A DNA stretch of 64,000 nt from a phage. The stretch's first letter is position 1. The number at the start of each line of letters is the position of its first letter. The notes below the pieces were generated by a model, which made no database searches, was not told where the DNA came from, and saw only the letters and a program-made list of their open reading frames with translations. Shown here piece by piece: positions 1 to 64,000 of the stretch. The translations under genes and the position numbers were made by a program. The DNA is taken from assembly GCA_019897865.1 (NCBI GenBank), contig GCA_019897865.1_4532.1. One strand, given 5' to 3'.

Positions 1-156
1 GAGAATAAAGCAGAATGGCATTACGAAATTGTTAAACTTCTTCGCAATCCGAACTATCGGGAAGATCGTGGCTTGTTCTTAGCGGAACATGTTCGAACAC
101 ATTATAATCTGGCAGATGCAAACGAATTGCGACGCCAGGTTATTGAAAGTTTGTAG
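1..156 (+). CDS. Partial CDS (3' end), paralog of the downstream glycosyltransferase-like protein
   Basis: Open frame to TAG at 154-156; C-terminus ...HVRTHYNLADANELRRQVIESL parallels the C-terminus of the next ORF (...YVRTHYHIDVLNERRRLLFEEL). Truncated by window edge. Confidence 0.35.
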   Translation, partial: ENKAEWHYEIVKLLRNPNYREDRGLFLAEHVRTHYNLADANELRRQVIESL

Positions 157-163
157 GTGAAGT

Positions 164-1108
164 ATGGGACAAATAATTCTTGACAATCGTAACGGAATCA
201 ATTATAGTGTCTGCGATTTCCATAGGGTAGTGCTGCCTTACTCAAGGCAGTTCTCTTCACAACCTAAACACAACGTTTTCGTTTTTAACGGAGTGCCAAC
301 AAAAGGTAAAGAGGGCTTTTTAGCCCTTAAAAACCTAGGCTTTAAAATGGTTATGGATTTGGATGACTCTTTAGTTATTCCAAAAGGACACATGTTAGAA
401 GGTATTTTTGAATCAGGTATTCGTGAACATTTAAAATGGTTTTTAGAGCACAGTGATCTTGTTACAACTACGACACCTGCCTTGCAAGTTGAACTTTCAC
501 AATACAATGATAATGTGCACATAATCCCTAATGGACTTCCTTACGATGAAGGTCAATTTGTGTTGACCCGTGACCGCTACTCCAAAACTCCATTAGTCTG
601 GGCTGGAAGTGAAACACATAAACAAGATTTGGCTATCTTGCCCGATTTTGGTAAAGATCTTACAATATGTGGTTTTCGTAGGGATTCTGAAGTTTTAAGT
701 AGTCGTGAATGGTCTGTAATTAGAGAAAATGTAGCACCAACTTGTGTTTATGAAGGTGTAAGACCATATGCCAACTACATGGAATCTTACGATGGTCATC
801 AAATCAGTCTTGCACCATTGATCGATAACGTGTTTAATAATGCAAAAAGCAATCTTAAAATTCTTGAGGCAGGTGCTAAGGGTTTACCTTTAATCTGCTC
901 TCCTCGTGAGAATTATCATACACAAGAGTTTAAAGATTTGTTATTCTTTGCTGAAACACCTTCCGAGTGGAAAGATATTACGGAATACTTATTAAGTGCT
1001 CCCGATGTTTGCATGGAGAAAGGATTAGCATTAGCTAAGTATGTCAGGACTCATTATCACATTGATGTGTTGAATGAGCGTCGTAGACTTTTATTTGAGG
1101 AGCTATAA
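164..1108 (+). CDS. Glycosyltransferase-like protein (GT-B fold, GT1/GT4-type C-terminal motif)
   Basis: 314 aa; C-terminal region ...SLAPLIDNVFNNAKSNLKILEAGAKGLPLICSP matches the classic GT-B motif (E-x7-E region, LEAxAxGxP). Recognised by eye, not by search. Confidence 0.5.
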   Translation: MGQIILDNRNGINYSVCDFHRVVLPYSRQFSSQPKHNVFVFNGVPTKGKEGFLALKNLGFKMVMDLDDSLVIPKGHMLEGIFESGIREHLKWFLEHSDLVTTTTPALQVELSQYNDNVHIIPNGLPYDEGQFVLTRDRYSKTPLVWAGSETHKQDLAILPDFGKDLTICGFRRDSEVLSSREWSVIRENVAPTCVYEGVRPYANYMESYDGHQISLAPLIDNVFNNAKSNLKILEAGAKGLPLICSPRENYHTQEFKDLLFFAETPSEWKDITEYLLSAPDVCMEKGLALAKYVRTHYHIDVLNERRRLLFEEL

Positions 1109-1386
1109 TGATTAACACTTTTGATTTTGAATACACCACTCGTAACGGGAAAGCCTTGGTCGTGGAGGTGGATTACTATTATGAAGAACCTAATCCACTT
1201 TCTCGTGAAAGCGATTGGGATTACCACGGAGGGCTTTTAATTGACGGTATTCGTTTTTATGAAGGATCTACAGAAGTTTTTGAAAAAGATTTAAATGTAA
1301 CTGTAGCAGAAATTGCTTTCCAATTTAGAAAGCACATGGAAGAACTAGAAGCAGAATATATGATGGAGACTAACGAACCATTTTAA
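1108..1386 (+). CDS. Hypothetical protein
   Basis: 92-aa ORF, start overlaps upstream stop (coupled). Confidence 0.45.
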   Translation: MINTFDFEYTTRNGKALVVEVDYYYEEPNPLSRESDWDYHGGLLIDGIRFYEGSTEVFEKDLNVTVAEIAFQFRKHMEELEAEYMMETNEPF

Positions 1387-1398
1387 CAGGAGAACAAA

Positions 1399-3177
1399 GT
1401 GTCGCACATTATAACTAAATATGGATTTGATGTTGATCTTAGCAAGGAAGGGCATACAGGTTGTCCGCGCTGCATGAAAAATGGCAAGGATCGCTCTCGT
1501 AATAACCTGATGGTTTATGGATTAGATTCTAATGGAGAGCATAAAGGTGCTAAGTGCTTTGCGTGTGAATACACTATTCCTAGCGTAGAATGGTTACGAG
1601 AAAATGGTGAAGTTTTAGAAGAAGAGGAGGAGATTGTGGGTTCGGAATTTAATAAACAGATTCATCGTAAAATTGTTCAAGAAACATCAACCAACCCACG
1701 TGGTTATCGAGGCATTAAAGAAAAAGTTTCATCTTTCTATGGTGTTCGTTATGAATACCGTCAGGAAGGGGATCAGATGGTAGTAGAAAGTTGTTTATAT
1801 CCGACTACCATCGGTAAAGAATTGGTTGGTTTTAAGCGTCGTATTCATCCTAAAGATTTCAGTAAACCTATTGGTCAAGTAGGTAAAGATGTAGATCTTT
1901 TTGGACAAATTCGTTTTGCAGACCGTTCTCATACTGTTGTAATTACAGGTGGTGAACACGATGCTCTGGCAGCTTATCAAATGCTATCTGAAAACTTGGA
2001 CAGTAAATATGAGCTTCCAGCCGTAGTAAGTGGCACAACTGGTGAAACCAGTATGTATAAACAAGTTCAGGCACAATATCCTTTCTTTGAAAAATTTAAG
2101 AAGATTATTGTTTGCATGGATAACGACAAAGCAGGTAATGAGGCATTTGAAAATATTGTTAAGGTGTTACCTCGTAACAAAGTCTACCGTATGCAGATGG
2201 ATCTTAAGGATGCCAATCAGTATCTGGAAGAAGGTCGTGCAAAAGATTTCGTAAAAGCTTTTTGGAGTGCTCGTCTATACACCCCAGCAGGTGTTTATGC
2301 TTCTAATGTCTTGTATGAAGCTGCATTGGAATGCTTGGAATCCAAGATGATTACCTTGCCTCCTTTTATGCGTGTTGCTGCAAATATGTTGGGGGGTGGT
2401 TTAGTAGAGGAAGAGATTACAGTCATCCTGGCAAAGACCAGTATCGGTAAAACTTTGATGGTGAACGAGATCACCAAACATATTATTGTTGCGCACCCAG
2501 AACATACCCTAGGTATTCTGTCCTTGGAAGCAACTTATAAGAAATATTCTCGTAACCTGTTGTCCTCGTTCCTGCATATTCCTCTACACAGGAAAACACC
2601 GGAAGAGAAATTTCAAATCTTGGAAGAGAATAAAGAAAAAATCCTAGATTTTTACGAAAGAGAAGATGGATCACCACGTTTTTATGTGTGTGATGATCGT
2701 GGAGCAGATGTGGAGTCTATCAAAGAAAAAGTTTTGGAGATGATCATCTATTTTGGAGTAACAATTCTTGTTATCGACCCTTATTCTGATTTGCTTTCTG
2801 GTATGGATGTTCAAGCCCAGGAAGAGTTAGCAACATGGTTGAAGCGCATCATGAAAGAGTATGCTATAACCATTATCGTCATCTCACACGTTAAGAAGTC
2901 GGCTAATGGTGGCAATGAACACTTAACAGAGGACGATGCAATGGGTAGTAGTTTCTTGGCTAAAGGTGCTGGTATTACCTTGGCTTTGGAACGAGATAAA
3001 GCCGCTGAAGACCCTGTAGAACGCAATACGACTCATTGCTTTATCCTAAAAAACCGTGAGTTCTCGGAAACTGGTCCGGCAGGGCAGTTTTACTATGACA
3101 TTAGAACTGCAACTCTGCATGACAAAGAGCAGTATTTCAACAATCCTGCTAATTTGCCTACGGATAGCAACTATTAA
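1399..3177 (+). CDS. Bifunctional DNA primase/helicase (T7 gp4-like)
   Basis: 592 aa, GTG start after AGGAG; N-terminal Cys4 zinc ribbon (CPRC...CFAC), TOPRIM-like acidic motifs (GGEHD, CMDNDKAGNEA), C-terminal DnaB/RecA-like P-loop (AKTSIGKT). Confidence 0.85.
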   Translation: MSHIITKYGFDVDLSKEGHTGCPRCMKNGKDRSRNNLMVYGLDSNGEHKGAKCFACEYTIPSVEWLRENGEVLEEEEEIVGSEFNKQIHRKIVQETSTNPRGYRGIKEKVSSFYGVRYEYRQEGDQMVVESCLYPTTIGKELVGFKRRIHPKDFSKPIGQVGKDVDLFGQIRFADRSHTVVITGGEHDALAAYQMLSENLDSKYELPAVVSGTTGETSMYKQVQAQYPFFEKFKKIIVCMDNDKAGNEAFENIVKVLPRNKVYRMQMDLKDANQYLEEGRAKDFVKAFWSARLYTPAGVYASNVLYEAALECLESKMITLPPFMRVAANMLGGGLVEEEITVILAKTSIGKTLMVNEITKHIIVAHPEHTLGILSLEATYKKYSRNLLSSFLHIPLHRKTPEEKFQILEENKEKILDFYEREDGSPRFYVCDDRGADVESIKEKVLEMIIYFGVTILVIDPYSDLLSGMDVQAQEELATWLKRIMKEYAITIIVISHVKKSANGGNEHLTEDDAMGSSFLAKGAGITLALERDKAAEDPVERNTTHCFILKNREFSETGPAGQFYYDIRTATLHDKEQYFNNPANLPTDSNY

Positions 3178-3196
3178 GGGCTTCGGCCCTTTTATT
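3177..3196 (+). terminator. Rho-independent terminator after primase-helicase
   Basis: AGGGC-TTCG-GCCCT hairpin followed by TTTTATT. Confidence 0.6.
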
Positions 3197-3207
3197 AAAA
3201 ATACCTG

Positions 3208-3236
3208 TTGACAACTTTACGGAAGGGACTTATACT
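3208..3236 (+). promoter_or_regulatory. Sigma70-like promoter
   Basis: TTGACA (3208-3213), 17-bp spacer, TATACT (3231-3236); AAGAGGAG RBS and ATG at 3270 downstream. Confidence 0.6.
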
Positions 3237-3269
3237 TGTCTCATCAACCAAACAAGAGGAGAAGTAAAA

Positions 3270-3701
3270 ATGCGTATGACAATCGATCTGAATGCAAAAG
3301 TTAAAGCTGCTGGTGCTCTGGGCGCTGGTGTTATTAAACACAAACAAGCGTTGGCATTTGCCATCCCACATATGATTGTTGAGGATCATCCTGAAGAGTT
3401 TGCTGTAAAAGTTGTTGAGAACAATGTCTCTGTTATTGAACATCTTCCAACTGGACGTTCTTACCGTGTTGTTTCTTCTAGAGGTTTCCGTTTCGATGTA
3501 AGCCCTTCTTTCACAAAAGGTGCTGGTCGTAGTAAAGTGGGTATTCTTTCTTACAAATATTATATCGATAAAGTTGCAGATGGTGTCGCATTCTGTCGTG
3601 TAAGTGAAGGTAAAGTAGATATCATCTTTAAAAATACCAAAAACATGGTTATTTCTGACGATGGGAAAGTTGACCTCACTATTGAGTTCGCTAACAACTA
3701 A
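3270..3701 (+). CDS. Hypothetical protein
   Basis: 143-aa ORF with strong promoter and RBS; no recognisable motif. Confidence 0.6.
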   Translation: MRMTIDLNAKVKAAGALGAGVIKHKQALAFAIPHMIVEDHPEEFAVKVVENNVSVIEHLPTGRSYRVVSSRGFRFDVSPSFTKGAGRSKVGILSYKYYIDKVADGVAFCRVSEGKVDIIFKNTKNMVISDDGKVDLTIEFANN

Positions 3702-3710
3702 GGAGGACTA

Positions 3711-4505
3711 TTGAGCAAGTTGAATACACTTGATCAATATTACACTAACCCCGCTTATGCGGGGTTCTTATGTGATAAGATCAAAGAAATTTTTGGAGAG
3801 GAAGCTAACTACGTAGAACCATCTGCGGGAGAAGGAGCTTTCTCTTCTTGTTTTAAAAACATAACTTCTTTTGATATTGACCCTAAGTTTGAAGATTGTA
3901 TTGAGGCAGATTTTTTAGCTCAATCTGTTGAGTCTGTTGGCAGTGTAACTGCTTTTGTCGGTAATCCTCCGTTTGGAAAAAATGCTAGTCTTGCCATTAA
4001 GTTCTTTAACCATTGTGCTGAAATGTTGGATAACGAAGGTGGTATTTGTTTTATCTTGCCTCGCACATTTCAAAAAATCTTTTTTGCACACAAACTAAAT
4101 CCCCACATGCATCTTCTTTACGAAGAAGAATGTCCAAAAGGATCTTTTATTCTTCATGGAGAACCTTGGGATGTTCCTTGTGTATTCCAGATATGGATTA
4201 AACGCAACGAGAAGCGTTCTCCCGTTGTTTTAGGAGAGAATCGACTGTTCGTATTAGGTAACAGTAAAGACTACGATATAGCCGTTAGGAGAGCGGGAGC
4301 AAGTGCAGGTAAAGTGTTATCAGAAGAAGATTCTTTATCTGAAGCATCTACCTATTTTTTAAAAGCCTTGACTTCTGATCTTAAAACGCGTATCATTGAG
4401 GCTTACCCGTTACTTAAAGCTGAAGCTAGTAAAACTGCGGGAGTAAGAAGTTTAAGTTTAAAAGAACTTCAGTGGGTTCTGGAGAACATTAGAAAGGAGG
4501 AATAG
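3711..4505 (+). CDS. DNA methyltransferase (N6-adenine/N4-cytosine class, orphan)
   Basis: 264 aa, TTG start; DQYYTNP near N-terminus, SAM-binding EPSAGEGAF (motif I), catalytic NPPF (motif IV). No adjacent restriction endonuclease seen. Confidence 0.7.
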   Translation: MSKLNTLDQYYTNPAYAGFLCDKIKEIFGEEANYVEPSAGEGAFSSCFKNITSFDIDPKFEDCIEADFLAQSVESVGSVTAFVGNPPFGKNASLAIKFFNHCAEMLDNEGGICFILPRTFQKIFFAHKLNPHMHLLYEEECPKGSFILHGEPWDVPCVFQIWIKRNEKRSPVVLGENRLFVLGNSKDYDIAVRRAGASAGKVLSEEDSLSEASTYFLKALTSDLKTRIIEAYPLLKAEASKTAGVRSLSLKELQWVLENIRKEE

Positions 4506-7102
4506 TGAGTAAGTTTACATGGGATATTGAAGCAAACGGATTGTTGAATAATGACACTATTGATTATTTAGCTAGTCCTTATCGTCTCAAAGACACATTT
4601 CAAATGCACTGTATTGTCTTAGAGAACCATGAAACAGGAGAAATAGTAGCTTTCCACGATGGCCCTAAATACATCTTTGATGGGCGTCCTTATGAAGAGT
4701 CAGATGGTAAATACACATATGTTCTTAAAGAGTATGTGGCGCAAGATTACACGCATTTTCAACTAAAAGATTTCCCAGACTTTATTAATCATGAAGGTTA
4801 TTTTAAAGACAAGCCTGAATATCTGGTTGAAATGGCTGTGGCTCACAACGGTATCAACTACGACTGGTTGGCTACAAAACTGTTTTATGGATTAGATTAC
4901 AGTGTTAAATATAATACGTGGGGCAAAAATAAGGTAAAACTTATTGACTCCTTGATTTTGAGTAAAGTGTTAAACCCAGATCGAAAGATTGAGGGCAAAT
5001 CAGGACATAGCTTGGCAGCACTTTCTCGAAAAGCAGGTGGTGATGTAAAAATAGATTTCCGTAAAGAGATTCCAGAAGAAGATCGATTTAAGACTTTTGC
5101 TGCGGATATGCTTTATTACTGTATCTATGACAACAAAGCCAATACGAGCGTATATAACTACCTTATGGAAGAATGGGGCGATTATGATAAATGGGAAGGT
5201 CCATTTGAACTTGAACAACGTGTAGCAGACATTATCACACGCCAAGAACACCGTGGGTTTGCTTTTAACATGAAGCAAGCAGAAGAGAACCTTGCTTTTT
5301 TGGATGCAGAAATGGAGCGTCTTCGTTTACTCGTTGAGCCTATTTTGCCACCTAAACCAGCAACAAAAGGCTATCTTAAGGCTTTTATTCCACCTAAGTT
5401 GCAAATTAAAAAGAACTTAGAGCCAACTAACCATATGATCAATTTTGCTAAGAAACATGATGGTCATTTGGAAGAGAGGGATGGCGATTGGTGGTTAGTT
5501 ATGTTGGGGAAAGAGTGGAAACTGCCAGTTGCAGCAGATGAACCTCTATGTGATCCTAACATCCCTGCAACATTGAACGATACAACCCATATTAAAAACT
5601 GGCTTGTAGGATTAGGTTGGGTACCGTCTGAATATAAAGATAAAGACTTGACCCTTAAATCTGGAACCAAGATTAAAAAGAGCGAGGAAGAACTTCAGAA
5701 AGGTATTCGAGCTTACGTTGAGCAAACTCTATCTTCTAATTTTTGTCAGGATCGTTGTGATCATCTGGAGTGCACACCGGAAACCTTGGAAAGGAAGATT
5801 CAAGAGCGTATAGCAAAAGGTAAAGGTCGCGGTCTTAAAGTATTGACTAACCCATGTTTTACCAAAGGTCAGGAAAAAGAAATTTGTCCTAACCTGCAAG
5901 CTTTGGGTGAGAAATTTCCTTATGCTACACAGATTGTAGAATACTTAACGTATAAACACCGTAGGAACTCTATTTTAGGTGGTGGTGCCGATTGGGAAGA
6001 AGACGAAGAAGATCAAGAATACGATAAAGGTTTCTTAGCCGCAGTAAGGGCGGATGGTCGTATTCCTACCCCAGCCGCTACATGTGATGCTGCAACCTCT
6101 CGTATGAAGCATAGATCTGTAGCTAATATTCCTCGTGTCACATCTTTGTTTGGATGGGAGATGCGTAACTTGTTTGGTGTGGAGGTTCCTAAATACTTCC
6201 AGATTGGTTATGACTTCGACTCTTTGGAAGCAAAGATTGAGTCACATTATTGTTGGCGCTACGAACCGGAGCCTCATGAATACTGTAACGCTCTCTTGTT
6301 AGAGAAGCCTAACGATGTTCATACCATGATGGCAAAACGTATTACAGACACTATTGGACGTAAGTTTGAACGTAGTCCAGCGAAATCTGTTAAATACGGG
6401 ATCACTTATGGTGCACAAGCAGACAAGGTTGCTAAAACAATTGGTAGCGATAAGTTTACAGGTCAGTTAGTGTTCGATGCTTTCTGGGAAGCTGCATTCC
6501 CACTGGCACGTCTTAAAGAACGTTTAAACGATTTCTGGGTTAAGACTGGTAAACAGTATGTTTTGGGTATTGACGGTCGTAAGGTTCCTACTCGTTCTGC
6601 TCACGCGATTCTTAACTCTCTGTTCCAAAGTGGTGGGGTTATCTGTGCTAAACGTGCAATGGTTATTTATGACGATATGATCGAAGAAGAAGGACTAAGT
6701 GTTGACTTCTTTAAAGATGACTGGAAGAATAAAGACTTCGTGCAACAAATGATTGCATACCACGATGAAGCCCAGCTTGAAGTTTCTCGTAACCTTGTAG
6801 AATTCAAATGGTTTTCACCTGAATCGTTAGGTTGGAAGAAAGTAGACGATCCTGAAGAACAAAAGAAAATTGATAAAGAATGCCTTGCTAAAGTTGAAGA
6901 ATGGAAGCATAATAAGGAAAAAGAGACGGGACAAATTTGGGCTAATATTCATGAATCTCCCAAAGGTGGATGGTTTACAGCCTATAGTCGGGCAGGTGAA
7001 CTTGCTGCCTTAGCTGTTACTAAGGCTGGAGAATTTTACAATCTTAATGTTCAGCTTACTGCCGGATATGACGTGGGTAATTCCTGGGCATCCTGTCATT
7101 GA
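4505..7102 (+). CDS. DNA polymerase, family A (T7 Pol-like) with 3'-5' exonuclease domain
   Basis: 865 aa; Exo I DIEANGL; polymerase motif A DFDSLEAKIESHY, motif B RSPAKSVKYGITYGAQ, motif C HDEAQLEV. Confidence 0.85.
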   Translation: MSKFTWDIEANGLLNNDTIDYLASPYRLKDTFQMHCIVLENHETGEIVAFHDGPKYIFDGRPYEESDGKYTYVLKEYVAQDYTHFQLKDFPDFINHEGYFKDKPEYLVEMAVAHNGINYDWLATKLFYGLDYSVKYNTWGKNKVKLIDSLILSKVLNPDRKIEGKSGHSLAALSRKAGGDVKIDFRKEIPEEDRFKTFAADMLYYCIYDNKANTSVYNYLMEEWGDYDKWEGPFELEQRVADIITRQEHRGFAFNMKQAEENLAFLDAEMERLRLLVEPILPPKPATKGYLKAFIPPKLQIKKNLEPTNHMINFAKKHDGHLEERDGDWWLVMLGKEWKLPVAADEPLCDPNIPATLNDTTHIKNWLVGLGWVPSEYKDKDLTLKSGTKIKKSEEELQKGIRAYVEQTLSSNFCQDRCDHLECTPETLERKIQERIAKGKGRGLKVLTNPCFTKGQEKEICPNLQALGEKFPYATQIVEYLTYKHRRNSILGGGADWEEDEEDQEYDKGFLAAVRADGRIPTPAATCDAATSRMKHRSVANIPRVTSLFGWEMRNLFGVEVPKYFQIGYDFDSLEAKIESHYCWRYEPEPHEYCNALLLEKPNDVHTMMAKRITDTIGRKFERSPAKSVKYGITYGAQADKVAKTIGSDKFTGQLVFDAFWEAAFPLARLKERLNDFWVKTGKQYVLGIDGRKVPTRSAHAILNSLFQSGGVICAKRAMVIYDDMIEEEGLSVDFFKDDWKNKDFVQQMIAYHDEAQLEVSRNLVEFKWFSPESLGWKKVDDPEEQKKIDKECLAKVEEWKHNKEKETGQIWANIHESPKGGWFTAYSRAGELAALAVTKAGEFYNLNVQLTAGYDVGNSWASCH

Positions 7103-7120
7103 TCTAACATGTTGTTTTAT

Positions 7121-7140
7121 AAGGGGCTTCTGCCCCTTTA
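7121..7140 (+). terminator. Terminator-like hairpin after DNA polymerase
   Basis: AAGGGGC-TTCT-GCCCCTT hairpin then T-rich TTTAT. Confidence 0.5.
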
Positions 7141-7151
7141 TAGGAGAAGAT

Positions 7152-7343
7152 ATGAGTTACGATTTAGATTATTTTGGTATGCCTTACCTACCAGATGAAT
7201 TTGAAGGTGAAGAAGAATGTGAATGGGACGATGGAGATATCCGTTGTTGGTCTTGTGGTAAAGATATGTCCTATGAACAACATATGCACAATGATGGTTT
7301 CTGCATACATTGTTATAATGAAATTGATCTGGAGGAAGATTAA
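7152..7343 (+). CDS. Small acidic zinc-ribbon protein
   Basis: In-frame ATG at 7152 preceded by GGAG; 63 aa with CWSC...CIHC. The track ORF from 7047 is probably an over-extension across the terminator. Confidence 0.5.
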   Translation: MSYDLDYFGMPYLPDEFEGEEECEWDDGDIRCWSCGKDMSYEQHMHNDGFCIHCYNEIDLEED

Positions 7344-7510
7344 TGGGAAATGGTATCATGATTTGCTATAAAATTGTGCGTATTGTCGGAGACGAAATTA
7401 CCACTCGGTATTTTATGATAGAGTCTCAAGCCGATGAGGTTTACAATGACTGGCTTGAAAAAGGTGGATACGATTTTGTATCTAAAGAAACTTTCCGTTT
7501 AGAGGTATAA
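7343..7510 (+). CDS. Small hypothetical protein (55 aa)
   Basis: ATG overlaps upstream stop (TAATG), GGAGG 7 nt upstream; below the ORF-track size cutoff. Confidence 0.4.
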   Translation: MGNGIMICYKIVRIVGDEITTRYFMIESQADEVYNDWLEKGGYDFVSKETFRLEV

Positions 7511-7520
7511 GGAGAAAACA

Positions 7521-7739
7521 ATGCGTAAACTAGTGAGCTTTAATGTTTCAATTCTTATTGATGAACAAAATGAAGATGTTATTAAAGGTCTTGCAAATAA
7601 GATTGCAGGTGGAATGACGGAAGCTGAAGTGTGGGAAGAATGTGCTCGACTTTATGAGGAAGGTGTTATTGAGGTCTTGGGGGATGAGATTAATATGGAC
7701 GATGTTGTAAAAGTAACTGTGGAGCGTATCAATGACTAA
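7521..7739 (+). CDS. Hypothetical protein
   Basis: 72-aa ORF with AAGGAGAA RBS. Confidence 0.5.
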   Translation: MRKLVSFNVSILIDEQNEDVIKGLANKIAGGMTEAEVWEECARLYEEGVIEVLGDEINMDDVVKVTVERIND

Positions 7740-8328
7740 ATCAAAACAAATCAATATTGCCAAAGAAATTCTTACCGTATTAAAGATCGCTGATCCTAAT
7801 TCTGTCTTGGCTGGCGGTGCTGTTCGTGATTGGCGTATTCTTGATATTGCTGGACGTGATCTGGATTTTTACACGTCTCTTCCTGCACATCGATCAGAAG
7901 AGCAAATACAAGACTTGATTGCATCTGCTTTGATGGGAACTAATATTCGTAAACTAGGAAACAAAGAGGCTTCTGATAACTACGAGGGTGTTACTGGTCT
8001 TAAACACGTTTTTGAATTTGAACGTGATGGTCAGCTTTGCAACCTTATGATTATGGACCCAAATGTAATGACAACCTTTCTGAATGAGTTTGATCTGTCC
8101 ATCTGCCAGGCTGCATTTGATGGAAAGGATTGTTATTACTCTAAAGATTTTGAAACAACTTTGGAAACAGGGATCTGCTTCTTGCACAAAGATGTTAGAG
8201 AAGATGCCAAACATGTTATTAAAATCGCTACGCGTTTCCCATATCTTCGCTTTGTTAAAGAGGTTAAGGTTCCACGTCCACCTCAAGTAGATACCAAATC
8301 GGAAGAAGAAGATGATATTCCTTGGTAA
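7732..8328 (+). CDS. Nucleotidyltransferase, CCA-adding/poly(A) polymerase head-domain type, with SSB-like acidic C-terminal tail
   Basis: 198 aa; LAGGAVRDWRILDIAGRDLDFY matches the GGxVRD...DxD signature of class II tRNA nucleotidyltransferases; C-terminus ...SEEEDDIPW resembles the SSB C-terminal tip. Confidence 0.5.
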   Translation: MTKSKQINIAKEILTVLKIADPNSVLAGGAVRDWRILDIAGRDLDFYTSLPAHRSEEQIQDLIASALMGTNIRKLGNKEASDNYEGVTGLKHVFEFERDGQLCNLMIMDPNVMTTFLNEFDLSICQAAFDGKDCYYSKDFETTLETGICFLHKDVREDAKHVIKIATRFPYLRFVKEVKVPRPPQVDTKSEEEDDIPW

Positions 8329-8335
8329 TTAAAGC

Positions 8336-8365
8336 TTGACAATATTAAACATTTTATGATAGGAT
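8336..8365 (+). promoter_or_regulatory. Promoter-like element (cTTGACAA family), possibly giving a near-leaderless transcript
   Basis: TTGACA 8336-8341, about 18-bp spacer, TAGGAT; ATG at 8374 has no SD. Spacer shares ...AAACATTTTATG... with tRNA promoter 2. Confidence 0.4.
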
Positions 8366-8373
8366 AGCATTCA

Positions 8374-8766
8374 ATGACTGAACGTTCTAAGATAGCTGTT
8401 GAAACTGTTTATGGAAACTATACCAGTTTGACACTAGTTGAGAAAAATGTTGTAGGTCTTGACAACTCTTTTTATTTTCAAATTTTGGTTATTCAAGGTG
8501 GAAACAAGAAGCTAACTGCTCGTGTTGAAACATCTGAAATAATTGAAACCACTGTTACAAACAAAGAATTCATTTCACTGCAAGATACAATCCGAAACGT
8601 TATAGACGAAGAAGGCAAAGCTGCCACAATTAAACTCGGAGGTTTCCCAGTGCAAATAGTTCATTTTCCTAATGGTGAAATTGGAGTTGGAATAGGTAAA
8701 GGTAAATACCTGTTAGAGCAAGATGATATGGAAAGACTCCGCTCTTTCTGTGCAAAATTAATGTAA
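8374..8766 (+). CDS. Hypothetical protein
   Basis: 130-aa ORF. Confidence 0.5.
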   Translation: MTERSKIAVETVYGNYTSLTLVEKNVVGLDNSFYFQILVIQGGNKKLTARVETSEIIETTVTNKEFISLQDTIRNVIDEEGKAATIKLGGFPVQIVHFPNGEIGVGIGKGKYLLEQDDMERLRSFCAKLM

Positions 8767-8782
8767 TGTAGAGGAGATAATA

Positions 8783-9670
8783 ATGTCCGTAATTAATACT
8801 GAAACTGATCGTAAAGGCAAAACCGTAACTTATGCAACTGGTATCGTAGACTACGTTAAACTGGATAAATTCGCTGAACCTAAAACTTTTCATTGGGAAG
8901 GAAAAACGATTGTTTCAACTCACCGAGCCTCTCTTGTTCTGAAAGAGAAAGGTGCTAAACCAGATGAGAAAGGTGTTTGGATTTCTCTTGGTGACATTGA
9001 ACTGAAAGAAGGTTATGAAAACCTGCAAGTCAAAGAAGGTGATAATTGGATCACTATTGAAAAAGGTGTAGAAGTAAGTATTGATATTGATCGCGTTGAT
9101 AATAAAGGCGGTAAAACTTACTACAATACTAAAAAATCTCGTATTACAGTATTGTCTACCGATGGTGTTCAGAAGTCTAACAAATCTTCTGGCAATAAAG
9201 GTTCCAACGATGCTGCTCCTAAGCAGTCCTATAAAAAACGTGATACTGTAGGTCTGGAAACTGGTCACGCAGTAAATGGTGCACTGGAACTGATTCGTAA
9301 TGGTGTTAAAGGCGATGCTTTCGATATCGCTGGGGTTGTTCAATCTGCAACTGTCACGCTGAAATCTGAAATTGCTGAATCTCGTGGCGTTGATATTAAT
9401 GATTATGATCTTGGGGCATCTGTTGGTCACGCTATTCTCAATGCTTGTAAAGACCATACCATTAAGACTGTCTCTGTAGAAGATCTGATTGAGTCTGCTC
9501 GTAAAGTTCTGGCTCTGTCTGATAAAGTTGCTGCTGCCATTCGTGGTTCCGCAGAACAGCCTAAGAAAGAAGAGAAGAAAGAAGTTAAGAAACCTGAACC
9601 ACAACCAGAACCAACTCCAAGTAATCAAGAAGAACCTCCAATGGACTTCGACGATGATATTCCATTCTGA
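8783..9670 (+). CDS. ssb: Single-stranded DNA-binding protein
   Basis: 295 aa ending ...MDFDDDIPF, identical in form to the bacterial SSB C-terminal protein-interaction tip, preceded by a Pro/Glu-rich linker. Confidence 0.7.
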   Translation: MSVINTETDRKGKTVTYATGIVDYVKLDKFAEPKTFHWEGKTIVSTHRASLVLKEKGAKPDEKGVWISLGDIELKEGYENLQVKEGDNWITIEKGVEVSIDIDRVDNKGGKTYYNTKKSRITVLSTDGVQKSNKSSGNKGSNDAAPKQSYKKRDTVGLETGHAVNGALELIRNGVKGDAFDIAGVVQSATVTLKSEIAESRGVDINDYDLGASVGHAILNACKDHTIKTVSVEDLIESARKVLALSDKVAAAIRGSAEQPKKEEKKEVKKPEPQPEPTPSNQEEPPMDFDDDIPF

Positions 9671-9700
9671 TCTTATTGATTTATAAAGAGTTTTTTATAA

Positions 9701-9736
9701 AAGAAAAGGGAACCTTTGCGGGTTCCCTTTTTTATT
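9701..9736. terminator. Bidirectional rho-independent terminator between convergent operons
   Basis: GGGAACC-TTTGCG-GGTTCCC hairpin flanked by A-run upstream and TTTTTTATT downstream; separates + strand SSB from the - strand tail-fiber operon. Confidence 0.65.
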
Positions 9737-12410
9737 AGTCGTAATATTTCAAACCTGTAATGAACTTCGATCCCCAATCCGCACTTGCGGCGGTGAACGT
9801 CAACATCCAAGTTGTAGCTGTACCAGTGAAGACCTCTCGTTGCACAGTACCATCAGTGTGGTAAATGTCCACGCCAGTATGTCCATTCTTAGGAATAGTG
9901 AAGGTAACAGCACTGGTAGTGTCTCGTGCATAAGAACAAACAAATGGTGTCCCCGCCCAAACTGGATTTGTCATATCACCCATCTCAAGCTGTGGAACCC
10001 AAGCAATAAGACCTGCCGTACCATCTCCTGCGAAAGTGTCTGATCCACTTGCATTCAAAGCTATAATCTCATAGGTTATAGATGCTTGTTTGGCAACTGT
10101 CACTTTGTGTAGAATTACACGATACCAACCATTCCCCATATCGATTATGTTTGCATCTGCACCTGTAAATGTTCCAGCTACAAGATCATAAGTCCCTTCG
10201 TTAATCTCATCTCCTGAAGTCAATTTGAGTTTCACTTTAGTGATCCCGTCTGGCTTCAAGAATACGGATGCCGCCCAGTGCTTACCTGCTGTAATATCAG
10301 AAGCTGTATTCACTGCTGATAAAATATGTTGTCCTGAAGTTGTAGAAGGTGTTAACTTGTAAGTGTTAGCCGTAGTTCCAACCGGAGAGTTGATTGTTGA
10401 TGCTGTGACTGTCAAGTTCGTCTTCAACCACGGGGAAGCTGTTGTCAAGTTATTGTTGATAAAGATATGTGTACGGTTGGCTGCTACAACACGTCTACCT
10501 TGTGGAGTTGTACCAACATATTCTAAAGGTGCTACGGGAGCAGAACTCTCTGTAGGTACAAGGATATCTCCAGAAGCCCTGGCATAACGGTTACTCCTAT
10601 TGACCTTTACATCCGTTGGAATAGTTTCTTGCGTCAAATCATAGTCCATCACAATCACCACAGCATTCACTGCGAGATAAGAACTATCTTCGGCAGTTAC
10701 CACACCTTGATAAGTTGCTCTACAACCGATACGACAATCCCCATCAGCAACCGCTGTAATAACGCCTGTAACGGGGTCAACTGTTGCTACCGTAGGGTCA
10801 TTAGAGAAATACTCAACAACCATACCAGGTAAGCTTGCTGCTCCTGTTGGTGTTATTTCTGCTACCATTGTTTGTGTTGTTCCTACATCCATCGCAGATA
10901 AGCTAGGGGTGTAAACGCTCAATGTTGAAGCATATCCTCCAGAGGTATCTGATAAAGTTGTTCCTTCAGCGTTTAAGGCTGTCATACCTGCATCAAAACC
11001 ACCTTCTGCATGGAAAGTCATTAAACCAGTAGATGATATTGTCATGTTTGCAGGGGCAGAAGAAGTGTATTTAATATTGAAAAGTTTACCTCCTTCTGGT
11101 CTAACAGAATGTGTCAACTGTTTAGTTCCACCTACAATACAAATTCCTAAAGAATCTGTAGTTAAGCCAGTTGCCAGAATATCGCCCGTAATCACGGAGC
11201 TTGCTATTGGTGTGAATTTATTATAGTTTAGACCACTATTGAACAGATACGAGGCTTTCCCATCTTTCCAAATACCGGAATAATACATATCTCCATTATA
11301 AACGAAAAAGGTTCCTTGATAACCTAATTGGTTAGTAACATCCATATTCAGCGTATGAACGCTTGTGAGCTTGTTTATATCCCAAGAACCCACTCCTTCA
11401 GGTTTAACTGGTTTTCCCACTTGGAGTGGATCTCCGCTCGCAGAATCATACCCCAAACCTAAGTTTGCAGTGTAGTTCTTACCAATAGCCCACAAGGAAT
11501 TATTGATCCCAACGAAAAAAGAGTGGCGGCTTGGTGGAAACTTCCATGTTGAGAAACCTGCTGCAAAGGTATCCAGTTTAGTGTAGGTTGTTTCTGTATT
11601 AGATCTAACATATAAGTAGTTTACTGTACCCGTGCCACCGGAGGTATCTCCTACAACTATTGTCTGGGAAACTGTATTGATGTAATCTTTGACATACACT
11701 GTTTCAGTAGCGGATATCTTGGCATTGACAAAAGCTGTTGTTGTGTTATTATTACCTGCTAAACCTTTACTAGCTCCACAAACACGCAAGGTTCCCACAT
11801 TGTTGACATAAGAACATTGGTTGTAACCTGCATCAAAAGCAACTGCTGCACTTGTTATCTGACGAGGAGTAGAAACTTCGTTAGTAGTACTTGCACCTAA
11901 ACTACCTACTGTGTTTTGACCTGATCCATAAAGAACACCACTATTCATTAACCAGAGAGTATTGTTATATCCTCCCTTAACCTCTTTAAGATTAGCTAAA
12001 GAGATAGTCCCTGTTATTACAGATGGAAAGCTGGTCCAAGTAGTTACACATGCGTCCGTACCACCTGCTGCTATAGATCCTACCAATCCTGCTGTCAATC
12101 CTGAATATTGCCATCCTCCACTGTTAGTTTTAATAACAAAACAACGATCTGCGGTAAACACATCCGCTACTACAGTAGAAGCTAAGTGGAAATTATTGAA
12201 TCGTGCACTACGAGTTCCATCTGCAATCTCACCAAAAAGGTTTGCGCCTTGAGTAAACAATCTACCATCATTAAGCAAAATTGCTAAACTGCTATTAGAA
12301 TTACCAGCATTATCTGGGTAATCTAAAGTGATTACTTTTTTAACAATACCTGCTGGCAGAGGAACGACACCAGTGCTGGTCATAATAGTAAATATTGGAA
12401 TTGGAAACAT
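9735..12410 (-). CDS. Tail fiber protein with bacterial Ig-like (Big_2-type) domain
   Basis: 891 aa, Gly/Thr/Ser/Asn-rich; segment DPTVATVDPVTGVITAVADGDCRIG... resembles Big_2; last gene of the - strand structural operon. Confidence 0.65.
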   Translation of the reverse strand: MFPIPIFTIMTSTGVVPLPAGIVKKVITLDYPDNAGNSNSSLAILLNDGRLFTQGANLFGEIADGTRSARFNNFHLASTVVADVFTADRCFVIKTNSGGWQYSGLTAGLVGSIAAGGTDACVTTWTSFPSVITGTISLANLKEVKGGYNNTLWLMNSGVLYGSGQNTVGSLGASTTNEVSTPRQITSAAVAFDAGYNQCSYVNNVGTLRVCGASKGLAGNNNTTTAFVNAKISATETVYVKDYINTVSQTIVVGDTSGGTGTVNYLYVRSNTETTYTKLDTFAAGFSTWKFPPSRHSFFVGINNSLWAIGKNYTANLGLGYDSASGDPLQVGKPVKPEGVGSWDINKLTSVHTLNMDVTNQLGYQGTFFVYNGDMYYSGIWKDGKASYLFNSGLNYNKFTPIASSVITGDILATGLTTDSLGICIVGGTKQLTHSVRPEGGKLFNIKYTSSAPANMTISSTGLMTFHAEGGFDAGMTALNAEGTTLSDTSGGYASTLSVYTPSLSAMDVGTTQTMVAEITPTGAASLPGMVVEYFSNDPTVATVDPVTGVITAVADGDCRIGCRATYQGVVTAEDSSYLAVNAVVIVMDYDLTQETIPTDVKVNRSNRYARASGDILVPTESSAPVAPLEYVGTTPQGRRVVAANRTHIFINNNLTTASPWLKTNLTVTASTINSPVGTTANTYKLTPSTTSGQHILSAVNTASDITAGKHWAASVFLKPDGITKVKLKLTSGDEINEGTYDLVAGTFTGADANIIDMGNGWYRVILHKVTVAKQASITYEIIALNASGSDTFAGDGTAGLIAWVPQLEMGDMTNPVWAGTPFVCSYARDTTSAVTFTIPKNGHTGVDIYHTDGTVQREVFTGTATTWMLTFTAASADWGSKFITGLKYYD

Positions 12411-12423
12411 TTAAACCCTCCAT

Positions 12424-12447
12424 AAAAAGAAAGCCCCTTTCGGGGCT
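12424..12447 (-). terminator. Terminator-like hairpin downstream of collagen-like fiber gene
   Basis: AGCCCC-TTTC-GGGGCT; on the - strand followed by TTCTTTTTT. Confidence 0.5.
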
Positions 12448-12451
12448 TCTG

Positions 12452-14476
12452 TTATCGTGTTACAACAACCATGTCCACGATATCACCCACACCAGGATAC
12501 GTTAATTGCAAAATTGTTACTGCGTTAGCAGTAGTTGCTATTTCTGTATCATTTAGTGCTCCATAAGACGCATCTAGTGTAACCGTGTGTCCCGTTGTAT
12601 CTTGAATCAAATAAATCATTGCTGAAAACGCTTTAGGTTTTGTAGAGCCAGTGACACCAGGCCATGCTCCAACTGTCAGAGCGTCAGTTACTGTAACAAC
12701 ATACATATTGGAAGTTCCAGAAGGAGTCCAAGATGCTCCAGAGTTGGCAGTAGTTGTTTCAAGTTCCATGAAACCTGCTGTAACTCTAGTTGGTGTTATA
12801 GCTTCCGTAGGATCTGATCCGGATATTTCGATCCAATTTCCATCAGACCTACCATACGTCAAGCCGTCTTGAGGGGCTTCTGGTATACTAGGAAGAGTGC
12901 CTATAAGCGTCCACGTAGAAGAATCTGTTTTCTTAAACACTGCTCCAGTGGTAGTATTGAAGGCGTAATCATTGATAACACCGTCTCCTGCGACTGGATT
13001 AGTTGTTGCTACAAACCACTGTGCGCCGTCCTTACCGTTGGTCCCATCAGTACCGTTGGTTCCGTTTGTTCCAGGATCACCCTTATCTCCTTTATCCCCT
13101 TTTTCACCTTTGTCGCCTTTAATACTTCCCATGTCAACAAAAGATGCGGAATTGGTGTCTTGATCGTAGGTATAGATGTAAAGATTACTAGTGTCTTCAG
13201 TTAAATAGGCATCACCGTAGTTATTATAAACAGGGAGAGCTTCACTGTTCGGAACATGACCTTTAGCTGTAATTGATGTTCCTCCAAGACTGCCAACATT
13301 CATCCATTCCGTAGCATCTTGAACCCAAACATACAAATCATTATTAATTTTATATGCATCACCTACTTCTCCAGTAGGAGGAAGTTCAGCTTCGCTGTTC
13401 AGAACCCCGATAATCTCTAAACCTGATCCTGTTGCACCCACTGGTCCTTGTGGACCTAGTTCACCTTGTGGACCTCGCTCTCCTTGATCACCCTTGTCTC
13501 CTTTTGGACCTTTAAGTGAGGCAATAAAATCTACTTCTGTCCCTTCATTACCAGCATCCAGCCAACTTTGATATGCAGATTTCCCTTCATCTCCATCTGT
13601 TCCATCTAGACCGTCTTTTCCTGCCTCGCCTTGTGGACCTTGAGGACCAACAATATTACCCATGTTGACCCAAGCTGTCCCATTAGAGACATAAAGATTA
13701 CCATTGATAGAATAAGCTTGGCTTACGTTTTCAGAGTTAGGTTGTGGTAAGTTACTTGTAGAAGGCAAATCTCCACGATAATCAAAACCGTTGGCGTTAA
13801 CACCAGGTGCTCCCTGTGGCCCTGTAGGACCAACATCGCCTTTATCACCTTTTATAGAGGTAAGGAAATCATAAACAGATCCTGTATTACCATCTGCCAA
13901 CCATACCTCGTAAGCTGATTTACCTTCTGGCCCAAGAGAAGAAATAAGTTTCCAAACAGAACCATCCCAAGCGTAGATTACATCACCTACGATATAACCA
14001 TCCCCTGCAACGTTACCTGTGGATGGTAGTTCACTAGTGCTTGCTAATGATCCTTTAATATTAAGTTGAGCACCAGTATCCCCTTTCAAAGAGGCAAGCC
14101 ACTGTGCTTCTGTTCCAACAAAACCATTATCAAGTGCGATCTGATAAGCCGATTTACCAGCTTCAGGTATTGTTTCCGACAGATCATCAATCTGTTGCTG
14201 CATTGCCGTAAACTTGGCATTGATAATTGCTATATCATCAGCGGTCCCAACACTTTGCCATGCAAGGGAAGAAATACCACCTGTGGTGGCTGGCGTAGAG
14301 TTTGCTGGAACCACTTTAGGAAAAGTTCCTTTCCATTGGTAATAATTCCCTTCTGCTGCTAACAGCAAAACTTCACGGGAATTACGTAATGTAAAACCTG
14401 CCTCAAAGCTGCGACGTTTTCGATAAGTAGCTTCTACCAGATCGGCTATCGCACTATTAGGTCTTGTTAAATTCAT
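12452..14476 (-). CDS. Tail fiber protein with collagen-like G-X-Y triple-helix repeats
   Basis: 674 aa with several G-X-Y runs (GPQGPQGEAGKDGLDGTDG; KGPKGDKGDQGERGPQGELGPQGPVG; KGDKGEKGDKGDKGDPGTNGTNGTDG); N-terminal motif W.G.FPK...STP..TGG shared with two tailspikes. Confidence 0.75.
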   Translation of the reverse strand: MNLTRPNSAIADLVEATYRKRRSFEAGFTLRNSREVLLLAAEGNYYQWKGTFPKVVPANSTPATTGGISSLAWQSVGTADDIAIINAKFTAMQQQIDDLSETIPEAGKSAYQIALDNGFVGTEAQWLASLKGDTGAQLNIKGSLASTSELPSTGNVAGDGYIVGDVIYAWDGSVWKLISSLGPEGKSAYEVWLADGNTGSVYDFLTSIKGDKGDVGPTGPQGAPGVNANGFDYRGDLPSTSNLPQPNSENVSQAYSINGNLYVSNGTAWVNMGNIVGPQGPQGEAGKDGLDGTDGDEGKSAYQSWLDAGNEGTEVDFIASLKGPKGDKGDQGERGPQGELGPQGPVGATGSGLEIIGVLNSEAELPPTGEVGDAYKINNDLYVWVQDATEWMNVGSLGGTSITAKGHVPNSEALPVYNNYGDAYLTEDTSNLYIYTYDQDTNSASFVDMGSIKGDKGEKGDKGDKGDPGTNGTNGTDGTNGKDGAQWFVATTNPVAGDGVINDYAFNTTTGAVFKKTDSSTWTLIGTLPSIPEAPQDGLTYGRSDGNWIEISGSDPTEAITPTRVTAGFMELETTTANSGASWTPSGTSNMYVVTVTDALTVGAWPGVTGSTKPKAFSAMIYLIQDTTGHTVTLDASYGALNDTEIATTANAVTILQLTYPGVGDIVDMVVVTR

Positions 14477-14538
14477 TTATCTCTCCTATCATTAGACCAT
14501 TCTATTGGAAGAAGAGGGGGAATCCCCCCTCTATTCCA

Positions 14539-17500
14539 TTAGGTTGTTGGCACATCTACTACTGGCGTTGGGCGAATAACCGCAGTATTACCTACAGAAA
14601 CATTACTGGAATCATTAGGTATGGTTTTAATTCTAACTCCAGCACTTGTAGGCGTTACAATTGGATCTGCAATGTCTATTTTAACTGGGTTAGTCCACGT
14701 ATCATTATCTTGATAAGGTGCACGAGTAATAACTGTGTCCAAATCTGCTCCACCTACGCCAGCACCAGGAATACGGATACGTGTCCCTGCTGACAGAGGG
14801 TAATGATACAACCAAGAAGCATTTGTTGCTGTCCCGTTAGGAGTCAAGTTCTGTGTCAGGAAGGTATCTCCTGCCTGTGTAGCTCGAATACCGAAAGCTG
14901 GGATATCTGGAATATATGCCCCACTTGTTGTTACAAGGAAGAACGTATTATCCGCTTTGACTATCATATCACCTTTGTCAAACTCTTTCCCTGTTGGGAA
15001 ATGCATTCCATCAATGTTTCGACTAGGATTAGGCTCTAAGTAATAAACTTTGCCCGTTGTCCCTACAATAGCTCCAATACCACCTGCGATATTGGTATAC
15101 ATATTAGCTTCAACATTACAGTTGACACGATGAATATCCGAGTAACGGCAACGGCTCCACTGTGGACGACCAGTAACCATCGTCTTGCCATCTGGGTAAC
15201 AGTTTACGTTAACCATTTCAAGAACAGATTTTTCTCTACGGAAGAATCCATCATAAAATGTTCCTGGACCAGATTCAGGTTGACCAACACAATCGAAGAT
15301 ATTACAGGTGATGTTAGACATTGAAAGCCAAGAAGCTATACCGAACAACTGCAATGCAGCGCAACGAATATTTTCAAAGCTAACTCTGTTTTCATAACCT
15401 GGCCCAGCGGAAACTCCCGCAAAAACACGCCCAGTTTTGGTGTGAATGTTACGAACAGAATAGTTAAAACATGGGTTTGAAGGTCTACCCTGTGCCGGAA
15501 CTACCGGATTACCCTCTTCGTCCAGAACTGCGTTAGTTCCCCACTCCAAATAAATCATACGGATATTACTTGCAAGTGTGCTACCGTCTGTTTTAGGCTC
15601 TCCATAAACACCGTCAATCGTAAAATCTTTACTTCCATACATTACAACTGCGCCAGTTGCCAAACCTGTCCCAACAGATACGGTTTGATCTGGATCGCCA
15701 TGAATGTTTTCGATAGAAATATTACGACCAACTTCTACGTGGACAATCTGACGGCAACGTTTTGCAAAAACGTTACGAATTGTAATATTCTTGCAATATT
15801 GATCATCAGGGATTCCGTAACCATATGGTCCTTTACCAGCTACACCGATACCGATACCCCAGTTGGACAGAGGAATAGGAGCGTTAGTCCCATCGATATT
15901 AGACAGGTAAATATTCTCAATCACACAACCATCATCATAATGTTTATTGATGACATTCAGTTCTATCGCATCACCTTGCATGTCCATGAAGGTAAGGTTA
16001 CGGAAGACACCGCGTGTTACTGGTTCTCCTGTCCCTTGTTGAAGGATGCCATATAACCCGTTTTTAAAAGTACAATTATCAATTTCAAAAGTACCTGATA
16101 TTGGGTTGCCTTGGAATACCAAGCTACCAACTTGACCTGCGCGAGGAGCACCGTCCCACAAACAATCGAACATGCGCACAGCACCACCCCAATACATAAC
16201 ACGAGAGTTACGGAAAGTTGTGCCTTCTACTGTAGCATTCTGCACACGATAGTCGCGTTGACCACGGAACACACCACCACGCAAAGTGATACCTTGAATA
16301 TCAAAAGAGCTTGTCGTGAAAGTCATATCGCAACCGTAAGCATCGAGAATCTTACTTTTCGAAGCTTTTGCTGCTAACAGTGCCGCCTGGAAAGCTGCTT
16401 CTGGTGTGGTATAGGTAGTTGTATTGTTAGCAAATTCTGACAAGTAGACAACATCGAATAAATCGTTGTATGTTCCACCACGAGGGGTTAACAGTCCTTC
16501 CGTATTAGTTAGAACCCATGCGTTTGGACCTAATCCACCGCTTGTCTCTAACGTGTCAGAGGCCAAAATACTTTTTGGTAAACTTCCAGCCCAACGATAA
16601 CGACCAGCACCACGTCCAATCGTCTGATTTTTAGCTGTCAGAGTTACATTATTACCAAAGCTTGTAGGCAAATGAACAAACTGTCCACGTTCAACAGCTA
16701 ATGCAGAAAGATCTACAGATCCGCCAGAATAAGTCATTACTCCAGAAACAGACAAAGATGTTAAAGTCCCTGTGATGTTAGGAGGCAATGTGTAGGAAGA
16801 TTGTGCTACTGGATCATACAGAGCTTTAATCCCTGTTAATGATTGACCCGCTGTTGCGTAAGCTACTTCATCATCCAACAAACCGTATTTACGAGCAATA
16901 GTTTGTAAAGGTACTTTATCCATGCTTTCTGTCAGTTCTTCAGTTTTTGTTTCTAAACTGACAAGACGGTTCTCTAGATTAGGATCTGTATCTGCTGAAG
17001 CTACGATTTTACCAATATAAGCGAAAAGCTTGTTTGGCAGTCCTGTTGCAGGATCGTGTCCCAAAGGTTCAGATAAGATGATCTTACTATCTTCTATACG
17101 GAAAGCTTCCCCCAGAACCTGAATAACACCATTGATCGTAACAATAGCACTATCAAAGATGTAAGGAGGACTGATTACTGTTTCATAACCAGTTGCACCA
17201 GAATATACCCAAGGTGTGACTTCTGTTGCCAATTGTTCTGTCTTCAATCCCCACAATACCCAGTTGTTATCTCCTACTGGAGTACCTTGCATAGGGATTG
17301 GGTTTACCAATGTAGCATTAGGAGCATAATAATAACCGCTCAATACCCCATTCTGAAAATAACGTAGTTGGTTAAAAACTGTTTCGTTTGTGCCTTGCGC
17401 CCAATCCAATGGGCTTTTAAAGAAAAAGTTGTCAACAAGGGCTTTTCTCAGGGTTGGTATCAACCCTGATTCTGTTTCAATACTCTCTGTAGCACTTCCA

Positions 17501-17592
17501 TTAATAACATCATGGAGTTGGTTAGATGAGAAAATAACCAGGTCTACGCCCTGTTCGAGAGACGTTGCTGGATATGTTGGGAATGTTGCCAT
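14539..17592 (-). CDS. Tailspike protein (right-handed parallel beta-helix, putative polysaccharide depolymerase)
   Basis: 1017 aa; repetitive beta-helix-like segments (NCTFKNGLYGIL..., NLTFMDMQGDAIEL...); shares YRWAGSLPK...GG...NAWV motif with 22273..24543 and 12452..14476. Confidence 0.7.
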   Translation of the reverse strand: MATFPTYPATSLEQGVDLVIFSSNQLHDVINGSATESIETESGLIPTLRKALVDNFFFKSPLDWAQGTNETVFNQLRYFQNGVLSGYYYAPNATLVNPIPMQGTPVGDNNWVLWGLKTEQLATEVTPWVYSGATGYETVISPPYIFDSAIVTINGVIQVLGEAFRIEDSKIILSEPLGHDPATGLPNKLFAYIGKIVASADTDPNLENRLVSLETKTEELTESMDKVPLQTIARKYGLLDDEVAYATAGQSLTGIKALYDPVAQSSYTLPPNITGTLTSLSVSGVMTYSGGSVDLSALAVERGQFVHLPTSFGNNVTLTAKNQTIGRGAGRYRWAGSLPKSILASDTLETSGGLGPNAWVLTNTEGLLTPRGGTYNDLFDVVYLSEFANNTTTYTTPEAAFQAALLAAKASKSKILDAYGCDMTFTTSSFDIQGITLRGGVFRGQRDYRVQNATVEGTTFRNSRVMYWGGAVRMFDCLWDGAPRAGQVGSLVFQGNPISGTFEIDNCTFKNGLYGILQQGTGEPVTRGVFRNLTFMDMQGDAIELNVINKHYDDGCVIENIYLSNIDGTNAPIPLSNWGIGIGVAGKGPYGYGIPDDQYCKNITIRNVFAKRCRQIVHVEVGRNISIENIHGDPDQTVSVGTGLATGAVVMYGSKDFTIDGVYGEPKTDGSTLASNIRMIYLEWGTNAVLDEEGNPVVPAQGRPSNPCFNYSVRNIHTKTGRVFAGVSAGPGYENRVSFENIRCAALQLFGIASWLSMSNITCNIFDCVGQPESGPGTFYDGFFRREKSVLEMVNVNCYPDGKTMVTGRPQWSRCRYSDIHRVNCNVEANMYTNIAGGIGAIVGTTGKVYYLEPNPSRNIDGMHFPTGKEFDKGDMIVKADNTFFLVTTSGAYIPDIPAFGIRATQAGDTFLTQNLTPNGTATNASWLYHYPLSAGTRIRIPGAGVGGADLDTVITRAPYQDNDTWTNPVKIDIADPIVTPTSAGVRIKTIPNDSSNVSVGNTAVIRPTPVVDVPTT

Positions 17593-17595
17593 TAA

Positions 17596-17931
17596 TTACC
17601 CCTTATTCTGTGTACGTTTAACTATGTCATCTAGCATCATTTGGATAGTCGCATTCTTGAGGTCCATAATCTTTTCAATTTTTTGCTCAAGGGTGTTATT
17701 ATTTGCCATTAATGTAGAGTTAATTTGATTTAGCATCTGGGTAAGTTCGGCTTTAGTTGCATAAGTTGATTCAACAAAGACCAACTTCTTCTCTAGCTCT
17801 CGACTTTTCTCCTCCATTTCCTCAAGATCAGAGCCGAATTTATCCATTTTTTGTTTGAAAAAGAACCAGATGACTCCGATTAAAGGGATTATTGCATCCT
17901 TTGCAAGTCCCCATGCTTCTTGAAATTCCAT
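17596..17931 (-). CDS. Small membrane/coiled-coil protein (function unknown)
   Basis: 111 aa, N-terminal hydrophobic helix (IIPLIGVIWFFF) then charged coiled-coil. Confidence 0.4.
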   Translation of the reverse strand: MEFQEAWGLAKDAIIPLIGVIWFFFKQKMDKFGSDLEEMEEKSRELEKKLVFVESTYATKAELTQMLNQINSTLMANNNTLEQKIEKIMDLKNATIQMMLDDIVKRTQNKG

Positions 17932-17940
17932 AGTGATCCC

Positions 17941-18486
17941 TTATTCTGTCGGTAATGTAGGCCAATCTATAGCGTAAGGATAGTCTTTTTGAAGCGGAAC
18001 ACGATTTAGTTTAACTACATAAACTTGAAGATTTTTAAGATAAGCTAATTCGTCTTCAGTAGCCATTTCTAAATCTTTAGCATACTGTAAAGGTGTTATA
18101 AGTGCTACCGCTGTTTCTTGTAAAGAGCGAATTTTTGCACTAGCTTGTGTCATCAACTCTTCACGGGAATACTCTTTATTCTTAAGAGTTAAGGTTTCTA
18201 AATCCAGAACCTTGTTCCTAATATCCTCAAAAGTATCTATGTTAAAGTCTACTTGTGCTATAGAAAGATCTTCAGGGCAAAGTAGTGTAGGATCAGTATT
18301 CCAAAACACAATACGATTTTGATCATCAAAAACGACTTTCATTTTATCGTTATTGAATTCTGTGCTACGTAAATCATACCAATCGTAACCTTGATCGCAA
18401 CGAAGAAAAAGAATGTTCTCTGCTTCTACCAATTCTTTTAGTTCAGGGTCTTCAGGAATATATTTTTTAAAGTTTGTAAATATCAT
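17941..18486 (-). CDS. Putative tail fiber assembly protein (Tfa/P2 gpG-like, positional)
   Basis: 181 aa immediately downstream of a tail fiber gene; size and position match the P2 H-G arrangement. Confidence 0.4.
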   Translation of the reverse strand: MIFTNFKKYIPEDPELKELVEAENILFLRCDQGYDWYDLRSTEFNNDKMKVVFDDQNRIVFWNTDPTLLCPEDLSIAQVDFNIDTFEDIRNKVLDLETLTLKNKEYSREELMTQASAKIRSLQETAVALITPLQYAKDLEMATEDELAYLKNLQVYVVKLNRVPLQKDYPYAIDWPTLPTE

Positions 18487-19548
18487 TTAGCCTCCAATAT
18501 CGTACCAGTTTCCGTTAACGTTGCGCTGGAGGCGTTTGAAGTAAACCCCACCGATGTTATCCGCAGAGCTACGTCCTGTTTCCTGTACGATAATACCAGA
18601 AAGAACATAACCAGAAGAACAGATATAAGTCCAAGAAACCTCGTTCCCTGGTGGATAATACACACCTTGGCTAGTATAACGAATATCTCTTACAAAGGTT
18701 CCGTTAGCATAGTTGTAGTTATTTGTAATCTGACTTTGATGATTACTTTCTACATTGTTTATACGAGAAGAGAGGTTGTTGTTAACATTATTCAAGTTGT
18801 TTTGAACAGTGTTAATATTCGTCTGCAATGTGTTCTGAAGGGAAGTCAAACGAGAGTTCAGATAATCTAAACGAACTAAAGCATTTCCGTTAGAAGTGTC
18901 TTGTCCACTGTTTGATCTTGGATTATCTATTAGAACATAACCTGCATCATATAAACGAACACCTGCCGATACACTACCTGTGCTAGGATTTCTACGATAG
19001 ATGTAAAGCTGACCTCCGCTTTGATACTCGGCAGAAATCTCACCATTCGTTTGTCCTGCAAAGTTTTTGAAGAACAGTGTTGCAGGATCTGTTGTGGAAG
19101 TACCGTTAACATAAACATCACCACCATAAATAGCACCACCCGCATCACGTTTTACCAACACGTTTGGTGTTACTGTTGAACTAGTGGCATCCGTAATGTT
19201 TGCCGACAAGTGATTATGACTGTTATCTTGAACCTGGATAGATAAAGTAACTTCTTTGTTACCGTTCCAAGTAGCCTCACCAGTAGCATCACCTGCCATT
19301 GTAATCTTAGTTCCCACTAAAGGCAAGTAGGTATTAGGTAAAGTTGGAAGAAAGTCATCCACCAAATAGCGAATCCATAAACCGATATTATTAAGAATCC
19401 AGTTCATTTCTTCGCAAGTCATGATTTGACCATAATCCATACCAACTGTGCGGATGGTTTCTTTAGGTCTAATTTTGTTTGTGTTTAAAGTTCCTGGGAG
19501 CGTTACAGTTTGTGTAGCCCAGTCAGGATAATATATTGGCTTCGCCAT
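18487..19548 (-). CDS. Tail fiber protein (P2 gpH-like position)
   Basis: 353 aa, Asn/Thr/Ser/Gly-rich; follows baseplate J/I-like genes. Confidence 0.5.
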   Translation of the reverse strand: MAKPIYYPDWATQTVTLPGTLNTNKIRPKETIRTVGMDYGQIMTCEEMNWILNNIGLWIRYLVDDFLPTLPNTYLPLVGTKITMAGDATGEATWNGNKEVTLSIQVQDNSHNHLSANITDATSSTVTPNVLVKRDAGGAIYGGDVYVNGTSTTDPATLFFKNFAGQTNGEISAEYQSGGQLYIYRRNPSTGSVSAGVRLYDAGYVLIDNPRSNSGQDTSNGNALVRLDYLNSRLTSLQNTLQTNINTVQNNLNNVNNNLSSRINNVESNHQSQITNNYNYANGTFVRDIRYTSQGVYYPPGNEVSWTYICSSGYVLSGIIVQETGRSSADNIGGVYFKRLQRNVNGNWYDIGG

Positions 19549-19557
19549 TTAAACTCC

Positions 19558-20187
19558 TTAATCTATTTGCTTGAGAAGCGTACACATGCGTCCTGTTTCA
19601 TCCCCAGTAGATTCCATGTACAGGGAACCTAAACCACCAATACCATGAGGCGGTTTGGTAGCATAATAAGAACTAAAACCAAAAGCTGATCCTGCTTTTG
19701 CTCCAAGACGGTAGCTACTAATAATAGGGAAAACACTTAGCAACTGCTCTAAAGCTTGATCAGATTGAAGACACAGGTTGTAGAAAAACACATCAAAGGT
19801 TTTATTCAAACCTACGTAAGTATTAAGCGTTTCACGCTCTGTTCCTGTGAAACGGGCGAAGATATCAATTATGTCACCACGAGTCCCCGATGAGGCTACG
19901 CGGTAAGCCCTGATTTTTAATATTGTTCTATACTCTTCATCATCAGAGCCATTACGTTCGATCCCCATTTCTTCTCCTAAGATATCTAGGTATTTGCCTG
20001 TGGCTGTGGAGATCAAGCGGTGTTTAGCAAGATAGATCATTGCCTGATCTATCTTTTGCTTTTCACTGGATACGATGTAGAGGAGCTTGACAATGTTAGG
20101 AGAAGATTTAAAATCTTCAATCAGAAGGTTTTTAACGTCTTCATTGATACTGGCCCAAGTTGTTACATGGTCAACACTCACTGCCAT
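19558..20187 (-). CDS. Baseplate protein (P2 gpI-like position)
   Basis: 209 aa directly downstream of the J-like gene. Confidence 0.4.
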   Translation of the reverse strand: MAVSVDHVTTWASINEDVKNLLIEDFKSSPNIVKLLYIVSSEKQKIDQAMIYLAKHRLISTATGKYLDILGEEMGIERNGSDDEEYRTILKIRAYRVASSGTRGDIIDIFARFTGTERETLNTYVGLNKTFDVFFYNLCLQSDQALEQLLSVFPIISSYRLGAKAGSAFGFSSYYATKPPHGIGGLGSLYMESTGDETGRMCTLLKQID

Positions 20188-20189
20188 TT

Positions 20190-21677
20190 TTACACTCCAT
20201 ACTCGTAAGAAATGTTATCAAGGTCAAAAGAAGGGACAACATTATAAGCAGGAACTATATTATTCTCTGTATATTTACTGTCATCCTCAGTATTAAGTTT
20301 AACATAAACACGAAGAGAAGTCAAGCGTCCAAAAGCAAGTGCTGCATAAATAACACCTTTGATTTGATCGTTCGTTACTGAAGAACCTAACTCAAAGTAA
20401 GCTTGCAGGTTTTGTAAAGCTTCTACGATGTTTTGTTTTTCTGTTCCACTTAAAGTTGTTCCGTTGACAGTTTGATAAACAAGTTTTACGGAATACATAG
20501 CAGAAGCACCAGGAGAGAAGCGAATAATTTCTTGTCCTCCATCTTCTGTTGTAACTGTTATGTTTGTTGTTCCGTGTGTCAAAGTGTTGATTGGTTTGGT
20601 TTTATAGATAACATTTGCAATTTCTTCTGCACTGCCACCATAAACTATAGTCTGGAAAGTCATAGCTGGAGCATGTTCTTGATCATGTAATGTAGGGTTA
20701 TCATAAATCTTCACCTTAGTAACACCATCTGTAAGTAGCAGAGCTTTCACAATAGCTGCTCGTGTCCCTGCGTTAGCTTCGTCAACGTTGTCATTGAAAC
20801 GAGAGCGGAATTCTGCGTCTGTCTCAACATCTCGACCAGGGGAAAATGAATAGAAGTTACCACTATCAAGATAACCTGTAAAGGTAGAAGATATCCCTGT
20901 AATAGACTCCACACCCACCGGATTGTATCCTTTCTCTGCTGCAACTACCGGAATTTCACTCCATTTGGTTCCAACTGGAACACTAGCATAAAATTTGATA
21001 GGAGTTACTAGTCCCACTGGAGTATCACTGGTTAAAGAAGTAAAACCAATTGACAAGTTACCAGAATCAGAAAATACAAGACTACGATCAGCCTCTGTTA
21101 AGTTTGCCTTGATAAAAGTTTCAAGATCGGCTATAAATGTAGAAGAACCAGGTGCAAGTGTTTTACTGTTTAGTCCTCCATCTATCGCACTTTGTGCATA
21201 AAAAGTAATATTTGGAACACCTGTAGCAGTTGCATTAGCACGAGAAATTTGATAAGCTGCAATCTTAGCATTCAACATAGTTGGTGTGCTAACATAGTAG
21301 TTCATATCGCTATCAGAGTTGAAATAAATATCTGTGCCTAACTCGTAAGTCCAAGCTGCTTTGTTATTACTTTTAACATATGCATATCCTGTACTTGCTG
21401 CCGCCCCTGCTCGATAGAAACCACGTTTAGAAAAGATTTCATCAAGATAAATACCTTCTGCACCATCCAGTGTTTGAGTATTATAAACCCCTTGCATACC
21501 TTCCCACAATGTGTAATCTGTGTATGCAATTATTCTAAACAGTTGTCCGATCACAGTATCTTCCGAAGTGGCTGCATCTGCACCAAATGTGTTTTTTACT
21601 GCTGTCATGTAGTTGTTTAAAACATCGTCAAAAGTCGGGATTACAAATCCCGCATCTGTCAAACCATATTCGTCCAT
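20190..21677 (-). CDS. Baseplate J-like (wedge) protein
   Basis: 495 aa; N-terminal region has baseplate J-like character; gene order J-I-H-G as in P2-like baseplates. Confidence 0.5.
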   Translation of the reverse strand: MDEYGLTDAGFVIPTFDDVLNNYMTAVKNTFGADAATSEDTVIGQLFRIIAYTDYTLWEGMQGVYNTQTLDGAEGIYLDEIFSKRGFYRAGAAASTGYAYVKSNNKAAWTYELGTDIYFNSDSDMNYYVSTPTMLNAKIAAYQISRANATATGVPNITFYAQSAIDGGLNSKTLAPGSSTFIADLETFIKANLTEADRSLVFSDSGNLSIGFTSLTSDTPVGLVTPIKFYASVPVGTKWSEIPVVAAEKGYNPVGVESITGISSTFTGYLDSGNFYSFSPGRDVETDAEFRSRFNDNVDEANAGTRAAIVKALLLTDGVTKVKIYDNPTLHDQEHAPAMTFQTIVYGGSAEEIANVIYKTKPINTLTHGTTNITVTTEDGGQEIIRFSPGASAMYSVKLVYQTVNGTTLSGTEKQNIVEALQNLQAYFELGSSVTNDQIKGVIYAALAFGRLTSLRVYVKLNTEDDSKYTENNIVPAYNVVPSFDLDNISYEYGV

Positions 21678-21919
21678 TAGTCATCCTCTTTGGTAGATTG
21701 TGATCTGCCCCAGCGTAAATCAATAAGATTTTTCATGAGGCGAGAAGGAGTTATCATGAAAACAAAAGCCCAACCCATCCATTCAGGAATTTCTTTTTCT
21801 ATTCCTAAAAAGATAAACATGCCTGTCATGGTTAGCATTCCCAGTGCGTTCCACACTTTAGTAGAACTGATTTTGTTGTTTGGATAAGTACAAAACATTC
21901 CGATTAAAAACTTTCTCAT
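21677..21919 (-). CDS. Small membrane protein (2 predicted TM helices)
   Basis: 80 aa with two hydrophobic stretches; holin-like topology but located in the tail module. Confidence 0.35.
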   Translation of the reverse strand: MRKFLIGMFCTYPNNKISSTKVWNALGMLTMTGMFIFLGIEKEIPEWMGWAFVFMITPSRLMKNLIDLRWGRSQSTKEDD

Positions 21920-22227
21920 GGTGCGTTCTCATTACTTTTTAAATCACGATATACAGCTAATTCCCCAAGGTCTACAGAACCCGCTGAATGCACAAGTACA
22001 GCAGCAGTACTAAGGCTTATAGCAGTAACCCCAGAACCAAGGTTAGCTGGTAAGGAGTAAGCACGCTGTGACACTTTGTCATAAATGACTTTGTAACCAC
22101 CTAAGTCTACACCTACAGCAAAGTAGACTACTTCATTCTGTTTAACACCAAACTTACGAGCAATGGCTTGTTTATTGGTAAGAATACCAGTGGAGCCTTT
22201 ACCACCTTGACTAAACATTTCGTTCAT
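21916..22227 (-). CDS. Small protein homologous to an internal module of the 1017-aa tailspike
   Basis: 103 aa; ARKFGVKQNEVVYFAVGV...SLPANLGSGVTAIS...SAGSVDLGELAVYRD aligns with ARKYGLLDDEVAYATAGQ...TLPPNITGTLTSLS...SGGSVDLSALAVERG of 14539..17592. Confidence 0.45.
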   Translation of the reverse strand: MNEMFSQGGKGSTGILTNKQAIARKFGVKQNEVVYFAVGVDLGGYKVIYDKVSQRAYSLPANLGSGVTAISLSTAAVLVHSAGSVDLGELAVYRDLKSNENAP

Positions 22228-22272
22228 ATGTACCTCAAATTATTTTACCCCCCTCCTTCGGGGGGTTTTTCA

Positions 22273-24543
22273 TTATCTGACTACGAATTTACCAAGGCTA
22301 ATATCGTTTATCAGAGTTGCAACGATGTTTGCCAGTTGGGTGGTTGTTAACGTGTTCACATCACCACCACGCAACTGTCCAGCGTTGGTGAACGGGAATT
22401 GTTGCGGGGTTGCGCTATTGGCAAACTGGTTGTTAGCCTCATAACGTTTTGTTGGTACAGGGTTGTACCCAATACTGCCTGTGGTTGTGTCAGGAGCCAC
22501 GCAGTTCGTAATATTCACTATAGCGGCAGAACCACTACCATTTGTATATATTGGCCTGTTAACCGTTCCGAATGGTTGCACAGCTACCAGTCTGTTAACA
22601 ATAACACTCTGTGAGGCTAGCGCCTGTAAATAAGATTCTGCGCTCCCGTTGCACCCCCTCAAGTTCACATTATCAACATCTATGTGGCGGCAGTTAATGA
22701 TGACGATATAATGCCCATTTTCTGTGTTAGGGTAAGCGCCTACTATGCGAACATTTTTTAATGTTAAATCCGTGGTTGGAACCGCAGCAGGCCCACCGTT
22801 GAAAACAAACCCTTTTGCACCATTTGCAAGTGCGTGTATCGTAATGCCGTCAAACTCGATGTCGGCAAGATTAGTCGTGGTATTGGCTGAGTTTGCCAAA
22901 AAATAAACAGCCTCAGCAGAGCAACCTGATATCAAGAAGTTAGAAAAACGCATCCTTGTGTTTTCTACCGGATAGAAGCGGCATAACAAACCCTGCGAGC
23001 AGTTACGAATAACAACGTTATCGTAGGATACGTCACTAGCTCCTTCAATTGCGACACCTGCGTTCGAACTTTCTACATATAGTCCAGTAACTACTCCATT
23101 ACGGAAATTCCCTCGAAGACCGTGGCTTTCACAGTTTTTGATTGTAACGGCGTTTATGTTAACTCTTGTGATAGCAGTGCCATCACCATAACCGTTCACA
23201 AGGTCGTCTGACTGAATACGCAAACCGTTACCACCAGAGGTATTAATGCTCACATCGTTAATCATAAGATTAAGCGTACGGTTTGGGCGACGTGATGAGA
23301 AGAACAAGGATGAGGCCCAAGTGTTTCTGCAACGGATATGATGGACGTGCGCCTCTGTGGGGTCGTTAACAATAATTGCCATGCCTTGACGATTGCTGCC
23401 GTCCGGCTGTTGGATTTTCCCACGTCCACAATCGTGTGAATACAGACTGTCAGCCAACGCCCAGCGACCATAATCCATTGTTACGTTACTGTTCCACGCA
23501 CCTTGTAATTCACACCCTGAAAGCTCAAGCGTGCCAGTGGATTGCATAGCTAGCCCAACCCCAGGGTCAAATGACGCATCCTGTCGGTAGAAATCGAACA
23601 GGAAGTTGCCAACAATGCGGATGTCATATGGCGTATAGTCATATTCCTGGTTTGTTTCGTTCCAGGTTCGTGGTGATCTCAACCAGAACTGACGTGAATC
23701 AACGGTTACTTTTGGCAGCAATGGCTTGAGTCGGATGTCTCCCTGAATAATGAAGATTCCTTCAACATTCACAGGAGAATAACCAATGTAGATATTACCA
23801 GCCTTTGGCAACAAACGAGTAAGCTGTGCATCATTCTGGGCAATCTTCCATCCAGTAACTACTTCGTTAAAAAATGATGCCGGGAATAGCTCGTATGTCT
23901 CATTAATTACAGTTTGATCAAAACTGGTCACAGTCACCGATGAAGTAAGTGCAGAATCTAGCATCATCAGTTTGCCATTCACCCTAATAAACATTACTCC
24001 GGACGGGATAACATCACCGACAGACAACGAACGATTGTTCTCTGTTGGGAAGCAGGAACCACCGTAAAAACCTGATGATACGTTGGTAGAAAAATCACTG
24101 TATTTCACCCAGGCATTTGACGATACTCCGCCAGTACTATCCGGAGTAGAATTATCAGAAATAGTTTTTGGGAAAGAGCCTGCCCAGGTGTAACACTGAC
24201 CCGCTGCGATATGCCAAACCGCATCCTCTTTACTGTTTACTGTAGCGCCTTCTTCAAAGCTACCATTGACAAGGGTTAACCCTGCCTCAGCAAGACTACG
24301 ACGCCACTGTTCACGATCATTAAGAAGATTGTTATTCAACTCTTCCTGAACAGTATTACCATTTGAGGATTGTATTAAATCTGCTCCATCTGTATCTTTC
24401 AACTGGGTGGCTAAAACCACCCCAATGTCAGTAAGAAAGTTGGAAACTGTGCTTTTAACAGTTTTATCAGGTTGATCTAAAACCAGGTAATCTGAACCAT
24501 TAACTTTTGATGTTTCGGGTAAATTAGTAATTGTAGTTGACAT
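22273..24543 (-). CDS. Tailspike protein (parallel beta-helix, pectate-lyase-like depolymerase)
   Basis: 756 aa; beta-helix repeats (NCESHGLRGNFRNGVVTGLYVESSNAGVAIEG..., NVVIRNCSQGL...); conserved anchor motif CYTWAGSFPKTISDNSTPDSTGG. Confidence 0.7.
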   Translation of the reverse strand: MSTTITNLPETSKVNGSDYLVLDQPDKTVKSTVSNFLTDIGVVLATQLKDTDGADLIQSSNGNTVQEELNNNLLNDREQWRRSLAEAGLTLVNGSFEEGATVNSKEDAVWHIAAGQCYTWAGSFPKTISDNSTPDSTGGVSSNAWVKYSDFSTNVSSGFYGGSCFPTENNRSLSVGDVIPSGVMFIRVNGKLMMLDSALTSSVTVTSFDQTVINETYELFPASFFNEVVTGWKIAQNDAQLTRLLPKAGNIYIGYSPVNVEGIFIIQGDIRLKPLLPKVTVDSRQFWLRSPRTWNETNQEYDYTPYDIRIVGNFLFDFYRQDASFDPGVGLAMQSTGTLELSGCELQGAWNSNVTMDYGRWALADSLYSHDCGRGKIQQPDGSNRQGMAIIVNDPTEAHVHHIRCRNTWASSLFFSSRRPNRTLNLMINDVSINTSGGNGLRIQSDDLVNGYGDGTAITRVNINAVTIKNCESHGLRGNFRNGVVTGLYVESSNAGVAIEGASDVSYDNVVIRNCSQGLLCRFYPVENTRMRFSNFLISGCSAEAVYFLANSANTTTNLADIEFDGITIHALANGAKGFVFNGGPAAVPTTDLTLKNVRIVGAYPNTENGHYIVIINCRHIDVDNVNLRGCNGSAESYLQALASQSVIVNRLVAVQPFGTVNRPIYTNGSGSAAIVNITNCVAPDTTTGSIGYNPVPTKRYEANNQFANSATPQQFPFTNAGQLRGGDVNTLTTTQLANIVATLINDISLGKFVVR

Positions 24544-24551
24544 TTTTACTC

Positions 24552-26705
24552 CTATATATAAAATTTTTGTGTTGTTACTAAATCTTCTCCAGATTTAGTG
24601 GCTAATGTAATTCCACTTATGGTGGCAATCTCAACATTTACCTGTTTAAGAGTGATATCCTGTAAATAAACGTTCAAAGGCACGTTACCCATATAGAAAA
24701 CTTGGGATTGAGAATTAACTACCGTGATAGAATCGTGCATTATTTGAGGATAGGCCCATATATATTGTGTAAGTCCGTCAAACTTATTGGCGTTCAACAC
24801 TATGTTACCTATAATCATTTTCCAAAGATACGTGCGGTAGTTTGATTCAGGATCAAAGCCATACAAAGGTGCAAGAGTAGCATCTGGAACAAAACCTGCA
24901 AGATAATGTATCTTATCATAACTAAAACCTAATTGTTCATTAGGTATTGTGATAGCGTCAAAAGATTTTTCCATCTTACCTTCCAACAACCAGTCATAAC
25001 ATTCTGAACAATAAAAGTCGAAGTTTTCTGGGATATAATAATCTTTAGGGAAGTTAACAAACTCCATCATACCGTTACCTAAAATGGATGGCACAAATGG
25101 TAATAATGTAACTTTAGCTCCAGGATAGGCTAATCTAGTATCTGTTGCAAACTTTGCAACTCTTAATCCTAGTTTACGAGACAAAAATGCATAGTATTCG
25201 TCAAACGGTGTTCCTGTTTTATAATTATCTATTGTTCCTACATCTTGTGCAAATAAACCTGTTTCTGTGTTGAATGCTAGTTTAGTAGTGTAATCGTATA
25301 TACAAGGCATTTTACTCGCTGTATTATACCACCACCAAGGCTCACCAATTTGAATGACAACTGGAATATTATTAGCTTGCGAAATAGATGCTATTTTATT
25401 AATAACATTTTGCAAATATTTCATACCTTCGTCAATAGTTGGAGACAACACGTAACTAGGAGGCTTATACCCTGTTGCTGCAAGAGCATCGTTCCAATCA
25501 TGCTGGACCCATTCAACAGGACAAACTGTGCTCATCAACTCAAAACTTAAAGAGTTCATTATTGTGTAACCCTTCTCGTTCGCTATAGAATGGAAACTAT
25601 TTAGCCAAGCTTCTGTAGCTGGATTCAGGAAGACAGATCTATTTAAAGCCCAAGATGTTCCGTTCCATGAGAACTCATAATAGTGAGACATTCCATTGTA
25701 ATGGTTAATCATTCCACGATAACCTAGCGCATATGTATTATAAATAACTCTCTCTGGAGTCAGATTATACATATCGTCATAAGATGTGCACATGCGAATA
25801 TCATGTTCAGGCTGGACAAGGTTACTGACTTTCATCATACTATAACCAGAAGTAGGTTCAAGAAGAGTGAAAGTAAACCAAGCCTCTTGACTATCAATAG
25901 GCACAATCTCTTCTATTTCTTCATACCTTGCTGTAATCAAAGAGAAGAAAATATTATCTACAGCACTCATGTCCAAAGGAATATCATTATTAGGACCAGA
26001 GAAGATATTACCAAAATCTAATTTGATTGTAGCTGTTTTACCATCTTCTGAAATATCTGAAGCATAAAATCCTAAACTAACATAGTGGACACTTTTATCC
26101 AAGAGAGTTACAGTCAAAGTTGGCACCAAAGGTTCTTCTTTAAAACCTGGCATGTTTTGACTAATTTCCATTTTAAACCAAAGTTTCTCTGAACTTAAAT
26201 CTGTGTGGGGTAAATACCCAACACCTTTATGGTCATATTTGTCAACTGTGCTCCAGATAACCCCTGCCAAACCTGCTGTTGTTCTGTTTACAAATCTTGC
26301 AGTAAAAGAGTCTCCATGAGATACAATAGAACAACTTTCCGTTGCTTGAGAATCTATTGTCCAATACATAGGAGAGAACATTTTAACGTCTTTTGTAGTC
26401 CAAGTTATTGGAGTAGTATTTTCTTGGATCGTAGTTATAATACAGTTGATGGTCGTTTCAACCATCATGTTATTTTGACTAATCCCTGAAACTTGGAGGG
26501 AGAAGTTAAGATCTATTGAGTTCTTTGGTCGTTCAAATACTTCAACCACAATGGTAGCAGAATCAGCATCATCAGGGAACACAAGTGTTCCCGATTTTGC
26601 AATATAATCTCTACCAGCGACTGCTGTTCCGTCAACAGTCGTGTAGTTAAATGAACTCGCATTTACTCTTTTGTCTCGCGTGACAGTAAATATAGCTTGT
26701 TTCAT
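24552..26705 (-). CDS. Tailspike/tail fiber protein with N-terminal Calx-beta-like domain
   Basis: 717 aa; N-terminus TVTRDKRVNASSFNYTTVDGTAVAGRDYIAKSGTLVFPDDADSATIVVEV fits the Calx-beta pattern. Confidence 0.6.
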   Translation of the reverse strand: MKQAIFTVTRDKRVNASSFNYTTVDGTAVAGRDYIAKSGTLVFPDDADSATIVVEVFERPKNSIDLNFSLQVSGISQNNMMVETTINCIITTIQENTTPITWTTKDVKMFSPMYWTIDSQATESCSIVSHGDSFTARFVNRTTAGLAGVIWSTVDKYDHKGVGYLPHTDLSSEKLWFKMEISQNMPGFKEEPLVPTLTVTLLDKSVHYVSLGFYASDISEDGKTATIKLDFGNIFSGPNNDIPLDMSAVDNIFFSLITARYEEIEEIVPIDSQEAWFTFTLLEPTSGYSMMKVSNLVQPEHDIRMCTSYDDMYNLTPERVIYNTYALGYRGMINHYNGMSHYYEFSWNGTSWALNRSVFLNPATEAWLNSFHSIANEKGYTIMNSLSFELMSTVCPVEWVQHDWNDALAATGYKPPSYVLSPTIDEGMKYLQNVINKIASISQANNIPVVIQIGEPWWWYNTASKMPCIYDYTTKLAFNTETGLFAQDVGTIDNYKTGTPFDEYYAFLSRKLGLRVAKFATDTRLAYPGAKVTLLPFVPSILGNGMMEFVNFPKDYYIPENFDFYCSECYDWLLEGKMEKSFDAITIPNEQLGFSYDKIHYLAGFVPDATLAPLYGFDPESNYRTYLWKMIIGNIVLNANKFDGLTQYIWAYPQIMHDSITVVNSQSQVFYMGNVPLNVYLQDITLKQVNVEIATISGITLATKSGEDLVTTQKFYI

Positions 26706-26713
26706 TTTACCCC

Positions 26714-29590
26714 TTACTCGGTAACGTCCACACTAATGTTTGCCATTGTCAAAACAGTAAGTGCAGGAATATTGCTCGAATCCAAAACAGGTAATGCATT
26801 TTGGGGATTAAGTTTTTTGTATAAAGCATACAACCCAAAACCACGTAACAACTCTCCAGCGTGGAAGCCAAAGAAGACTCCGTTATCACTATCTGGTCTA
26901 GGAGCGGCACTCCAACAACCATTCATGACGTGATTAGGACCAAGAACAATATAGTTTTCCTGAATAAGTTCAAAACAGCGGTCTGCTACTATTTTAATGT
27001 TAGGAATTTCTGAATCATATCCAGCCATCCCCATTATAGCACATCCCGCCATAAAGAGCGCAGACATGTGACTTGTAAAGTCATCTACAGGCGCAGCCAC
27101 TTCTCCATTGGGATAAAATATTGTTGGTGTTCTTCCTTCGTTGTTATCTTGGAACCATTTCAGATAGTTGATCCAGTTTTTACAAACTGTTAAAAGTTTT
27201 TCAGGAACTTCTGCTCCTCGTTGTTTCAGTTCGTATACTGTATGACACGCACAGAAGAATGCTCGTGCTTCATAACCATCCCAAGCTTTATCGTTCCAAT
27301 GATACATTGTGAACTCATTCTTGTTTCCGTATTTATGAGCATCCCAACGATCCCAAACATAAGCTTGTGCCATTGGTCCAGGCATCACAGGGGCAAACTT
27401 ATTATAAAACCACATTTGTGAATCATATAAAAAGTCTATACTGTTGTTCATACGAACCCAATCAATATCTCTCCCTTTAAAACAATATAAGGATGGGTAT
27501 TGATAACCTGGGTAAGGAATACCACGCCAACCGTCATATAAGGCTGTGTTAGGATCACTGATATTGGAAAATGGAATGATTCCTGGAGTATAATTCAAAC
27601 TGTTAAGTTTGTAGTCCAGTATTGTACAATCTCCAAGTTTTGCTGTATAAGGATTTTCAGATGAAACTGTAACCCTGAAATACATTGTGTAATCATCACC
27701 AGTGGCTGAAGAATACAAAGATGGGATATCGTTAACGCAATAAAAATCGATTGCCCCTGTCAAGCCATTTGCAGGTTCAGAATCCAATGCAATATTGATC
27801 TGATCAACAGCAGTCAGGTTTATTGACGAAGGTTTTGCCTCTGTGTCTTCGTGATTAGGTTGCCAAGTACTTAATTTGAAATCGGCAGGACTTAAAGCTT
27901 TAGTAACCCATGCAGAATTTGTTTTTTCTAACATGGCCCACCATCTCCAACCTGCAGAATCCGTAATAGTGATGTTAAAATCATCTGCGTATGAACGATA
28001 CGTAATAGATTTTAAATTGGCTGTTTTAGTTGGTGTTAACCAAAACCCAACAGTAAAACCACCATCTGAATCCATATTAGCAGAAACTATCTGATCACTA
28101 TTTGTCCCAGCAATACCAGTTGCATATTTATATTGTATCACAGTATTGCTTCCCCAGTCAACAATGATTCTAGGTTCAGCAATAATATATACACCACCTC
28201 CAGGAGGTTCGGTGCGCATAAAACTGGATAAAGGTATATCCATCTTAGTCATATTAGCTGCACCAAGAGGTAAGCCACAACGATATGTCACTGTGTCTGT
28301 TTCACTCTTAGTCTTGCTTAATTCTAACTCTGGACGGAAAAGAACACCTTCCCCTGCATCATCTACACCTTGAAACTCAATACGCAGTTTTGAATTCTGA
28401 TCCACTCTGAACCAAACTGCCTGTTGTTCTAGAGTTGTTTGTGCTGCAACATCTTGGCGAATTACTGTGTATCCTAATTCATCACGAGAATATTTAGGTA
28501 TTGCTGTAGATGGGTATGAGTAATCATACGAGATACCATCTGTAAAAGGAATTATTGCTGTCGTAGATCTACGGAAGAATTTATCAAACATATCGATGTT
28601 TGAGTAGTCTTGACACAACAATAAAGAAGATTGCCAGCAAAGCCAGTATTTTCTCTCTCCTGTGATCTGATACATCAAGTAGTTTGCATCACACCACCAC
28701 GTTTCAGCATCGGAAGCATTATCTTGATAACCTAACTCTACCGGAACGTTTACAGGACGGTTATGCCACATCTCATTACGCTTAAGCAGATATCCACCGT
28801 GTTCTACAGGGTTGCATGTAGCGTAGTTGAATTTATAATCACCGTTCACAGAAGCATTTTTAAGTTGCACTGTTCCATATTCTGCGAAGCTGTGACCTGT
28901 AGATAAAATGTTACCATCCCAATCAACTTTACGTCCTAGACGGTCTATAATCCATTCAACGTCCCACTGATCTCCATATTCTTTCCAGTTGGTTGAACCA
29001 TCTGGGTTAGTTGCATACACTGTTGCGTTAACAGAGTTCCAACCAAGATTACCATTGAAAGCAAACCAAGCTTTATCTAAGTATTCTCCCCAGTGTGGCG
29101 CACCTTTAGGAATAACAGTCCTTCCGTTAATCCAAGTCATCATGCTACCTTTGAACCCGCCGTGCGTAGGATATCCATCATCTGTGAGAGGGTAGTGTGC
29201 TAAACGTGGTTCTTTACCATTGATGATCCAGTTGGGACGATATTTAGCCGGAGGATCAGGAATAGGTTGGCCCCCGAAGAAGTGATCTATATAGGCTTGC
29301 CAATACTTCTCGGCAGATTCAAGATATTTTTTATCCCCTGTAGCCAAATATGCATAAGCAAAACCAGTGATAAGCACAGATTGACCTTCGGTAGTAGCGT
29401 CACCGTTTGGTTGCCCTTCCTGCGCTGTCCAGTTAATAAAGTGTCTGTTGTTCGCCAATACGTTTTGTGGGTTGATAATGTAGTGCTGAACCGTAGGATC
29501 TATAGTAAGCCCAGTATTTCTTTCCAGAAACTGAACCAACCCTTCAATCAACTGAAACGTGTTGTCAATATTGTGCTTAACTCTTGACAT
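26714..29590 (-). CDS. Large tailspike / receptor-binding protein (putative glycanase)
   Basis: 958 aa, aromatic-rich, positioned with the other tailspikes after the baseplate genes. Confidence 0.55.
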   Translation of the reverse strand: MSRVKHNIDNTFQLIEGLVQFLERNTGLTIDPTVQHYIINPQNVLANNRHFINWTAQEGQPNGDATTEGQSVLITGFAYAYLATGDKKYLESAEKYWQAYIDHFFGGQPIPDPPAKYRPNWIINGKEPRLAHYPLTDDGYPTHGGFKGSMMTWINGRTVIPKGAPHWGEYLDKAWFAFNGNLGWNSVNATVYATNPDGSTNWKEYGDQWDVEWIIDRLGRKVDWDGNILSTGHSFAEYGTVQLKNASVNGDYKFNYATCNPVEHGGYLLKRNEMWHNRPVNVPVELGYQDNASDAETWWCDANYLMYQITGERKYWLCWQSSLLLCQDYSNIDMFDKFFRRSTTAIIPFTDGISYDYSYPSTAIPKYSRDELGYTVIRQDVAAQTTLEQQAVWFRVDQNSKLRIEFQGVDDAGEGVLFRPELELSKTKSETDTVTYRCGLPLGAANMTKMDIPLSSFMRTEPPGGGVYIIAEPRIIVDWGSNTVIQYKYATGIAGTNSDQIVSANMDSDGGFTVGFWLTPTKTANLKSITYRSYADDFNITITDSAGWRWWAMLEKTNSAWVTKALSPADFKLSTWQPNHEDTEAKPSSINLTAVDQINIALDSEPANGLTGAIDFYCVNDIPSLYSSATGDDYTMYFRVTVSSENPYTAKLGDCTILDYKLNSLNYTPGIIPFSNISDPNTALYDGWRGIPYPGYQYPSLYCFKGRDIDWVRMNNSIDFLYDSQMWFYNKFAPVMPGPMAQAYVWDRWDAHKYGNKNEFTMYHWNDKAWDGYEARAFFCACHTVYELKQRGAEVPEKLLTVCKNWINYLKWFQDNNEGRTPTIFYPNGEVAAPVDDFTSHMSALFMAGCAIMGMAGYDSEIPNIKIVADRCFELIQENYIVLGPNHVMNGCWSAAPRPDSDNGVFFGFHAGELLRGFGLYALYKKLNPQNALPVLDSSNIPALTVLTMANISVDVTE

Positions 29591-30063
29591 TAAATAACTC
29601 CTGCTAAAACTAAGCTACCTGTCCAAGTTGCTCCATTATCATAACTGATAAACTCAAAAGTGTCTGTTGCACCTTGACGATAACTCAAAACTGGGGAACG
29701 ACCAAAACTCCATTTTACAGAAGAAGGCCATACGACTTTATTTGCACCACTTCCTTGACGCAAAGCTAAAGTAAAGTTTAAAACTGCATTTGTTGCTACT
29801 GGAATATTAGTAAAACTAATTGTGCACGTTGCAGAAGATAAAGTTGCTGAAAAATATTCTGCCGAACTAATATCTAATGCCAAGGTGCTAGTTACTGTTC
29901 CCCGTGCATTCAGACGGTTTCTAGTTACCCCTGCACCACTCAACAGCACTTTCAAAGAAGTTTTCTTTGTTATTCCAGCCTGATCTGTTACAAAGAAATC
30001 TGTATCAGACACAGAGGTTGTTTGTGTAAGATCAGAAATTTTGATCGTAGTTAAATCTGCCAT
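29590..30063 (-). CDS. Baseplate protein
   Basis: 157 aa, coupled within the baseplate cluster. Confidence 0.4.
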   Translation of the reverse strand: MADLTTIKISDLTQTTSVSDTDFFVTDQAGITKKTSLKVLLSGAGVTRNRLNARGTVTSTLALDISSAEYFSATLSSATCTISFTNIPVATNAVLNFTLALRQGSGANKVVWPSSVKWSFGRSPVLSYRQGATDTFEFISYDNGATWTGSLVLAGVI

Positions 30064-30689
30064 TACTCTTCTACTCCTGTCATAGCTGTTATACCGAAGT
30101 CATTGTTTGTAGCTAATGCATCACCTTTTTCGTTAACCATGATTCTTTCCACTGCTGACTCTGTAGACCATTCATTCCACCAAGTAGAGTAGGTATCACG
30201 TGGCAAACCAACAAAGTTGATAAAGCGATAAAGTCTATTCGAATTCTCAACAATACTGTAAGCTTCACAAATGATCGCTGCATTGTCTTCACCAGCTTCA
30301 GGGTAAATAAACTCTTCAGAAGGTTGAGTATTGAATATAGATGTTACTGTATCTGCTCCAACTGTGACCATAACTGTCATTGAGTAATAACGTTGATCCA
30401 TATCATAAGCAGATTTATAACTGTTTATTGTATCTATGTAAACGTTTTTGGCAATCTCTGCTAAAAATATTCTGTCTACAATATCTTTCTTTCTAGCAAC
30501 ACCAATAATCTCTTGTAAGTAAGGAACACCGAAGTTAGTATTTAAAAACCACTCCCCACGATACGTGTTCAGAGTTATCCCAAGAGTTTGTGCTGCAATT
30601 TCTGTTCTGGTTGTAGTGAGGACCAAATCCCCATCATCCATGATGAGGTCGTTGTTTGGCCCAAGTTTTAAGTCAAAAGGGATTCCCAT
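30063..30689 (-). CDS. Baseplate protein
   Basis: 208 aa, coupled within the baseplate cluster. Confidence 0.4.
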   Translation of the reverse strand: MGIPFDLKLGPNNDLIMDDGDLVLTTTRTEIAAQTLGITLNTYRGEWFLNTNFGVPYLQEIIGVARKKDIVDRIFLAEIAKNVYIDTINSYKSAYDMDQRYYSMTVMVTVGADTVTSIFNTQPSEEFIYPEAGEDNAAIICEAYSIVENSNRLYRFINFVGLPRDTYSTWWNEWSTESAVERIMVNEKGDALATNNDFGITAMTGVEE

Positions 30690-30690
30690 G

Positions 30691-31425
30691 TTAGGCTCCT
30701 GTTGGTTTTAAGGACTCGGCACTTGAGTTACCGCTCTGAATGTTACGAACCGTGTGCGTGTGAGTATGGAATCCGATGCCATTACCATCTGTCATCAAAC
30801 CGTTCTGGTCTATTTTAAGACCATTGATATCTGCCACGCCGCCTTTGAAAGTTAAATTACCACCTTTTAGATCCAAAGTCCCTGTGCCATCTGTAATAGT
30901 AATACCGGAGGTAGTAATATCTATTTTCATCCCTTGACTATTCCATATTGAAATATTACCTGTAGGGTCGAAAGAAGCGTACGTGTTTTTGTTATTAGAA
31001 ATAACTACCTTTTCAGAATCTACAGCTTCTGTTGAATCTGTTCCTGTAGCTATTTTGGGAATAAAACAAATAGGGTATAATCCACAAGGCTGCATAAAAG
31101 TGGATGATGAAGAGGTTTCTCCACTAGTTTGCAGTGCATTAGAAGGATCTCTTTCAGAAAATATAACAGTTCCTAAATCGCCAGCTTTAATAGGAAATGA
31201 GATTCTTCCTGTCCCACCCCCATTAACCATAAAAGGAACATCTTCAAAAGTAGGATAATCTATTTCATCTTCACTAGATCGTGTGTTTTTAACAATAGAT
31301 TCTAAAGTGACAGTTTTAGCACCATAATTAACGCCAGTCACACGGACTGGCAAGGCTGTATGGACTTCTGCTAATTGTTCTGTCATTAAGCCACGCATTG
31401 CTGTGACAAAATTCAATGCATCCAT
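30691..31425 (-). CDS. Baseplate central spike / assembly protein V-like
   Basis: 244 aa; Gly/Thr-rich C-terminal repeats (TTSGITITDGTGTLDLKGGNLTFKGGVADINGL) and HTHTHT near the C-terminus, typical of spike beta-helix tips. Confidence 0.5.
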   Translation of the reverse strand: MDALNFVTAMRGLMTEQLAEVHTALPVRVTGVNYGAKTVTLESIVKNTRSSEDEIDYPTFEDVPFMVNGGGTGRISFPIKAGDLGTVIFSERDPSNALQTSGETSSSSTFMQPCGLYPICFIPKIATGTDSTEAVDSEKVVISNNKNTYASFDPTGNISIWNSQGMKIDITTSGITITDGTGTLDLKGGNLTFKGGVADINGLKIDQNGLMTDGNGIGFHTHTHTVRNIQSGNSSAESLKPTGA

Positions 31426-32435
31426 TATTTCTCCTTAGTCATTATTTCAGACACGGATACACACTCCACCTCAGTAACCCACTCTTTACCCTCTTTATCA
31501 CCATTGTGAGAAACAGAAACAACCTTAAATGGACCATCATAATCTCGGCTTTTTAACCAGATTGTTTTTTCTGGTAATATTGCACCATTCATTTGGCATT
31601 TGAATTTAACACCGTCTGTAGGTTTCTTTGCCTTCTTAGAGGACTTGGTAACTTTTTTAGTAGGTTTTATATCGTTGTGGAATGGTTCTGGACTTCCTAT
31701 CAAACCAGTTTCAGGACTAATATAGGCGCTACGTGCACTAGACATTTGTGAACGAGGAGTGACATAAACAGATCCATCTTGTATTGACACATTGTGATCA
31801 ATACTTTTACAAATATGTTCTAGGTAATGTGAAGTGTTTCCACACATAGCTGTTGCTGAAGATAAGGTTTGATCATTATCTACGTGTATATTACCTTCTG
31901 TAGTTCCTAAATCCTTTACCAAATCTGTAACAACACGTTTGATTTTAGTTCCTTTTGGATAACTGCGGCTTGTTCTTGCTTCTGCAATGTTAATACCGCC
32001 ATCCAAACAGTGTAAAGTGGTTTTCCTGTCTACCGAGTCAAAAGTATCACTAACCCACTGGATAGTTCCTTTGAAGACCATAACCAACTCTTCACCTTCG
32101 TATCCTACCGCTAAAGCAACAGCCAAGTTATTTCGGATACCACGGTTTATATAGTTAACAGTATCATCCGAAAGGTTATAAACTACAATCTCTGCTTGGT
32201 TAGGATCTTTGTTATTATCTTTCTTAATGCTGAAGGTTATTTGATGGTCTTGCAACAAATACAAATTAGAAGAGGATTTTTCTGTTGTCCCTAACTTGGT
32301 ATCCAAATCTACCGTAGATTTAAATGCCGAGTTCTTAGTTCTCTTCTGTATTGTGTTTGTGGCAGAACCAATTAATAATTTGTATGCCCTGTTTAAATTA
32401 GGGGCAGGAGCTTTTGTATACTCTCTTTCTGCCAT
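31425..32435 (-). CDS. Baseplate hub / late tail protein (gpD-like position)
   Basis: 336 aa, immediately upstream of the spike gene. Confidence 0.45.
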   Translation of the reverse strand: MAEREYTKAPAPNLNRAYKLLIGSATNTIQKRTKNSAFKSTVDLDTKLGTTEKSSSNLYLLQDHQITFSIKKDNNKDPNQAEIVVYNLSDDTVNYINRGIRNNLAVALAVGYEGEELVMVFKGTIQWVSDTFDSVDRKTTLHCLDGGINIAEARTSRSYPKGTKIKRVVTDLVKDLGTTEGNIHVDNDQTLSSATAMCGNTSHYLEHICKSIDHNVSIQDGSVYVTPRSQMSSARSAYISPETGLIGSPEPFHNDIKPTKKVTKSSKKAKKPTDGVKFKCQMNGAILPEKTIWLKSRDYDGPFKVVSVSHNGDKEGKEWVTEVECVSVSEIMTKEK

Positions 32436-32444
32436 ATTATCTCC

Positions 32445-32858
32445 TTACGCCTGATTAGGTTTGTTATCAATATAAACCAATACAAAACGTTTATCTCGAC
32501 CCGTAGTTGTATACCCAGGACGACCATTAATCTTAACTGTATCTACTATATATAATTGACCATCTGGCACACTTTCAAGATATTTATAAGGTTTAAGAAG
32601 ATCTAAACCATTTGTAACTTTGAAACTTATACTTGGATCATCTCCAGATAATCCAATCTGACATTGCCAAGACTCGTCCCTAGTGTTCCACCTTAAACGA
32701 ATGTCATAATCAACTCCATCCAATGTAACTGTATATGTTTGATCAGGGTACTCTTCAGTTTTCAGGTACCATGCAAAATAAGTAGAATGGTCCTCTAGAT
32801 AAACTGCACTGTAGCCTGTATTACTTGTAGACCTTGTTGTTTTAGAATAAGTTGTCAC
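32445..32858 (-). CDS. Tail/baseplate assembly protein
   Basis: 137 aa, between tape measure and hub. Confidence 0.4.
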   Translation of the reverse strand: MTTYSKTTRSTSNTGYSAVYLEDHSTYFAWYLKTEEYPDQTYTVTLDGVDYDIRLRWNTRDESWQCQIGLSGDDPSISFKVTNGLDLLKPYKYLESVPDGQLYIVDTVKINGRPGYTTTGRDKRFVLVYIDNKPNQA

Positions 32859-32860
32859 TA

Positions 32861-33562
32861 TTAACCTCCGTTGTTTGTTGGGGTATTAGTAGCTTCAGCA
32901 GTTCTTACTGTAATATCTGACTTAGGACCATTAGAAGCGACTTGACCTTTCACATCACCACCAGTTGACTTATTTGGTGCTGTTTTTACAGCAATAGCAT
33001 TAGTAGTGGCCTTAGAGACTAGACGAATTTGTTCGAACTCTAAATCAAATTGCATAGCAAATTCAGATTTATAATCATAAGAGTAGCCTTTCAGAATAAC
33101 ATTTTCAAAAGTCCTGTGTTCTGTCAAAAGAACTATTGGTTGTCTTGACTCAAATATTTGGTCTAGATATTCTATTGCTTGAGAAATCCTTGCACCATTT
33201 ACACCTGCACTGTATAATTGATCTCGCATAAGCCGAATTGGTGTTTCGGTAATTATACCTGAAAGTTTAAATCTGTTGTTTTTTATTTGAACGTGGTCAC
33301 TTACATCCGATCCTGATTCTACTGGAAAACTTGTAACATCTGCCTCACGAGTTACACCTACTTCAGGGACCGAATCGAAAGTAATTGCTTTAAAGTTTTG
33401 AATGTATTGATCACTTGAACTATTATAAACACTTGCTAAAATGCAGAAACCATTATCACCCTTTACAGTAGATGCCGAGGTATTTTTATTCTCGGTAGAG
33501 TTGATTTCCTGTTCTGCCTTATAGACGGCTCTCACCGACTGTTGTGGAGTCATTGCTGCCAT
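32861..33562 (-). CDS. Tail/baseplate assembly protein
   Basis: 233 aa, follows the tape measure gene. Confidence 0.4.
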   Translation of the reverse strand: MAAMTPQQSVRAVYKAEQEINSTENKNTSASTVKGDNGFCILASVYNSSSDQYIQNFKAITFDSVPEVGVTREADVTSFPVESGSDVSDHVQIKNNRFKLSGIITETPIRLMRDQLYSAGVNGARISQAIEYLDQIFESRQPIVLLTEHRTFENVILKGYSYDYKSEFAMQFDLEFEQIRLVSKATTNAIAVKTAPNKSTGGDVKGQVASNGPKSDITVRTAEATNTPTNNGG

Positions 33563-33688
33563 GATAACCTCGTAGTAATGATAATGCCAAAAGGAAGATG
33601 CAAGATCTTCCCATATTGATTATTGTAACACATATAGAAACTTCGTGTCAAGGGAAACGAAAAAACCCCGCCGAAGCGAGGTATTTTA

Positions 33689-35677
33689 TTAACCACCAGT
33701 GTTAGATTGTCCACTTAGAGTTGAAAGAGATAAACGTTGGAAAATGCTATTTCCGCTATTTTGAATTCTTGCATCAAGAATATTTCCAAACTCTGAAGAA
33801 GGGCTGATCGTAACTTTGATAAGATCACTTGGTATTGCTACCGTATTCTCAACAACAGGTTGATTACGAGCCAAACTTACGTTAGGTGTATAGGCTGATT
33901 CACGTAAATCTTCAAGAGGATTACCAAATCCAAAAGCACGTGTCCTTGTTTGTTCTCCTCTCCACATGCGACCAATATCTTGTGTATCAATACCTGTTAA
34001 ATTGTACAACCAATCTGCTACAGGATTGCTGTCTCCACTTTGCGTTGCCTCGTATGCTTTTTGTGCCATAGATTTATTAGGATCTGTGTTGTCTCCGAAT
34101 GTATCTGGGAATGTTTCTTTAAGCCAATTGGTAAAAGATCCGAAACCATCTCCCAATTCTTTAGCAAAACCTCCTAATTGAACTGTTGTCTTACCGAGTT
34201 CTTCACCTAAATCTTTGGCAAACTGATCTAGCACTTTAACGTTATCCAACCAAGAATCATCTTTAGGTAAGGCTTTCACAAAACCCTCTAAGAAGTGGTT
34301 CTGCATACCTTGACCTACAAGCTGAACTGTTGCAGCAAAACGAGTAAACTCTTTAGAAGCATCTATTTGTTCTTGAGTTAATGTTGCACCTGTTCTTTGA
34401 AGCATTTTCAATACTTCATTATACCCTTCGCCGTTTTTACTAAACATACGTTGGTAGTGCATAAGGTCATCACCAAGGTTTTCAAGAAGTCGCCCGATTT
34501 GAGCAGAGTTCATACCTCGACGCTCACCTTCATTAACAGTAGCCTGAATAAAAGCTAAAGGATCGTTCTGTAAAGGTTTAAGCTGTTCTGGATTCCATCC
34601 AAACAAGTTCATAATGTCAGTTATGCCATTATCACCGCCTTTCCACTTCCCTTCTTTCTCATTCCACTTTGCAGCTAAAACGGTATTACCAAGACGTTCA
34701 CGAACGTCTTTAATATTATCTATTGATTTAATAATATTTGCAGAGTCTACACCGTTCTGTTCACCCCAAGCTGTCATTGCCAAAATAGCGTTGGCGTTTG
34801 TCTGAACGTTTTCAGCACCACGACTTACAAGTTTAATTCTTTCGTTAGTATTCATCAACGTGTTACCAACTACAGAACCACCTGCAAACAGCCCAGCACC
34901 TATCAAAGAGGATGCAATCATGCGTGGATTAAGACCTGCTGCACCTTCTTTTAATTGTCCGTATCTACGATCACGATCACGTTTTTGTTGAGCTAATTCA
35001 CGCTTACGGTTGCGTTCTATATCTCTAAGTTCACGATTTCGCATACGTATACGCATTTTAGCTTCTGCTTCTAGCTCTCTACGAATACGGCGACGACCGC
35101 GAACCTCGTCTTCTATTTCAGCATTCTTTTCACGATGAGATCTGCGTAAAGCATCCAACTGGTGAGCAAGAGCTTGGTTCATACGTTGAAGAGTTATTTC
35201 ACCCTTTTTGTATTGCTCTACAGCTTTACCCATAACGTCTCTAGCTTCTTGCATAGCACCAGGACTTGCTTTACTAAATGCTCTTGCTCGGTAGTTAAAG
35301 TTCTGTAAACGAAGATTACCTAAGTCTTCCCTACGTGCTGCTGCTTTAGCTTCTCGTTCAGCCGCTTTACGAGCTTTTTCTTCTTCTCTACCTTGTGGGG
35401 TTTTAGGAGTTCTAGGTCTACCAGAACCACCTACAGGAGCACCCGCTCCAGCGGGAGTAGGTGCTCGCATAGGTTTTTGGCTTTGAGTTTGAGCTTTCTT
35501 AAGTTCACGCTCAATCTCTTTCATTTGTTGTCTAAACTTGGTCATGTTCATAGTGGGTTGCATTTTATTTGCAAACTTCTGAACACTCAACACGGCATCT
35601 TTTGCTTCCTTGAGACTGTTCTTGTCCACCTTAAACGTAACCACGTTACTAATTCTGGAGGCGTTAATTTCTAACAA
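33689..35677 (-). CDS. Tail tape measure protein
   Basis: 662 aa, long charged coiled-coil region (RREDLGNLRLQNFNYRARAF..., Arg/Glu/Lys repeats), located after the chaperone pair. Confidence 0.7.
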   Translation of the reverse strand: MLEINASRISNVVTFKVDKNSLKEAKDAVLSVQKFANKMQPTMNMTKFRQQMKEIERELKKAQTQSQKPMRAPTPAGAGAPVGGSGRPRTPKTPQGREEEKARKAAEREAKAAARREDLGNLRLQNFNYRARAFSKASPGAMQEARDVMGKAVEQYKKGEITLQRMNQALAHQLDALRRSHREKNAEIEDEVRGRRRIRRELEAEAKMRIRMRNRELRDIERNRKRELAQQKRDRDRRYGQLKEGAAGLNPRMIASSLIGAGLFAGGSVVGNTLMNTNERIKLVSRGAENVQTNANAILAMTAWGEQNGVDSANIIKSIDNIKDVRERLGNTVLAAKWNEKEGKWKGGDNGITDIMNLFGWNPEQLKPLQNDPLAFIQATVNEGERRGMNSAQIGRLLENLGDDLMHYQRMFSKNGEGYNEVLKMLQRTGATLTQEQIDASKEFTRFAATVQLVGQGMQNHFLEGFVKALPKDDSWLDNVKVLDQFAKDLGEELGKTTVQLGGFAKELGDGFGSFTNWLKETFPDTFGDNTDPNKSMAQKAYEATQSGDSNPVADWLYNLTGIDTQDIGRMWRGEQTRTRAFGFGNPLEDLRESAYTPNVSLARNQPVVENTVAIPSDLIKVTISPSSEFGNILDARIQNSGNSIFQRLSLSTLSGQSNTGG

Positions 35678-35697
35678 AGTATGTTCCTCGTGTTGGA

Positions 35698-35916
35698 TTA
35701 AACAAGTTTCTTAAACAAATCTGACATTTTATTTGTCTGGTTTTGATGTTTTCTCTTTATTGAAGTGTCTTTAACATACATGGCTTCAACATACTCTTCG
35801 TATGTTAAATACTCATATAGTTTTAAAAGATAATCTACACCGTAGTTATCTAATGTTTTCAGTGTTTCCGAGGTATCTTTAACGACTTTGCAAAGAATAA
35901 CCTCATACCACTTCAA
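35698..35916 (-). CDS. Tail assembly chaperone -1 frameshift extension (gpGT-like)
   Basis: -1 frame is open from the slippery site T_TTT_TTC (+ strand 36027-36033) to the stop at 35698; the frameshifted read reaches ...TLKWYEVILCKVVKDTSE... of this ORF without stops. Confidence 0.5.
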   Translation of the reverse strand: MKWYEVILCKVVKDTSETLKTLDNYGVDYLLKLYEYLTYEEYVEAMYVKDTSIKRKHQNQTNKMSDLFKKLV

Positions 35917-35963
35917 AGTAAGGGTTTTCGTTGCTGTGTCGATAGCATGTTCAATCGCAGGTG

Positions 35964-36446
35964 TTAATTTGCTGCTAAACTCGTCATCGCCTGAAGCTGT
36001 GTGAACAGTTTTCCGAAACCTCGTTTGAAAAAAGGGCCGTAGTTTACCTCCAGAACTTTAGCAGTAAGATCTAACACTAGTTCTGGGTGAGCCATAAATA
36101 ATTCATCAAAATTTTCTGCAACGTTATAACCGTCTTGGGTATAAACCTCATCTAAAATTTTACGCAAAAAGACAGTTAAATTCTTTTCTTCCAAACCTGC
36201 AAAAAGTTGGATCAGTGCCATAGCAATACGTGACTCAAGGTCTTCGTCTGCGGACATTGTTGCTGTGCTATACATAGTCATAGGAACAACCAGAACACTA
36301 CCTAATTCTGGAATCCTGTCAAACACTTTAGATGGACTCCACTTCATAATACGGAAAGTAACAGATCTGTTTCCATCTAACGGAATCTCAACTACTTCTT
36401 CTGGTCGAGCATATTTTTGAATTGTGTTATCTTGTTCTTGTGACAT
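35964..36446 (-). CDS. Tail assembly chaperone (gpG-like), upstream frame
   Basis: 160 aa between tail tube and tape measure; ends just after the slippery site. Confidence 0.6.
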   Translation of the reverse strand: MSQEQDNTIQKYARPEEVVEIPLDGNRSVTFRIMKWSPSKVFDRIPELGSVLVVPMTMYSTATMSADEDLESRIAMALIQLFAGLEEKNLTVFLRKILDEVYTQDGYNVAENFDELFMAHPELVLDLTAKVLEVNYGPFFKRGFGKLFTQLQAMTSLAAN

Positions 36447-36456
36447 ATTTTCCTCT

Positions 36457-36481
36457 CTAATGATAAAAAGGGCATTTCTGC
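36457..36481 (-). terminator. Rho-independent terminator after tail tube gene
   Basis: AGGGCA/TGCCCT hairpin; on the - strand followed by TTTTTATC. Confidence 0.55.
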
Positions 36482-36491
36482 CCTTTATTTA

Positions 36492-36971
36492 TTATTGAAT
36501 TGTCAGAGCAGAGATTGAGTTAAGGGTGCTCAAACCTACACCAACTTCATTACGCAGAAGGCTTGCATCTTTAAGACCAATAACCCATTGGTTCTCTGTA
36601 ATCATTTCGCCAATAGTATCTTCAGGCTGACTTTGAATCCATCCAATCGTGCTAATGTAATAGCCACGTGGGTCTTCCAAGTAAACACTGAATGCTACTT
36701 GACGAGTAGAATACATTGTTTGTGCATATGTTGCAAGTACTTCGTTAGCTGGAGATGTGCGTTGCAAAGACATTGTGAGTGTTCCCAAACGGTTACGACT
36801 CAAAGCTAATGAAACGTCCCCATCAGTCCCTGAATAAGGGTTGATAATATCGTTAGATTTAGCAATAACGATTTTAGTATCAGCCGCAAAACCCCACGGT
36901 TCCCAACCACCTAATGAAAGGATAACTTGAGATGGGTCGTAGGCCATTACGCCAGTAAGCATTTTATCCAT
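36492..36971 (-). CDS. Tail tube protein
   Basis: 159 aa directly downstream of the sheath gene, then terminator and chaperone pair. Confidence 0.65.
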   Translation of the reverse strand: MDKMLTGVMAYDPSQVILSLGGWEPWGFAADTKIVIAKSNDIINPYSGTDGDVSLALSRNRLGTLTMSLQRTSPANEVLATYAQTMYSTRQVAFSVYLEDPRGYYISTIGWIQSQPEDTIGEMITENQWVIGLKDASLLRNEVGVGLSTLNSISALTIQ

Positions 36972-37017
36972 TATAGATCCTCTTTATTTTGATAACGGGG
37001 GCTTAACCCCCGCCGTA

Positions 37018-38391
37018 TTAGTTTGCAGTACGGTTAGTCAGGACGTTGACCTGAACTTTAACGTAATGGAAGAAGCCAGCGTAAACATATTCAATCTTCA
37101 TCCCATCAACCAGACGAGCATTGATTTGCGCATCGGTCATATCGGCACGAGAAGGAATATAAACTATAGGTTTCAGATCGACACGCAAACCAGTCTCTTC
37201 AGAAGTAACAACTTCATTAGCGATGGAACCGTTGAGGATACCTACTTGGATCGGGTTAGCCAGAACAGCTTGTCGAATCAAAGCCAGACCGTTTGAAGTA
37301 GCACGAACACCACCACCCAGCATAGACTGTTGTTTAAACAGTGTAAACAGTGATTCTTCTGTGCGAGCTTTAAACCACAAAGCATGAACAACATAGTCAA
37401 CAAAGAAACCGCTAACCATCAATCCGTCACGATAGAACAGAGTTCCATGCTCTTTACGATAGATGTTACCGTTCTGTTGAACAATATTGTTTTCCGAAGT
37501 CTGATCCAGTTTCTCGATCTCTACACCTACCAGTGTTTTACCGTGAAGAGTAGTCAAACCAGGTTGACGAGAACAGATTGCACCAACAACTGCTGCTTCT
37601 GGGAATACAGAATCTGCATCGGTCATCCACAAAGCAAAGCAAGTGTTATTATAACCGAGGTCATTCAGTCGTTCCAGAACGTTGTCTTCTGCTTTCGTTT
37701 TAATTCCAGGTTCAGAGCTAGAGAAGAAGTAAACTTTATCATTCTCTTCTACCCATGCAGCCAAAGCTAGAACATCTTCTGTTTCATGGGAATCTGAAAG
37801 GGTCCAGAACCAGCTACTATCAATATCATGCAGAGCAGCAATATCTTCCGTAATAGCATTAGCATAGACAGTTTCTTGAGTGAAACCTGTGCTGTCAATA
37901 GAACCAAACTTACCTTCTACTGGAGTGAAAGTCATTGCAGCGCCGTTGTTAGCTACTGTAAACAGTGGGCCATAAACAAGATCTGCATTGATCATTTCAG
38001 TCAGACCAACTACAATCTCTTGTGCAGTTGCAGTGTCATCAGCAATGAATTTAAATTCTTTTTTCTTGGTACCATTTTTGATGGTAATTGTGTAAGTTGC
38101 ACTATCTTCTACGATTGGAGTTAGAGTAAAGTTTGTAACTTCACGCTTACCAACCATGACTTGATCTGGTGGGAACAAACCATTAAACAGTTTGACTGCC
38201 ATAATATACGCTGGATCATTTAATCCATAACCTGCTTCCAAAAGTGCATCGGAAGAAGAGTAATATTGAATCGCTTCGCCAGTTACGTTCTGACCTGTAA
38301 GGATCAGGGGAATATCGAACTGGGTTTCACGAATTGATGTAGCACCATACAGTAAAGTTACGGTTGCTACCTTTTCACGAAAAGTTGCCAT
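37018..38391 (-). CDS. Tail sheath protein
   Basis: 457 aa; sheath-tube-chaperone-tape measure order diagnostic of contractile tails. Confidence 0.75.
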   Translation of the reverse strand: MATFREKVATVTLLYGATSIRETQFDIPLILTGQNVTGEAIQYYSSSDALLEAGYGLNDPAYIMAVKLFNGLFPPDQVMVGKREVTNFTLTPIVEDSATYTITIKNGTKKKEFKFIADDTATAQEIVVGLTEMINADLVYGPLFTVANNGAAMTFTPVEGKFGSIDSTGFTQETVYANAITEDIAALHDIDSSWFWTLSDSHETEDVLALAAWVEENDKVYFFSSSEPGIKTKAEDNVLERLNDLGYNNTCFALWMTDADSVFPEAAVVGAICSRQPGLTTLHGKTLVGVEIEKLDQTSENNIVQQNGNIYRKEHGTLFYRDGLMVSGFFVDYVVHALWFKARTEESLFTLFKQQSMLGGGVRATSNGLALIRQAVLANPIQVGILNGSIANEVVTSEETGLRVDLKPIVYIPSRADMTDAQINARLVDGMKIEYVYAGFFHYVKVQVNVLTNRTAN

Positions 38392-38425
38392 TTATGCTCC
38401 TGTTAGAAACTTAATTCCAATGAGT

Positions 38426-39085
38426 TTATTCGGTAGGGTTGTTAAATAATGATCCATTTTGATTGACTGACGAGTATTCGCCTGGAACCAAAGTAATTGC
38501 ATAAACCCTGTTTAGAATTAAATCTAAAGGGATAGGATCATTGTAACTATCTCTGAATGAACGGATGTGCATGTTGATTGCTTCTATTGGTGTAGTAGCA
38601 ATATCTTCAATACTCATACGAGTGTTGAACGTCATAACCATACGCGCTCTTAATTCAGTCTTATCTCCGTCTACAATTGTATTGGCTTGAGCTATATTAG
38701 AGGCTCCTAAAAAACCAAGACCTTTAGAATAGAGATGTTTGTATTTTAATTCCTCTGCACCACGGAGAGCAGCCAGAACATAGCTCATCAAAGTGGTAGG
38801 TCTTCCACGATAGGCTACAAGTTCAATCTCGTAGGTATTATCCATCTCGTAGGAATACATATCATTTTGAATAGAACTTCGGTAAGACCAACCTCCAGAA
38901 TCGCTGGAAGTGATAATACGTAGTGCTAGGTAAGGAGTATCCGGTTTAATGAATGGCTTATCCATAACATAGACTGGCAACCCCACTAATTCTTGAAGGA
39001 AGCCACCTATATTTAAGTAGATGGCATTTTCGTATGCTTCTATTTGTTGGTAAATATTAGCCAAAGTTTCCTCCTTCTGTTCCAT
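38426..39085 (-). CDS. Head-tail joining / tail completion protein
   Basis: 219 aa between capsid and sheath genes. Confidence 0.4.
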   Translation of the reverse strand: MEQKEETLANIYQQIEAYENAIYLNIGGFLQELVGLPVYVMDKPFIKPDTPYLALRIITSSDSGGWSYRSSIQNDMYSYEMDNTYEIELVAYRGRPTTLMSYVLAALRGAEELKYKHLYSKGLGFLGASNIAQANTIVDGDKTELRARMVMTFNTRMSIEDIATTPIEAINMHIRSFRDSYNDPIPLDLILNRVYAITLVPGEYSSVNQNGSLFNNPTE

Positions 39086-39506
39086 AAGACCAGGAGTTGT
39101 TTTGATCGTCTAATATTGCAACACAGTGATGATGGACTAAGAAAGATGTTCTGGTCCAATCTTTAAGGGAATAAACAGAATACCATTTACCATCTATCAA
39201 TATCTGATCTGATAACTGTTCTGTTCCTTGTTGTAACCCCTTCATTTCTGTTTTAGTCCAGAAACTATATTGAGCCTTAGATCTGTAACCTTCAGGTAGT
39301 GCATTTAGTGTTTTACCAGATATCGGTTGTAAGCTTGCAGCTTCAATAGTAAATGGTTCATATTCTACACTACTTTCTAAGTTAGCAATAACTGAACCAA
39401 CGGCCTCTTTGTAGACTCGTCTACGACCTTGGTATTCAGTTAGATCAAGGAGAGTAAATTGATCTAGTAACACTTGTATCTCCTTTTTAGTATACATCAA
39501 AAACAA
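39057..39506 (-). CDS. Head-tail joining protein
   Basis: 149 aa, overlaps neighbour. Confidence 0.4.
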   Translation of the reverse strand: MFLMYTKKEIQVLLDQFTLLDLTEYQGRRRVYKEAVGSVIANLESSVEYEPFTIEAASLQPISGKTLNALPEGYRSKAQYSFWTKTEMKGLQQGTEQLSDQILIDGKWYSVYSLKDWTRTSFLVHHHCVAILDDQNNSWSYGTEGGNFG

Positions 39507-39518
39507 AGTTTATGCAAG

Positions 39519-40007
39519 TTATTTTTTAGACCTGCTTTTTGTGATTTTTGTTTCGATTGCATTTATCATATATGCCGTATCTATTAAGATATGATTAGAA
39601 TAGTTGCCTTTATCTTGTCGTATCTTAATTGTCACAGGAGATAAAGGACGATAACGTTGCATTGCAATCGCTTGAGCTATTCCTTCTCTAGAGGCTCTCG
39701 CTATAGGCTCAAAAACAGCCAACCCAACATTGTTCATTAGGTAATTTGCAAAAACCTGCTTCATCTTTTTAGCGATATTGTTCTGTGAGATAACAGCACC
39801 ATCTGTTATAAAAGGGCGAGCAGGTATGTTGTTTGTTTCATTACCATATTGTTGAATAGCTGCTATTGCAGGAATAGTGAGATCTGATTCAGGATGCCTT
39901 TTGTTTGTTAAAAAACCAGCTTCGATTTGAACTTGTTCAAGGTCCATCATCTTTTTGATAATGGTTTCCCAATCTGTATCGTCACCTGGTAAGATCTCAC
40001 TTTCCAT
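39519..40007 (-). CDS. Head-tail joining protein
   Basis: 162 aa. Confidence 0.4.
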   Translation of the reverse strand: MESEILPGDDTDWETIIKKMMDLEQVQIEAGFLTNKRHPESDLTIPAIAAIQQYGNETNNIPARPFITDGAVISQNNIAKKMKQVFANYLMNNVGLAVFEPIARASREGIAQAIAMQRYRPLSPVTIKIRQDKGNYSNHILIDTAYMINAIETKITKSRSKK

Positions 40008-40555
40008 TATTTGTCCCTACGATAAAAAGAAACAGGTCCGTAATTTCGCAAATAATTAACGTTGCGGGTATTACGATCAACACTTGCAACATTACCAAGA
40101 CCATTTACAGAGTTAGGATCACTGTTTACTCGATCAATCTCACGAGCATCAACACCACCAATAAGAACTTTACTGGTTGCTCCCCGTCCTGCCGTGCACC
40201 CAGGAATGACCATAAGACCATTTAAATAGTTATGATAGATATCTTCCCACGGAGACTTATAAGTTACTTGACCGTTGTTAAATTTAACTTCAACTTCGAC
40301 TTCACCCATCTTTTCTCTGCGGGACATAGCTCCTCCTGTTTGAGTATTGTTATTAAGAACATCGTTGTTCCATAAATACTCTAAAACAGAAATCAAGCTG
40401 TTCCACAATACTGCACACTTATCCTTATCTTCATTCCCTATAATATCAATCCAAGTTTGGATGATCTGAATCAGCATTGCATCTGGCAATACTTCTTGAG
40501 AAGGGTTATAAACAAGAATTCGGATCAGTGGTGCCAACTCTACCGCATTCAGCAT
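40007..40555 (-). CDS. Head-tail connector/adaptor protein
   Basis: 182 aa, coupled. Confidence 0.4.
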   Translation of the reverse strand: MLNAVELAPLIRILVYNPSQEVLPDAMLIQIIQTWIDIIGNEDKDKCAVLWNSLISVLEYLWNNDVLNNNTQTGGAMSRREKMGEVEVEVKFNNGQVTYKSPWEDIYHNYLNGLMVIPGCTAGRGATSKVLIGGVDAREIDRVNSDPNSVNGLGNVASVDRNTRNVNYLRNYGPVSFYRRDK

Positions 40556-40962
40556 AAGCCCACCTTATTTTTACGAAGGGAACGTTTTTTAGCTGGAGTG
40601 TCTACCGCTTCTACTTTTAAAACTTCTTCTTTGATTTTTACAGGTGCATAGTCTTCGTAACTTACAAGATAGTAACCCATGTGTTCTTCACTTGCAAAAG
40701 GATGCACAAGAATACCTGTTTCTTCTCTCAAACGCGTGAGGAAGTGAATGAAGTTTCCACCTAATGCAATACGACCATCTTTCAGATAGAAAGACATTGG
40801 TGGCGCAGATACTAATGTTTTATCAGCATCAATCAGTGGTGAAAGCGATTCGAAATCACGAATCATTTCGTGATAACTAAAGTAACGTTTCAATTCTGGG
40901 TTTGACATATCAATCTCCTCGTTGTAAACTCTTATTGTAAACAGAAAAGGCTCGCCCATCAC
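40549..40962 (-). CDS. Head completion protein
   Basis: 137 aa, first gene after the capsid terminator. Confidence 0.4.
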   Translation of the reverse strand: MMGEPFLFTIRVYNEEIDMSNPELKRYFSYHEMIRDFESLSPLIDADKTLVSAPPMSFYLKDGRIALGGNFIHFLTRLREETGILVHPFASEEHMGYYLVSYEDYAPVKIKEEVLKVEAVDTPAKKRSLRKNKVGLC

Positions 40963-40972
40963 GGACGAGCCT
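40941..40972 (-). terminator. Rho-independent terminator after major capsid gene
   Basis: AGGCTCG/CGAGCCT 7-bp stem with 11-nt loop; on the - strand followed by TTTTCTGTTT. Confidence 0.55.
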
Positions 40973-40992
40973 CTAATCTTAACAGAGTTCTA

Positions 40993-41994
40993 TTAAGCCG
41001 TAGTCAGTTTAACTACCAGTTCTGGACGGGTGTTAACTGCGAGCAGCGAGAATTCAGACTGAAGCTGAATAGTGCGGTGCTGGCTGATCATGAAGGTATA
41101 CAGTTCACGAGCCTGGGTGTTAGCCAGTTCTGGAGTATCCGCAGGAGCGTAGTGCGCCTGGAACATACCTTCGATACCCATAGGCAGAACATATGCTTCA
41201 CCAGCAGGGATGTTACCGTGGATATCTTCAATGTAAGTTACACCGTTCCATTCGAACACCTGAACATCCATGTTACCGCTAAGGCGGTCACGCAGAAGGT
41301 TAGGAGTTCCCTGGAAATACTGATACGCCTGGCGAACAAATGGAGAGTTAACCAGAGATGCGAAAAATTCACGAGAACACAGAGCTACGATACGGGTAGC
41401 GGTAGAGCCATCTTGTTTAGTATCGATGATGTAAGCACGAGCTTCTTGTTCGATAGTGGCTGCTGGAGAAACAGTGGTAGAAGCAAAGTCTACAGCAACA
41501 GATTTCTGGGTAGCACCCCATTCGGTATACCAGTTGTATGCAGAGTTAGCTGCACCACCTACGCCGTTATAGGCACGACCCATAACTGCTTCTGCAAAGA
41601 TTTTCTCTTTGGTTTTTGCTACGTCACGCAGAATCTGGGACATATAACGGTTAACAACTTCAGCGTCTGTGCGCAGAGAGTCATTGATTCCTGCCATTGC
41701 AAAGCTACGGAAAGATTGAATATCTTGAGCTTTGATGTTTTTATCCAGAGGGAAGAACGGAATGCGGAACGCTTTCAGTTCTGGATTTTTCATGGTCAGG
41801 AAGTTACGCTCACCACCACGCTCACGAGCGGAGATCAGAGCATCTTCAGCTTTTTCTTTACCGATTTCAATAGCGGTAGTTGAATGATAGTCAACGCTGA
41901 ACAGATTCAGGCTGGCAATCAGTGTATCAGGGGAATCCTGAAGTTCGATCATAGGGCTGAAATCTACAACCTGATCTAAAATTACTGCTGGCAT
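40993..41994 (-). CDS. Major capsid protein (lambda gpE-like)
   Basis: 333 aa; C-terminal ...NTQARELYTFMISQHRTIQLQSEF... parallels lambda E ...NTQARGLRTYGCIQDADAQ...; follows the decoration gene as in lambda D-E. Confidence 0.75.
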   Translation of the reverse strand: MPAVILDQVVDFSPMIELQDSPDTLIASLNLFSVDYHSTTAIEIGKEKAEDALISARERGGERNFLTMKNPELKAFRIPFFPLDKNIKAQDIQSFRSFAMAGINDSLRTDAEVVNRYMSQILRDVAKTKEKIFAEAVMGRAYNGVGGAANSAYNWYTEWGATQKSVAVDFASTTVSPAATIEQEARAYIIDTKQDGSTATRIVALCSREFFASLVNSPFVRQAYQYFQGTPNLLRDRLSGNMDVQVFEWNGVTYIEDIHGNIPAGEAYVLPMGIEGMFQAHYAPADTPELANTQARELYTFMISQHRTIQLQSEFSLLAVNTRPELVVKLTTA

Positions 41995-42015
41995 TATATT
42001 AATCTCCTATTAAAA

Positions 42016-42414
42016 TTAAGAAGTGAAAACGACTTTTTCGGTCAGTTTCAGATCATGTGTTTCCAGTGCTGCTACGCCAGCGTCATCTACCAGGGAGCCA
42101 TCTTTGTAGTATACTGCAAAGCGGTTCAGAGTAAGATCACGTACGCCAACAACTGCGGTGAAAGTGTCACCTACTGCTACATCATCAATACCGAACAGAG
42201 CATCAGTCCAAATCAGAACTTTAGCAGCATCGGCAGCTTCAGCTTTAGCAGCTTCAGTGTTGTCAGCTTTCAGGATAGAACCAATTTTCATGGTTGCTGT
42301 TTTAACCAGGTTAACTTCACGTACACAGTGTCCAAGGTCAGAGCTAAACACTCCACCCAGAACCAGGTGTCCGAATTCCTGGCGAGAGTTAGATAAAGTA
42401 ATTCCTTTAGCCAT
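42016..42414 (-). CDS. Head decoration protein (lambda gpD-like)
   Basis: 132 aa immediately upstream of the capsid gene. Confidence 0.5.
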   Translation of the reverse strand: MAKGITLSNSRQEFGHLVLGGVFSSDLGHCVREVNLVKTATMKIGSILKADNTEAAKAEAADAAKVLIWTDALFGIDDVAVGDTFTAVVGVRDLTLNRFAVYYKDGSLVDDAGVAALETHDLKLTEKVVFTS

Positions 42415-42433
42415 TTAATTTAATCTCCTAAGA

Positions 42434-43549
42434 TTATTGTTTCTGGGCTTTTTTAAGTTCAGCAGCTTTCTGACTAATCAGTTCAGAAGAAGATTTAGCT
42501 ACAGGTTGAGTATTGATCACATCAACACCACGTTCTGTTCCAAATTCTTTCTTAACTGCGTCCACTTCTGCACGTGCTTTTTCGAATGCTTTGACGATAG
42601 TTTCAGCGATATCTTTATTGTCTACCAGATATTTAACGAGAGCTTCAACTTTGTCTTCTTCTACGAAAGAATAGGATTTAACAACAGTTGTATATTCTTC
42701 TTCGATACGAGCTTGTTCAGCTTTACGAAGTTCTTCTGCTTCCTGTTCTGCCTTAGCGATTTTTTCCTGTGCTTCAAGTTCTGCGGCTGCACGTGCATCT
42801 GCGGCTGCTTTTTCTACAGCTTCAGCGATCTGTGCTTTCATCAGTTCTTGGAATTCAGCAGATTTCAGGAATTCTTCTTTGTTGATATTTTCCAAAGGGG
42901 TTTCTCCTTTATTGATTCCAGTTGTGTTTGCAGATTTATCACCTGCGGGGTTAGCCTCTGCATCCACAGAGTTTGTATTAGCTTTAGCGTGAGCTTTCAC
43001 TAAATAATCTTTAACTTGACTTTGTTTCAAGGAACTCTTAACGAGATTACTCAAAGCATCGTCTAAAACGTCCTCAAAGAAATCAATGGAGATCATTACA
43101 TCACCATCAACAACTTGATAATCAGTAACACGAACAACAGGTTTAGCAACCTCTTCAACTTCAACATTCAGTCCGTCAACTTTAAAGCCAACAGAGAACA
43201 TACCGTTATCTGAACAGAAAATTGCAACGTTCGCATCGAAGTCAGCATCAATAACGTAAACCCAATCCCAACCAGCTTCAAATTTTTCACGCACTTTTTC
43301 AGAAATGCGATCCATCACTTGTTGAATATAGCTTTTACGTAACTCTGTAACATCTTCTCCCATTTTAGTGAGAGCTTCTAACTTTTCAAAAGTTATGTCT
43401 GGAGATCCGTCTGACTTAAATAAAAGGGGGGTATTATAACCAGATGCCGCTCCACCTTGAAAATCAAAAGTGTAAGCAATATGAGCACCTAGTGACTCTT
43501 CCGTAGCTTTTCCTGAAAAGTCTACGTTAGTTAAATACGTATTTGCCAC
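42434..43549 (-). CDS. Head scaffolding protein
   Basis: 371 aa; C-terminal half is Ala/Glu/Lys-rich coiled-coil (AAADARAAAELEAQEKIAKAEQEAEELRKAEQ); between portal and capsid. Confidence 0.55.
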   Translation of the reverse strand: MANTYLTNVDFSGKATEESLGAHIAYTFDFQGGAASGYNTPLLFKSDGSPDITFEKLEALTKMGEDVTELRKSYIQQVMDRISEKVREKFEAGWDWVYVIDADFDANVAIFCSDNGMFSVGFKVDGLNVEVEEVAKPVVRVTDYQVVDGDVMISIDFFEDVLDDALSNLVKSSLKQSQVKDYLVKAHAKANTNSVDAEANPAGDKSANTTGINKGETPLENINKEEFLKSAEFQELMKAQIAEAVEKAAADARAAAELEAQEKIAKAEQEAEELRKAEQARIEEEYTTVVKSYSFVEEDKVEALVKYLVDNKDIAETIVKAFEKARAEVDAVKKEFGTERGVDVINTQPVAKSSSELISQKAAELKKAQKQ

Positions 43550-43551
43550 GA

Positions 43552-44031
43552 TTAGTCCTTCTTGACTTTAACGCCCATTGCGCCTATACTCAAACCTTTA
43601 AGAACGCCGTCTTTACGAGCTTGATATAATTCAGGGTCGTTGAATTGGATTTTAACGAGGGGAGTTCCTTCCACAACGAGTTCGTCACCAATGTAACAAT
43701 CGACTTCATTTACCCAAGCTTTAATTGGAGAAAACTTATCGGTGTTCTTCATGTGACCAAGATTACCACTAATGTTGGTAATATTCTCATTGAAGTTGTC
43801 AACCATCTTCCTGATTTCCAAATCAGACATGCGCTCTCCGTGGAGATCGTCTTCTTCAGGTGGACAATACAAGACCTCAATAACCTGCATCTTTTCTTCA
43901 TCAAATTTATTTTGTTTGACTAGAGTTTCAGGTTTTTGAGATGGTATAGAATCTTGTTGGGATTCAGAATTCTCTTTAAAACCAGCGAAGGTTTTGAAGA
44001 GTTCCCACAGTGTATCTTTATTGAGTTCCAT
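43552..44031 (-). CDS. Head morphogenesis protein (possible prohead protease/accessory)
   Basis: 159 aa directly after the portal gene, AAGAGG RBS. Confidence 0.4.
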   Translation of the reverse strand: MELNKDTLWELFKTFAGFKENSESQQDSIPSQKPETLVKQNKFDEEKMQVIEVLYCPPEEDDLHGERMSDLEIRKMVDNFNENITNISGNLGHMKNTDKFSPIKAWVNEVDCYIGDELVVEGTPLVKIQFNDPELYQARKDGVLKGLSIGAMGVKVKKD

Positions 44032-44067
44032 TTGAAACCTCTTAAAAACAGATATCCCATAAATCTT

Positions 44068-44096
44068 AGTCTACAGGATATTTGTTGTTTTGTCAA
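44068..44096 (-). promoter_or_regulatory. Promoter (CTATTGACAA family) upstream of head genes
   Basis: - strand CTATTGACAA with TTGACA at 44096..44091, 17-bp spacer, TAGACT. Confidence 0.45.
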
Positions 44097-44124
44097 TAGA
44101 AAAATTAAAAAATATTAAATATTT

Positions 44125-45690
44125 TTAATTCGACAGGTTTTGTGCTGAAGGATCTAAAGCAGAAACAGTATCAGACGTTCCAGTTCCCGCTGTAGCTAAA
44201 CCATCTCCTGATCGTGAAGTTTTGTCAGGCATATAGTTATCCATGAATTCAAAGAATTTCTCTTTATTGGCAACAATATCGTCAGGGATACGATATTCAA
44301 AACCAATTTTTTCAAGGAACTCGTTAATAACTTCTGGGGTTAAAGGTATTGCACCAGAGGCTACCAACTGCTGAATAGCTTTAGCATTTACTTCAATATC
44401 AGGATCACCCATTTCACCACTGACAAACTTAGGCATATCTTCATCAGAAAGGAAGATATTGTTTAGTCGTAGTGTTTGAGGGATCAGTTGAGAGTTTATA
44501 GCTTCTACAACAATATCTACATCTCGCTCAATAAAATGAGACAATAGTGTTTGTTTGTTGTCAGAAAGCGCAAAACTTCCTGCATCACCATCACCCATAA
44601 TCAACACACCCGCACCAAAGCGGTTATAAATATCTAGCTTGCGTTGTTTGATTAGTGCTTGAGTGTCAAACTGTTTACCCGTGCCATCAACACCTTGGAA
44701 TACAAGATCGTATTGACGCATCACTGTGCCTTCATAAACGTCCGAAGGCAATACCATGTAGGCTTGCTCACCAGAGTGCAGGTTAGCGATGTTGGCTTGG
44801 AGAACTCGAAGAGATTGTGCTTCATCCCCAGCAGGATCTAAAGATGCCCTGTTTAGAATGTCACTTGGAACCTTAAGAACTGGCATACCGCCTAAATCTT
44901 TAGATACCCCAATAACCTCAAATTCCTGAATAAGAGATTTTTCACGCCAGCTACGATATACAGCTAAAAGCGGACTAACTCCTAGTGGGTTATTCTCTGT
45001 AATGTTACTACCAACAAATAAAACTTTACTGAAAGGAATTTCTTTAATACCAGTTTCTAAAGTTGTATTACCTGGAGCTAACATTGTATTGGTGATATTC
45101 TGGTTAACAGATAGAATAGAACGTCCGTCTGCCGAATATGTAAAAGGTTGAGCCATGTGAAGAGTGTCTTGTGGTCTAAAAGCCAGTTTGGTCAATCGCC
45201 AATACCCAAAGTAAGGACTTTTAGGATCTTCATCCAACTCATAAACTTTCTCTGCGAATGCAAAACCATATTGCTTATATGTCAAAAGTGATCTAACATA
45301 TTGACGTAGAGGGGCTTGCATATTGCGTAACATGTAATCAATAAACTTAGCAGCTTTTCTTGACTTTGCCGAGTTTACATTGTATTTTATCTTGAAATCA
45401 AAGAATGCTCTATCTACAAAGATATATGTAGCGTCAAGAGCAGTAGCTACATCAGGGTCTTCACCCATCTCTTTAAAAGTGCGAATACATTCTGGGAAAC
45501 GAGTCTCATAAGGTTGCATGAAATTCGTAAATGCTTTGATTGAGTTTAATCCGATCGTTCCTATTTCAGGTGACAGGAGTAACGTTTTCTCTTTCTCTGC
45601 CTCTTTTGTTGGAGAGAGAGCAGCTTTATTTGCAGCACCTTTGTCCCAGTATTCTGACTTTTTAGTGTACGTTCTTTTTCCTGTTGACAC
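44125..45690 (-). CDS. Portal protein
   Basis: 521 aa directly downstream of terminase large subunit; GTG start with GGAGG RBS. Confidence 0.65.
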   Translation of the reverse strand: MSTGKRTYTKKSEYWDKGAANKAALSPTKEAEKEKTLLLSPEIGTIGLNSIKAFTNFMQPYETRFPECIRTFKEMGEDPDVATALDATYIFVDRAFFDFKIKYNVNSAKSRKAAKFIDYMLRNMQAPLRQYVRSLLTYKQYGFAFAEKVYELDEDPKSPYFGYWRLTKLAFRPQDTLHMAQPFTYSADGRSILSVNQNITNTMLAPGNTTLETGIKEIPFSKVLFVGSNITENNPLGVSPLLAVYRSWREKSLIQEFEVIGVSKDLGGMPVLKVPSDILNRASLDPAGDEAQSLRVLQANIANLHSGEQAYMVLPSDVYEGTVMRQYDLVFQGVDGTGKQFDTQALIKQRKLDIYNRFGAGVLIMGDGDAGSFALSDNKQTLLSHFIERDVDIVVEAINSQLIPQTLRLNNIFLSDEDMPKFVSGEMGDPDIEVNAKAIQQLVASGAIPLTPEVINEFLEKIGFEYRIPDDIVANKEKFFEFMDNYMPDKTSRSGDGLATAGTGTSDTVSALDPSAQNLSN

Positions 45691-45759
45691 TTGTTCCTCC
45701 AGTCAGGTATAAAATCGTTAAGGCAAGGCTGTATTATATACAACCTCACCTATCTAGTT

Positions 45760-45788
45760 ATAATACACTTTAAAGTGACTTTTGTCAA
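45760..45788 (-). promoter_or_regulatory. Sigma70-like promoter upstream of portal gene
   Basis: - strand TTGACA (45788..45783), 17-bp spacer, TATTAT (45765..45760). Confidence 0.5.
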
Positions 45789-45791
45789 CAA

Positions 45792-47867
45792 TTATCTTTT
45801 ACGGACACTATACGGTTGGTGAAATCCGCTGTTCATTCTACTGTATCCTGTAGGAGCATTTGTTGTTGCAGGGATAGCTACTGCTTTGAAAGTATTCTCT
45901 TTTGACAGAGTATTGAAACAAGAAGCAGCAGCATCGGGAATGTCATCTTTAATAGTGGCTGTAGATCTTTCACCATTGAAAGATTCCAATTCTTTATAAA
46001 AGTGGGTTAAAGTTTCCACATTAGGGAAAGAATCTTCAACAATATAAACAAAACCGTTTTGACACGCACTACTAAAAGGCATAAAACGCTGAAGCTTTTT
46101 CTTGTTGCCTGGCATAGCATCTGGTTTAACAACAAAACCCTCTAGAATAAGTTTCTTTGCAGACTCTGTATATTCTATTGTCCCAGCACCAGATGGGTCT
46201 TTAGGAAGAACTACTGTAACTTCTGGTCCATCAATCTTACATTGATTTAGAATCAGGTTATCCCTTTCCCCAGGTAATCTTCGAAACCTTCCGAAAATTT
46301 TACTTTTCTCATCCACAGCATCATAATCATAGTCACCAAAGATGTAGATATTACCATCTTGGTCTTTACCCATTTTGACAGATGTTGTATAGTCTGGATA
46401 ACGATAAGTTTCTGTAGGAACTGAAACAGCTTTATCCCATGCTCGCATTAGTTTAAGATTATTAGGAACATCTTTATAAGATATCTTATGCAACCATTCA
46501 CGTTGGAAGAAAGACTCTTTCTGTATACGTGCAAACCAACAGCCGTCCAAGAGTTGTGCTCTTTTGATTGCTGTTTGTGATTTAAGCTGTGCTAAATAAT
46601 TAGGGTTAAGCCTAATCAATTCTGGGTTATCAAATATTGTCCCACCGATAAATACGAAAGTTTGTGGTTCAATAACAACTGTCTCCCCTGTATTAGGGTT
46701 TTCCATGAAACAGTTTTCTGGATATTTTTCTTTCAGTTCTTCAGGTGTGTCAGCAAAAACAGGTTCATCGTTAACAATGATGAAATATTTTTGTTTACCA
46801 CACATATCTTCTCTAGGATAACCGCCCTCATCGAGATAAGGTAATACCCAATTCAAAACCCAACTATCTGCATCGGGGTTACATGTGCACAACATGAAGC
46901 TTGTTTCTGACTCTGAACGCATACGTCCCAGAAGATAGAGCATTTCATATTGCGTGAAGTGGGTTAACTCATCAAAACCTACCATTGAATACTGTGTACC
47001 CTGATGGTTTGTTTCTGCTGTTACGTTATCATTTTCCAAATGGTCAAATTTGAGGGTTCCGCCACCAGTGGCTTCAAAAATGATATCCATTGTACTTTCT
47101 TTTACGTGCGGTTGTAAAGGAAGATACAAACGTTTTGCTTCTGTAAACAGACCACCTGGTTTACGGTGAGCAGTGGTGTTCTTACGGAAAAGTATTCCAC
47201 CAAACAAAGGGTCTTTGTAGGCGTATTTTAAAGCTTTCAGCAATAGCAGACGAGACTTGCCGCTATTCCCAGTAACGAAGCAGTGATCGCCACGTCTAAA
47301 GACAATATAGCTGCTTGGAGTCTCAAAACAATATTTCTTATCATCTGTTGAAATAACCTCGTGTATTTTTAAGTAAGTGCTCTTTTTACCAGGTATGTTA
47401 AAAGGAACACGTTTACCGAATGGATTTTCTACATAACCTTGCAGGGGTTTTCCTATTTGCTGTAATGCAATAAGATCTCCTACAAGAATCTCGAAATGTT
47501 TCTTTGATTTCTTTTTCTTATAGAATACAAAACGGTGTTCCATACTAAGTTCTTGGAACAATCCTACACCATTTGTTATTCTGTATAGATTATCTCCATT
47601 TAAATCGTATTCTACAAAGTAAGGTGTTACCAATTCTAAACGCTTATTCTTAGGGTTGTATTGGTAAATATCCTCTCCCGAATATTCACTAATCTGTTTC
47701 CAACCATCTTTTGTAAGATATTCCGTTTCAGCAGAAACACATCCAGCGGCACCACCATAAATCATAACTTCTGGCATTAAATCCATTGCAAGAGTCTGTT
47801 TACCTGGTTGAGCCTTTACTTCAATATCTACTCCAGCTAAACTACCTGCTGCCTTTTTCTTTGCCAC
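45792..47867 (-). CDS. Terminase large subunit, interrupted by a mini-intein in the Walker A P-loop
   Basis: 691 aa; N-terminal ...IYGGAAG|C...N|SGKSRLLLL gives the P-loop GGAAGSGKS only after removing 159 residues; remaining length and position fit TerL. Confidence 0.8.
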   Translation of the reverse strand: MAKKKAAGSLAGVDIEVKAQPGKQTLAMDLMPEVMIYGGAAGCVSAETEYLTKDGWKQISEYSGEDIYQYNPKNKRLELVTPYFVEYDLNGDNLYRITNGVGLFQELSMEHRFVFYKKKKSKKHFEILVGDLIALQQIGKPLQGYVENPFGKRVPFNIPGKKSTYLKIHEVISTDDKKYCFETPSSYIVFRRGDHCFVTGNSGKSRLLLLKALKYAYKDPLFGGILFRKNTTAHRKPGGLFTEAKRLYLPLQPHVKESTMDIIFEATGGGTLKFDHLENDNVTAETNHQGTQYSMVGFDELTHFTQYEMLYLLGRMRSESETSFMLCTCNPDADSWVLNWVLPYLDEGGYPREDMCGKQKYFIIVNDEPVFADTPEELKEKYPENCFMENPNTGETVVIEPQTFVFIGGTIFDNPELIRLNPNYLAQLKSQTAIKRAQLLDGCWFARIQKESFFQREWLHKISYKDVPNNLKLMRAWDKAVSVPTETYRYPDYTTSVKMGKDQDGNIYIFGDYDYDAVDEKSKIFGRFRRLPGERDNLILNQCKIDGPEVTVVLPKDPSGAGTIEYTESAKKLILEGFVVKPDAMPGNKKKLQRFMPFSSACQNGFVYIVEDSFPNVETLTHFYKELESFNGERSTATIKDDIPDAAASCFNTLSKENTFKAVAIPATTNAPTGYSRMNSGFHQPYSVRKR
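47265..47741 (-). other. Mini-intein (159 aa, no homing endonuclease domain) within TerL
   Basis: Starts CVSAETEYLT (block A-like, Cys1), internal SMEHRFVF (block B TxxH), ends ...RRGDHCFVTGN (block F/G-like, terminal Asn), +1 residue Ser. Confidence 0.65.
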
Positions 47868-47876
47868 ATTCCCTCC

Positions 47877-48221
47877 TTATTCAGCAATAATACCTTTTTC
47901 TTGCAGTGTTTTAATATATGTTTGTAAACCTAAAACCTTTCGTCTATCTCGCTCCCAAAGAGCGTTGTTTTGAGTTTGGTTGTTAACAACTTCAGATCTA
48001 CTAACCCCTTTTGCAATTTGATTTTTAGTGTATGGCACAGGTGTCGATACTTTATCCATCAAATCCGAATCTGGACCTTTAACCTTTTCTATGGCTACAG
48101 CCTTACACTCATCAATAAGAACTGGGGAAGCTTTTGTTGATGATGAACAACCCGTCATCATTAGGGGCAAAGCAAGACATACTGCCAGAATTAGTTTTTG
48201 CATAATTCGTTGTATCCTCAT
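47877..48221 (-). CDS. Outer-membrane spanin (Rz1-like lipoprotein)
   Basis: Signal peptide with lipobox (LPLMMTG-C); begins in a different frame inside the 3' part of the i-spanin gene. Confidence 0.55.
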   Translation of the reverse strand: MRIQRIMQKLILAVCLALPLMMTGCSSSTKASPVLIDECKAVAIEKVKGPDSDLMDKVSTPVPYTKNQIAKGVSRSEVVNNQTQNNALWERDRRKVLGLQTYIKTLQEKGIIAE

Positions 48222-48504
48222 TGATCGTTTGTTTCTTCTTCTCTAAATCTGCTTTTAATTGTGCATTGTTTTTAGACAAGTTGTTTATTTGGGTATTTAA
48301 TAATGCTCTTTCTTCATCTGCTCTTTTTTGAAGAACATCAAAATCCTGTTTTGCTTTTGCTTGGGCTGCTTGATATAATTGCGTTTGATAGGCAACACCA
48401 TCTTTGTAGCCAGACTCATGTATCTTGTTATAAGCAAACATTCCGACAAGAATAAGAACAACAATTAAAACAAAACCTAATACAGTTTTAGTCTTTAGAT
48501 TCAT
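48112..48504 (-). CDS. Inner-membrane spanin (Rz-like)
   Basis: 130 aa; N-terminal TM helix (VLGFVLIVVLILVGMFAY) then coiled-coil periplasmic domain; overlaps Rz1-like gene by about 110 nt. Confidence 0.6.
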   Translation of the reverse strand: MNLKTKTVLGFVLIVVLILVGMFAYNKIHESGYKDGVAYQTQLYQAAQAKAKQDFDVLQKRADEERALLNTQINNLSKNNAQLKADLEKKKQTINEDTTNYAKTNSGSMSCFAPNDDGLFIINKSFPSSY

Positions 48505-48625
48505 TATCTTCTACTTCCTCGTAAAATTTTATTTTAGGAAGAGAAGGGGCATTATTAACTATCTTCTTCACTTCCATCGGTTGAGCCTCCGCTAGGATCT
48601 CTTCCCACGTCTTCTCTGTCATCAT
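48488..48625 (-). CDS. Small hypothetical protein (45 aa)
   Basis: ATG at 48625 with GGAGG 9 nt upstream; stop overlaps i-spanin start. Alternative overlapping 56-aa frame exists (48555..48725). Confidence 0.3.
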   Translation of the reverse strand: MMTEKTWEEILAEAQPMEVKKIVNNAPSLPKIKFYEEVEDNESKD

Positions 48626-48783
48626 AAAGTTCTTCCTCCAAGTTCCAAGCCCGTGTGTAATCATTCTTTTTATCTTTATGATAAGAAGAACGGTTAAAAT
48701 CATTTTTAACTACAAAATTGCGCATATTTTATCCTCCTCATATCTGATCTTATCACAAAAGTATATACAATTGCAAGTATTAA

Positions 48784-48817
48784 AAATAAAAAAGCCCCTA
48801 ACCTTTCGGAGAGGGGT
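48784..48817 (-). terminator. Rho-independent terminator
   Basis: On the - strand: CCCCTCTCC-GAAA-GGTTAGGGG hairpin followed by CTTTTTTATTTTT. Confidence 0.6.
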
Positions 48818-48865
48818 GTTAAAAATAACAAGGAGGAGGGGCAAAGCCCCAAGAGAGGAGAGGGA

Positions 48866-49162
48866 TTAGATTACGATCTTTTTAGGAACGTCATCTGTAT
48901 TCTGCACGGCAGGGGTTTCTTCTTCCATAGCTTCATAATGTTCTTCTAACCATTCTTCTACTTGCTCTTTAATAGCTTTAGCTGCTTGGAAGCGGAGAGG
49001 TTTTGCTGCATCCTTATCATTAACAAGTTCAACAATATACCGCATAGCTTCTAAATAATGCTCTGCAAATAATTCTTTTACACTTGCTTGCGCCGCATCC
49101 ATTGCGTAAATCTGTTGCATTTCGGCTGTTGGTCTTCCACGACCACGTTTTAGTTTAGGCAT
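48866..49162 (-). CDS. Small DNA-binding-like protein with AT-hook-like motif (monocistronic unit)
   Basis: 98 aa; N-terminal KRGRGRP motif; own promoter (TTGACT-17-TAAGAT at 49212..49184), strong AGGAGG RBS, own terminator. Confidence 0.45.
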   Translation of the reverse strand: MPKLKRGRGRPTAEMQQIYAMDAAQASVKELFAEHYLEAMRYIVELVNDKDAAKPLRFQAAKAIKEQVEEWLEEHYEAMEEETPAVQNTDDVPKKIVI

Positions 49163-49234
49163 AATAAAATCCTCCTAAACTTTATCTTAACATATAAAAA
49201 ATAATAAGTCAAGTTTTATTCAATAGATAGCAAA

Positions 49235-49260
49235 AAGCCTCCAATAAGGAGGCCAATAAA
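49235..49260 (-). terminator. Rho-independent terminator at the end of the tRNA array
   Basis: GCCTCC-TTATT-GGAGGC hairpin followed on the - strand by TTTTTGC. Confidence 0.55.
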
Positions 49261-49369
49261 TACTGTTAATTTGAAATGCTTTATTATGATTGTGCGTTAA
49301 GGAGTCGCACCCCTCCATCTTAGAAGGAACCAGGCAAGGTCTTCAAAGATACCACTGGCAAGCGATATT

Positions 49370-49448
49370 TGGAGGCGGGAATTGGATTTGAACCAATGAT
49401 CTCCAGCATATGAAACTGGCGAGGACGACCAAACTCCTCTATCCCGCT
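49370..49448 (-). tRNA. tRNA-Met (anticodon CAT); initiator/elongator/Ile-lysidine not resolved
   Basis: Hand-folded cloverleaf: T-arm ATTGG-TTCAAAT-CCAAT, anticodon loop TTCATAT, encoded CCA; A1-C72 mismatch at acceptor top. Confidence 0.6.
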
Positions 49449-49454
49449 ATTATG

Positions 49455-49526
49455 TATCCCGTGCTGGATTCGAACCAGCGTCACAAGAAATTGTGGATCT
49501 CTTATCCTGTAAGTCTAACGGGAAAC
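49455..49526 (-). ncRNA. tRNA-like element (canonical T-arm and acceptor, no canonical anticodon arm)
   Basis: T-arm GCTGG-TTCGAAT-CCAGC and near-complementary acceptor strands, but the central region forms CACAA-TTTC-TTGTG instead of a 5-bp/7-nt anticodon arm. Confidence 0.3.
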
Positions 49527-49600
49527 TGGTTGTTTCGACAAGAATCGAACTTGTGTCTCACGATTATCAGTCGTGGGTTCTACCATTGAACTACGAAACA
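49527..49600 (-). tRNA. tRNA-Ile (anticodon GAT)
   Basis: Perfect cloverleaf: acceptor TGTTTCG/CGAAACA, D GTTC/GAAC, anticodon stem CACGA/TCGTG with loop CTGATAA, T-arm ACAAG-TTCGATT-CTTGT, encoded CCA. Confidence 0.75.
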
Positions 49601-49606
49601 TTTAAT

Positions 49607-49683
49607 TGGTCGGAATTGCAGGATTCGAACCTGCGACCCTACGCTCCCAAAGCGTATGCTCTACCAAACTGAGCTAAATTCCG
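49607..49683 (-). tRNA. tRNA-Pro (anticodon TGG)
   Basis: Acceptor CGGAATT/AATTCCG, D GCTC/GAGC, anticodon stem TACGC/GCGTA with loop TTTGGGA, T-arm GCAGG-TTCGAAT-CCTGC, CCA. Confidence 0.75.
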
Positions 49684-49688
49684 TTATA

Positions 49689-49764
49689 TGGCTGGTCTGT
49701 CTGGATTTGAACCAAACCTACGACAGTCAAAGTGTCGTGTGCTACCGGACTACACTACAAACCA
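49689..49764 (-). tRNA. tRNA-Gln (anticodon TTG)
   Basis: Acceptor TGGTTTG/CAGACCA (U1-A72, G73), anticodon stem CGACA/TGTCG with loop CTTTGAC, T-arm TTTGG-TTCAAAT-CCAGA, CCA. Confidence 0.7.
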
Positions 49765-49862
49765 ATAAATCATTTAATGAAGGGCAACCAGAAGAGGTGT
49801 GAGAGAAGGAGAAAACCATGAGTAAAAGAGAAAGTTTTCTGGCAACCCTTTATTAAATAATT

Positions 49863-49936
49863 TGGAGCGTTCTACGAGGATCGAACTCGTGCCGCCGACT
49901 TGGAAGGACGGAATGCTACCGCTACACCAAGAACGC
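49863..49936 (-). tRNA. tRNA-Gly (anticodon TCC)
   Basis: Acceptor GCGTTCT/AGAACGC, anticodon loop CTTCCAA, T-arm ACGAG-TTCGATC-CTCGT, discriminator U, CCA; one mismatch in anticodon stem. Confidence 0.65.
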
Positions 49937-49947
49937 CCTACATCTTT

Positions 49948-49977
49948 ACTATACTACATTTTACTATTGATTGTCAA
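49948..49977 (-). promoter_or_regulatory. Promoter (CTATTGACAA family) for downstream tRNA block
   Basis: - strand CTATTGACAA with TTGACA at 49977..49972, about 18-bp spacer, TATAGT; ends about 12 nt before tRNA-Gly. Confidence 0.5.
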
Positions 49978-50250
49978 TAGTTTTATTGAGTGGGACAGTG
50001 ACGAGTATCCCATTGGGTGACTAGCCCTACGTTCGGTAAGCTAACTTAAAATAATACAAAACCAAAGTCAAATATTATTCTTCGTTGCTGTCGATGGGAG
50101 AGCCGCTTCTTCTTTTGCCCCATCCAACCCTACTCCGGTCAAGTTTCAGGTAACTCTTTTTGTGATCAACACAATACTAAGAACACTGTCTTTCGAACAG
50201 ACCTTGTGCACAGGATACGACGATCAATCACAGTGCCCTTAATGTTGTGT

Positions 50251-50325
50251 TGGTGCTCCCACTCTGAATCGAACAGAGATCCACGGATTACAAAACCGTT
50301 GTAATAGCCATTATACTATAGGAGC
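50251..50325 (-). tRNA. tRNA-Thr (anticodon TGT)
   Basis: Acceptor GCTCCTA/TGGGAGC, anticodon loop TTTGTAA, T-arm CTCTG-TTCGATT-CAGAG, A73, CCA; loop-closing pair mismatched. Confidence 0.6.
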
Positions 50326-50331
50326 AAAGCT

Positions 50332-50408
50332 GGGACTCGGCAGGATTCGATACCTGCAATTCCAGAAGCCTCTTGGCGACTGGGGGTTTACCTTAACTCT
50401 ACAAGTCC
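50332..50408 (-). ncRNA. tRNA-like element with extended central hairpin in place of the anticodon arm
   Basis: Good acceptor (GGACTTG/CGAGTCC) and T-arm-like GCAGG...CCTGC (8-nt loop), but middle forms CCAGTCGCC-AAGA-GGCTTCTGG; no CCA. Confidence 0.3.
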
Positions 50409-50415
50409 ATAATTC

Positions 50416-50501
50416 TGGCGATGAGTATAGGATTTGAACCTATATCGTTCTTTCGAACACGGATTAACAGTCCGCCGCTTAAACCATTCAGCCAACTCAT
50501 C
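50416..50501 (-). tRNA. Class II (long variable arm) tRNA with anticodon GTT (Asn codons)
   Basis: 86 nt: acceptor GATGAGT/ACTCATC, 3-bp D stem, anticodon stem GCGGA/TCCGT with loop CTGTTAA, variable arm GTTC-GAAA-GAAC, T-arm ATAGG-TTCAAAT-CCTAT, G73, CCA. Confidence 0.55.
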
Positions 50502-50507
50502 TTAATT

Positions 50508-50595
50508 TGGTGGTGAGTGATGGAGTCGAACCACCCGAATCGCAATGATAACAGATTTACAGTCTGCCCCGCTACCCCTACGGAATTAACTCACC
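50508..50595 (-). tRNA. tRNA-Tyr (anticodon GTA), class II
   Basis: 88 nt: acceptor GGTGAGT/ACTCACC, anticodon stem GCAGA/TCTGT with loop CTGTAAA, long variable region, T-arm GGTGG-TTCGACT-CCATC, A73, CCA. Confidence 0.65.
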
Positions 50596-50725
50596 TAAAT
50601 ACTAATATTTAAATTCTTTTTAAAATAGCCAGTGTTCACACCACTAACTATGATTTATCGGTAAGATGGTGGGGGCCATCTGCCGAAAGTTTACTCTATT
50701 AAAGTAAGCCATATTAAAAAGAACT

Positions 50726-50811
50726 TGGCGGTAGATGTAGGACTCGAACCTACACGCCGTTTCCGACTACAGTTTAGCAAACTGTCGTGGCTACCATTTC
50801 ACCAATCTACC
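50726..50811 (-). tRNA. tRNA-Ser (anticodon GCT), class II
   Basis: 86 nt: acceptor GGTAGAT/ATCTACC, anticodon stem ACAGT/ACTGT with loop TTGCTAA, variable arm GTCG-GAAA-CGGC, T-arm GTAGG-TTCGAGT-CCTAC, G73, CCA. Confidence 0.7.
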
Positions 50812-50816
50812 TAATC

Positions 50817-50907
50817 TGGCGGAAGGAGGGAGAGTCGAACTCCCAAGGCTCTTTCAAGCTCGGCGGTTTTCAAGACCGTTTTCGTCGCCACGTCGATTTG
50901 CCCTTCC
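50817..50907 (-). tRNA. tRNA-Ser (anticodon TGA), class II
   Basis: About 91 nt: acceptor GGAAGGG/TCCTTCC, anticodon loop CTTGAAA, variable arm GCTT-GAAA-GAGC, T-arm GGGAG-TTCGACT-CTCCC, G73, CCA. Confidence 0.65.
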
Positions 50908-50911
50908 ATAC

Positions 50912-50945
50912 TTATAATCTAACATAAAATAATGTTTGTTGTCAA
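50912..50945 (-). promoter_or_regulatory. Promoter (CTATTGACAA family) for the tRNA-Ser block
   Basis: - strand CTATTGACAA (TTGACA 50945..50940), 18-bp spacer ...AAACATTATTTTATGT, TAGATT, then tRNA-Ser about 9 nt downstream. Confidence 0.5.
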
Positions 50946-51141
50946 TAGTTTTTTAAAACATTTTACCATGAATGGTGACTCCACCAACCCCCGTTCTCCA
51001 CGAACGGTGCTCTTCGAGCATTTATGTCTTCTAATATAACCGTGGCCTTTGTTTATAATGTCTGACATATTTGCCTCATTCTCTGCCACCATGATCAGTA
51101 GTGGGTTCAAATCACTTGAGCTAATTCATGTTAAAATGTTC

Positions 51142-51216
51142 TGGTGTCTTTACAAGGAATCGAACCTTGACTAAGAGTTTAGAAGACTCCTGTGCTATCC
51201 ATTACACCATAAAGAC
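51142..51216 (-). tRNA. tRNA-Arg (anticodon TCT)
   Basis: Acceptor GTCTTTA/TAAAGAC, D GTGT/GCAC, anticodon stem GGAGT/ACTCT with loop CTTCTAA, T-arm CAAGG-TTCGATT-CCTTG, CCA. Confidence 0.7.
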
Positions 51217-51218
51217 TT

Positions 51219-51293
51219 TGGTGGCCCTGGCTGGTTTCGATCCAGCTACCTATCGGTTATGAGCCGACAGCTCTCCCATTGAGCTACAGGGCC
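51219..51293 (-). tRNA. tRNA-Met (anticodon CAT), elongator-type; unusual T-loop ATCGAAA
   Basis: Acceptor GGCCCTG/CAGGGCC, D GCTC/GAGC, anticodon stem GTCGG/CCGAT with loop CTCATAA, T-arm GCTGG-ATCGAAA-CCAGC, A73, CCA. Confidence 0.65.
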
Positions 51294-51497
51294 ATAAATG
51301 TGGTAACAGAGACGCTGACGATTGTAGAGAACCGCTACATTCTCTAAGACCAAGCCCAACTTTCAGCGTAAAAGTTCTTGAGCCGAGACTATTCCTTTTC
51401 CTCTTTGGTAGCTAACCTCTGAAGAAGTAGTCTCTAACACTACCGCAGTGCAAGCCCCTCTTAACAAAAGTCAACGACCCTGTTACCACACTTGATG

Positions 51498-51532
51498 AAC
51501 GTATCCTAACATATGAAGGATACGTTTGTCAA
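51498..51532 (-). repeat. 29-bp near-perfect palindrome abutting a third CTATTGACAA motif
   Basis: AACGTATCCT-aaCATATGa-AGGATACGTT (10-bp arms, 51498-51526) directly next to tgtcaa (51527-51532); about 200 nt upstream of tRNA-Met. Confidence 0.5.
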
Positions 51533-51539
51533 TAGTTAT

Positions 51540-51788
51540 TTAAGCATATTCTGCTACTTCTTCACTATCTTTCTTTTCCAGAAGAGCAACAACCAAAGCT
51601 TCTGCGTTAAAAGTGTTAATTTCAAGATCCATCTCTCGCATCAGAGCCAAGAAATCAATAACTTTAACATCTTTAGTTATTACAATAGAAGTTGTACCAT
51701 TGTTTTCAGATGTGTATTTTTCTGGATGGAAAAGAAAAACTGCATTGCCGTTACCATCTTCAAACACGTGTTTTTCTAATAGAGACAT
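51540..51788 (-). CDS. Hypothetical protein (82 aa)
   Basis: ATG at 51788 preceded by AGGAGG (5-nt spacer); the track ORF 51540..51854 is probably an N-terminal over-extension. Confidence 0.5.
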   Translation of the reverse strand: MSLLEKHVFEDGNGNAVFLFHPEKYTSENNGTTSIVITKDVKVIDFLALMREMDLEINTFNAEALVVALLEKKDSEEVAEYA

Positions 51789-51796
51789 TGTTCCTC

Positions 51797-52048
51797 CTAA
51801 TCTGTTAGTTGTTCGTCCTCTACCAAGTTTGACACGAGAACGTCTGTTATACATTGATGCTGATAAACCCTTTCGGGACTATCATCAAAAGCCAAACCTG
51901 TGCAAATAGAACAGAGGTCTGATTCCTTGATGACTCCATTTTTATCACGTCTGGAGTGGTTTGTCAAATGCCTATTACAAGCACGGCACCTAAAATAAAA
52001 GCTATTTTGCATATATCCTTCGAACCCCAAATGGGGAGTGATCGGCAT
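51797..52048 (-). CDS. Small zinc-ribbon protein
   Basis: 83 aa with CRAC...CSIC; stop adjacent to RBS of the next gene. Confidence 0.45.
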   Translation of the reverse strand: MPITPHLGFEGYMQNSFYFRCRACNRHLTNHSRRDKNGVIKESDLCSICTGLAFDDSPERVYQHQCITDVLVSNLVEDEQLTD

Positions 52049-52085
52049 CTCCTCACTTCTAGTTTAGCACGAAGGATATCTTAAG

Positions 52086-60843: not shown

Positions 60844-61722
60844 ATGTTTGTAAAATCTTTTAAATCCGCTCTGCCTATGGTTGTTGGTGACAATGCTTCT
60901 GTAGCATCCCTTAACAGCATTACAGATATTCCTCTGGAATTTGTAACAGCAGAAGGCTCCCAGTCACACACTATCGGTCTTGTTCGTTTCGAAGATGACT
61001 CTAAATTTGTAAAAGAGTTTTCAGATCTTGAACTGCTTAATGTAGGTCAATCTGTGAAGAAGGTAGATAAAAAGAAAGTTAAACGTATTCTGAATGAACG
61101 TCTAGAAGAAATGCGTCAGGACATGGAGAGCGAAGGTAAAGAGTTTTATGTCGATAAAGAAGTAGTCAAAGCAATGAAAGAAGATATTGAATTTGCACTA
61201 TTGCCTGAAACAGAACCTGAAGATTTCTTTAACTATGTTGTCTTGGATAAAACTACGAATCTTCTTTATGTTCTTAATGGAAGTAAAAAGGTTGCAGAAG
61301 AGATTACTTCTTTCCTCCGTTCCGTCCTGGGGACTTTCCCTTCGGTAGGTTTTAGTGTGCACGAAGAAGCTATTGTAAAAGGTTTTGGTGAATTGCTGGA
61401 GAATCACGAAGCAGATCGTATTACTCTCGGAAATTATATCAAAATGGAGGATAGCGAGGGCGTTGTTGTTTGGAGTAAAGAATCTCTATACGAGTCTAAA
61501 GCTGTCGAACTAAAAGAAGATGGTAAAGATGTTGTTGCAATCGGTCTTGAATATGACGGTGTTGTAGATTTTGTAGTGGATAAAGAGTTTAAACTTTCTA
61601 AACTACGTTTTCCGAAATATTTTGCAGACGAAGAAGGTAGTATTGAAGCTTCAGTCCTTCTGTGCTTCAATGAGATTCGAGGTCTGATGGAAGATTTAAC
61701 CAAAGCAACAATCCTTAAATAA
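60844..61722 (+). CDS. RdgC-like recombination-associated protein
   Basis: 292 aa; ...NLLYVLNGSKKVAEEITSFLRSVLGTFPSVGFS... parallels E. coli RdgC ...[34 protein letters not shown]... Confidence 0.6.
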   Translation: MFVKSFKSALPMVVGDNASVASLNSITDIPLEFVTAEGSQSHTIGLVRFEDDSKFVKEFSDLELLNVGQSVKKVDKKKVKRILNERLEEMRQDMESEGKEFYVDKEVVKAMKEDIEFALLPETEPEDFFNYVVLDKTTNLLYVLNGSKKVAEEITSFLRSVLGTFPSVGFSVHEEAIVKGFGELLENHEADRITLGNYIKMEDSEGVVVWSKESLYESKAVELKEDGKDVVAIGLEYDGVVDFVVDKEFKLSKLRFPKYFADEEGSIEASVLLCFNEIRGLMEDLTKATILK

Positions 61723-61726
61723 GTTC

Positions 61727-61755
61727 TTGACTTGCGGGATTAGTTATGATATTAT
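61727..61755 (+). promoter_or_regulatory. Strong sigma70-like promoter
   Basis: TTGACT (61727-61732), 17-bp spacer, TATTAT (61750-61755). Confidence 0.6.
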
Positions 61756-61784
61756 GCCTACCTACTTAATGAGGTAGGCTTTTT
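61756..61784 (+). terminator. Rho-independent terminator overlapping the promoter discriminator/+1 region
   Basis: GCCTACCT-ACTTAATG-AGGTAGGC (8-bp stem) followed by TTTTT, immediately before the AGGAGG RBS of the next gene. Confidence 0.6.
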
Positions 61785-61794
61785 AGGAGGCGTT

Positions 61795-62004
61795 ATGAAA
61801 AAGATTCTGACAGTCGTTCTTTTAGCTTTTAGTTTCACAGTAGCAGCAGGTCAAATTACTTTAATCTTGTCTGATTCTGAAGTTAATGGCAACACAAAAT
61901 ATTGCTACTATTCTAACGCTAACCAAGATGAAGTTATAGCAATCCCGAAAAGTCGTCAATGTCCGTATACTAAAACATTCTCAACAGAGGATGACGATGA
62001 ATAA
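61795..62004 (+). CDS. Small secreted protein (signal peptide)
   Basis: 69 aa; N-terminal MKKILTVVLLAFSFTVAA signal-peptide-like; acidic C-terminus; AGGAGG RBS. Confidence 0.55.
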   Translation: MKKILTVVLLAFSFTVAAGQITLILSDSEVNGNTKYCYYSNANQDEVIAIPKSRQCPYTKTFSTEDDDE

Positions 62005-62445
62005 TTAGGGGGAAATATTAGCGGTTATATTTTAATTAAACCTGAAGATCTTCATTTATATGTCAACGAAGAAACAATAGCTGCAATTGATTATGATCAG
62101 ATCGCTTTCCAAGCAGCGTCTGCATTAGAGAAAAGAACAATCATTGCGAAGCACATCCCTTCAGGTGCTCAAAAGGAATTTAAAAATAAGACAGAGTTTT
62201 GGGGTAAAAGCAAGACTAAAATTGGAGGTTGGCTAGGAGATACAAATGCAGAAAGAGCCTCCAAAAACAAACGTCCCTTCACAAAGGAAGAGTTCGAAAT
62301 CATTGATAAGCAATATCCGCCAGAAGATATCGGACACACCTTCCAAGCAGCTAAAACAAAAGTCTTAGGTATTCTAAAACATCTACGTTTAGAAAAATAT
62401 TGCGGAGTTATTGGCGTAGGAAAAACTTTCAGACACGCCTTCAAA

Positions 62446-63135
62446 ATGCCTGTAGAATATAAATCTGAACGATTAGATATCAAACCACTCCAGCTTTCAG
62501 AAACCAAAGATTATCTTGTGGAGTTCCACAATGGTGATGTTGTTACTGTAATAGAAGCTGATGATGAGTTAGAGAAGTATGGTTTCCAAGGTTATAAAGA
62601 TTATAAAAGGACGGGTAAATTTTCTTATATCGTTGTATCTATAGATAAAGATAGTTTACATACTCCTAGTATCCTTTTTAATTTCTACAAAGAGGATGGA
62701 GTATTTAAAAATCCAGATATAATTCTTATTGACGAGTCTATTGGCGACATATGGATCGTAGATAAAGGTAAAAAGAAAGAAGTTAAAGGTTGGGGCAGTT
62801 ACTGGTTAGCATATCAGATGCTAATGGGAGATAAAACAGATAGTATCCGACCTTATCAAGATTTTGATATTAAGTTCGGAGATATTACTTGTTTTAATCT
62901 TCTTTCAGCTTGTAAAACTCAAGCAGAACTTTTCCAAACAGTTAAAGATACTTACTACTCATGGTTCCCAGATGGTGTTAATTTTACTTCTTGGGATGGA
63001 GAAGAAGTCCATATGACAACAGATGAATGGATAGAAACAATTTTCCAGTTGGTATACATGAAACGCTGGGATAATGACGATACAACATTTGAGAGTATGC
63101 TTCAGTCATACATCTCGCAACAGGAGGCAGAGTGA
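62446..63135 (+). CDS. Hypothetical protein; frame stays open upstream to 62005 with no canonical start
   Basis: First in-frame ATG at 62446 has no RBS; the same frame is open from 62005, directly after the TAA of the secreted-protein gene, with a GGGGGA SD-like element at 62007-62013. Confidence 0.4.
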   Translation: MPVEYKSERLDIKPLQLSETKDYLVEFHNGDVVTVIEADDELEKYGFQGYKDYKRTGKFSYIVVSIDKDSLHTPSILFNFYKEDGVFKNPDIILIDESIGDIWIVDKGKKKEVKGWGSYWLAYQMLMGDKTDSIRPYQDFDIKFGDITCFNLLSACKTQAELFQTVKDTYYSWFPDGVNFTSWDGEEVHMTTDEWIETIFQLVYMKRWDNDDTTFESMLQSYISQQEAE

Positions 63136-64000
63136 GCAGATTAACAGAAGAGCAGAAAGCAGATATCCTTAGTATGAGTGCAGAGGGTATGTCTTCTCGC
63201 AATATTGCAGCAATTGTTTTAGGTAGTCCAACAAGAAAAAGCACAGTGAACGATTTCCTTGCACGATTCGGAGCAAGTAAACAAGAGCCAGTTAAAAAGA
63301 AACAACCAGTTATTAAAATTATTGATGTTGAAACTGCACCAGAGATTGCATATACTTTCCGTCGATTCAAAGCCTTCATTTCTCCAGATCAAGTAATTCG
63401 TAGGGGTTATTTGTTATCTTACTCTTCTGCCGACCTGTATACTGGTGAAGTGGAAGGTAAGAACTTGTCTTCTTATCCTCTTTTTGATATTGATCATACA
63501 GATGATTGGGAGCTTTGCCAAGATCTTTGGAACCTTCTGAATGAGGCAGATGTAGTTGTGGCACACAACGGATATAAGTTTGACCGTGCATACATTAACC
63601 AACGATTTGCATATCACGATATGGCTCCTCCTTCTAATTATGTAGTTGTTGATACATTGAAGGCAGCTAAGAAACAATTTGCACTTCCTTCCAACTCCCT
63701 TAAAGAAATGGGAGCATATTTCGAAACAGAAAGTGAAAAACTGGATAACGAGGGGTTCCCTTTATGGAAAGCATGTTGTGAAGGTGATCGTGATGCTTTT
63801 GAACGTATGCAGATTTACAATGATGGTGATGTTGTTTCGCTCCGTGATTTGTATATGAAAATCCTTCCGTGGATTCCACAGCATCCTAACTTATCCGCTT
63901 ATTACACAGATGAGAAGGTCCGTTGTTCTCGTTGTGGCAGTGATCACGTTCACGTTGTTACTGGTAAACAATACCACACTGCGGTAAGTTCTTTCGATAT
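63132..64000 (+). CDS. DnaQ-like DEDD 3'-5' exonuclease with N-terminal HTH-like region (partial, 3' end beyond window)
   Basis: Exo I VIKIIDVETAP, Exo II VVVAHNGYKFDRAYI, Exo III YNDGDVVSLRDLY; putative GTG start at 63132 after AGGAGG; runs off the window. Confidence 0.55.
   Translation, partial: MSRLTEEQKADILSMSAEGMSSRNIAAIVLGSPTRKSTVNDFLARFGASKQEPVKKKQPVIKIIDVETAPEIAYTFRRFKAFISPDQVIRRGYLLSYSSADLYTGEVEGKNLSSYPLFDIDHTDDWELCQDLWNLLNEADVVVAHNGYKFDRAYINQRFAYHDMAPPSNYVVVDTLKAAKKQFALPSNSLKEMGAYFETESEKLDNEGFPLWKACCEGDRDAFERMQIYNDGDVVSLRDLYMKILPWIPQHPNLSAYYTDEKVRCSRCGSDHVHVVTGKQYHTAVSSFD

Follow-up and report, generated by a model that had tools for sequence, protein, structure and literature searches.

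A flap-endonuclease-type exonuclease gene of Phapecoctavirus and related phages is predicted to start at a near-cognate AUU-class codon

Positions 62017 to 63135 (+ strand) of the window, the whole 64,000-nucleotide stretch of phage DNA analysed here (contig GCA_019897865.1_4532.1), very probably form a single gene of 372 codons plus TGA, which would encode a flap endonuclease (FEN)-type 5'-3' exonuclease and would be translated from the AUU codon at 62017-62019, behind the Shine-Dalgarno (SD) sequence AGGGGG (62007-62012). A previous reading of the window from sequence alone had listed initiation at this ATT as one of four unranked options, and it is the option favoured by the comparative evidence. 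AUU-type initiation is already known from infC and pcnB, and so is a database annotation of the gene from the ATT in phage ESCO13; new here are the clade-wide pattern, the interchange of four start codons and the observation that the truncated product found in most annotations is without much of the fold. The region 61700-63300 is 100% identical to Escherichia phage vB_EcoM_Schickermooser (Phapecoctavirus, Stephanstirmvirinae), the window being its reverse complement.

The ORF check of the letters placed the stop-to-stop frame at 62005-63135 (+), where the 377 open codons reported by the sequence-only reading were recovered as 376 sense codons and TGA (63133-63135). The first ATG, GTG or TTG in the frame is indeed the ATG at 62446 (codon 148), and no SD was seen upstream of it (cacgccttcaaaATG), in agreement with the lack of a ribosome binding site noted earlier. 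The SD-like GGGGGA described three nucleotides ahead of an in-frame ATT was also found as reported: AGGGGGA (62007-62013, +) is followed by AAT and by the ATT at 62017-62019, with an aligned spacing of 4 nt between the last G (62012) and the ATT. The window contains 47 stop-to-stop ORFs of 150 codons or more, and among them the exonuclease frame was a clear outlier, with 147 codons ahead of its first canonical start; the next three ORFs (88, 68 and 57 codons before the canonical start) have coordinates opposite longer, annotated-length ORFs on the other strand, and a scan of the whole window found no long ORF without a canonical start besides the exonuclease frame. Stops occur at a frequency of 0.085 per codon in the non-coding frames of the window, which gives P ~2e-6 for 147 codons open by chance, and ATG, GTG and TTG together account for 4.8% of internal codons, which gives P ~8e-4 for none of them in 147 coding codons. 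The start-less long frame is therefore more than a chance event.

The whole frame behaved as coding sequence. In a tblastn search with the 376-aa query, 1213 phage records were matched, 901 of them over at least 80% of the query, and the matches often began at residues 1-20. Codons 2-143 showed pN values of 0.16-0.26 against seven relatives, with pS saturated at 0.67-0.80 (raw pN/pS values are given, and dN/dS could be computed for some pairs only because dS was saturated); on these rates, the N-terminal region ahead of Met144 is under purifying selection. Conserved coding sequence reaches upstream of every canonical start, 143 codons before the first ATG, and continues up to the in-frame stop located 4 codons ahead of the ATT at 62017.

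The homology and structure searches proposed earlier for the 62005-63135 translation identified the product as a nuclease. PHROG 107 (“exonuclease”) matched residues 10-367 (E 1.4e-55), and the AlphaFold model of the 372 residues encoded from 62017 had a mean pLDDT of 95.6, was ordered from about residue 5 and contained the PIN-like nuclease core and the helical DNA-binding module of the FEN fold. Conserved metal-binding carboxylates were also present: D25, E180, D182, D183, D210, D212, D272 and D275 were invariant among 36 sequences, as was R139. In a profile of 36 homologues, the FRH..YK, EADD, DKD and GDxxDN motifs aligned with the Taq 5' nuclease (a marginal match, E 0.07, used for the motifs alone), and D25, placed in the model at the end of strand 16-25, would be equivalent to the first-strand Asp. 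The protein is of the same FEN/5'-3' exonuclease class as T5 D15, T4 RNase H, E. coli ExoIX and the 5' nuclease of Pol I, but is about 100 residues longer, carries insertions and shares only 10-20% identity with them. The Pfam scan of the 376-aa translation gave a sub-threshold, irrelevant match and no PF02739 hit at E <= 0.1, and phmmer of the window protein against PDB sequences gave no match. Homologues scored 24-28 bits for PF02739, below its cut-off of 34.3, and gathering scores for PF02739 plus PF01367 were not reached. Judged by these profile matches, the window protein is a divergent FEN branch, caught by PHROG 107 rather than by Pfam.

The position of the start was addressed with 81 loci gathered from GenBank phages, IMG/VR, metagenomes and Logan/ENA contigs, each walked upstream from the region of homology to the in-frame stop. 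The ATG, GTG or TTG starts of distant homologues aligned within one residue of 62017: GAGGAG-TGAGTA-ATG-G-Y-P in CR3-like phages, GTG-G-Y-P in KB57 and phiTE, and GGAGG-GTCT-TTG-S-R-E-Y-P in rV5-like phages, compared with GGGGG-AAAT-ATT-S-G-Y in the window. The survey of the clade to which the window belongs comprised 22 distinct start-region sequences (50-100% protein identity to the window), and none of the 22 had ATG, GTG or TTG at this position: ATT was found in nine (the window, phAPEC8, Justusliebigvirus/ESCO32, L070, L033, L039, L026, L075 and L076), ATC in eight, ATA in four and CTG in one. An SD lay 4-5 nt 5' of the start position in all 22, as GGAGG or, in Phapecoctavirus and L028, as GGGGG. 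Four of the ATC loci (L063, L064, L066 and L032) have an in-frame TAA immediately 5' of the ATC, which rules out an earlier beginning of their ORF. On a neighbour-joining tree the near-cognate clade was monophyletic except for the nested L077 (47% identity, TTG), and several independent start-codon switches were visible by inspection, without a formal parsimony count.

Of the 39 window genes that have a 5-mer SD, 18 show a spacing of 4 nt, the modal value, and 38 lie within 4-9 nt. In the window, 16 of the 75 genes start with GTG or TTG; in the outgroups, by our own reading of SD positions, these two codons account for over half of the starts. ATT, ATC and ATA all encode Ile, so the conservation of these three codons alone would also fit an internal Ile; the argument for a start codon is drawn instead from the neighbouring stops, from the geometry of the SD, from the CTG variant and from the starts seen in the outgroups. 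Coding sequence upstream of the canonical starts, an appropriate SD spacing and a position equivalent to that of the outgroup starts, the marks of a near-cognate start, were found together at 62017. In E. coli reporters, AUA, AUC, AUU and CUG initiate at 1-2% of AUG, and the other 57 codons at 0.1-1% (Hecht et al., bioRxiv 10.1101/063800); the four codons of the clade are exactly these second-tier near-cognates.

The gene is closely packed between its neighbours, all on the + strand. A sigma-70-like promoter (61727-61755; TTGACT, 17 nt, TATTAT, with a TG-extended -10 and 10 of 12 consensus matches) is predicted from the consensus match alone, and probably drives the 69-aa ORF, the FEN gene and the DnaQ-like exonuclease gene as one operon. 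Its -10 element is directly adjoined by a terminator-like hairpin (61756-61779; GCCTACCT...AGGTAGGC, then TTTTT), which ends the upstream rdgC-like gene and is annotated as a terminator in NC_048196 too. The 69-aa ORF follows at 61795-62004, the coordinates given by the sequence-only reading with TAA at 62002-62004 being confirmed; it has its own strong SD (GGAGG-CGTT-ATG at 61795, by eye again with a 4 nt spacing), a signal-peptide-like N-terminus and two Cys, belongs to PHROG 4641 (function unknown) and stops 12 nt before the ATT. A C-terminus homologous to that of this ORF (…QCPYTKTF…) was found just upstream of the exonuclease in many closer relatives, and L026 has a methyltransferase gene in its place. 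Downstream, a DnaQ/RNase H-like exonuclease gene (63132-64000, running off the window end; PF13482, E 7.6e-10) starts with a GTG that overlaps the FEN stop (GTGA) behind AGGAGG-CAGA-GTG (4 nt spacing), and is annotated as a DNA polymerase exonuclease subunit.

This arrangement raises the possibility that termination-reinitiation is the main route of translation: after ending a well-translated 69-aa ORF at the TAA, ribosomes would be retained through the SD and begin anew at the AUU, with little de novo 30S initiation. Since this route would use the start codon of the main explanation and yield an identical protein, it is a mechanistic variant and does not exclude that explanation; as the dominant route we consider it possible but somewhat doubtful. 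An upstream stop, as expected for coupling, lay 8-18 nt before the start codon in those clade members that were inspected and frequently ran into the SD (TAGGAGG), and the same proximity was seen where the upstream gene is the methyltransferase (L026); the strong SD and promoter-like site of the upstream ORF and the GTGA coupling of the downstream gene also agree with it. Tight gene spacing is normal in phage genomes. It was also found in outgroups with ATG, GTG or TTG starts, and because these are packed as tightly, stop proximity does not discriminate reinitiation from de novo initiation. Reinitiation near stop codons, non-canonical codons included, is documented in E. coli (PMC2268962; PMC4648390), but it is still subject to the IF3 and initiator-tRNA checks (PMC2268962), which counts against this route, and the strong conserved SD suggests that the site can recruit ribosomes alone. 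Restart after the upstream stop may contribute to FEN translation.

Initiation at another near-cognate codon further downstream (ATT 62029, ATT 62035 or ATA 62077) appears improbable. Several in-frame ATT or ATA codons do lie within 20 codons of 62017, and the first four residues of the model are outside regular secondary structure; however, these three codons are at least 16 nt from the SD, beyond the 4-9 nt range kept by all but one of the window genes that have a 5-mer SD, the N-termini of canonical-start homologues align with 62017, and only the 62017 position stays start-competent (ATT, ATC, ATA, CTG or, in L077, TTG) throughout the clade. The ATT codons at 62029 and 62035 may serve as minor starts.

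It is highly improbable that the N-terminal region is a relic (a pseudogene, a recent nonsense mutation or a sequencing error) and that only a 229-aa product from ATG 62446 is made, although the corresponding 229-aa annotation stands in NC_048196, phAPEC8, Ro121lw and most other records. Positions 61990-62050 were 100% identical in 54 of 65 Phapecoctavirus records, so a sequencing error was rejected, and the arrangement is kept across the clade down to 50% protein identity, which also speaks against the nonsense mutation entertained by the sequence-only reading. The N-terminal codons are under purifying selection, as described above, and in homologues the match to PF02739 starts far ahead of the position equivalent to 62446. 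The truncated product fared no better: ATG 62446 has no SD, relatives P0018 and P0020 have Leu in place of its Met, and the 229-aa fragment lacks much of the fold because four core strands of the model (16-25, 39-46, 93-100 and 127-137) and the invariant D25 and R139 precede Met144. To judge from the model, such a fragment would not be a functional nuclease.

Readthrough of the TAA at 62002-62004 into a 447-aa signal-peptide protein-exonuclease fusion can be dismissed almost entirely, since the in-frame relation is not conserved. As stated earlier, the window has a single TAA between the two ORFs, which share a frame, but this is a coincidence of the genus and is not kept in relatives: four distinct ones at least (ESCO32/L062, L028, L068 and L074, whose stop-to-start gaps are 8, 11, 8 and 16 nt) have the upstream ORF in another frame, seven variants (L063, L064, L066, L032, L070, L072 and L019) have a pair of in-frame stops between the ORFs, and in L026 the upstream gene, the methyltransferase, is a different one. 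Compared across homologous phages, as the sequence-only reading had suggested, a frame shared with the upstream ORF across one leaky stop is not kept and is confined to certain lineages. A 444-aa fused homologue (P0005) is present in the protein database, but it is a gene-caller artefact: at the junction its contig (L025) reads TAG for a residue given as Gln in the protein, the caller having used a TAG-recoded code, and the gene does not translate to the query. The lack of a canonical start is what led to this recoding. Export of a DNA-replication nuclease by a signal peptide would also make no biological sense, and RNA folding of 61975-62065 revealed no significant structure (z = -1.19), which gives no support for a structural switch or a readthrough/bypass element.

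For the favoured reading, initiation at AUU 62017, the following course is proposed. The strong SD AGGGGG would set the ribosome at 4 nt from the AUU, the commonest spacing in the window, and the initiator fMet-tRNA would read the AUU, giving a protein that begins Met-Ser-Gly-Tyr. The weak codon would be held by selection, keeping synthesis of the nuclease low; such a low output may benefit the phage, since too much of a flap/5' exonuclease could do harm. The weak codon would be offset in part by the strong SD, and probably also by the stop of the upstream ORF 12 nt away. Selection for a weak start is suggested by the absence of ATG, GTG and TTG in 22 sequences whose synonymous sites are saturated. 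Expression would be expected to be sensitive to IF3, since the start codon is a weak near-cognate, as at infC.

The closest known parallels are infC (IF3) and pcnB (poly(A) polymerase I) of E. coli, in which, as proposed for ATT 62017, a functional SD precedes AUU as the only start of an essential-length ORF; no other non-canonical start is listed as confirmed in E. coli (Hecht et al., bioRxiv 10.1101/063800), and IF3 discriminates against near-cognate starts (PMC2268962; bioRxiv 10.1101/063800). The present gene differs from both in that it encodes a phage nuclease, its orthologues switch among AUU, AUC, AUA and CUG, and its start is predicted from sequence; as it does not encode a translation factor, there is no sign of an autoregulatory loop. 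In Streptomyces, the conserved GTC start of sigR is repressed through IF3 and acts as a translational throttle (PMC5472188). The FEN gene shares with sigR a non-canonical start, whereas the codon class (GTC), the organism and the kind of gene (a regulator) are different, and its dependence on IF3 is a prediction.

The start region of ESCO13 is identical to that of the window, and its CDS ESCO13_00118 (AQM50955.1; KX552041.2/NC_047770.1) is annotated as a 372-aa “putative exonuclease” from the ATT, with an RBS feature. This start exists as a database annotation alone, the genome announcement being silent on it, and a literature search for the N-terminus, the ribosome occupancy or a non-canonical/ATT start of the Phapecoctavirus exonuclease found no description. 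Among 60 Phapecoctavirus records listed of 65, only the two ESCO13 copies have a CDS over the ATT, the others listed beginning at a canonical start further downstream. Nearly all GenBank and RefSeq records carry the truncated call instead (62446-63135, +; 229 aa, “putative exonuclease” or “hypothetical protein”), and of the records inspected directly NC_048196, phAPEC8 and Ro121lw annotate the truncated gene and ESCO13 the full one. In the record of ESCO32 (Justusliebigvirus), which comes from the research group that reported ESCO13, a downstream canonical start was chosen, with a milder truncation. Metagenome gene callers cut the N-terminus of the exonuclease at arbitrary points, and one of them switched to the TAG-recoded code mentioned above. 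These annotations would be corrected if start models accepted ATT, ATC, ATA and CTG wherever they are supported by SD and homology.

Few genes of bacterial systems have a well-supported non-canonical start. In this clade, orthologues swap among four second-tier codons over saturating divergence and never use ATG, a natural experiment suggesting that selection favours a weak or IF3-sensitive start for a nuclease that is potentially toxic. A further proposal, which we put forward as speculative and rather unlikely, is that the near-cognate start is a regulatory device: with AUU, AUC, AUA or CUG retained after a maximal SD, FEN synthesis in Stephanstirmvirinae-like phages would be tied to start-codon proofreading (IF3 availability or ribosome state), perhaps together with a phage tRNA(CAU), and FEN output would switch with the stage of infection. 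A search of 49000-64000 with Rfam at gathering thresholds detected tRNAs only. The phage initiator-like tRNA(CAU) is located at 49370-49448; a 1x72 mismatch is conserved in it and an A11:U24 pair was read by eye, but it is without the three anticodon-stem G:C pairs that IF3 checks.

The flap-endonuclease-type (FEN) exonuclease gene, with its proposed ATT start at 62017 (62017-63135, plus strand), directly follows an ORF encoding a 69-aa protein (61795-62004, plus strand; PHROG 4641), which has a predicted Sec-type signal peptide and two conserved cysteines, and whose homologous C-terminus (…QCPYTKTF…) lies directly 5' of the FEN gene in many closer relatives. The plus-strand segment 61727-61779 is a compact terminator/promoter junction, in which a predicted sigma-70 promoter close to consensus (TTGACT, 17 nt, TG-n-TATTAT) adjoins without a gap the terminator hairpin belonging to the rdgC-like gene that comes before. 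RNAs from the predicted promoter would have their 5' end within the hairpin's 5' arm, and termination would thus be avoided.

In two homologous loci, L070 and L033, from a lineage at 65% identity, the Shine-Dalgarno (SD) sequence and spacer (about 1189-1204) read GGAGGATGTT-ATT, which places an out-of-frame ATG immediately 3' of the SD (spacing 0). The short ORF begun by this ATG has about 18 codons and overlaps the 5' end of the exonuclease gene.

P0005, a homologous database protein of 444 aa, is a public gene call (positions 1501-2835 of locus L025, Logan contig SRR30397360_28145) in which the small secreted ORF was joined to the exonuclease by reading TAG as Gln. The caller adopted a stop-recoded genetic code, apparently because a canonical start is absent, and gene calls of this type are an origin of false "recoded phage" signals. 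At the other end of the FEN gene, the start codon of the DnaQ-like exonuclease gene, a GTG, overlaps the FEN stop (GTGA, 63132-63135), with AGGAGG 4 nt 5' of this GTG (63132); a later start was annotated in some records (Ro121lw, a related phage; locus position 2975, corresponding to 63174).

A tRNA(CAU) detected by ARAGORN on the minus strand (49370-49448) could be a phage initiator-like tRNA, though any connection between it and the AUU-start FEN gene is speculative. In the ARAGORN drawing, the acceptor stem is topped by an A1xC72 mismatch and the CCA is encoded. Inspection of the sequence by eye, with the E. coli initiator for comparison, showed an A11:U24 pair and a G2-G6 acceptor sequence resembling tRNA-fMet, whereas the three anticodon-stem G:C pairs are absent from the phage tRNA. 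The counterpart in Justusliebigvirus JohannJBalmer, annotated as tRNA-fMet, retained the 1x72 mismatch as C1xC72, and the T-stem showed compensatory changes between relatives. The top database matches reached 98.7% identity, not 100%, and no record of the searched collection gave a match of at least 99%, whereas 61700-63300 was 100% identical to Escherichia phage vB_EcoM_Schickermooser. In the D-loop, 4 of 4 aligned relatives carried a C where the window has a T (GAGTTTGG vs. GAGTCTGG).

An eleventh tRNA (50511-50595, minus strand), located within the tRNA cluster at 49370-51293, was missing from the ARAGORN output but detected by Rfam (39 bits vs. a gathering score of 29).
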